Shown here: one piece after another, positions 1 to 2,230 of the stretch
Position numbering within the stretch: position 1 is the stretch's first letter
How the letters are laid out: the number at the start of each line of letters is the position of its first letter
Assembly (NCBI RefSeq): GCF_003334815.1
Contig: NZ_QOWO01000088.1
Origin: Escherichia coli
GTDB lineage: Bacteria; Pseudomonadota; Gammaproteobacteria; Enterobacterales; Enterobacteriaceae
Length of the DNA: 2,230 bases
Direction: 5' to 3' (one strand)
Translations under genes and position numbers: made by a program
The notes under the pieces: model-generated
Told to the model about the DNA's origin: nothing
The model's database searches: none
What the model saw: only the letters and a program-made list of their open reading frames with translations

Positions 1-23
1 CTTTTCAAAAGGGTATTTTGGCT

Positions 24-52
24 TTGACATATTAGGGGCTATTCCATTTCAT
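24..52 (+). promoter_or_regulatory. Candidate sigma70 promoter upstream of yjiX: consensus -35 TTGACA (24..29), 17-bp spacer, weak -10 TTTCAT (47..52)
   Basis: Read directly from the sequence. The -35 is a perfect consensus hexamer but the -10 matches TATAAT at only 4 of 6 positions. This region may instead be the 3' end or intergenic tail of an upstream gene. No experimental basis. Confidence 0.2.
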
Positions 53-108
53 CGTCCAACAAAATGGGTGCAGTACACGGCGGGGCTTTGTTCTTATCAG
101 AGTGAACT

Positions 109-312
109 ATGTTTGGTAACTTAGGACAGGCAAAAAAATATCTCGGCCAGGCGGCGAAGATGTTGATTGGCATTCCAGACTACGACAACTACGTCGAGCA
201 TATGAAGACCAACCATCCCGACAAGCCGTACATGAGCTATGAAGAATTCTTCCGCGAACGCCAGAACGCACGCTACGGCGGCGATGGTAAAGGCGGTATG
301 CGCTGTTGTTAA
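109..312 (+). CDS. yjiX: Small DUF466-family protein (YjiX/YbdD-like, 67 aa), the type usually encoded next to a CstA/BtsT-family transporter gene
   Basis: ATG at 109 to TAA at 310..312, 67 aa. The translation ([67 protein letters not shown]) matches the short YjiX/YbdD family as I recall it, and it sits immediately upstream of yjiA as in E. coli. The Shine-Dalgarno sequence is weak (GAGTGA). Confidence 0.85.
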
Positions 313-322
313 TGGAGAGAGC

Positions 323-1279
323 ATGAACCCGATTGCAGTTACCCTACTCACCGGTTTTTTAGGCGCGGGCAAAACCACCCTGCTGCGCCATATTCTTAAC
401 GAACAACACGGCTACAAGATTGCCGTGATTGAAAACGAATTCGGCGAAGTCTCCGTTGATGATCAACTGATTGGCGACCGCGCCACGCAGATCAAAACGC
501 TGACCAACGGCTGCATCTGCTGTTCGCGCTCCAACGAGCTGGAAGACGCACTACTCGACCTGCTGGATAATCTCGACAAGGGCAATATTCAGTTCGACCG
601 TCTGGTCATTGAATGCACCGGCATGGCCGATCCCGGCCCGATTATTCAGACCTTTTTCTCCCATGAGATTTTATGCCAGCGCTACCTGCTGGACGGCGTG
701 ATTGCGCTGGTGGATGCGGTACATGCCGATGAGCAGATGAACCAGTTCACCATCGCCCAGTCCCAGGTTGGCTACGCCGACCGTATTCTGCTGACGAAAA
801 CCGACGTCGCAGGCGAAGCAGAGAAACTGCGTGAACGCCTGGCGCGCATCAACGCCCGCGCACCGGTCTACACCGTTACCCACGGCGATATCGACCTGGG
901 CCTTCTGTTCAACACCAACGGTTTTATGCTGGAAGAAAACGTCGTCAGCACCAAACCGCGTTTCCACTTTATCACGGACAAACAAAACGATATTTCGTCG
1001 ATTGTGGTGGAACTGGATTACCCGGTAGATATCAGCGAAGTTTCCCGGGTGATGGAAAACCTGCTGCTGGAGTCGGCGGATAAACTACTGCGTTACAAAG
1101 GGATGCTATGGATTGACGGCGAACCTAACCGCCTGCTATTCCAGGGCGTCCAACGCCTCTACAGCGCCGACTGGGACCGCCCGTGGGGCGATGAAAAACC
1201 GCATAGCACGATGGTGTTTATCGGGATTCAGTTGCCGGAGGAAGAGATTCGGGCAGCGTTTGCGGGGTTGAGGAAGTAA
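323..1279 (+). CDS. yjiA: COG0523/CobW-family P-loop GTPase (G3E-type putative metal chaperone), 318 aa
   Basis: ATG at 323 preceded by GGAGA (314..318); stop TAA at 1277..1279. Walker A motif GFLGAGKTT at residues 11-19 (nt 353..379). The family-defining CxCC metal-binding motif GCICC is at residues 63-67 (nt 509..523). Length and N-terminus (MNPIAVTLLTGFLGAGKTTLLRHIL...) fit E. coli YjiA. The ORF-track start at 239 is an upstream in-frame ATG inside yjiX and is rejected in favour of 323. Confidence 0.95.
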   Translation: MNPIAVTLLTGFLGAGKTTLLRHILNEQHGYKIAVIENEFGEVSVDDQLIGDRATQIKTLTNGCICCSRSNELEDALLDLLDNLDKGNIQFDRLVIECTGMADPGPIIQTFFSHEILCQRYLLDGVIALVDAVHADEQMNQFTIAQSQVGYADRILLTKTDVAGEAEKLRERLARINARAPVYTVTHGDIDLGLLFNTNGFMLEENVVSTKPRFHFITDKQNDISSIVVELDYPVDISEVSRVMENLLLESADKLLRYKGMLWIDGEPNRLLFQGVQRLYSADWDRPWGDEKPHSTMVFIGIQLPEEEIRAAFAGLRK

Positions 1280-1290
1280 TTTTGGATGAT

Positions 1291-1321
1291 GGCCGCCATG
1301 TGGCGGCCTGAATTATTTTTT
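1291..1321 (+). terminator. Putative intrinsic terminator after yjiA: stem GGCCGCC/GGCGGCC with ATGT loop (1291..1308), then a T6 tract (1316..1321)
   Basis: Perfect 7-bp GC-rich inverted repeat seen directly, 12 nt after the yjiA stop. The T-tract is separated from the stem by 7 nt (TGAATTA), which is suboptimal. It lies in the 33-bp gap between the convergent yjiA and brnA genes. Confidence 0.45.
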
Positions 1322-1615
1322 GTTCTGATCGCGCAGCATCGCTTCACGTAAAATTGCGTTCAGGCGAGTTTGATAGCCTTTACCTGGTCGCTTCAACCAT
1401 TCCATCACATCAGCATCAATACGCACCGAAGCCTGAGTTTTCAATGGCCGATAAAACTTACCGCGTTCGGCGTTAGACCATTGCTCATCGCTGGAAGGTG
1501 GGATATCACTGTAATCAATATCTTCGTCGGATTTATTCGCCAGCGCCTTCAGTTCGGCCTCATGCTGCACATCGAGTGTAGAGGAGGTCCCTCGTTTATG
1601 TTTAACCATGCTCAT
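1313..1615 (-). CDS. brnA: BrnA-family antitoxin (DUF4415, ribbon-helix-helix-type DNA-binding C-terminus), 100 aa
   Basis: ATG at 1615..1613 preceded by a strong Shine-Dalgarno sequence (AAGAGAGGA, 6 nt upstream on the minus strand); stop TAA at 1315..1313. The translation (MSMVKHKRGTSSTLDVQHEAELKALANKSDEDIDYSDIPPSSDEQWSNAERGKFYRPLKTQASVRIDADVMEWLKRPGKGYQTRLNAILREAMLRDQNKK) has the acidic D/E-rich middle and the GKGYQTR-N-LRE C-terminal signature I associate with BrnA. The 29-aa N-terminal extension in the ORF track (start 1702) is out-of-frame read-through across the brnT 3' end and is rejected. Confidence 0.8.
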   Translation of the reverse strand: MSMVKHKRGTSSTLDVQHEAELKALANKSDEDIDYSDIPPSSDEQWSNAERGKFYRPLKTQASVRIDADVMEWLKRPGKGYQTRLNAILREAMLRDQNKK

Positions 1616-1878
1616 AGCGATTCCTCTCTTTACGATCTGCTTTTCGTGCACTGATGATTCGAATAATTTCATTTCCGCTTTCGAAACGGATGGTATGCGC
1701 AACCAGAATAACCACGATGCCGTAATGTCTGCCAGCGATACTCACCGTTTTCTATGCGTTCTTGCTGTGACAAATGTTGTGGATCATCAAACAATAACAC
1801 CGCATCTTCAAAGCGGATGCCATGTTTCACCCGATTACTTTTGGCCTTGTTTTCATCCCATTCAAACTCCATTGGCAT
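1602..1878 (-). pseudogene. brnT: BrnT-family toxin (DUF497, RelE-like fold ribonuclease toxin) disrupted by an apparent +1 frameshift near 1722
   Basis: The N-terminal half (MPMEFEWDENKAKSNRVKHGIRFEDAVLLFDDPQHLSQQERIENGEYRWQTL) reads in the frame of the 1669..1905 ORF. The conserved C-terminal half (GIVVILVAHTIRFESGNEIIRIISARKADRKERNRYEHG, stop TAA at 1604..1602) is in a different frame that has no start codon. Removing one base around 1722 (minus-strand ACATTA-C-GGCATC) would join them into one 91-aa ORF of typical BrnT size. The reconstructed 3' end overlaps the brnA start by 14 nt, the usual toxin-first brnTA layout. The start is ambiguous: ATG at 1878 (preferred, with GGGATGG 5 nt upstream), 1887 or 1872. 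Confidence 0.6.
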
Positions 1879-1893
1879 AATTGCCATCCCTAA

Positions 1894-1905
1894 TTGTATA
1901 TACAA
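1894..1905. promoter_or_regulatory. Perfect 12-bp palindrome TTGTATATACAA just upstream of the brnT start; candidate operator for the BrnA/BrnTA repressor
   Basis: Exact self-complementarity seen directly in the sequence. It lies 16 nt upstream of the preferred brnT start codon in the AT-rich leader. Ribbon-helix-helix antitoxins typically autoregulate through palindromic operators. Function is inferred, not shown. Confidence 0.3.
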
Positions 1906-1960
1906 AAATGTATCTACAATTATTCTGCAATTATAGCGTTGATGTTGGAAATAGCATCAC
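1906..1960 (-). promoter_or_regulatory. Candidate brnTA promoter region: consensus -10 TATAAT on the minus strand (1935..1930) with a poor -35; direct repeat CAATTAT at 1917..1923 and 1928..1934
   Basis: Hexamer and repeats read directly. The -35 match is weak (ATGCTA at 16-bp spacing). An alternative pair, TTGTAG/TACAAT, overlaps the palindrome at 15-bp spacing. Promoter assignment is tentative. Confidence 0.2.
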
Positions 1961-1992
1961 GTTTCGAATAATCAACCATGAAATTGACAATG

Positions 1993-2003
1993 AGTAAGTT
2001 GGA
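1993..2003. repeat. 11-nt inverted copy of the IS1 terminal-repeat core (AGTAAGTTGGA, reverse complement of TCCAACTTACT at 2071..2081)
   Basis: Exact 11-mer reverse-complement match seen in the sequence, 58 bp outside the IS1 terminus. It could be a relic of a second, inverted IS1 end or a chance match; 11 nt is short. Confidence 0.3.
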
Positions 2004-2061
2004 CTTGATTCATCCAATAGAATTTCTCGCCTGACATGGCACACTAAACACCTCGCTGTCG

Positions 2062-2084
2062 GGTAATGACTCCAACTTACTGAT
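2062..2084. repeat. IS1 terminal inverted repeat (GGTAATGACTCCAACTTACTGAT)
   Basis: Matches the recalled canonical IS1 right inverted repeat (GGTAATGACTCCAACTTATTGAT) with one substitution (T to C at 2080). This marks the IS/chromosome junction at 2061/2062. Confidence 0.85.
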
Positions 2085-2230
2085 AGTGTTTTATGTTCAG
2101 ATAATGCCCGATGACCTTGTCATGCAGCTCCACCGATTTTGAGAACGACAGTGACTTCCGTCCCAGCCTTGCCAGATGTTGTCTCAGATTCAGATTATGT
2201 CGCTCAATGCGCTGAGTGTAACGCTTGCTG
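2077..2230 (-). CDS. insB: IS1 transposase InsB, C-terminal 50 codons (partial; 5' end lies beyond the window)
   Basis: Minus-strand translation in from the window edge gives ...[50 protein letters not shown], with stop TAA at 2079..2077 inside the terminal repeat, as in IS1. It is absent from the ORF track because it has no in-window start codon. Confidence 0.85.

What the first reader, a model, noticed from the sequence alone, without database searches (positions are those of the whole stretch)
1..322. Possible own promoter for yjiX-yjiA; the two genes are tightly linked and probably co-transcribed
A perfect TTGACA at 24..29 with a weak -10 at 17-bp spacing lies about 80 bp upstream of yjiX, and yjiX and yjiA are separated by only 10 bp. 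Pairing a small DUF466 protein with a COG0523 metal-chaperone GTPase is a conserved but functionally poorly understood arrangement. This is a modest observation, since the promoter call is weak.
Basis: partly seen in the sequence, partly recalled or inferred. Interest (0 to 1): 0.2.

Follow-up and report, generated by a model that had tools for sequence, protein, structure and literature searches.

The report
IS150 end, not a yjiX promoter
The supposed promoter in front of yjiX-yjiA is the left tip of an IS150 insertion sequence that landed in the terminator between btsT and yjiX; a published reporter assay found this exact motif silent, so the finding is ordinary.

Summary
But window 1-77 is not native upstream DNA. 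It is 77/77 identical to the left end of IS150, and the TTGACA is the antisense of the transposase orfA start (ATG at 30-28, minus strand).

Native E. coli DNA resumes at base 78, in the loop of the btsT terminator hairpin, 31 bp before the yjiX ATG. None of 5,426 complete E. coli genomes has this junction. 5,381 carry yjiX-yjiA, and the two uninterrupted loci read had a 49-bp btsT-yjiX spacer.

Fuqua & Wagner (2025) assayed this strand of the IS150 left end. The wild-type TTTCAT, 17 bp after the -35 box, gave baseline signal. One change to TATCAT made a strong promoter. So it is a latent proto-promoter, not a working one.

Natively yjiX-yjiA appear to be fed by read-through from the btsT promoter. 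Gene order is conserved (80/80 and 78/80 loci). In Salmonella Typhi yehUT mutants the three genes fall stepwise. Here IS150 probably cuts them off.

The closer conserved partner of the small DUF466 protein is the CstA-type transporter, not the COG0523 GTPase. Co-transcription of yjiX-yjiA is supported; the own-promoter idea is not. Interest is low.

The parts
1..77 (-). Left end of an IS150 insertion sequence (IS3 family): the terminal inverted repeat with tip TGTAC at 77-73 on the minus strand, the orfA leader, and the first 10 codons of orfA. The rest of the 1,443-bp element lies left of the window.
   Evidence: 77/77 identical to the IS150 left end of K-12 MG1655 (annotated mobile element) and to two other copies. 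The same stretch occurs at 5,906 places in 2,848 of 5,426 E. coli genomes, annotated as IS150 transposase. Matches to the native locus begin only at base 78.
1..30 (-). Start of IS150 orfA (insJ-type): ATG at 30-28, reading leftward out of the window.
   Evidence: Translates to MSKPKYPFEK. K-12 insJ starts 47 nt inside the IS tip, the same offset as here.
24..29 (+). TTGACA, a perfect -35-like hexamer on the outward-reading strand. It is the antisense of orfA codons 1-2 (cATGTCAAag).
   Evidence: Invariant in all 5 IS150 copies aligned.
47..52 (+). TTTCAT, a non-functional -10-like hexamer 17 bp after the TTGACA. Together they form the latent proto-promoter of the IS150 left end.
   Evidence: PMC12095673 section 11, hotspot #4 of 1L(-): wild-type TTTCAT scores 1.10 units (1.0 = no expression). 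TaTCAT, 17 bp downstream of a -35 box, scores 3.26.
78..80 (.). CGG, the first native bases after the IS tip and the probable 3-bp target-site duplication.
   Evidence: Native sequence is ...GCTTCGGCGGGGC. IS150 makes 3-bp duplications (PMC11708052). The second copy lies outside the window, so this is inferred.
80..95 (+). Orphaned 3' arm (GCGGGGCT, 80-87) and T-tract (TTGTTCTT, 88-95) of the btsT intrinsic terminator. The 5' arm is now about 1.4 kb away, on the far side of IS150.
   Evidence: The native hairpin is AGCCCCGC-TTCG-GCGGGGCT plus TTGTTCTT, at -19.8 kcal/mol with z = -3.55. No hairpin forms in the window version.
96..108 (+). Native leader and weak ribosome-binding region of yjiX (ATCAGAGTGAACT).
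   Evidence: Identical to uninterrupted E. coli loci.
109..312 (+). yjiX, a 67-aa DUF466 (PF04328, YbdD/YjiX family) protein ending in RCC.
313..322 (+). 10-bp yjiX-yjiA spacer carrying the yjiA ribosome-binding site GGAGAG.
   Evidence: The gap has a median of 12 bp in 78 loci.
323..1279 (+). yjiA, a COG0523 metal-binding GTPase.
   Evidence: NCBIfam NF008578 scores 682 bits against a cut-off of 361. Near-identical to PDB 1NIJ/4IXM.
1291..1308 (+). Intrinsic terminator that closes the yjiX-yjiA unit (GGCCGCC-ATGT-GGCGGCC, then a T-rich tail).

Best explanation
Window 1-77 is the left end of an IS150 element. It transposed into the loop of the btsT intrinsic terminator, 31 bp upstream of the yjiX start codon. 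The TTGACA-17-TTTCAT motif is a fixed part of that element. It overlaps the antisense of the transposase orfA start. It is a latent proto-promoter: silent as wild type and one T-to-A change (window base 48) away from a strong outward promoter.

In uninterrupted genomes yjiX-yjiA have no room for a promoter of their own. The E. coli spacer is 49 bp and most of it is the terminator. The two genes are transcribed together as the distal part of btsT-yjiX-yjiA, by read-through of a leaky terminator from the BtsS/BtsR-dependent btsT promoter.

In this strain IS150 splits that terminator and puts 1,443 bp between the btsT promoter and yjiX. The strand facing btsT carries a terminator-like hairpin. 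yjiX-yjiA are therefore probably uncoupled from pyruvate-responsive control and expressed only at a low, adventitious level.

Shown: the IS identity, the junction position, the split terminator, the gene-order conservation, and (published) the silence of the motif. Inferred: native read-through in E. coli itself, and the reduced expression in this strain.
For: IS identity:
- Native matches start at base 78, and bases 1-77 hit IS150 transposase loci.
- 77/77 identity to the annotated K-12 IS150 left end.
- The minus strand of 30-1 reads MSKPKYPFEK, the orfA start.

Junction and terminator:
- The native 49-bp spacer with its hairpin and T-tract is aligned against the window.
- The hairpin is lost in the window.
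- The junction is absent from 5,426 complete E. coli genomes and from metagenome contigs. Bases 78-2230 are 100% identical to many strains.

Promoter silence:
- PMC12095673 chose the IS150 ends because they had no detectable promoter activity.
- On the outward strand of the left end, TTTCAT scores 1.10 units and TaTCAT, 17 bp after the -35 box, scores 3.26.
- The known IS150 outward promoter is at the 3' end, which faces btsT here (PMC11101190).
- The scan does not call the site.

Native transcription:
- BtsT is upstream in 80/80 loci and YjiA downstream in 78/80.
- A hairpin plus T-tail sits in the btsT-yjiX spacer in 55/80 loci, usually ending 17-23 nt before the yjiX ATG.
- In S. Typhi yehU, yehT and yehUT mutants the log2 changes are -6.5 for the btsT ortholog, -4.0 for the yjiX ortholog and -2.3 for yjiA (PMC3875573).

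Block to read-through: a 15-bp-stem hairpin followed by TTTAATTT lies on the IS150 strand that faces btsT.
Against: - No transcript data exist for this strain or for the E. coli yjiX 5' end in the library I could search.
- The published assay used a plasmid in DH5alpha under one growth condition, so weak or conditional activity in the chromosome is not excluded.
- The stepwise Salmonella fold changes also leave room for some btsT-independent transcription of yjiX-yjiA. An RpoS-RNA polymerase binding peak was reported inside yjiY (PMC5493296).
- The left IS junction is outside the window. Full length, an intact element and the target duplication are assumed, not seen.
Confidence: 0.8

Rival explanations
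1. One reading: TTGACA(24-29)-17-TTTCAT(47-52) is a working, if weak, sigma-70 promoter. It starts transcription near base 59 and gives yjiX-yjiA their own expression.
For: The -35 is perfect and the spacing is the optimal 17 bp. The position, 56 bp before the ATG, is sensible. IS3-family ends are enriched in promoter-like signatures and some do drive neighbouring genes (PMC12095673). The combined motif appears in only 5.6% of shuffles.
Against: The -10 lacks the essential A at position 2, and there is no extended -10 TG. The same sequence was measured as inactive, and only the TaTCAT mutant fired. The motif is a constrained part of IS150, being the antisense of the orfA start. It is not in the native spacer of the two uninterrupted E. 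coli loci read, and the IS150/yjiX junction was found in none of 5,426 complete genomes.
Confidence: 0.07
2. yjiX-yjiA are still expressed from the btsT promoter. With the terminator hairpin destroyed, transcripts run from btsT through the whole antisense strand of IS150 into yjiX, so coupling to btsT is kept or even increased.
For: The insertion separates the two arms of the terminator, so the native stop signal is gone. No strong terminator is seen in the last 77 bp of the IS.
Against: The incoming strand of IS150 has a 15-bp-stem hairpin followed by TTTAATTT about 45-80 nt inside the right end. About 1.4 kb of untranslated antisense RNA is the kind of substrate Rho acts on (established knowledge; not tested here). 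Fuqua & Wagner report that a promoter must lie within about 150 bp of an IS3 end to drive a neighbouring reporter.
Confidence: 0.12
3. yjiX-yjiA have a native promoter that lies outside the window, for example inside the 3' part of btsT. They were never dependent on the btsT promoter.
For: An RpoS holoenzyme SELEX peak lies inside yjiY. The Salmonella fold changes shrink along the operon, from -6.5 to -4.0 to -2.3, which fits an added basal source.
Against: No promoter-like site was found on the + strand in the last 580 bp of btsT. The strong yehUT dependence of the yjiX ortholog (16-fold) argues that most of its transcription comes from the btsT promoter.
Confidence: 0.15

Closest known systems
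IS150 left-end proto-promoter ('1L(-)' hotspot #4; Fuqua & Wagner, Nat Commun 2025, PMC12095673)
   Same: It is the same DNA. Window 1-77 is identical to the K-12 IS150 left end. The motif is the same: a -35 box, a 17-bp spacer and TTTCAT on the outward strand.
   Different: Nothing in the sequence differs. Here it sits in a chromosome 56 bp upstream of a real gene pair rather than in front of a reporter. The activating TaTCAT change is absent.
Outward or hybrid promoters of insertion sequences, including the IS150 3'-end outward promoter that drives 'proto-genes' in the LTEE (PMC11101190)
   Same: An IS end facing a downstream gene and carrying a -35-like hexamer.
   Different: The documented IS150 outward promoter is at the opposite (3') end, which faces btsT here. 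No usable -10 exists in the IS tip or in the flanking native DNA, so neither a complete promoter nor a hybrid one is formed.
Polar IS insertion in an operon, such as classic IS1/IS2 polarity
   Same: An IS sits between a promoter-proximal gene (btsT) and distal genes (yjiX-yjiA) and carries a terminator-like hairpin on the incoming strand.
   Different: The insertion is intergenic and lies exactly in the loop of an existing leaky terminator. It therefore removes one stop signal while adding others. The net effect has not been measured.
cstA-ybdD, the paralogous transporter plus DUF466 pair of E. coli (Hwang et al. 2018, PMC5847655)
   Same: A CstA-family pyruvate transporter gene is followed on the same strand by a roughly 65-aa DUF466 gene. 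YbdD is 73% identical to YjiX. Deleting ybdD has nearly the same phenotype as deleting cstA.
   Different: No COG0523 gene follows ybdD; a convergent gene, hcxA, does. A requirement of BtsT for YjiX has not been tested in any paper I could find.

Membership tests
Functional sigma-70 promoter | -35 hexamer close to TTGACA | tested here: met
   6/6 at 24-29.
Functional sigma-70 promoter | -10 hexamer with the conserved A at position 2 and T at position 6, 16-18 bp downstream, or an extended -10 TG | tested here: not met
   TTTCAT at 47-52 has T at position 2, and there is no TG at 44-45. The hexamers at 16-bp and 18-bp spacing (ATTTCA, TTCATC) are worse. The site is not listed by the scan.
Functional sigma-70 promoter | Measured transcription initiation or reporter activity | not testable with these tools
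   Published for the identical sequence: no detectable activity, 1.10 units against 3.26 for the TaTCAT mutant (PMC12095673). Not measured in this strain.
Functional sigma-70 promoter | Present and conserved upstream of the gene in related genomes | tested here: not met
   The two uninterrupted E. coli loci read have a 49-bp spacer made mostly of the terminator, without this motif. The IS150/yjiX junction is found in 0 of 5,426 genomes.
IS150 (IS3 family) terminal region | Sequence identity to the IS150 left inverted repeat and orfA start | tested here: met
   77/77 identity to the annotated K-12 IS150; orfA N-terminus MSKPKYPFEK.
IS150 (IS3 family) terminal region | Abrupt break of homology with the uninterrupted locus at the IS tip (5'-TG...CA-3') | tested here: met
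   The native match starts at base 78, and the IS ends in ...GCAGTACA at 77.
IS150 (IS3 family) terminal region | 3-bp target-site duplication and a complete 1,443-bp element with the orfA/orfB frameshift | not testable with these tools
   The other junction and the body of the IS lie outside the window. Other copies are 1,443 bp with 3-bp duplications.
IS-derived hybrid promoter (-35 in the IS, -10 in flanking DNA) | A -10-like hexamer in native DNA 16-18 bp after a -35-like hexamer at the IS tip | tested here: not met
   Nothing passes in 60-108. The TTGACA lies 48 bp inside the tip.
btsT-yjiX-yjiA operon with a leaky internal terminator | Conserved co-directional gene order | tested here: met
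   BtsT upstream in 80/80 loci and YjiA downstream in 78/80.
btsT-yjiX-yjiA operon with a leaky internal terminator | Hairpin plus T-tract between btsT and yjiX | tested here: met
   In native E. coli the hairpin is -19.8 kcal/mol with z = -3.55. 55/80 loci have one, mostly 17-23 nt before the ATG. In the window it is split by IS150.
btsT-yjiX-yjiA operon with a leaky internal terminator | Co-regulation or a continuous transcript | not testable with these tools
   Literature only: S. Typhi yehUT mutants show a stepwise drop of all three genes (PMC3875573). I found no E. coli transcript map.
DUF466 / YbdD-YjiX family (PF04328) | Roughly 65-aa protein matching PF04328 with a C-terminal Cys-Cys | tested here: met
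   RefSeq annotates the identical gene as a YbdD/YjiX family protein. All 120 listed homologs carry PF04328. H31, H36, C66 and C67 are invariant. The NCBIfam KCU-star hit is below its cut-off, 61.9 against 85 bits.
COG0523 GTPase (YjiA) | Equivalog-level model match and a solved structure | tested here: met
   NF008578 scores 682 bits against a cut-off of 361. PDB 1NIJ/4IXM match at E = 4.5e-213.

The most novel reading that the evidence does not exclude
This rare insertion may be a natural 'poised' allele. IS150 has cut yjiX-yjiA off from pyruvate-responsive btsT control and parked a one-mutation-from-active promoter 56 bp in front of them. If BtsT needs YjiX as CstA needs YbdD, the strain would be a natural hypomorph of inducible pyruvate uptake, and it could recover or rewire by a single T-to-A change at base 48.

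Linked to this, IS150 may choose targets by a short GCCYCR motif next to the 3-bp duplication. Such motifs often sit in the 5' arm of GGGGCTTT-type terminator hairpins. That would explain both its hok/sok hot spots and this hit in the btsT terminator.
Probability: 0.25. Interest if true: 0.3.

Novelty: already known. Interest (0 to 1): 0.13.

Why it matters
It matters mainly as a correction. A textbook-looking -35 box at a window edge turned out to be mobile-element DNA, and the same motif has already been shown experimentally to be silent. Three smaller points follow:
- It shows how an IS insertion can uncouple the distal genes of an operon from their regulator while leaving a promoter-in-waiting.
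- It redirects attention from the DUF466-COG0523 pairing to the more widespread CstA-type transporter plus DUF466 pairing. That pairing has functional support for the paralog pair CstA-YbdD.
- It gives a concrete strain context for testing whether BtsT needs YjiX.

None of this would surprise a specialist.

Tried and rejected
- Looked for published yjiX 5'-end or operon maps. Full-text searches for yjiX/yjiA/yjiY gave no transcript mapping. The supplements of the Conway 2014 operon paper are not held, and the id I tried for the Thomason 2015 dRNA-seq paper is not held.
- Tried to find the source strain or other carriers of the junction. There are none among 5,426 complete E. coli genomes, and there was no exact match in metagenome contigs. 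E. coli E69 (L003) has the native spacer.
- Looked for a hybrid promoter across the IS/native junction, or any other + strand promoter in 1-108. None was found.
- Looked for a promoter in the last 580 bp of btsT in an uninterrupted genome. None on the + strand.
- Tested whether the window RNA refolds into a new terminator. It does not.
- Tested the idea that IS150 needs a terminator hairpin as its target. Rejected as a requirement: five de novo LTEE insertions lie inside ORFs with no consistent hairpin. A fixed-orientation rule was also rejected, because hokA sites occur in both orientations.
- Rfam scan of the window: nothing relevant.
- PDB search for YjiX: no real relative, only a weak zinc-finger-linker resemblance.
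- Several distant DUF466 look-ups landed on contigs too short to show neighbours.

Full report
**1. What the window holds**

On the + strand the window carries three features:
- yjiX at 109-312. It encodes a 67-aa DUF466 protein ending in RCC.
- yjiA at 323-1279. It encodes a COG0523 GTPase, with NCBIfam NF008578 at 682 bits against a cut-off of 361. It is near-identical to PDB 1NIJ.
- An intrinsic terminator at 1291-1308.

Downstream, on the minus strand, lie a BrnA/BrnT module and the end of an IS1.

**2. Check of the observation**

TTGACA is at 24-29. After 17 bp comes TTTCAT at 47-52. The yjiX ATG is at 109, and the yjiX-yjiA gap is 10 bp and contains GGAGAG. So the letters are as described.

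They are not clearly more than chance would give:
- TTGACA occurs twice against 1.38 expected.
- A perfect -35 with a -10 of at least 4/6 at exactly 17 bp occurs in 5.6% of 2000 dinucleotide shuffles, and in 16% when 16-18 bp is allowed.
- The -10 lacks the key A at position 2, so the promoter scan does not list the site.

**3. What bases 1-77 really are**

A search of 5,426 complete E. coli genomes found yjiX-yjiA in 5,381 of them. The best matches, at 100% identity, begin only at window base 78. Bases 1-77 instead hit thousands of places annotated as IS150 transposase.

They are 77/77 identical to the left end of the annotated IS150 of K-12 MG1655 and to other copies. On the minus strand, 30-1 reads ATG TCA AAG CCA..., which is MSKPKYPFEK, the start of orfA. 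The 'perfect TTGACA' is therefore the antisense of the transposase start codon and its second codon. It is present in every IS150 copy for that reason.

**4. Where the element landed**

In uninterrupted genomes btsT stops 49 bp before yjiX. The spacer is mostly an intrinsic terminator: AGCCCCGC-TTCG-GCGGGGCT followed by TTGTTCTT, at -19.8 kcal/mol with z = -3.55.

Alignment shows the IS tip abutting the CG of the loop. Window 80-95 is therefore the orphaned 3' arm and T-tract, and the 5' arm is on the far side of the element. CGG at 78-80 is the likely 3-bp target duplication. This is inferred, because only one junction is visible.

The window RNA no longer forms the hairpin. The junction is absent from all 5,426 complete genomes and from metagenome contigs. 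Bases 78-2230 are 100% identical to many strains. This is a rare, recent, strain-specific insertion and not an evolved regulatory region.

**5. Is the motif a promoter?**

Fuqua & Wagner (Nat Commun 2025, PMC12095673) cloned the terminal 150 bp of IS150. They chose these ends because they had no detectable promoter activity, and they scanned mutants on both strands.

On the outward strand of the left end, their hotspot #4 is exactly this site. Daughters with wild-type TTTCAT score 1.10 units, where 1.0 means no expression. TaTCAT, '17 bp downstream of a -35 box', scores 3.26. Hotspot #3 is TGACAT to TaACAT, at window 25-30.

It is silent as it stands and one substitution from being active. The window has the wild-type, silent form.

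The outward promoter documented for IS150 lies at its 3' end (PMC11101190). In this orientation that end faces btsT, not yjiX. No hybrid promoter is formed with the flanking DNA.

**6. How yjiX-yjiA are normally transcribed**

I examined 80 Enterobacterales loci:
- A BtsT gene is directly upstream in 80/80, and YjiA is downstream in 78/80.
- The yjiX-yjiA gap has a median of 12 bp.
- A hairpin with a T-tail sits in the btsT-yjiX spacer in 55/80 loci. It usually ends 17-23 nt before the yjiX ATG, although its sequence varies.

In E. coli there is no room for a promoter after the terminator, and none was detected in the last 580 bp of btsT.

In Salmonella Typhi, deleting yehU, yehT or both (the btsS/btsR orthologs) lowers all three genes stepwise. 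The log2 changes are -6.5 for the btsT ortholog, -4.0 for the yjiX ortholog and -2.3 for yjiA. The S. Typhimurium yjiX ortholog behaves likewise and is restored by complementation (PMC3875573).

This is the pattern expected if the distal genes are fed by read-through of a leaky terminator from the btsT promoter. Some independent basal transcription is not excluded. An RpoS-RNA polymerase binding peak inside yjiY was reported (PMC5493296). I found no transcript map for E. coli itself.

**7. Consequence in this strain (inferred)**

IS150 now separates yjiX-yjiA from the btsT promoter by 1,443 bp. The strand that faces incoming transcription has a 15-bp-stem hairpin followed by TTTAATTT near the right end. 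It would also be a long untranslated RNA.

The most likely state is that yjiX-yjiA are uncoupled from pyruvate-responsive control and expressed weakly. Read-through across the IS is a minority alternative, and weak firing of the proto-promoter a smaller one still.

**8. The pairing claim**

The DUF466-COG0523 pairing holds within Enterobacterales (78/80). The more general partner of DUF466 is the CstA-family transporter:
- In K-12 the paralog pair is cstA-ybdD, followed by a convergent gene and no COG0523 gene.
- Among independent distant DUF466 loci with DNA, a CstA-like gene is directly upstream in six of seven. None shows a YjiA-like gene downstream.

Hwang et al. 2018 showed that deleting ybdD has nearly the same phenotype as deleting cstA, and they concluded that the two proteins form one pyruvate transporter system (PMC5847655). 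A preprint also notes that both E. coli DUF466 genes sit next to CstA-type transporters.

**9. Verdict**

The sequence observation is accurate, but the reading is wrong about the promoter. The motif belongs to a mobile element, is not in the native btsT-yjiX spacer, and has been measured as silent. Co-transcription of yjiX-yjiA is supported. Every component is already known; only the insertion site is new, and it is rare. Interest is low.

**10. Side observations**

IS150 insertions in natural genomes cluster in hok/sok loci: 10 of 10 evenly sampled copies. They lie immediately after a GCCTCR motif, inside hairpins that end in GGGGCTTTT.

Three of five de novo LTEE insertions, all inside ORFs, also follow GCCTCA or GCCTCG. 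The btsT terminator (AGCCCCGCTT[CGG]CGGGGCTTT) is a similar target. This suggests a sequence preference rather than a need for a hairpin. The motif was defined after seeing the data and needs a proper test.

Noticed in passing
window 60-95; L002 600-640 and 2078-2110; L084, L085, L098-L112: IS150 target sites share a short motif. All 10 evenly sampled natural copies lie in hok/sok loci, right after GGCCTCA or GGCCTCG and inside hairpins ending in GGGGCTTTT. Three of five de novo LTEE insertions inside ORFs also follow GCCTCA or GCCTCG. The btsT terminator site AGCCCCGCTT[CGG]CGGGGCTTT resembles these. The motif was defined post hoc. The hok/sok association itself is already in the literature (PMC11551753).
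   Followed up: partly
L002 678-712 (IS150 right end, strand antisense to the transposase): A 15-bp-stem hairpin followed by TTTAATTT lies about 45-80 nt inside the IS150 right end, on the strand that incoming host transcription would use. It could shield the element from outside read-through and make insertions polar in this orientation.
   Followed up: no
L003-L082, the 17-23 nt upstream of the yjiX ATG: A hairpin with a T-tail ends at nearly the same distance (17-23 nt) before the yjiX start in 55 of 80 Enterobacterales. Its sequence differs widely: REP-like in Klebsiella and Citrobacter, AT-richer in Xenorhabdus and Pectobacterium. The position seems conserved rather than the sequence.
   Followed up: partly
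window 109-312 (YjiX): YjiX has invariant H31, H36, C66 and C67 across 17 homologs. Its segment 21-45 ([11 protein letters not shown]) weakly resembles the C2H2 zinc-finger H-x3-H plus TGEKPY linker (PRDM9, E = 4e-5). NCBIfam places it near the KCU-star selenoprotein family, below the cut-off. Two His plus two Cys next to a COG0523 metal-binding GTPase hints at metal binding.
   Followed up: no
window 323-1279 (YjiA): Besides its own equivalog model, YjiA hits the CobW-related selenoprotein model NF041053 (E = 9e-14, below the cut-off). Both genes of the pair therefore have selenoprotein relatives.
   Followed up: no
window 1313-1615 (-) and about 1602-1878 (-): A BrnA antitoxin gene sits next to a frameshifted BrnT toxin gene, as annotated in strain HS30-1. 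This is a decayed toxin-antitoxin module directly downstream of yjiA.
   Followed up: partly
window about 2052-2230: The window ends inside an IS1 element; HS30-1 annotates an IS1 family transposase there. The yjiX-yjiA-brnTA block is thus bracketed by two different insertion sequences in this strain. The IS1 junction is shared with many strains, whereas the IS150 junction was found in none.
   Followed up: partly
window 1881-1989 (+): The second TTGACA (1984-1989) and two promoter-like sites (1881-1909, 1945-1972) lie in the AT-rich spacer between brnT and the IS1 end. Their function is unknown.
   Followed up: no

Follow-up and report, generated by a model that had tools for sequence, protein, structure and literature searches.

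The Immigration Control Region (ICR) of Escherichia coli and other Enterobacteriaceae is defence hotspot 36 and is bounded by the anchor genes yjiA and yjiN (PMC12707154, 2025 review). The stretch of DNA analysed here, which we will call the window, is 2230 bases long; it includes the left anchor of the region and stops inside one end of an IS1 element. The locus raises the question of what this IS1 borders. It could open onto restriction and defence genes lying just outside the window, as an initial annotation of the sequence proposed, or it could mark the place from which such genes have been removed. The evidence points to the second answer: positions 1280-2230 are very probably the left edge of the ICR in a haplotype that has lost its restriction cargo by deletion, with the region downstream of the window in the source genome read from its relatives.

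The boundary downstream of yjiA

In the window, yjiX and yjiA are encoded on the plus strand and brnA, brnT, and the IS1 transposase on the minus strand. The features and their coordinates are listed in Table 1. The YjiA protein scores 682 bits against the NCBIfam equivalog model PRK11537, for which the cutoff is 361. A BLAST comparison with K-12 MG1655 gives 97% identity over 78-1279 and no match beyond, and the last K-12-homologous base, 1279, is the final base of the yjiA stop codon. The switch from conserved to accessory DNA directly after yjiA, which had been recognized in the initial annotation, is therefore located to the base. The same annotation judged by eye that the GC content is lower past about position 1300, and the computed values bear this out, with a drop from 0.537 (78-1279) to 0.439 (1280-2062) and a value of 0.364 in the spacer at 1879-2062.

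Accessory DNA follows the yjiA stop codon without a gap, from 1280, and consists of a terminator, an opposite-strand brnA-brnT operon of the type II toxin-antitoxin class, and an AT-rich control region. The terminator past yjiA had been mentioned before and is found as a hairpin with a T-run; the hairpin is the sole terminator-like site in the window. This terminator is part of the accessory segment; the sequence that follows yjiA in K-12 differs and is REP-like. The IS1 end had also been reported, and its terminal repeat is present past the toxin-antitoxin cassette, from where the element runs to the end of the window.

Table 1. Features of the window, with positions counted from its first base
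Feature	Position	Strand	Basis or remark
IS150, terminal 77 nt (IRL end)	1-77	(-)	transposase gene directed away from yjiX
Right arm of split btsT terminator and yjiX leader	78-108	(+)	identical to EC6622 from 78 onward
yjiX, YbdD/YjiX family, 67 aa, conserved framework gene	109-312	(+)	ORF list; RefSeq annotation of identical genomes; Pfam PF04328 on record
yjiA, COG0523/CobW-like GTPase, 318 aa, conserved left ICR anchor	323-1279	(+)	NCBIfam PRK11537; RefSeq annotation in identical genomes
Intrinsic terminator-like hairpin GGCCGCC-ATGT-GGCGGCC and T-run	1291-1321 (hairpin 1291-1308)	(+)	7-bp all-GC stem
brnA antitoxin, intact, 100 aa	1313-1615	(-)	Pfam PF14384; RefSeq WP_000063156.1 in identical genomes
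brnT toxin pseudogene	1602-1878	(-)	aligned against the intact L002 and L004 alleles; translated
AT-rich spacer, 184 bp, GC 0.36	1879-2062		control region that once separated brnT from the divergent restriction-endonuclease gene, now lost
IS1, IRR end, first 168 nt	2063-2230	(-)	terminal repeat GGTAATGACTCCAACTTACTGAT at junction

Alternative contents of the ICR

The left ICR anchor is in the window itself, and the right anchor is seen in relatives that are identical to it over 78-2230. In K-12, yjiA is followed by mrr, hsdR, hsdM, hsdS, symE/symR, mcrB, mcrC, yjiV, yjiT, yjiS, yjiR, rpnD, and mdtM. The window shares with the K-12 ICR the locus, the left anchor btsT-yjiX-yjiA, and the presence of variable DNA directly after yjiA. 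On the other hand, the content of the window haplotype is limited to brnA, a brnT pseudogene, and a single IS1. The distance from the yjiA stop codon to mdtM is ~20 kb in K-12 and ~1.8 kb in the relatives of the window.

Other strains carry other genes at this position. In Ecol_656 and C25, brnA-brnT comes first, and then a restriction endonuclease gene, hsdM, hsdS, hsdR, symE, yjiS, yjiR, rpn, and mdtM. A draft genome with an identical YjiA protein (L018) has GmrSD, hsdRMS, and symE after yjiA. In E. coli C, yjiS-yjiR is preceded by a DUF262/GmrSD-type gene and a fragment of hsdR. Together with the K-12 synteny, four alternative contents are found past the yjiA stop codon, namely mrr, DUF262/GmrSD, brnTA with restriction-modification genes, and brnTA with IS1, in agreement with the earlier identification of the locus as the ICR and as hypervariable between strains. 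Its description as the edge of a variable defence island is accurate for the locus at the level of the species. It does not apply to this haplotype, where the cargo has been removed, as judged from the relatives.

The toxin-antitoxin systems of the ICR include brnAT, symE-symR, and rpn, and type I systems are present in only 36% of ICRs (PMC12707154), so defence-poor alleles appear to be common. One such allele is the 'empty site' ICR of the restriction-less E. coli C (Sibley & Raleigh 2004, via PMC12707154). Like the window haplotype, it is a natural allele without functional type I restriction-modification, mcrBC, or mrr; unlike the window haplotype, it has neither brnTA nor IS1. The two alleles arose independently. 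Identity of the window allele with this published empty ICR was considered and rejected, since strain C has the DUF262 gene and the hsdR fragment. The ICR borders, the brnAT module, and restriction-less alleles have all been published already, and the feature described here is of an already known kind, being a canonical ICR border with a decaying known toxin-antitoxin module and an ordinary, widespread IS1 deletion scar.

The IS1 as a deletion scar

The IS1 of the window is an IS1F-like variant, ~9% diverged from IS1A. In the genomes that are 100% identical to the window from position 78, its transposase is annotated with a programmed frameshift. EC6622 is 100% identical to 78-2230 and contains the complete 768-bp IS1 (L001, 21985-22752). 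When EC6622 is compared with Ecol_656, homology is interrupted precisely from the left to the right end of the IS1, and 11,269 bp of the cargo-bearing allele (L004, 20791-32059) are replaced by the IS1. On the left, the break lies 13 bp upstream of the restriction endonuclease start codon (in L004, the CDS starts 14 nt past the equivalent of 2062). On the right, it falls within the rpnD-mdtM spacer, 270 bp before mdtM, and the right flank of the IS1 is 96.8% identical to the K-12 rpnD-mdtM spacer.

A 9-bp target-site duplication around the EC6622 IS1 is absent, and the two flanks, ...CGCTGTCG and AAATTTTAA..., differ. Because there is no target duplication, and because the flanks are 11,269 bp apart in the cargo-bearing allele, the IS1 is a deletion scar and not a simple insertion. 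One-ended adjacent deletions are classical IS1 behaviour. The present case resembles them in that the IS1 is kept, one junction is fixed, the other is variable, and no target duplication is found. Compared with the classical deletions, nothing is unusual in the window lineage.

The likeliest route to this scar is insertion followed by an IS1-promoted adjacent deletion. The IS1 would first have inserted upstream of the endonuclease gene. Its IRL end would then have promoted a one-ended adjacent deletion while the junction on the IRR/brnT side stayed fixed, and the same IRL end would later have yielded additional deletions and inversions within sub-lineages. Alternatively, two IS1 copies may have recombined with each other; the scar expected from this is the same and is here indistinguishable from that of an adjacent deletion.

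Downstream of the IS1 in the closest relatives

Twenty-four genomes match the window over 78-2230 at 99.9-100%, including an 11-bp deletion in brnT. In 19 of them, brnA, the brnT pseudogene, IS1, and mdtM are contiguous, with mdtM within 270 bp of the IS1, and yjiN, yjiM, and onward genes come after it. In LHM10-1 and CP52E (2/24), the IS1 is followed by ytiD and yjiC, the result of a further deletion of mdtM through iraD. In the last three (SCU-172, AF3, and MSB1_4I), the segment from this IS1 to a second copy near yjiC is inverted. The initial annotation expected the cargo of the island to lie past the IS1. What lies there in 19 of the 24 relatives is mdtM, and the other five have lost or inverted core genes. 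A direct return to conserved genes, which the annotation itself had named as the outcome that would contradict it, is thus what these 19 genomes have, and the state of the source genome is deduced from them. No restriction or defence genes were found beyond the IS1, nor any restriction-modification or type IV genes from yjiA to mdtM, in any of the 24 nearest relatives; none of their ICRs carries defence genes.

Among the relatives, the left IS1 junction is constant and the right side is variable, a pattern that fits repeated activity of one IS1 end. Since five of the 24 relatives differ downstream, the IS1 is an active rearrangement point. Deletions of differing extent from one IS1 end are also seen in the classical IS1-promoted adjacent deletion. 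In the genomes examined, one old IS1 copy has repeatedly yielded one-sided deletions and inversions that reach the yji core genes.

Distribution among complete genomes

The post-yjiA brnTA segment is present in 2113 of the 5426 complete E. coli genomes, always as a single copy, and ~1000 of these 2113 genomes are without the IS1. The exact brnT-side/IS1 junction of the window was found in at least 1113 of the 5426; counts of this kind are lower bounds. Two types of junction occur on the right side of the element. The EC6622 type is present in 451 genomes; in the second type (663 genomes), a dienelactone-hydrolase fragment adjoins the IS1 and immediately precedes mdtM. Both run on to mdtM, and their total of 1114 is about equal to that of the left junctions. 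Nearly all genomes that have this IS1 thus continue straight to mdtM. As judged from the sequences, two right junctions on one left junction would need two independent deletions or recombination.

These counts bear on the proposal of the initial annotation that the IS1 is a simple insertion in an intact, cargo-bearing island with its defence genes just outside the window. The two inspected brnTA genomes without the IS1 do have a restriction endonuclease and a type I restriction-modification system after brnT, the identical YjiA protein of L018 does adjoin a GmrSD and hsdRMS island, and the source genome is not among the records searched. The proposal is nevertheless very improbable, because the brnT/IS1 junction of the window is matched almost one to one by right junctions leading to mdtM, because the genomes that share the 11-bp brnT deletion have no defence genes after the IS1 (0/24), and because the IS1 is without a target duplication. 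Deletion of the cargo accounts for these observations, and in this haplotype the IS1 is the far wall of the island and not a door to its cargo.

The cargo-free ICR, consisting of brnTA and IS1, is present in about one fifth of the complete E. coli genomes. With the allele at this frequency, the combination of yjiA, a toxin-antitoxin module, and an insertion sequence is no sign of the entrance to a defence island. Cells of this haplotype are predicted from their gene content to be without any ICR-encoded restriction and modification, and the predicted loss of ICR restriction may matter for DNA uptake.

The brnA-brnT module

The initial annotation described the accessory genes as a toxin-antitoxin cassette with an inactivated toxin, and this is what the alignments show: brnA is intact and brnT is broken by the 11-bp deletion. 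The domain calls for both proteins are from Pfam, as the NCBIfam search gave no model matching BrnA or BrnT. BrnA matches PF14384 over residues 37-93 (E = 3.1e-17). Relative to the intact alleles, the lesion in brnT is a deletion of ACCAGGCCGAT between 1726 and 1727. BrnT has 95 amino acids; in the window the frame is correct to residue 51, after which 18 out-of-frame codons lead to a stop at 1669-1671. In an intact BrnT ortholog, PF04365 spans residues 7-88 (E = 4.7e-24). As a result, roughly half of the domain is gone, and the window does not encode a complete BrnT_toxin domain. The gene is annotated as 'frameshifted' in 24 genomes.

The arrangement of the genes is that of the BrnT/BrnA prototype of Brucella abortus, a type II system with a ribonuclease toxin that its antitoxin neutralises, in which the toxin gene is likewise upstream of, and overlaps, the antitoxin gene, and both Pfam domains are found. 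In contrast to the prototype, the toxin of the window is cut at residue 51 of 95, leaving an orphan antitoxin that is known here from its sequence. The 11-bp frameshift would have arisen later than the IS1-associated events, in a small clade. The module is predicted to have no addiction or abortive-infection activity.

The orphan brnA could have been retained for a function of its own, either in anti-addiction against incoming brnTA plasmids or as a transcription factor, and need not be a decaying remnant. Its reading frame is undamaged, strains with an intact toxin carry the same allele, and its candidate operator is preserved. This explanation is very unlikely. The loss of brnT is recent, being confined to only ~24 near-identical genomes, so the intactness of brnA is no signal of selection. 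Also, E. coli plasmids have essentially no close homologue of BrnT, and the BrnT proteins of plasmids are mostly from Acinetobacter, with at most 58% identity. An anti-addiction role of the orphan BrnA is unsupported for the same reason, there being no close plasmid-borne BrnT in E. coli.

The spacer between brnT and the IS1 contains an inverted repeat (1891-1904/1909-1922) with 14-nt arms that are 93% complementary. This repeat is a candidate BrnA operator. A promoter scan of the window gave no convincing minus-strand promoter for brnTA. An Rfam search of the window gave a single ribozyme match, which at 21.5 bits (E = 0.29) fell below the gathering score of 37 and was taken as chance.

The left flank and the IS150 end

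Both ends of the window lie within repeats, the left one exactly 77 nt deep, which suggests that it is a whole short-read contig. The source assembly would therefore have no linked sequence downstream. Because the window ends inside both repeats, there is some room for two further readings, in which the rearrangement-prone IS1 of the source genome borders something other than mdtM, such as newly acquired, IS1-flanked cargo, or the yjiXA-brnA block bracketed by IS150 and IS1 has been mobilised as a unit. Taken together, these are very improbable.

A related explanation is that the yjiX-yjiA-brnA-brnT' segment has been moved or captured, for example by IS-mediated rearrangement onto a plasmid or to another chromosomal site, and is not at the ICR. 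An IS end borders the segment on each side, inversions between IS1 copies are seen in the relatives, and a 22-kb plasmid record (NZ_LT985269.1) has yjiA'-brnA-brnT-IS1 beside APH(6)-Id. The IS150 end, on the other hand, abuts the native btsT-yjiX spacer inside the btsT terminator, as in a simple insertion in situ. All but one of the 2113 brnTA matches (2112) are chromosomal, and the IS150 junction was found on no plasmid searched. Relocation of the segment is accordingly regarded as extremely unlikely, and a position at the left edge of the ICR is preferred. An origin from a plasmid or phage-plasmid was rejected separately, as the large 'plasmid' matches look chromosome-sized or chromosomal.

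The IS150 end at 1-77 is absent from the initial annotation. IS150 belongs to the IS3 family, and the remainder of this copy, with its 3-bp duplication, falls beyond the start of the window. The 77 nt are identical to an IS150 copy of EcPF16, and the ends of annotated IS150 copies match over 89-100 nt at 94-99%. In EcPF16, the IS150 CDS is encoded on the other strand, with its start 47 nt in from the end of the element. The junction of IS150 with yjiX was found in none of the 5426 complete E. coli genomes and in none of the plasmid records searched, and an exact look-up of the YjiA protein gave ten contexts, with IS150 in none of them. The insertion point is the loop of the btsT terminator hairpin. 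The uninterrupted site, AGCCCCGCTT directly followed by CGGCGGGGCT, is present in EC6622, and the arrival of IS150 in the btsT terminator of the source genome would be a later event.

IS1-mediated rearrangements at the yjiA locus

In the relatives of the window, a single IS1 left junction, on the brnT side, is combined with two alternative right junctions (L001, the EC6622 genome, position 22753 vs L002, a comparison genome with an intact brnT allele, position 21562). The right junction lies in the rpnD-mdtM spacer in 451 genomes and at a dienelactone hydrolase fragment in 663 genomes. Since one left junction is shared by two right junctions, the latter arose either from two deletions by the same IS1 or from recombination. 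In sub-lineages (the set L006, L007, L008, L023, and L024), a second deletion by the same IS1 has removed the region from mdtM to iraD, and an inversion has occurred between this IS1 and a neighbouring IS1 copy near yjiC, which is still annotated as IS1A in SCU-172. Core genes at this locus thus continue to be lost through this IS1 copy.

IS150 insertion and the ends of the window

IS150 has cut the btsT terminator in two, which could affect the expression of yjiX-yjiA. Its junction was found in none of 5426 complete E. coli genomes, nor in PLSDB plasmids. The 12 nt beyond the element end are still matched in many IS150 hits; the sequence following an unrelated IS150 copy in EcPF16 (L003 6078-6089) is CGACGGGGCTTT, and that at window positions 78-89 is CGGCGGGGCTTT. 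This likeness may be due to chance, or IS150 may favour G-rich terminator arms as targets. In EC6622, a hypothetical gene of 180 amino acids is located between tsr and btsT, and it has not been seen among the other relatives inspected.

The window begins exactly 77 nt inside IS150 and its other end, at position 2230, falls within IS1. A short-read contig interrupted at repeats (k = 77) would have such ends, and the source assembly is therefore probably without linked flanking sequence.

Coordinates of features in the window and in EC6622
Feature	Position	Description
IS150 end (IRL)	window 1-77, junction 77/78	inserted in the btsT terminator hairpin loop, upstream of yjiX
YjiX	window 109-312	
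Inverted repeat, 14 nt	window 1891-1922	TAATTGTATATACA / TGTATCTACAATTA; starts 13 nt upstream of the brnT start codon
Hypothetical gene	L001 16997-17539	

YjiX-YjiA and brnTA

YjiX, with the C-terminal end ...MRCC, scores 62 bits against the NCBIfam "KCU-star family selenoprotein" model, under the cutoff of 85, and YjiA also shows a weak match to the "CobW-related selenoprotein" model. Together, YjiX and YjiA look like a cysteine version of a selenoprotein/GTPase module.

The inverted repeat upstream of brnT is a candidate autoregulatory operator. Elsewhere, the 22 kb plasmid NZ_LT985269.1 (an E. coli record) carries at 18262-19554 a partial yjiA, brnA, an intact brnT, and an IS1 end, adjoined by APH(6)-Id; this segment is apparently a chromosomal fragment captured through IS activity.

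Follow-up and report, generated by a model that had tools for sequence, protein, structure and literature searches.

The immigration control region of Escherichia coli has been well described as a defence island whose content varies (PMC12707154, PMC2481252), and yjiA has been named as its anchor gene (PMC12707154). At the yjiA edge of this island, yjiA may converge on brnA, the antitoxin gene of a brnTA toxin–antitoxin cassette, with a GC-rich hairpin between the two stop codons. We asked to which of the two genes this hairpin belongs and what it might do at the ends of their transcripts. The window, by which we mean the whole 2,230-nt stretch of DNA analysed here, represents the yjiA edge of the island, and its positions 78–2230 are identical to E. 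coli SCU-172.

A GC-rich hairpin between converging yjiA and brnA

The plus strand of the window encodes yjiX (109–312) and the conserved anchor gene yjiA (323–1279), a P-loop GTPase gene that ends with a TAA stop codon at 1277–1279. The minus strand encodes the 100-aa antitoxin BrnA (1313–1615), whose stop codon appears as TTA on the plus strand (1313–1315), and the toxin gene brnT (1602–1878), which overlaps brnA by 14 nt (1602–1615) and is a pseudogene here, annotated as 'frameshifted'. The first-pass annotation, made from the letters alone, had named the converging genes yjiA and brnA, and both names were right: the yjiA ORF matches NF008578 with 682 bits (cutoff 361), the brnA ORF matches PF14384 at 3e-17, and the RefSeq annotation concurs. 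Between the converging stop codons is a gap of 33 bp (1280–1312), with which the variable, brnA side of the island breakpoint begins.

The remainder of the window shows the mosaic context of the locus. Positions 2062–2230, up to the window end, are one end of an IS1 element; many IS1 copies from plasmids and chromosomes match the window from 2061/2062 onwards. NC101 and other strains instead have a restriction endonuclease gene after brnT at this position. At the other end, the match to the window starts at 78 in some genomes and only at 109, the start of yjiX, in others, indicating that the btsT–yjiX spacer is polymorphic. YjiX, which ends in ...GMRCC, reaches 61.9 bits against the NCBIfam 'KCU-star family selenoprotein' model, below the cutoff of 85, and appears to be a Cys-containing relative of that selenoprotein family.

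The core hairpin (1291–1308) begins 11 nt past the yjiA stop codon and has the sequence GGCCGCC-ATGT-GGCGGCC, in which arms at 1291–1297 and 1302–1308 form seven G-C pairs around the loop at 1298–1301. Read in the brnA direction, it begins 4 nt after the brnA stop codon. When we re-read gap, stem, brnA stop, and T-run from the sequence, all coordinates in the first-pass annotation were correct; its description of the gap as almost entirely one hairpin was overstated, as the hairpin occupies 18 of the 33 bases.

The hairpin is real and non-random. A free-energy calculation had been proposed as a check, and the fold calculated with ViennaRNA is strong: −17.6 kcal/mol (z −3.8) for 1280–1325 on the plus strand, −16.5 kcal/mol (z −4.8) for the same interval on the minus strand, and −15.0 kcal/mol (z −3.9) for the 18-mer by itself, with none of 200 shuffles folding as well in each case. 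The earlier view that the structure is common to converging yjiA and brnA is borne out in that it folds on both strands within the 33-bp gap. No other perfect stem of at least 7 bp (loop 3–8 nt) is present in the 2,230-nt window, and of 1000 dinucleotide shuffles of the window, 1.5% produced an all-G/C stem of such length at any position. A permissive Rfam 15 scan of the whole window gave no relevant match, SNORD60 reaching 17 bits against a threshold of 42.

On the plus strand, the hairpin could be extended to 1284–1318 by a lower stem in which GGAUGAU (1284–1290) pairs with AUUAUUU (1312–1318) and UGA (1309–1311) is bulged out. This lower stem contains three G·U pairs in addition to the 3-nt bulge and is worth 1.4 kcal/mol (the extended fold has −17.6 kcal/mol, and the core has −16.2 kcal/mol in this context); it is predicted to be weak. 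The same flank also contains the start of a putative 21-codon plus-strand ORF (1286–1351; MMAAMWRPELFFVLIAQHRFT), which crosses the stem and extends in antisense into brnA. It has AGGAAG 10–15 nt upstream, and we found no support for its expression.

Terminator quality on the yjiA strand

A stable GC-rich stem–loop just past the stop codon is one hallmark of an intrinsic terminator, and the plus strand has it. The first-pass annotation held that the T-run at 1316–1321 would complete a terminator on this strand, and the claim stood only in part. The T6 run does supply the distal part of the only U-rich tail, which is on the yjiA strand, and, as had been noted, the run lies inside the 3′ end of brnA, where it is the reverse complement of AAA AAA (Lys99–Lys100), with the brnA stop codon (1313–1315) between it and the stem. 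The terminator is not clean, however. The core stem is followed by UGAAUUAUUUUUUG, in which T6 starts 7 nt past the stem, and the tail UGAAUUAU has U at four of eight positions, a proximal UGAA (GAA at positions 2–4), and a tail score of 2.84. The score is decay-weighted in the style of TransTermHP and d'Aubenton-Carafa (0.9 for U, 0.6 otherwise), and its values are for comparative use only; on this scale, the canonical brnA terminators of Pantoea and Xenorhabdus reach 4.7–5.0. Only if the weak lower stem (1.4 kcal/mol) forms does a better tail, UUUGUUCU with a score of 4.35, abut the helix. A consensus terminator scan found a single terminator-like site in the window, on the plus strand, which passes at the minimum of 5/8 T with a 2-nt offset; as 2.2 sites are expected in shuffles, the scan alone is not significant.

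Because the tail starts with UGAA and T6 corresponds to the Lys-Lys codons of brnA, the plus-strand site seems to reach no more than sub-canonical quality as an intrinsic terminator. The T6 run itself is best read as a by-product of coding sequence and not as an adaptation to yjiA, since an A6 run is also found in Enterobacter brnA genes that have no adjoining yjiA.

We considered whether the hairpin could be yjiA's own canonical Rho-independent terminator, with release at about 1320–1325 and brnA merely overlapping the tail. Such a reading would account for a strong GC stem located 11 nt past the yjiA stop codon, for the sole U-rich tail being on the yjiA strand, and for the terminator-like call of the consensus scan, and with the extended lower stem the tail score becomes comparable to canonical examples. 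A rare stem variant, GGCTGCC, also keeps pairing only in the yjiA sense (see below). We nevertheless regard it as unlikely: the proximal tail is UGAA with its score of 2.84, the lower stem adds only 1.4 kcal/mol, and T6 is a coding feature common to Enterobacter brnA genes. The distribution of the hairpin, described below, speaks against it as well. We searched the literature for Term-seq data for Nissle 1917 and found none.

Possible read-through on the brnA strand

Past the stem, the minus strand reads AUCAUCCAAAAUUAC, with U at two of the first eight positions and a tail score of 2.1, in agreement with the first-pass annotation, which saw no U-tract on this strand. An RNA polymerase continuing past the hairpin would transcribe 1290 down to 1211, an untranslated stretch antisense to the yjiA 3′ end that is C-rich and G-poor (31 C and 8 G in 80 nt, or 39% C and 10% G). 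It is the most C-over-G-skewed stretch, at the 99.7th percentile of C minus G among the minus-strand 80-mers of the window. C-rich, G-poor composition is favoured by Rho. Judged from base composition only, 1211–1290 is a candidate Rho loading region that may act in Rho termination. Read-through of brnTA transcripts into antisense yjiA, as had been suggested, is plausible but probably short, because the first 80 nt are C-rich, G-poor, and thus resemble a Rho substrate. Transcriptional interference or stabilisation of mRNA 3′ ends, which the first-pass annotation also raised, may be among the effects.

Linkage of the hairpin to brnA

We then asked how the hairpin is distributed. The surrounding 60-mer (1272–1331) is present in 2112 of 5426 complete E. 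coli genomes (about 39%), exactly so in 1441, and in those 2112 genomes it occurs at a single place and always between yjiA and brnA. In genomes lacking brnA, homology to the window ends at 1266–1285, i.e. at the yjiA stop codon, beyond which K-12 has a REP element (in the yjiA–mrr gap), O157:H7 an 11-bp stem with a long loop that is unrelated to the window hairpin, and strain K71-77 another, unrelated stem. The hairpins of other island variants mostly have no U-tract. Because brnA-less genomes diverge right at the yjiA stop codon, the hairpin is placed on the variable brnA side, and the comparison indicates that it belongs to the side of the brnTA cassette and not to yjiA.

The K-12 REP at the equivalent position, together with the REP-like sequences in Citrobacter spacers (see below), raises the question of whether the hairpin is itself a REP-type or other dispersed repeat inserted between the genes. 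We rejected this identity, which is hardly credible given that the sequence has one place per genome in 2112/2112 genomes, that the motif GGCCGCC-N3-6-GGCGGCC is confined to the yjiA–brnA junction in 863 kb of compared loci, and that the sequence is unlike the K-12 REP and has no Rfam match.

We also scanned relatives of BrnA, using one genome per species. In three Enterobacter species, brnA ends in ...AAC AAA AAA TAA (AAAAAATAA) and is followed after 4 nt by an 8-bp GC-rich hairpin; here, the converging neighbour is an RhtC/LysE-like exporter gene, not yjiA. The AAAAAA-TAA/TAG ending is likewise found in Enterobacter brnA genes without yjiA beside them. Two further Enterobacteriaceae have a GGCCAC...GTGGCC hairpin 2–3 nt past the brnA stop codon with a co-directional gene downstream, and in the more distantly related Pantoea and Xenorhabdus brnA is followed by textbook hairpin-plus-U-tract terminators. 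In several Citrobacter species brnA converges on yjiA, with brnA ending in AAGAAATAG and different spacers, many of them REP-like. From these comparisons, a hairpin directly after brnA appears to recur with the cassette and not to depend on yjiA. No single structural register accommodated the post-brnA hairpins of E. coli, Enterobacter, and the other Enterobacteriaceae, so that these hairpins need not share a common descent.

The arrangement of brnA converging on yjiA was seen in Citrobacter species, a Pluralibacter MAG, and one Enterobacter species (loci L008–L015, L018, and L026, at about 2800–2950). The brnA–yjiA spacers in these loci are longer and different, and many contain REP-like palindromes (GCCGGATGGCGGCTACGCCTTATCCGGC). 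The presence of this adjacency in other genera indicates that it is older than E. coli or recurs outside it.

These distributions bear on the possibility of a terminator belonging to yjiA. The hairpin travels with brnA, whereas the other island variants break at the yjiA stop codon and carry other hairpins, and equivalent hairpins follow brnA without yjiA. The notion of the hairpin as yjiA's own element thus did not hold up: it is on the brnA side of the breakpoint, and its equivalents follow brnA where yjiA is absent.

The layout of A6-TAA, 4 nt, and hairpin beside yjiA in E. coli and beside an exporter gene in three Enterobacter species would also fit an inward-facing insulator, in which the Lys-Lys-stop codons (AAAAAATAA) and the hairpin 4 nt further on form a portable terminator against incoming convergent transcription that shields the antitoxin gene. 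In both settings the tail facing the incoming gene is U-rich, with scores of 2.84 (E. coli) and 3.81 (Enterobacter). However, two other relatives have a co-directional gene downstream, the Enterobacter stem folds less well on the strand of the incoming transcript (−12.8 kcal/mol, z −1.06), Citrobacter brnA ends in AAGAAATAG and is followed by other spacers, and the KK-stop may be kept for protein reasons alone. We therefore consider a shielding function distinctly unlikely. Should it nevertheless apply, mobile toxin–antitoxin cassettes would have gained a small design principle, with coding sequence doubling as the U-tract of an opposite-strand terminator.

Variation at the junction

To describe variation at the junction, we sampled 54 junction sequences from genomes and gut metagenomes. 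The stem was invariant in 50 of the 54, the rest representing one wobble-compatible variant and one 1-nt deletion, the latter from one contig at 0.87x coverage. Among the same sequences, the 5′ flank TTTT varied to TTAT (Nissle 1917), TTTG, or GTTG, the loop ATGT varied to ACGT or ACTT, and G at position 1322 was replaced by A, a change that is synonymous in brnA. This pattern fits constraint on the stem, although the counts are low and there is too little diversity within the species for selection on structure to be proven. Some strains have a 7-bp tandem duplication of GGATGAT directly 5′ of the hairpin (window 1284–1290), which lengthens the gap to 40 bp (1551–1590 in locus L088; also in L141, L092, and L115).

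The stem variant GGCTGCC, found in 1 of 5426 genomes and in two metagenome contigs, forms a G·U pair in yjiA-sense RNA and a C·A mismatch in brnA-sense RNA. The Enterobacter stem also contains a G·U pair, and there the brnA-sense fold has −16.7 kcal/mol versus −12.8 kcal/mol (z −1.06) for the other strand. Strand-specific wobble evidence is therefore mixed, with the E. coli variant favouring the yjiA sense and Enterobacter the brnA sense.

We also considered a chance or neutral palindrome without a role, or a site acting at the DNA level, for example a palindrome bound by a protein or a boundary at which the island recombines. The hairpin is positioned exactly at the island boundary, and its conservation within the species could reflect a mere lack of divergence time. 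Against this, the 1.5% expectation applies window-wide, yet the stem falls in the 33-bp gap, and many relatives have a GC hairpin immediately after brnA although the sequences differ. The ATGT centre is non-palindromic and variable, as would be expected of an RNA loop more than of an operator with dyad symmetry, and the exchange of island content has been attributed to flanking homology (PMC12707154, PMC2481252). Overall, we judge an accidental or DNA-level origin to be very unlikely.

The brnTA module and decay of brnT

The locus has the architecture of a BrnTA type II toxin–antitoxin module, with BrnT (PF04365) followed by an overlapping BrnA (PF14384); the intact BrnT of NC101 matches PF04365 at 1e-24. 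The toxin reading frame of the window is not intact. Alignment with intact alleles revealed an 11-bp deletion between 1725 and 1726, at which intact alleles have ATCGGCCTGGT, and this deletion shifts the brnT frame; brnA is intact.

In other lineages (loci L139 and L140, 1059–1160; L006, 4205–5380), brnT has decayed independently of the deletion in the window. MDR_56 and HCM-28C-2 have only a partial brnT and keep brnA and the hairpin. SK1402 lacks brnT and has a Fic-family gene after brnA, and here too brnA and the hairpin are kept. These cases suggest repeated loss of the toxin with retention of an orphan antitoxin.

Just upstream of the brnT start codon (1878) are two similar 10-mers, at 1895–1904 and 1909–1918. 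They read TGTATATACA, which is a perfect palindrome within TTGTATATACAA, and TGTATCTACA, and they look like candidate operator repeats for autoregulation by BrnA.

The cassette was also found on RCS63_p (NZ_LT985269.1; 2540–6632), a 22-kb mobilizable E. coli plasmid with a captured chromosomal segment comprising the yjiA 3′ part, the hairpin, brnTA, mdtM, and yjiN and adjoining sul2, aph(3′′)-Ib, and aph(6)-Id. We rejected RCS63_p as a yjiA-free plasmid context of brnTA, since the yjiA 3′ end is still on the captured chromosomal piece.

A proposed shared transcript-end hairpin at the 3′ end of the brnTA cassette

The observation of a non-random, conserved structure that is linked to brnA leads us to infer, with a probability of roughly 0.55, that the hairpin is a 3′-end element of the brnTA cassette and that the convergent genes yjiA and brnA share it as a transcript-end hairpin. 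Its role would be shared because the brnTA cassette sits directly against yjiA.

In yjiA-sense RNA, the hairpin and the interrupted U-rich tail UGAAUUAUUUUUU would act as a weak-to-moderate (leaky) intrinsic terminator and/or pause site, with the Lys-Lys codons of brnA supplying the T6 part of the tail. In brnA-sense RNA, where the hairpin is located 4 nt past the stop codon and no U-tract follows, it would most likely be a pause site and a barrier to 3′-exonucleases. Polymerases that pass the hairpin on the brnA strand would produce C-rich, G-poor antisense-yjiA RNA, and Rho might then end the transcript. Head-on encounters between converging polymerases paused at the hairpin could possibly add termination in both directions.

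On this reading, the element is a transcript-end hairpin of the ordinary type found between convergent genes; it introduces no new kind of feature and matters little beyond annotation. The yjiA 3′ end would be set by whichever cassette fills the neighbouring island: K-12 has a REP element there, about 39% of E. coli have the hairpin, and different stems are found in other cases. As a consequence of this cassette-defined end, the behaviour of the yjiA 3′-UTR may differ between strains. A coding Lys-Lys run that supplies a U-rich tail for the opposite strand is a tidy example in itself.

Comparison with known systems

The hairpin resembles a canonical Rho-independent terminator in its GC-rich 7-bp stem, its 4-nt loop, its position 11 nt past the stop codon, and the U-rich plus strand downstream. 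It differs in that the U-run is displaced by 7 nt, the proximal sequence is UGAA, the tail is inside the opposing coding sequence, and the brnA strand has no U-tract at all.

Transcripts ended by Rho-dependent termination are trimmed back at their 3′ ends to a stem, giving stabilising 3′-terminal hairpins. The brnA strand is similar in that its strong stem has no U-tract and leads into untranslated RNA rich in C and poor in G, a base composition from which Rho dependence may be predicted.

Hairpins between convergent E. coli genes have been described as pause and collision sites at which bidirectional termination occurs without the appearance of an intrinsic terminator (bioRxiv 10.1101/2022.10.23.513370). 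As in these bidirectional terminators identified by SEnd-seq (the Ju/Wang/Liu collision model), a single hairpin element lies in a short gap between converging genes, here 33 bp, folds on both strands, and lacks the full look of an intrinsic terminator in at least one direction. The class was defined in K-12, where the window allele is absent.

Palindromic REPs between convergent genes have been proposed to be terminators and/or blocks to decay for both neighbouring genes (bioRxiv 10.64898/2026.03.23.713779). The REP in the K-12 yjiA–mrr gap has the same position relative to yjiA as the window hairpin and is likewise a palindromic hairpin without a U-tract, whereas the window hairpin is single-copy, unrelated in sequence, and built on a shorter, perfect stem.

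Follow-up and report, generated by a model that had tools for sequence, protein, structure and literature searches.

A chromosomal BrnT/BrnA operon at the yjiA edge of the Escherichia coli Immigration Control Region whose toxin gene carries an 11-bp deletion

BrnT and BrnA of Brucella abortus are the founding member of their toxin-antitoxin family (Heaton et al., 2012; PDB 3U97). According to review of that work, the RNase activity of Brucella BrnT needs Asp6, Glu7, Lys9, Arg41 and Glu78. The toxin has a RelE-like secondary topology, in which a four-stranded antiparallel sheet has two short helices packed against it. BrnA has a ribbon-helix-helix (RHH) domain, and the BrnT-BrnA complex represses its own promoter. 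A toxin-first (T/A) gene order has been tabulated for the BrnT family. The E. coli cassette that we describe here belongs to the same Pfam families as Brucella BrnTA and has the same toxin-first operon, but its toxin is only distantly related to Brucella BrnT (phmmer E = 1.6e-4, with a gapped alignment).

A closer relative is the Salmonella enterica serovar Typhimurium complex 7VD7, which comes from a different species than our sequence but whose toxin is 84% identical to the E. coli toxin over 94 residues (E = 4e-52). Its antitoxin chain B matches BrnA residues 14-57, and the crystallised chain lacks the DNA-binding C-terminus. A literature search of open-access texts for 7VD7 returned an unrelated match and no paper on function, and the 7VD7 toxin sequence, with a methionine added, had no exact database match. 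Related pairs are also found on plasmids of Acinetobacter, Moraxella, Klebsiella, Xenorhabdus, Salmonella, Xylella and Iodobacter. Toxin identity to the E. coli protein is 58-72%, and the gene order is the same. Their genes overlap by 14 nt or by 20-29 nt, a TGTATATACA-type palindrome lies upstream, and the C-terminal segment of BrnA is invariant. These pairs are intact and reside on small plasmids, where a stabilisation role for BrnTA is plausible, whereas the copy studied here is chromosomal and toxin-dead.

In E. coli itself, an EcoSal Plus review of 2025 names brnAT among the toxin-antitoxin systems of the Immigration Control Region (ICR; PMC12707154). The usual E. coli pair consists of the toxin WP_001297643.1 and the antitoxin WP_000063156.1. 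Our copy occupies the same locus, encodes the same BrnA protein and has the same DNA save 11 bp; in both, the cassette follows the yjiA stop codon, and both share an insertion sequence junction that is common to 1113 genomes. The difference lies in the toxin, which is intact in the usual pair and is represented in our copy by a rare pseudogene allele. A search of the open-access literature found no experiments on the E. coli BrnT or BrnA proteins.

The window, by which we mean the whole 2,230-nt stretch of E. coli chromosome that was analysed, contains the 3' end of btsT, then yjiX and yjiA, followed by two small genes on the minus strand and one end of an IS1 element. Its features are as follows.

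109-312, plus strand: yjiX.
323-1279, plus strand: yjiA, encoding a GTPase (open reading frame list; PGAP annotation of a 100%-identical locus, L001, at 5044-6000).
1291-1308, plus strand: GC-rich hairpin GGCCGCCA-TG-TGGCGGCC followed by a T-run (terminator scan; inverted repeat I7).
1313-1615, minus strand: brnA, intact, 100 aa (ATG 1615-1613, stop 1315-1313; from translation).
1602-1878, minus strand: brnT pseudogene (alignment to the intact allele; "frameshifted" in PGAP).
1623-1626, minus strand: GAGG, Shine-Dalgarno-like, 7 nt upstream of the brnA ATG and within the 3' end of brnT (read from the sequence).
1669-1671, minus strand: premature stop codon of the frameshifted brnT (open reading frame list; alignment).
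1891-1922: candidate BrnA operator, an inverted repeat with 14-nt arms (I2), 13-44 nt upstream of the brnT ATG.
1930-1935, minus strand: TATAAT, a perfect hexamer, 52-57 nt upstream of the brnT ATG (read from the sequence).
2062-2230, minus strand: left end of IS1, with the terminal inverted repeat GGTAATGACTCC... and the first part of the transposase region (PGAP in L001 and in a second locus, L002).

The gene yjiA is the conserved anchor gene of the ICR. It is convergent with the brnTA cassette, and the two are 33 nt apart. The hairpin at 1291-1308 between these convergent genes looks like an intrinsic terminator for yjiA, and its T-run overlaps the final codons of brnA on the opposite strand. 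The plus-strand open reading frames at 1370-1654 and 1608-1880, antisense to the cassette, were dismissed as mechanical by-products of the coding strand for which we found no support.

A preliminary description of this DNA had read the two minus-strand genes as BrnT (DUF497) and BrnA, arranged toxin-upstream with a 14-nt overlap, next to the 3' end of yjiA and to an insertion sequence. All of this stands, with profile E-values far outside what chance would give. Both reading frames are present, the intact form of the toxin and the antitoxin have full-length matches to PF04365 and PF14384, respectively, yjiA ends 33 nt from the cassette, and IS1 begins at 2062. The toxin gene precedes the antitoxin gene on the same strand, and the reconstructed toxin gene, with its stop at 1604-1602, extends 14 nt into brnA, whose start codon is at 1615-1613, so that the locus has the toxin-upstream, same-strand, overlapping architecture of BrnTA operons. 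The same 14-nt overlap is found in the intact E. coli allele and in four of seven plasmid homologues. The boundaries given in that description, 1313-1905, were right at the brnA end. At the other end, position 1905 is the TTG with which a mechanical open reading frame (1669-1905) begins; the start annotated by PGAP is the ATG at 1878.

The preliminary description had also recognised that brnT needs repair, and alignment to the intact allele of strain 300709 identifies the lesion as a deletion of 11 bp, not a single-base slip. The missing bases (ATCGGCCTGGT on the coding strand) are absent between plus-strand positions 1725 and 1726. Apart from this deletion, the two alleles agree throughout the 311 window nucleotides compared (322 alignment columns). 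Inspection of the alignment found no microhomology of more than 1 nt at the deletion ends. The 5' part of the gene, within the open reading frame at 1669-1905, contains FEWDENKAKSNRVKHGIRFEDA, and from the ATG at 1878 the toxin frame reads MPMEFEWDENKAKSNRVKHGIRFEDA.... The 3' part, at 1602-1745, lies in a different frame and ends ...GIVVILVAHTIRFESGNEIIRIISARKADRKERNRYEHG*. Codons 1-51 (1878-1726) are therefore in frame, and the codons for Y56-G95 with the stop (1724-1602) are out of frame. RefSeq/PGAP labels identical sequences "BrnT family toxin, frameshifted".

To understand what the deletion removes, it is useful to consider the intact form. The intact E. coli allele, for which strain 300709 served as reference, encodes 95 aa by translation. 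Its product matches Pfam BrnT_toxin (PF04365, formerly DUF497) over the whole model (1-77 of 77) with an E-value of 4.7e-24, and this full-length match is its only significant Pfam match. In PHROGs, the toxin is assigned to "ribonuclease toxin of AT system" (E = 6.4e-23) and the antitoxin to an antitoxin family (E = 1e-10). An AlphaFold (AF2) model of intact BrnT, with a pLDDT of 88, predicts helices at residues 9-19 and 23-31, four strands, among them 46-55, 58-68 and 74-83, and a C-terminal helix at 86-94. The predicted fold is that described for BrnT, and the model superposes on 7VD7_A with a TM score of 0.90. In an alignment to 3U97, the intact allele has all five residues that correspond to those relevant to RNase activity in Brucella: D8, E9, K11, R48 and E88, equivalent to Brucella D6, E7, K9, R41 and E78. 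Among homologues, H65 is invariant and E88 is near-invariant, whereas Glu9 (Brucella Glu7) is not conserved.

In the window allele, the frame shifts after Thr51, within the predicted strand 46-55. The resulting product has 69 aa, of which 51 are native and 18 are foreign, and it retains just the first β-strand and roughly half of the second one. The rest of this second strand, the two strands after it and the C-terminal helix are lost, together with H65 and E88. Thus, whereas Brucella BrnT has Glu78, nothing of the native toxin past residue 51 is left in the window copy, the equivalent of Glu78 included, and the set of five RNase residues is incomplete. It is very unlikely that this 69-aa product folds or cuts RNA. 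Judged by its sequence, the window brnT is a member of the BrnT family by descent, yet it is a pseudogene. The suggestion in the preliminary description that the cassette might be an active or addictive module is thereby ruled out for this allele, because its toxin is truncated.

The antitoxin gene is intact. Its 100-aa product contains GKGYQTRLNAILRE, ends in ...GKGYQTRLNAILREAMLRDQNKK and is identical to WP_000063156.1 of toxin-proficient strains, which PGAP annotates at the 100%-identical RefSeq loci as "BrnA antitoxin family protein". Residues 37-93 match Pfam BrnA_antitoxin (PF14384) over the whole model (1-68 of 68; E = 3.1e-17), which is again the sole Pfam match. In a PDB sequence search, residues 14-57 align to the antitoxin chain 7VD7_B (E = 1.4e-16). 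The C-terminal segment (approximately residues 60-95) carries GKGYQTRLNAILREAML and, following the review of BrnTA, is the RHH DNA-binding part. By sequence and review, the protein thus has both a toxin-binding N-terminal segment and a C-terminal RHH domain, as in BrnA. The two halves differ in conservation. In an alignment of eight homologues, GKGYQTR(L/M)N.ILR.AML in the C-terminal segment is invariant, whereas the toxin-binding N-terminal half varies and is the less conserved part. The overall identity of BrnA to the plasmid antitoxins is 47-64%.

The premature brnT stop lies 53 nt ahead of the brnA start, and translational coupling between the two genes is therefore lost. It is plausible that the GAGG at 1623-1626 would let brnA be translated uncoupled from brnT.

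The cassette is widespread in E. coli. It is present in 2113 of 5426 complete genomes (39%), once per genome, and 2112 of these copies are chromosomal. It is absent from K-12, where mrr follows yjiA, and homology between K-12 and the window stops exactly at the yjiA stop codon. The view that the cassette is accessory cargo is borne out by this comparison downstream of yjiA and by its position in the variable yjiA-yjiN ICR. In carriers that are free of IS1, brnT and a restriction endonuclease gene are transcribed divergently, and the latter is followed by hsdM, hsdS and hsdR. One version of the ICR, a defence island bounded by yjiA and yjiN, thus has the cassette as its first unit.

In the window, IS1 has inserted in the intergenic region between brnT and the restriction endonuclease gene, 13 nt before the endonuclease start codon. 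About half of the carrier genomes lack IS1, and, besides the 1113 with this junction, there are genomes that read through to position 2061 and on into the restriction endonuclease gene and hsdMSR. IS1 is therefore a later insertion and not the vehicle that brought the cassette. Beyond IS1, genomes 300709, HS30-1 and QDFD216 continue into mdtM-yjiN, whereas SCU-172 has a DUF2686 fragment, a second IS1 and iraD. This difference in the sequence past IS1 suggests that IS1 has mediated deletions of the restriction genes.

The deletion allele of brnT is found in 24 of the 2113 carriers. A 681-nt query over the cassette matches 18 complete RefSeq E. coli chromosomes at 100% identity, and outside the deleted 11 bases this region is identical to that of intact-allele strains such as 300709. 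The deletion allele must therefore be very young. One of the genomes with the deletion, QDFD216, has in addition acquired a nonsense mutation in the antitoxin gene (C1525A, giving brnA E31*), so that at least one of the 24 has lost both genes. This nonsense mutation fits relaxed selection on the antitoxin after the death of the toxin.

The region upstream of brnT contains a candidate regulatory site. The inverted repeat at 1891-1922 is made up of a perfect palindrome, TTGTATATACAA (1894-1905), and an imperfect copy, TGTAGATACA (1909-1918, minus strand). The pattern TGTANATACA occurs three times in the window compared with an expectation of 0.01. We compared this region with seven plasmid brnTA loci, from K. 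aerogenes, Xenorhabdus, Salmonella, Xylella, Moraxella, Iodobacter and A. baumannii. The 10-mer TGTATATACA is found with at most one mismatch in six of the seven, and with two mismatches in Iodobacter; in each of those six, it is the single match at this threshold in the 1.7-kb locus. In all eight loci, which represent eight genera (E. coli and the seven plasmid loci), the palindrome lies 22-42 nt upstream of the annotated brnT start. Because a conserved DNA-binding segment of BrnA accompanies a conserved palindrome, we favour, with moderate confidence, the proposal that the palindrome is a BrnA operator. Alternatively, it could belong to the promoter or be bound by some other protein. A literature search for TGTATATACA in open-access texts found no paper that ties the motif to BrnA.

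The TATAAT hexamer at 1930-1935 is a possible -10 element of the brnTA promoter, though no good -35 element accompanies it. A consensus scan for sigma-70 promoters called none on the minus strand upstream of brnT; the weakness of the -35 kept TATAAT from being reported. An Rfam scan (E <= 1) gave only a sub-threshold match, to drz-agam-1 at 1884-1959; at 21.5 bits against a gathering score of 37, it was dismissed as a chance match.

Based on these observations, we are confident that the window holds a chromosomal type II BrnT/BrnA operon at the yjiA edge of the ICR, in which the toxin has been killed by the deletion and brnA is intact. We propose a model for how the intact module would work and for what has become of it here. 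A promoter that we place within the 183-nt region upstream of brnT would give a bicistronic mRNA, and in the intact form the 14-nt overlap would couple translation of brnA to that of brnT. By homology to the Brucella toxin, BrnT would be a small RelE-like ribonuclease that blocks protein synthesis. The N-terminal half of BrnA would neutralise it, as in the Salmonella complex 7VD7, and the C-terminal RHH domain may repress the operon by binding the conserved TTGTATATACAA palindromes. The model extrapolates toxicity, RNase activity and neutralisation in E. coli from the Brucella system and the Salmonella structure.

The second part of our model concerns the window allele. The 11-bp deletion leaves a dead toxin, and the cassette can no longer serve in addiction or stress. 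With its gene intact and its own Shine-Dalgarno sequence in place, BrnA would probably still be produced as an orphan autorepressor. The loss of translational coupling might reduce BrnA output, which leaves some doubt about its continued expression. Decay of the module is at an early stage.

A different interpretation of the intact brnA is that the orphan antitoxin is kept for a use of its own, either in anti-addiction against incoming plasmid BrnT toxins or as a transcription factor with other targets. The gene is indeed intact, its product is identical to that of toxin-proficient strains and it has its own GAGG ribosome-binding site. BrnT/BrnA pairs are frequent on enterobacterial and Acinetobacter plasmids, and the operator candidate and the DNA-binding segment are conserved across the plasmid pairs. 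However, an intact brnA is expected without any selection in a deletion allele as young as this one, so its intactness is uninformative, and a nonsense codon has already arisen in brnA in at least one of the 24 carriers. The 47-64% identity of this BrnA to the plasmid antitoxins, with an N-terminal half that is less conserved, also makes cross-neutralisation doubtful. With nothing specific in its favour, we regard a selected orphan antitoxin as improbable. A more particular version, to which we give an equally small chance, is that the orphan BrnA may bind the family-wide TTGTATATACAA operator and so repress incoming plasmid brnTA operons, or neutralise their toxins in trans. If this were true, the palindrome and the invariant BrnA C-terminus would constitute a shared, cross-talking regulatory code of the BrnTA subfamily.

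The operon would still be active if the frameshift were an assembly error or were bypassed by +1 ribosomal frameshifting, and we consider this very improbable. Indels are a common class of error in long-read assemblies, and the downstream brnT frame is open through to the normal stop. Against an error, a 60-nt probe for the deletion junction matches perfectly in exactly 24 complete genomes, which come from humans, pigs, cattle, a dog, frogs and water, from various countries and from various sequencing projects; in the other carriers, the probe aligns with an 11-nt gap. The loss of 11 bp outside a homopolymer is also atypical of sequencing error. As for a bypass, the sequence ACA-TTA-CGG at the site contains no known +1 slippery or stall motif, and the product would still miss Ile52-Val55 in the middle of a β-strand. 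We therefore rejected programmed +1 frameshifting.

That the pair belongs to some other RelE/RHH-type family (RelBE, ParDE or HigBA) and resembles BrnTA in short motifs only can practically be set aside: the topology of BrnT is RelE-like and an RHH domain like that of BrnA occurs in many antitoxins, but both proteins have full-coverage Pfam BrnT and BrnA matches with no RelE, ParE or HigB match at E <= 10, the PDB sequence search with the intact toxin yields only 7VD7 and Brucella BrnT, and the gene order is the toxin-first order tabulated for the BrnT family. The Pfam search proposed in the preliminary description was among these analyses, and neither a lack of matches nor a match to another RHH or RelE family was found. 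No family in NCBIfam was matched by BrnA, by intact BrnT or by the frameshift product, and neither BrnT nor BrnA was matched by the PADLOC defence models.

In sum, our reading remains that of a BrnT/BrnA operon with a dead toxin and an intact antitoxin gene. Much of this is known: the cassette, its family, its ICR location and the frameshift are already recorded in RefSeq and in the 2025 review, and beyond correct annotation the finding matters little. The family-wide palindrome is the sole element for which our search of the open-access literature found no description, and it is possibly new. The locus provides a natural example of the first step in the decay of a toxin-antitoxin module, in which the toxin goes first and the antitoxin follows in one sub-lineage. 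The conserved palindrome, in turn, offers a concrete operator candidate for a BrnTA subfamily that is widespread on plasmids and chromosomes.

A palindrome, TGTATATACA, is positioned 22-42 nt 5' of brnT, and in E. coli it takes the form TTGTATATACAA. E. coli shares it with seven brnTA loci on plasmids of other genera (L005 to L011: K. aerogenes, Xenorhabdus, Salmonella, Xylella, Moraxella, Iodobacter and A. baumannii). The copies are located as follows.

E. coli window: 1894-1905 and 1909-1918
L005: 667-676
L006: 664-673
L007: 661-670
L008: 658-667
L009: 659-668
L010: 480-489
L011: 675-684

At no more than one mismatch, six of the seven plasmid loci contain the palindrome, each with a single such match; the Iodobacter copy carries two mismatches. 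Across the same E. coli and plasmid loci, the C-terminal DNA-binding segment of BrnA does not vary. From these sequence comparisons, the palindrome is likely to be an operator common to these brnTA loci. The open-access literature searched did not mention it. The Rfam model for the drz-agam-1 ribozyme also matched this region (1884-1959, minus strand), but at 21.5 bits (E 0.29) it fell below the gathering score of 37. The match overlaps the AT-rich palindromic region, and we judged it to be due to chance.

BrnT homologues occurred in 766 records of the plasmid collection, 563 of them from Acinetobacter, where they sit mostly on small plasmids and show about 58% identity. Matches of 95-100% identity come from four records labelled as E. 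coli plasmids, one of 22 kb, two of 655 kb and one of 834 kb; those of very large size may be mislabelled chromosomal pieces.

In strain QDFD216, one of the 24 genomes with the brnT deletion, a C to A change (position 3246 of its locus, L012; window 1525) converts Glu31 of brnA into a stop codon, and PGAP calls a BrnA of 68 amino acids. In this strain, decay of the antitoxin follows that of the toxin. This count, one of 24, is a lower bound; two other genomes, H23 and H24, have 99.7% identity.

At window 1280-1312, the yjiA stop codon marks the exact point where similarity to K-12 ends. K-12 continues with a REP-like hairpin and then mrr, whereas a different GC hairpin occupies 1291-1308 of the window, and its T-run overlaps the last brnA codons on the opposite strand.

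On the other side of the cassette, IS1 is inserted 13 nt 5' of a restriction endonuclease gene. The regions compared were as follows.

Window: 2062-2230
E. coli locus L001: 6798-8949
E. coli locus L002: 6809-7658
E. coli loci L012 and L013: 3798-4820
E. coli locus L004: 7195-14181

In genomes free of IS1, the genes after this endonuclease gene are the type I genes hsdM, hsdS and hsdR. IS1-bearing genomes lack the restriction genes, and the DNA past IS1 varies by strain, being either mdtM-yjiN or a DUF2686 fragment with IS1A and iraD. Because the restriction genes are absent and the sequence beyond IS1 is strain-dependent, these results suggest that the Immigration Control Region has undergone repeated IS1-mediated deletions.

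Follow-up and report, generated by a model that had tools for sequence, protein, structure and literature searches.

The window, by which is meant the whole stretch of 2,230 bp of E. coli chromosome analysed here, carries a brnT/brnA toxin-antitoxin locus on its minus strand, convergent with the yjiA gene on its plus strand and lying between the ends of two insertion sequences. Its genes and features, apart from the subdivisions of brnT, are as follows.

1-77: terminal end of IS150 (IS3 family), with ...CAGTACA as its last bases, at 77
109-312, plus strand: yjiX
323-1279, plus strand: yjiA, GTPase gene
1291-1308: GC-rich hairpin terminator, GGCCGCC ATGT GGCGGCC and then a T-run; the yjiA terminator, between convergent yjiA and brnA
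1313-1615, minus strand: brnA, intact, 100 aa; matches Pfam PF14384 (BrnA_antitoxin) over positions 1-68 of 68, E = 3.1e-17
1602-1878, minus strand: brnT pseudogene, 277 nt (the ancestral gene has 288 nt and encodes 95 aa)
1623-1628, minus strand: brnA Shine-Dalgarno sequence GAGAGG, 7 nt before the ATG, read from the sequence
1891-1922: inverted repeat of 14 nt, TAATTGTATATACA / TGTATCTACAATTA, with a 4-nt spacer; 93% complementary (repeat search)
1930-1935, minus strand: perfect TATAAT -10 hexamer upstream of brnT, read by eye; putative promoter
~2062-2230: end of IS1, 184 bp upstream of the brnT start

The brnT gene of the window is broken by a small deletion. The intact allele used as the reference is that of strain Eco889 (L002 3313-3600), which translates to a single 95-aa protein labelled by PGAP as “BrnT family toxin.” Aligned with this allele, brnT in the window is 100% identical on both sides of one 11-bp gap, and the gap divides the gene into the following parts.

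1725|1726 (1725..1726), minus strand: deletion junction, coding strand ...CAGACA|TTACGG..., missing ATCGGCCTGGT
1726-1878, minus strand: 5' part of brnT in the native frame, codons 1-51 (M1 to T51), from translation
1669-1725, minus strand: out-of-frame tail of 18 aberrant codons plus TGA at 1669-1671, from the ORF list and translation
1602-1724, minus strand: remaining 3' part of brnT, still in its ancestral frame (Y56 to G95, then the stop); identical to the intact allele

The deleted ATCGGCCTGGT comprises codons I52, G53 and L54 and two bases of V55, and a check of the junction for microhomology, a repeat or a homopolymer found none there. The ORF at 1669-1878 (minus strand) encodes a product of 69 aa, with residues 1-51 native (MPMEF...EYRWQT) and the last 18 out of frame (LRHRGYSGCAYHPFRKRK). 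The C-terminal half (YGIVVILVAHT...RNRYEHG) lies in a different frame, which closes at the stop codon 1602-1604, and translation that begins at the brnT start no longer gets to it. The initial annotation, made from the letters alone, had recognised this switch of frame, and the translations bear it out, with the two halves in different minus-strand frames; it had also judged that the switch was no coincidence, which agrees with the perfect identity of both flanks to the intact allele. Its position for the switch, near 1722, gives way to 1725|1726 in the alignment. The N-terminal half had been read as ending in ...EYRWQTL, which is correct as far as T51, the L being the first aberrant residue. 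The proposed removal of one base does give a 91-aa ORF arithmetically, but the ancestral protein has 95 aa. The expected 69-aa product from the start at 1878, lacking the C-terminal core, is what the ORF and the domain searches below show, and the full-length brnA ORF and its Shine-Dalgarno sequence are present as described. The lesion is not new to the databases. In all the carriers inspected, RefSeq/PGAP labels the identical sequence “BrnT family toxin, frameshifted,” such that the pseudogene is already known from public annotation and is a case of ordinary decay.

What is left of the toxin? The reconstructed 95-aa BrnT matches the Pfam BrnT_toxin model (PF04365) over positions 1-77 of 77 (E = 4.7e-24); with the 69-aa product the match is confined to positions 1-47 of 77 (E = 2.1e-12). 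The window therefore encodes no complete PF04365 domain, and more than a third of the domain is missing from its toxin product. An NCBIfam search with BrnT, BrnA and fragments of them gave no hits; PGAP evidently takes its names from models of the Pfam type. In a search of the PDB, the reconstructed protein aligns with Brucella abortus BrnT (3u97, E = 1.6e-4). The Brucella protein is a RelE-like ribonuclease with a four-stranded beta-sheet as its framework, and Asp6, Glu7, Lys9, Arg41 and Glu78 matter for its RNase activity (PMC5086665). The 3u97 alignment pairs these residues with D8, E9, K11, R48 and E88 of the E. coli protein. Thus, the ancestral allele has all five, as in Brucella. The product of the window keeps D8, E9, K11 and R48 and lacks E88, which lies past the frameshift and goes untranslated. 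From its sequence, we strongly infer that the toxin of the window is dead. A 69-aa fragment with four of the five RNase residues might in principle retain binding to BrnA or RNA.

The likeness to known systems extends from the toxin to the operon. The Brucella and E. coli pairs belong to the same Pfam families (PF04365 and PF14384) and have the same gene order, toxin before antitoxin. Their toxins are distant in sequence, as the E value above indicates, and the window copy, unlike Brucella BrnT, is cut after residue 51 and appears from its sequence to be a dead copy. A closer structural relative is chain A of PDB entry 7VD7, a 94-aa protein named “toxin.” This chain aligns end to end with the reconstructed 95-aa BrnT (E = 4e-52), which indicates that the ancestral brnT encodes one folded protein. 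Unlike the window copy, 7VD7 is intact; it comes from another organism or allele and differs by many substitutions. A literature search found no paper describing 7VD7.

Where brnT is intact, the locus is a bicistronic BrnT/BrnA operon: the toxin gene comes first, the reading frames overlap and the adjacent gene encodes a protein with a BrnA_antitoxin domain. For example, the brnT stop of Eco889 lies 14 nt inside brnA (L002 3313-3600 and 3024-3326). The premature stop in the window, at 1669-1671, is 53 nt upstream of the brnA ATG (1613-1615), meaning that the 14-nt overlap is lost, together with any translational coupling. Further upstream, the inverted repeat at 1891-1922 lies between the TATAAT box and the brnT start. 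In Brucella, BrnT binds BrnA in a 2:2 complex, which acts as a repressor of its own promoter (PMC5086665), and the position of the E. coli repeat fits this reported autoregulation; by analogy, the repeat is likely to be an operator for BrnA or BrnTA. No good -35 element was found upstream of the brnT TATAAT, and a sigma-70 consensus scan requiring both hexamers called no minus-strand promoter upstream of brnT. Both the putative operator and the putative promoter of brnT/brnA are unannotated.

How widespread is the deletion, and is it inherited? A 40-bp query centred on the junction, and unable to seed on the intact allele, was searched against 5,426 complete E. coli genomes. The exact junction is present at 100% identity in 24 of them, so the same lesion, which the initial annotation had suggested looking for in other isolates, does occur there. 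The window's own source genome, with its private IS150, is not among the 24. The carriers come from humans, pigs, a dog, cattle, frogs and water, from several continents and from many laboratories. All 24 are of one local haplotype: they are at least 99.9% identical to positions 78-2230 of the window, and the next-best genomes differ from the window by essentially only the 11 bp. Comparison of 10-kb flanks in nine carriers and four toxin-intact relatives places the deletion on one haplotype. Across the 9.1-kb right flank (mdtM-iadA), the nine sampled carriers differ from one another by three SNPs or fewer, and from the toxin-intact genomes by at least 84. The left flank is also common to the sampled carriers, with the exception of EC6622. 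A shared junction on one haplotype indicates a single historical event that has since been inherited, and not an assembly error. The deletion lineage, with 0-5 SNPs over 2 kb, is young. Close relatives have an intact orthologue at this position, and independent assemblies show one and the same lesion on one haplotype; brnT in the window is therefore very probably a genuine inherited pseudogene.

Some of the carriers differ in other ways near the locus. In EC6622 (L007, 5701-10000), the tsr-btsT flank is ~100 SNPs from that of the other carriers and the right flank is identical; this genome looks like a recombinant with a breakpoint close to the locus. ISKpn26, inserted in lgoR in the other sampled carriers, is absent from that gene in EC6622. 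Frameshifts are annotated in yjiH in four assemblies (L008, L011, L012 and L015, ~20862-21541) and in yjiG in another (L014, ~21542-22002). These could be real lineage markers or long-read homopolymer errors.

The antitoxin gene has fared better than the toxin gene. BrnA in the window is WP_000063156.1, a protein also found in strains with an intact toxin, and 2,111 of the 2,113 matching genomes have a full-length brnA sequence. The window and seven of the nine sampled carriers retain an intact brnA ORF. The other two, QDFD216 and 50EVAW (L012 and L015, 11236-11538), have a nonsense mutation, E31* (GAA to TAA), and one of the nine, ST12468 (L013), has the missense change N86H. PGAP calls a shorter, 68-aa “BrnA” from an internal start in QDFD216 and 50EVAW. 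No disrupted brnA was found among the sampled toxin-intact genomes. Loss of an antitoxin should be tolerable only if the toxin is inactive, and E31* thus argues that the toxin is dead; the tolerance of brnA knock-outs in deletion carriers supports the same conclusion drawn above from the missing part of the domain. The nonsense allele also suggests that brnA is not strongly needed in these carriers, and argues against strong selection for an orphan BrnA.

The 11-bp deletion is not the only way in which brnT has been lost. The brnT/brnA locus is present in 2,113 of the 5,426 complete genomes, and junction-specific searches identify two further classes of deletion in it. In class a, found in 222 genomes (for example L003 and L004, ~1826-1942), an internal deletion of ~160 bp leaves ~33 codons of brnT, terminating in an ATGA overlap with the brnA start. 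In class b, found in 109 genomes (for example L005 and L006, ~1813-1965), a deletion of ~300 bp has taken out brnT codons 1 to ~75 together with the -10 box and the operator. Both classes are independent of the 11-bp deletion and of each other, and the brnA ORF is kept in all four genomes sampled from them. Altogether, 355 of ~2,112 locus-bearing genomes (17%) are without a working toxin gene (24 + 222 + 109), and ~1,757 have a contiguous brnT. That the toxin is lost and brnA is kept follows from the logic of addiction, because the antitoxin cannot go first. The locus is a textbook case of toxin-first decay of a chromosomal toxin-antitoxin module.

Other readings of the frameshift itself can be set against this one. 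When a small gene is frameshifted in a single assembly, an artefact is often to blame, and the initial annotation had offered, as one of two options, a single-base indel error in an otherwise intact gene. The frameshifts in nearby yjiH and yjiG in some carrier assemblies, which are possibly errors, would be in keeping with such a fault in base calling or consensus building. Nevertheless, an artefact is very improbable here. The lesion is 11 bp long and lies outside any homopolymer; the identical junction recurs in the 24 complete assemblies, made in different laboratories and on different platforms; the flanks of the nine sampled assemblies are of one haplotype, which sets them apart from the toxin-intact genomes; and secondary brnA mutations have arisen within the carrier group. 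The other option, a toxin inactivated with the antitoxin ORF left in place, is the one that stands, by way of an 11-bp frameshift beside a BrnA identical to that of toxin-intact strains. It might instead be supposed that the two frames are meant to be separate, either joined by a programmed +1 ribosomal frameshift or expressed as a naturally split toxin. A +1 shift would indeed rejoin the frames, and there is a UUU-CGA site downstream in the aberrant frame. This reading is barely credible: the toxin is a single contiguous protein in the ~1,757 genomes with an uninterrupted gene, in the PDB homologue 7vd7 and in the Pfam model, which spans the whole, so the halves are not naturally separate genes, as the initial annotation had allowed they might be. 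The change of frame was made by a lineage-specific deletion, there is no recognised shift motif at the junction (ACA|TTA CGG), and homologues are single-frame. Moreover, a rejoined product would still be missing or garbled at residues 52-68, and brnA nonsense alleles are tolerated in the deletion background.

The alternatives that accept an inherited deletion concern the antitoxin, and propose that orphan BrnA is kept by selection, either because it neutralises BrnT from incoming plasmids or phages (anti-addiction) or because it serves as a transcription factor. There is evidence that could be read in this way. The window has an intact brnA ORF, as do sampled genomes of all three independent deletion classes, which together number 355 genomes; brnA is full length in nearly every genome that matches it; and orphan antitoxins are reported to be abundant in E. 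coli (PMC10790755). The same asymmetry is expected without any new function, however, given that brnA is not losable while the toxin is active. Because the deletion lineage is young, intact brnA within it carries little information, and two of the nine sampled carriers have in any case acquired a nonsense mutation in brnA and one a missense mutation. Class b genomes have lost the -10 box and the operator, such that their brnA is probably without its native promoter. Anti-addiction in particular gains little from the distribution of plasmids with BrnT homologues (n = 605), among which enterobacterial plasmids with a close homologue are rare: 556 are from Acinetobacter, with ~55-60% identity, and ~6 are from Escherichia, Klebsiella or Citrobacter. 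Selection for the orphan is thus unlikely. Equally doubtful is the broader proposal that toxin loss, repeated three times with BrnA retained, was itself adaptive at this locus on the yjiA edge of a variable region rich in restriction and defence genes, with BrnA serving in anti-addiction or anti-defence against incoming BrnT-bearing elements, or as a regulator.

The preferred reading is neutral, toxin-first decay, and the events leading to the window may be pictured as follows. The starting point was an ancestral type II toxin-antitoxin operon in which a single 11-bp deletion, in one E. coli sublineage, shifted the frame of brnT. Transcription probably starts downstream of the TATAAT at 1930-1935. 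Ribosomes on the pseudogene would stop at 1669-1671, yielding the 69-aa peptide with its 51 native and 18 aberrant residues, and BrnA would be made from its own Shine-Dalgarno sequence, probably repressing the operon via the upstream inverted repeat. BrnA would then be left without a toxin to neutralise, and brnA itself is starting to decay in some carriers. The state seen in the window is most readily taken as an intermediate in the neutral decay of a selfish chromosomal module, and as neither an artefact of sequencing nor a regulated feature. There is precedent for such a course. Chromosomal toxin-antitoxin systems of E. coli are known to decay by deletion and nonsense mutation, for example ccdO157 (Mine et al. 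2009; PMC7167474), and the accepted reading of such decay in E. coli is that of a neutral, selfish module (PMC7167474). As with ccdO157, the position of the brnT/brnA locus is conserved, some lineages have an inactivated toxin, and the antitoxin survives longer than the toxin; unlike ccdO157, the family is BrnTA rather than CcdAB. A literature search on BrnT, E. coli and pseudogenes found no published decay at the present locus, which appears in database annotation only.

What are the implications? For annotation, brnT in the window should be recorded as a pseudogene with an 11-bp deletion and brnA as an orphan antitoxin. At the level of the population, the locus offers a clean and countable instance of toxin-first decay, with three independent brnT deletions in 355 of ~2,112 genomes, and with antitoxin knock-outs only in sampled genomes that carry the toxin-dead 11-bp deletion allele. 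It could be used as a small teaching or benchmark case for the evolution of toxin-antitoxin systems. Beyond correct annotation its significance is small, and no current view is challenged.

Several observations concern the surroundings of the operon, which adjoins yjiA at the margin of a variable chromosomal region in E. coli. At the yjiA end, the T-tract of the terminator hairpin at 1291-1308 overlaps the region of the brnA stop codon. The IS150 sits within the loop of the btsT terminator hairpin, immediately upstream of yjiX, and all close relatives in the complete-genome set have a normal btsT 3' end at this site; the insertion looks private to the source genome of the window. The best hit to the IS150 edge of the window is in EcPF16, but it was rejected as a match, the IS150 there being at an unrelated site. 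As a result of the IS150 insertion, the yjiX-yjiA-brnA-brnT segment is flanked by IS150 and IS1 in the window. All 24 deletion carriers have the IS1 at this same site, and so do many toxin-intact genomes, among them SE15 and Eco889 (ST131-type). In most of the sampled genomes mdtM follows directly after IS1; SCU-172 (L001) is arranged differently beyond it. In other strains, the neighbours of brnT are a restriction endonuclease gene with type I restriction-modification genes, or Fic with GmrSD. The presence of defence genes beside brnT in those strains indicates that the locus borders a variable defence-gene region, which is deleted in the window.

Follow-up and report, generated by a model that had tools for sequence, protein, structure and literature searches.

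BrnA of Brucella abortus, alone and as the BrnT2-BrnA2 complex, binds its own promoter and autorepresses the operon, as three publications state with reference to Heaton et al. 2012 (PMC10714953, PMC5086665, PMC11980606); the last of these also assigns to BrnA a C-terminal ribbon-helix-helix domain and the control of brnTA transcription, and describes the relO operator (PMC11980606). A BrnA-like antitoxin of Acidovorax gave no binding in the gel shift reported in PMC10714953, where the probe, judged from context, was its own promoter. Our literature search found no operator sequence for any BrnA antitoxin; the primary Brucella paper (Heaton 2012) lay outside the reach of this search.

The locus described here resembles the Brucella operon in being bicistronic with the toxin gene first and in having a BrnA whose C-terminal ribbon-helix-helix domain is the DNA binder or, here, the predicted one. 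The proteins encoded in the window, i.e., in the whole 2230-base piece of the Escherichia coli chromosome that was analysed, share the Pfam families of the Brucella pair (BrnA by PF14384, BrnT by similarity to PDB 3U97). This relationship is distant, with the intact E. coli BrnT homologue matching the BrnT of 3U97 at only E = 1.6e-4, and, unlike in the Brucella system, the toxin gene in the window is a pseudogene. The enterobacterial toxin-antitoxin complex PDB 7VD7 belongs to the same subfamily: its chain A toxin matches intact E. coli BrnT with E = 4e-52, and its antitoxin chain matches BrnA residues 14-57 with E = 1.4e-16. That antitoxin chain is a fragment without the C-terminal DNA-binding domain, and the structure is without DNA.

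The operators of ribbon-helix-helix repressors (the met-boxes of MetJ and the sites of Arc, CopG, RelB (relO), FitA, and ParD) are short dyad or tandem boxes that overlap the promoter. The beta-ribbon of a repressor dimer reads each box, adjacent boxes accommodate two dimers, and the side chains of the beta-strand set the specificity. In the leader of the E. coli brnTA operon, two boxes of this kind, designated O1 and O2 (Table 1), are proposed to constitute the BrnA operator, of the standard autoregulatory kind found in type II toxin-antitoxin systems; judged from comparison of related loci, we hold this assignment to be highly probable. The box (T)TGTATATACA(A) and its 14-bp spacing are specific to this BrnA clade, unlike those of other ribbon-helix-helix operators, and the ribbon-helix-helix domain of BrnA is C-terminal rather than N-terminal.

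Table 1 Features of the window discussed in the text (position 1 is the first base of the 2230-base window)
Feature	Position	Strand	Remarks
yjiX	109-312	plus	
yjiA	323-1279	plus	
Bidirectional terminator hairpin	1291-1308		
brnA	1313..1615	minus	Intact, 100 aa; proposed repressor; Pfam BrnA_antitoxin PF14384
brnT pseudogene	1602..1878	minus	RefSeq "BrnT family toxin, frameshifted"; alignment with intact alleles
Leader	1879-2062		A+T-rich, 184 nt, 36% G+C
Shine-Dalgarno-like AGGGA	1887..1891	minus	8 nt 5' of the brnT ATG
P-box, candidate promoter formed by the boxes	1893..1919	minus	-35 TTGTAG 1919..1914, 15-nt spacer, -10 TACAAT 1898..1893
Box O2, perfect palindrome TTGTATATACAA	1894..1905		Proposed primary BrnA site; dyad between 1899 and 1900
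O2 core GTATATAC	1896..1903		
Box O1, imperfect copy TTGTAGATACAT	1908..1919	minus	Proposed second BrnA site; dyad between 1913 and 1914
P-up, candidate -10 TATAAT	1930..1935	minus	Kept in subgroup leaders
Conserved upstream block AAACGTGATGCTATTTCCAACA	1943..1964	minus	Upstream edge of the conserved brnTA module
IS1 element end	2063..2230	minus	RefSeq annotation of identical strain

The gene order is that of a BrnTA module, a gene for a BrnT-family (PF04365/DUF497) toxin followed by an overlapping gene for a PF14384 antitoxin, and RefSeq names both genes; an NCBIfam search with BrnT and BrnA returned no match for either protein. In intact alleles the start of brnA overlaps the end of brnT by 14 nt; in the present strain, the intact brnA has its own Shine-Dalgarno sequence. 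The RefSeq start of brnT is the ATG at 1878..1876. Relative to intact alleles, the brnT of the window carries an 11-bp deletion at approximately 1725/1726, resulting in a frameshift after approximately residue 51, which is seen in the alignment and flagged by RefSeq; with this deletion and frameshift, the window encodes no functional ribonuclease toxin, in agreement with the preliminary description, where the toxin had been called apparently inactive. The brnT alleles of the other E. coli genomes examined are intact. A brnTA locus is carried by 2113 of 5426 complete E. coli genomes (≈ 39%), and only 26 of these 2113 reach at least 99% identity to the window; strain SCU-172 is 100% identical across the 781 bases that were searched (1290-2070). 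The IS1 element is inserted 185 nt 5' of the brnT start, outside the operator/promoter segment, and alignment with an IS1-free allele places the junction at 2062/2063.

Box O2 had been singled out in the preliminary description as a perfect palindrome lying between promoter-like hexamers and the brnT start. Both statements hold: TTGTATATACAA is exactly self-complementary, and the hexamer TATAAT (minus strand, 1935..1930) is situated further upstream. The palindrome ends 16 nt 5' of the annotated brnT ATG, and its half-sites are TTGT and ACAA separated by a 4-bp spacer. Taken alone, however, neither this palindrome nor the direct repeat CAATTAT, which had been described next to it, is beyond chance. 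When the window was shuffled 2000 times with its dinucleotide composition preserved, 50% of the shuffles had at least one perfect 12-bp palindrome; the window itself has a second one at 241..252, inside yjiX, and shuffling of the 184-nt leader alone gave a 12-bp palindrome in 6.7% of cases. In 10% of leader shuffles, a 7-mer recurred in direct orientation, offset by 7 to 15 nt. Since neither feature of the window is remarkable by itself, any functional claim must rest on related loci.

A scan with the BrnA protein, using one genome per species, gave 80 loci with BrnA identities from 87% down to 50%, and the comparative set consisted of the 69 loci in which an adjacent brnT could be located together with enough upstream sequence; these loci are phylogenetically related, so their counts overstate independence, a limitation eased by the flanking sequences, which are at random identity, and by the replicate within Acinetobacter (both described below). 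The exact core GTATATAC was found within 100 nt 5' of brnT in 41 of the 69 loci (52 occurrences in 6.9 kb) and only once elsewhere in these loci (202 kb), corresponding to an approximately 1500-fold upstream enrichment, and it was present in all 33 loci whose BrnT shares at least 69% identity with that of E. coli. The dyad was located 19 to 55 nt (mostly 19-29 nt) 5' of the position that aligns with codon 1 of the E. coli brnT. The same result was given by an unanchored count, in which GTATATAC was the commonest 8-mer in the 80 nt 5' of brnT (41/69 loci), against 7 of 68 loci for the best 8-mer in control windows 320-400 nt 5' of brnT.

The exact 12-mer was detected in loci of Citrobacter, Enterobacter, Klebsiella, Raoultella, Erwinia, Achromobacter, and Sphaerotilus, and one-base variants of it in Xenorhabdus and Photorhabdus; the exact core was also found in Pantoea, Xenorhabdus, Photorhabdus, Thiothrix, and Lautropia, and in some hosts the 12-mer varies in its flanking bases. 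An identical 12-mer lies 5' of brnTA on the Acinetobacter baumannii plasmids pAB0057 and AbATCC329. In a pairwise comparison of 19 genus-level representatives, identity was 90% in the 12-bp box and 26%, a random level, at -60..-25 from the dyad, with the conserved stretch spanning approximately -21 to +6 relative to the dyad; the box is thus conserved despite divergence of the leaders, as an operator should be. Loss of the palindrome from orthologous brnTA leaders had been put forward in the preliminary description as a reason to abandon the operator role, and this comparison, with the core kept in 41/69 loci between flanks at random identity, came out in favour of that role.

The conserved stretch includes a second box. 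The dyad of O1 is 14 bp 5' of the dyad of O2, and the profile anchored on the O2 dyad contains a conserved TTGTATATAC at -20..-11. In the loci with a second exact core (n = 12), this core was always exactly 14 bp upstream, and a box occupies the O1 position in most Enterobacterales leaders (e.g., TTGTATATAC, TTGTCTATAC, and TTGTATATGC). The A. baumannii and betaproteobacterial loci have a partner box, TGTGATACA, approximately 13.5 bp away on either side, and a single box only was found in 8 of the 41 core-bearing loci. A perfect 12-bp palindrome accompanied by an imperfect copy is the dyad-symmetric, repeated arrangement looked for in the site of a dimeric antitoxin.

Of the operator elements named at the outset, the palindrome therefore stands, and the true second element is the imperfect copy at 1919..1908, which had been overlooked. 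The two copies of the CAATTAT repeat do exist (1917..1923 and 1928..1934, with an 11-bp offset); they are not conserved across leaders, and the repeat was rejected as an operator element. It arises from TATAATTG, in which the upstream copy corresponds to the -10-like TATAAT/TATACT hexamer, together with AATAATTG, in which the downstream copy is the AATTG flank of O1, a flank seen in one subgroup only. Judged from the sequences, the repeat is probably coincidental.

The candidate binder of these boxes is BrnA, which matches Pfam BrnA_antitoxin (PF14384) with E = 3.1e-17. An AlphaFold2 model of the BrnA monomer was poor (pLDDT 66, no strand). When two copies of the C-terminal domain joined by a flexible linker were modelled as a dimer, each copy was predicted to form a beta-strand (59-67) and two alpha-helices (68-74 and 81-99), with pTM 0.71 and a domain pLDDT of approximately 90. 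A Foldseek search with this dimer model gave as the best matches chains of approximately 110 residues from the F-plasmid relaxosome (probability 0.99-1.0), which we take to be the tandem ribbon-helix-helix protein TraY; the match to the single-chain ribbon-helix-helix protein VirC2 was far weaker (probability 0.10, E = 0.88). A profile search of the PDB found no solved structure covering the C-terminal domain of BrnA. Together, PF14384 and the predicted fold indicate that the cognate antitoxin has a DNA-binding domain, and the C-terminal half of BrnA is, according to the model and in agreement with the literature, a predicted ribbon-helix-helix DNA-binding domain.

A link between the boxes and this protein is provided by the co-variation of the two across the loci. 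The motif class tracks residues 61-63 of the predicted beta-strand (Q61-A62-S63 in E. coli). The residues [Q/H][A/T]S were accompanied by GTATATAC in 43/48 loci, and in the five remaining loci of this type the motif deviates at one or two bases (e.g., GTGTATAC); STT was accompanied by GTA[G/T]TAAC in 16/19 loci (class motif GTAGTAAC), and Q[L/I]T by GTAACTAC in 3/3 loci. No cross-class pairing of residues and motif was observed among the loci classed. The outer TGT/ACA triplets are common to classes A and B (GTATATAC and GTAGTAAC), and the inner four bases differ, which is what would be expected if the BrnA beta-ribbon read the centre of the box. The rule repeats within Acinetobacter, where QTS occurs with TTGTATATACAA and STT with GTAGTAAC on different plasmids, so the correlation does not reflect only shared ancestry. 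Operator and antitoxin thus co-vary, which argues against a host factor as the binder. Conservation, enrichment, and this co-variation with the BrnA beta-strand together support the earlier proposal that the palindrome acts as an autoregulatory operator.

As to the promoter on which the operator would act, a consensus promoter scan of the leader detected no minus-strand promoter, and an approximate sigma-70 matrix scan of the brnT strand gave weak, competing candidates, none of which scored well. Two candidates deserve attention. The first, P-up, has a -10 hexamer that is kept within one subgroup: TATAAT, TATACT, or TATTAT is found in 13/13 Escherichia/Citrobacter/Klebsiella/Raoultella leaders, with the 6-8 nt on either side varying. 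No good -35 partner for this TATAAT was found by the consensus scan or the approximate matrix scan, and the hexamer is absent from the Enterobacter/Silvania/Pluralibacter subgroup, the leaders of which diverge right upstream of O1. With P-up, transcription would start near 1923, and the boxes would lie at approximately +10 and +24. The conserved upstream block, in which GTGAnGnTnTTTCCA is invariant in 13/13 subgroup leaders and beyond which the sequences are unalignable, is possibly the -35 region of P-up. A CRP-like half-site (TGTGA) was considered in this block and rejected: E. coli reads CGTGA, the second half agrees at 3/5 positions, and the centre of the site, at about -30 from the TATAAT-based start, is a non-activating position. 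A TACACT just 5' of the ATG in the Enterobacter subgroup was likewise rejected as the promoter, since transcription would then begin within the coding sequence.

The second candidate, P-box, is formed by the boxes themselves. TTGTxx-15-TACAAT was among the top three candidates of the approximate sigma-70 matrix scan in 21 of 23 Enterobacteriaceae leaders, and the betaproteobacterial relatives mirror it with TTGTGT-16-TACACT, where the ATG follows approximately 6 nt later; this spacing between -10 and ATG suggests leaderless mRNAs in those relatives. What speaks against P-box is that transcription would begin within or beyond the conserved Shine-Dalgarno-like AGGGA (1891..1887); either AGGGA or AGGAAG is found at the Shine-Dalgarno position in Enterobacteriaceae leaders. 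With either candidate the boxes belong to the promoter/leader region, lying between TATAAT and the start codon or being themselves the -35/-10 matches.

The same observations raise the question of whether the sequence is conserved only as the brnTA promoter, with -35 TTGTAx and -10 TACAAT kept for recognition by RNA polymerase. The recurrence of the TTGTxx-15-TACAAT pattern among the best sigma-70-like candidates agrees with this, as do the betaproteobacterial loci, in which a -35-like TTGTGT or TTGTAT falls on the left half of the box. A promoter, however, has no need of a dyad, and GTATATAC keeps its complete dyad without variation; relative to the -10 hexamer, the box shifts by clade, from the spacer in Betaproteobacteria to over the -10 in enterics; and the motif classes follow the BrnA beta-strand residues, not host taxonomy. 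We therefore regard a purely promoter-based explanation as improbable; a promoter function is compatible with the operator assignment, and the two are not mutually exclusive.

It could also be proposed that the boxes act as RNA, through a 13-bp hairpin, AAUUGUAGAUACA-UUUU-UGUAUAUACAAUU, situated at the 5' end of the brnTA mRNA just before the Shine-Dalgarno sequence and stabilising the mRNA or tuning its translation. The calculated minimum free energy of -16.4 kcal/mol (z = -4.1 against shuffles) and the pairing of 77% of cells across 30 distinct leaders speak for such a structure, although complementarity is automatic for two copies of a self-complementary box. The pattern of substitutions is not that of a maintained helix: there is no both-sided change in the ten core pairs, where O1 varies and O2 is fixed, leaving unpaired or wobble cells; only the four outermost pairs have both-sided changes, the count of pairs so changed is within that of shuffles (reached by 167/500), and the covariation score is borderline (reached by 36/500 shuffles). 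Moreover, 8 of the 41 core loci are single-boxed, and a palindrome of 8-12 nt alone forms no stable hairpin; the hairpin also needs transcription from P-up, a candidate promoter, with the start near 1923, and an RNA role leaves the co-variation with BrnA residues unexplained. The sole match in an Rfam search, drz-agam-1, scored 21.5 bits, below the gathering score of 37 (E = 0.29), and was at chance level, so that neither compensatory changes nor a curated family marks the leader as a structured 5'-UTR RNA element. An RNA function of the boxes appears unlikely on these grounds.

Recognition by something other than BrnA, either a host factor (a LexA-like or nucleoid protein) or a recombination or mobility function at the edge of the cassette, was also weighed. 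The LexA SOS box is CTGT-N8-ACAG, and some toxin-antitoxin loci are LexA-controlled. The A+T-rich dyad with outer TGT/ACA triplets, TTGT-ATAT-ACAA, is superficially similar to this box; in addition, the homology of the leader subgroups breaks just 5' of O1, and the locus is placed in a variable region beside IS1 and restriction genes. Nevertheless, the LexA consensus is not matched, the half-site being TTGT (with ACAA) rather than CTGT and the inner spacer 4 bp rather than 8 bp; a LexA SOS box is excluded by this spacing (TTGT-N4-ACAA), and no CTG-N10-CAG occurs within 1880-1960. The motif travels with brnTA over Gamma- and Betaproteobacteria and the Acinetobacter plasmids, i.e., over hosts sharing no such regulator site, and its class changes with BrnA, not with the host, which makes a binder of this sort very improbable. 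That the palindrome is a functionless chance product of A+T-rich intergenic DNA is hardly credible, since its frequency in shuffled windows and the other example inside the yjiX coding sequence are outweighed by the enrichment over the 69 loci and by the difference in identity between box and flank.

In the favoured operator model, each box would be occupied by one BrnA dimer, a stoichiometry that we infer from the box layout, with the two-stranded beta-ribbon of the C-terminal domain occupying the major groove across the dyad. In this model, the boxes overlap the core promoter, either by forming its -35 and -10 elements (TTGTAG-15-TACAAT) or by lying at approximately +10 and +24 of the TATAAT promoter. 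Because they fall within the region covered by RNA polymerase under either promoter candidate, BrnA bound there, alone or as BrnT2-BrnA2, should block RNA polymerase and autorepress brnTA, by what would be either occlusion or a roadblock. As the toxin gene is a pseudogene in this strain, the element presumably serves BrnA self-repression only, and autorepression of BrnA synthesis would be all that is left of the circuit.

A more far-reaching version of the model may be considered, in which the brnTA cassette is a self-contained promoter-operator: the half-sites of the boxes would double as -35 (TTGTAx) and -10 (TACAAT), so that BrnA and RNA polymerase would compete for the same bases, the mRNA would be leaderless in Betaproteobacteria (ATG approximately 6 nt after the -10), and residues 61-63 would constitute a code for the inner 4 bp (QAS or HAS for ATAT, STT for AGTA). 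We advance this version tentatively, as a possibility with rather less than even prospects. If the recognition code of BrnA residues 61-63 were true, a designed swap of specificity would be possible.

Although the general understanding of toxin-antitoxin regulation is unchanged by this finding, the analysis provides a candidate site of 8-12 bp, its arrangement as two boxes, and three classes of operator, each paired with one beta-strand variant, and the statement that BrnA autoregulates brnTA becomes directly testable in E. coli: if the operator assignment is true, replacing GTATATAC by GTCGCGAC in each box should abolish protection of the boxes. Experiments would be most worthwhile on the co-varying operator classes and on the possible promoter-embedded design. 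The site applies also to the brnTA modules on carbapenemase-bearing Acinetobacter plasmids. The strain itself may represent a simple natural case, in which the toxin is dead, the antitoxin and its putative site are intact, and the module would be reduced to a self-repressing DNA-binding protein.

The brnT pseudogene in the window (1602-1878, minus strand) differs from intact alleles by an 11-bp deletion at 1725-1726, where those alleles carry ATCGGCCTGGT, and the deletion results in a frameshift after about codon 51. Identity to the window reaches 99% or more in only 26 of the 2113 matching E. coli genomes, and brnT is intact in the two other alleles looked at in detail (loci L001 and L003). 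Among the other brnTA loci compared, L010, L021 and L067 combine brnA with a brnT match that is truncated; in L044, brnA is accompanied by a 44%-identical brnT located about 400 nt away. Such brnA loci, in which brnT is degraded, distant or missing, indicate that loss of the toxin with retention of the antitoxin may be recurrent.

Features in and around the brnTA locus of the window
Feature	Coordinates	Strand	Remark
Second perfect 12-bp palindrome GAAGAATTCTTC	241-252		Inside yjiX coding sequence
G+C-rich hairpin GGCCGCCATGTGGCGGCC	1291-1308		Between convergent yjiA and brnA; T-runs on both strands
Inverted repeat (5 bp) TGGCA-ATTA-TGCCA within TGGCAATTATGCCA	1871-1884	minus	Encloses brnT start codon
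Alternative in-frame ATG	1885-1887	minus	Three codons upstream of annotated brnT start; 5 nt past TACAAT
Conserved block AAACGTGATGCTATTTCCAACA	1943-1964	minus	Kept in 13/13 Escherichia/Citrobacter/Klebsiella/Raoultella leaders
IS1 element end	2063-2230		Insertion 185 nt upstream of brnT

In the 13 subgroup leaders, the conserved block delimits the shared brnTA module on its upstream side. In most relatives it starts with AAATGTGA and resembles a CRP half-site; a CRP site was rejected here because neither the second half-site nor the position fits. Farther upstream, the place taken by IS1 in the window is occupied in the IS1-free allele, L003, by a restriction endonuclease, transcribed divergently, together with a type I restriction-modification system, and in other strains IS1 is followed by differing neighbours. 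The region adjoining yjiA appears to be the variable “immigration control” region. On the other side of the operon, the hairpin separating brnA from yjiA is likely a bidirectional terminator, and the palindrome in yjiX is a reminder that perfect 12-bp palindromes arise by chance.

Further putative operator classes were found at other loci (class B within L060-L083; L084, on an A. lwoffii plasmid, at 300-405). The second class, ACAAAAA(A/T)GTAGTAACAT, was present in 15 of 72 upstream regions vs 4 matches in 414 kb elsewhere, and the third is GTAACTAC; each class has its own associated BrnA beta-strand (STT, or QLT/QIT).

In Betaproteobacteria and other distant relatives (L056, L046, L050, L048, L047, L043, L059 and L051, and in class B, e.g., L069, L079 and L074), a -10-like hexamer, often TGnTACAAT-like and TAACAT in class B, precedes the brnT ATG by 4-8 nt, most often 6; the region considered in these loci is that about 40 nt upstream of brnT. 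Together with the absence of a Shine-Dalgarno sequence upstream of brnT in these loci, this layout suggests that their brnTA mRNAs are leaderless and that the putative operator occupies the promoter spacer or overlaps the -10 hexamer.

At the brnT start of the window, the inverted repeat forms a small hairpin in RNA prediction and is not conserved in other genera. The alternative ATG is common to some relatives (L004, L007, L024 and L027), not all. If the candidate promoter formed by the two putative operator boxes (TTGTAG-15-TACAAT) is real, this ATG could be the leaderless start of brnT.

Follow-up and report, generated by a model that had tools for sequence, protein, structure and literature searches.

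IS1 is a 768-bp insertion sequence. Its InsA product, a zinc-ribbon and helix-turn-helix (HTH) protein, binds to the terminal repeats and acts as a repressor of transcription. At an A6C motif, -1 ribosomal frameshifting joins InsA to the InsB frame, resulting in the DDE transposase InsAB', which works on both 23-bp ends and usually leaves target duplications of 8 to 9 bp. Escherichia coli K-12 carries the "consensus" elements IS1A and IS1E, which are near-identical to IS1R of plasmid R100, as well as IS1F, which is located downstream of the fec operons, beside yjhU. The latter has been described as the fourth type of IS1; it is 90.5% identical to IS1A/E, from which it differs by 73 mismatches (PMC12428005, PMC12903888). 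K-12 IS1F is immobile alone, and it is the copy most readily mobilized in trans by supplied InsAB', possibly as a result of its more similar ends (PMC12428005, PMC12903888).

We analyzed a 2,230-bp stretch of E. coli DNA (contig NZ_QOWO01000088.1), referred to here as the window, at the end of which an initial annotation had proposed a diverged IS1 isoform. Positions 2062 to 2230 very probably correspond to the right inverted repeat (IRR) and the 3' end of insB of a chromosomal IS1F-type IS1 copy in its intact, ancestral-looking form. This right-hand segment of 169 bp has its insA-to-insB orientation on the minus strand and runs off the end of the window. The IS1 terminal repeat GGTAATGAC begins exactly at position 2062, with GGTAATGACTCC. 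The 23-bp IRR (GGTAATGACTCCAACTTACTGAT) covers positions 2062 to 2084 and equals that of IS1A except for position 19 (window position 2080, T>C). The 3' end of insB/insAB' is found at positions 2077 to 2230 on the minus strand and comprises the stop codon (2077 to 2079), 50 complete sense codons (2080 to 2229), and a single base of the next codon. Its translation matches the end of the NCBIfam model NF033558, with the 50-amino-acid fragment aligning to model positions 175 to 199, and is located inside the Pfam domain DDE_Tnp_IS1 (InsAB' residues 102 to 232). The window stops at element position 600, 599 bp before the other end of the element; insA, the A6C motif, and the left inverted repeat (IRL) are thus outside it. 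The segment agrees at every base with the first 169 bp of a complete 768-bp IS1 at positions 5985 to 6752 of locus L001, and the same 169 bp are found with 100% identity in copies from thousands of E. coli records.

This segment was then compared base by base with K-12 IS1A (NC_000913.3, positions 19796 to 20563) and with K-12 IS1F. The alignment with IS1A is ungapped and contains 13 mismatches (92.3% identity; megablast gives the same value for IS1A-annotated copies), namely, at positions 2080, 2116, 2152, 2169, 2176, 2179, 2182, 2194, 2200, 2209, 2215, 2218, and 2221, a number within the 10 to 15 substitutions that had been estimated by eye. All 13 (9 transitions and 4 transversions) affect sense codons of the minus-strand insB and are synonymous, and the 50 complete codons of the InsB tail encode the C terminus of IS1A InsB residue for residue, as had been claimed. 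Based on the per-site synonymous fractions in this stretch (0.373 for transitions and 0.180 for transversions), the probability that all 13 changes are synonymous is approximately 1.5e-7. The accompanying statement that every change is at a wobble position holds for 12 of them; the exception is position 2169, a first codon position (CGG>AGG, Arg to Arg). The change at position 2080 is the synonymous third base of the last InsB codon (CAA>CAG) and, at the same time, position 19 of the IRR. Partly because of this change, the IRL and IRR of the window-type element differ at 3 of 23 positions, whereas the ends of IS1A differ at 5 of 23, which bears out the greater likeness of IS1F ends. With respect to K-12 IS1F, the 169-bp stretch contains 2 differences.

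As the initial annotation itself allowed, the element could in principle have been a standard IS1 of the IS1A/IS1R type that had been compared with a wrong reference. After testing, nothing favored this reading, and it is refuted by direct alignment to K-12 IS1A, which revealed the 13 differences over 169 bp and 69 differences over 768 bp; furthermore, IS1A-annotated copies are only 91.7 to 94.7% identical to the window. We consider that there is practically no chance of it being correct.

Many complete E. coli chromosomes match window positions 78 to 2230 with 100% identity, and the rest of the element was read in one of them, L001 (NZ_CP096587.1; the window coordinate is the L001 coordinate minus 3923). 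Its 768-bp element, with the IRL at L001 positions 6730 to 6752, differs from IS1A at 69 of 768 positions (91.0% identity) and from K-12 IS1F at 4 of 768 positions (99.5% identity). The insA and insB frames are open, and with the A6C motif at element position 307, a -1 shift results in an InsAB' of 232 amino acids. This protein matches the Pfam families Zn_ribbon_InsA, HTH_Tnp_IS1, and DDE_Tnp_IS1 (PF03811, PF12759, and PF03400) with E-values of 3e-19 to 4e-74, and NF033558 with 243.8 bits (cutoff, 100). To be intact, an element of this type would have to contain (i) TGG at element positions 541 to 543, (ii) AAAAAAC at positions 307 to 313, (iii) open insA and insB frames, and (iv) the IRL GGTAATGCTGCCAACTTACTGAT. 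The initial annotation had suggested verifying insA, the A6C motif, and the left inverted repeat, and in all seven examined chromosomes matching window positions 78 to 2230 (1 mismatch at most), L001 and six others, the complete 768-bp IS1 was found with insA, A6C, insB in the -1 frame, and both inverted repeats intact. These seven genomes, which share the 11-bp brnT deletion described below, encode the intact transposase WP_223409538.1. Terminal repeats of approximately 23 bp beginning with GGTAATG or GGTGATG are present, the IRR in the window and the IRL at the loci of identical context. The anatomy of the window-type element is that of known IS1 in every respect. From the genomes of identical context, we infer that the source genome's own copy is also complete and intact.

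Comparison with K-12 IS1F and IS1A, together with the NCBI protein name, identifies the element from its sequence as a member of the already-named IS1F type and not as a new isoform. The exact InsAB' protein is already public under the NCBI name "IS1-like element IS1F family transposase," and the exact InsB sequence is likewise public and is known from at least 1,000 contigs. Some other named isoform could match equally well or better, for example IS1X2, the name of which is carried by one cluster member. The description as a diverged IS1 isoform was right with respect to the distance of 69/768 from IS1A but not in any sense of novelty, given the distance of 4/768 from K-12 IS1F. The element and K-12 IS1F share the length of 768 bp, 764 of 768 bases, the A6C site, and identical terminal repeats (IRL GGTAATGCTGCC..., IRR GGTAATGACTCC...ACTTACTGAT). 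They are distinguished by four changes in the K-12 copy, which is annotated as a pseudogene: H34P in InsA, a stop in the InsB frame (TGG>TAG), an S>L replacement, and one silent change. None of the four is found in the window type, which encodes the full InsAB'. At all four sites it has the IS1A state, and the changes in K-12 IS1F are therefore derived. At the fec locus of strain B-JRPT-4119 (L011, positions 601 to 1368; ykiE/fecI side), the same IS1F copy as in K-12 has an open transposase frame, so that the K-12 stop arose after insertion there. IS1A/IS1E and the window type agree in length, gene layout, frameshift motif, and Pfam domains, whereas they differ by 69 nucleotides and 15 amino acids, as well as at IRL position 4 and IRR position 19.

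The initial annotation had interpreted the pattern of substitutions as purifying selection on a diverged isoform, and the analysis of the whole element agrees with this. Nei-Gojobori estimates for the whole InsAB' versus IS1A are a dS of 0.36 and a dN of 0.03 (dN/dS, 0.083), and those for the window part are a dN/dS of 0, a pS of 0.355, and a dS of 0.48. Judged from these sequence comparisons, the divergence of the IS1F type from IS1A carries a strong signature of purifying selection. The proposal that all changes are synonymous in insB is correct for the window part but does not extend to the whole transposase, in which 15 amino acids differ; 6 of these belong to the InsA part and 9 to InsB' residues 130 to 162, and none is found in the last 70 InsAB' residues. 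The C-terminal 51 codons contain 13 synonymous and 0 nonsynonymous changes, compared to approximately 34.5 and 15.5 in the remainder (Fisher P, 0.013 to 0.018). The stronger protein constraint at the C terminus is explained by the location of this region in the DDE catalytic domain. The all-synonymous pattern very probably arose because IS1A-type and IS1F-type elements diverged to a dS of approximately 0.36 while both were maintained as working transposase genes; element lineages losing their transposase cease to spread. The selection signal is a record of the history of the isoform and not of the window's own copy.

The lack of amino acid changes in the window part might also be due to a constraint that is unrelated to protein function: insB overlaps the IRR, and a segment may have been patched in by recombination. 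The overlap with the 23-bp IRR involves only the last 8 sense-codon bases (2080 to 2084 plus the stop region). The change at position 2080, 1 of the 13, falls in the IRR and improves its match to the IRL, mosaic IS1A/IS1F elements are known (L007 and L010), and the C-terminal codons are, as mentioned, more conserved than the rest. A constraint at the DNA level, though, would also hold down synonymous changes, and the tighter protein constraint is accounted for by the catalytic domain. The high synonymous divergence of the window part rules out a DNA-level artifact of the IRR overlap as the source of the signal and shows that the segment was not recently copied from IS1A. A nonprotein explanation is exceedingly unlikely.

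Upstream of the IS1 segment, the window contains the terminal 77 bp of an IS150 (positions 1 to 77), 100% identical to annotated IS150 ends in 2,838 genomes; yjiX (109 to 312, plus strand) and the GTPase gene yjiA (323 to 1279, plus strand); the intact antitoxin gene brnA (1313 to 1615, minus strand; WP_000063156.1 in identical DNA); a brnT toxin pseudogene (1602 to 1878, minus strand); and a spacer between brnT and IS1 (1879 to 2061). The brnT gene is labeled as frameshifted by PGAP and has an 11-bp deletion after position 1726 with respect to the intact brnT of locus L012. The IS150 end abuts the region upstream of yjiX, 31 bp ahead of the yjiX start codon. This junction (positions 77/78) was found in none of 5,426 complete E. 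coli genomes, and the exact 48-mer spanning it is absent from the two large contig collections metagenome_contigs and genome_contigs. Bounded by two IS ends, the window looks like a whole short-read contig that is broken at repeats.

The same left junction is present in a sister lineage, in L014 (element at positions 1994 to 2761) and L015 (1994 to 2760), where the IS1 copies are pseudogenes; the L014 copy is interrupted by an internal stop, and the L015 copy by a stop and a frameshift. These copies carry the G>A nonsense change at element position 542 that is also found in K-12 IS1F, are adjacent to an intact brnT, and do not differ from the window in the 169 bp that it covers; the window alone can therefore not separate the intact from the nonsense form. 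Position 542 corresponds to window coordinate 2288, 58 bp past the window end. Since L014 and L015 have the IS1 together with an intact brnT, the IS1 insertion is older than the brnT deletion. The occurrence of the position 542 change at two loci suggests that it was either passed between IS1 copies by gene conversion or produced by mutation more than once.

The copy in the source genome might be a decayed or truncated IS1F relic, carrying the position 542 nonsense change or a later rearrangement, in which case the synonymous pattern would reflect past selection. Apart from the pseudogenes at the same junction, the stop at position 542 is also carried by K-12 IS1F and by the copy in L009; moreover, the source genome has an additional IS150 insertion that is absent from all references and so is not identical to any sampled genome. 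A search with a 58-mer around this codon revealed at least one copy of the exact intact type in 4,255 records, whereas in 1,763 records the best copy had 1 or 2 mismatches. However, the window has the 11-bp brnT deletion, all seven sampled genomes of that haplotype have an intact element, and the pseudogene copies are linked to an intact brnT. A relic is thus improbable, and we favor an intact copy in the source genome. The initial suggestion of an element that is probably still functional and not a relic is in line with the intact element in the seven matching genomes, but the selection signal does not concern the window's own copy, and sister lineages carry the nonsense allele.

In the "immigration control region" of E. 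coli, the window's IS1 copy has brnT on one side and mdtM on the other. The 9 bp next to its IRR, TCGCTGTCG (positions 2053 to 2061), form the left junction and do not recur at the opposite end, where the flank read in L001 is AAATTTTAA. The target-site duplication of 8 to 9 bp that the initial annotation had proposed to look for is hence absent from the window's copy, which is explained by a 5.8-kb deletion at the site. Roughly 1,800 genomes have brnAT beside yjiA. IS1-free relatives with this arrangement (H116 to H119) match the window through position 2061 and no further. From there they run into a restriction endonuclease gene, followed by a type I restriction-modification (R-M) system or its remnants, symE, yjiS, yjiR, and rpn, up to the other flank of IS1 upstream of mdtM; with respect to L012, 5,813 bp are missing. 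In E. coli B REL606, mrr-hsd adjoins yjiA, and an IS1A-type copy is found elsewhere in the region. In sequence terms, the window's IS1 marks an IS1-associated deletion in the immigration control region.

Adjacent deletions and inversions mediated by IS1 were reportedly described by Reif and Saedler in 1975 and are classical behavior of this element. The window's copy resembles such cases in that one IS1 junction is constant, the other side is missing or rearranged, and there is no target duplication. Among nine genomes, the left junction was constant, and there were three different right flanks, namely, the mdtM upstream region, a second sequence in L014, and part of yjiC in inverted orientation in L018 and L021; a constant left and a varied right flank are the pattern that would be expected of adjacent deletion or inversion mediated by IS1. 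In L018 and L021 (positions 3653 to 3953 in both; 100% identity in the window region), the IRL is adjoined by a yjiC gene (DUF2686) that is inverted and truncated, in the place of the mdtM upstream region, and these flanks indicate an IS1-associated inversion. Unlike in the classical cases, the mechanism here is read from the structure, and we infer that IS1 itself caused the deletion; homologous recombination between IS1 copies instead of transposition could have been the route, since it leaves the same structure.

The abundance of the IS1F type was determined with an IS1F-specific stretch of 132 bp that shares no 28-mer with IS1A-type copies. Of 5,426 complete E. coli genomes, 4,401 contain it, at a total of 23,242 places, 2,486 of which are on plasmids, with a median of 3 and a maximum of 46 places per genome. 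Copies with 0 to 2 differences from the window type are present at four unrelated chromosomal loci, namely, an O145 island, ykgR/yicL, dgcZ, and the fec locus. Perfect 9-bp duplications flank IS1F-type copies in L009 (CAATACCAT; ddpA/ddpB) and L010 (CCCTGGGTC; inside a major facilitator superfamily [MFS] transporter gene), and none was found at the seven other copies inspected for a target-site duplication, which are the near-identical copies L001, L002, L005, L006, and L007 as well as L008 and L011. The IS1F type is mobile now or was so recently. The copy in L009 (positions 601 to 1368) is a defective IS1F of the K-12 type, with the stop codon and the A6C motif mutated to A7, yet it has a perfect 9-bp duplication; an element that is unable to make transposase but has moved is consistent with mobilization in trans. 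Two copies, in L007 (1501 to 2268) and L010 (601 to 1368), are mosaics with an IS1F-type backbone and patches in the IS1A state (element positions 196 to 265; in L007, also IRL position 4), which indicates recombination between isoforms.

A broader role for the element may be proposed only tentatively, and we regard it as rather doubtful: the intact IS1F type would act as an autonomous "master" that sustains the widespread IS1F copies with the nonsense change in trans, and the window's copy would have repeatedly remodeled the immigration control region from one fixed end, with an R-M deletion in a large clade and inversion or replacement in sublineages. The activity of the IS1F-type transposase in its intact form is predicted from sequence, and the experimental data concern only the defective K-12 copy. 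IS1 and its approximately 10% divergent IS1F type have been familiar for decades, and the latter is present in about four fifths of the complete E. coli genomes, so that the finding has little significance past annotation. K-12 IS1F, the copy that is usually cited, is a defective derivative, and the window represents the intact form, which would be the right construct for testing the activity of the IS1F-type transposase. In addition, this copy marks the loss of R-M genes beside yjiA, which is relevant to differences among strains in their barriers to DNA uptake.
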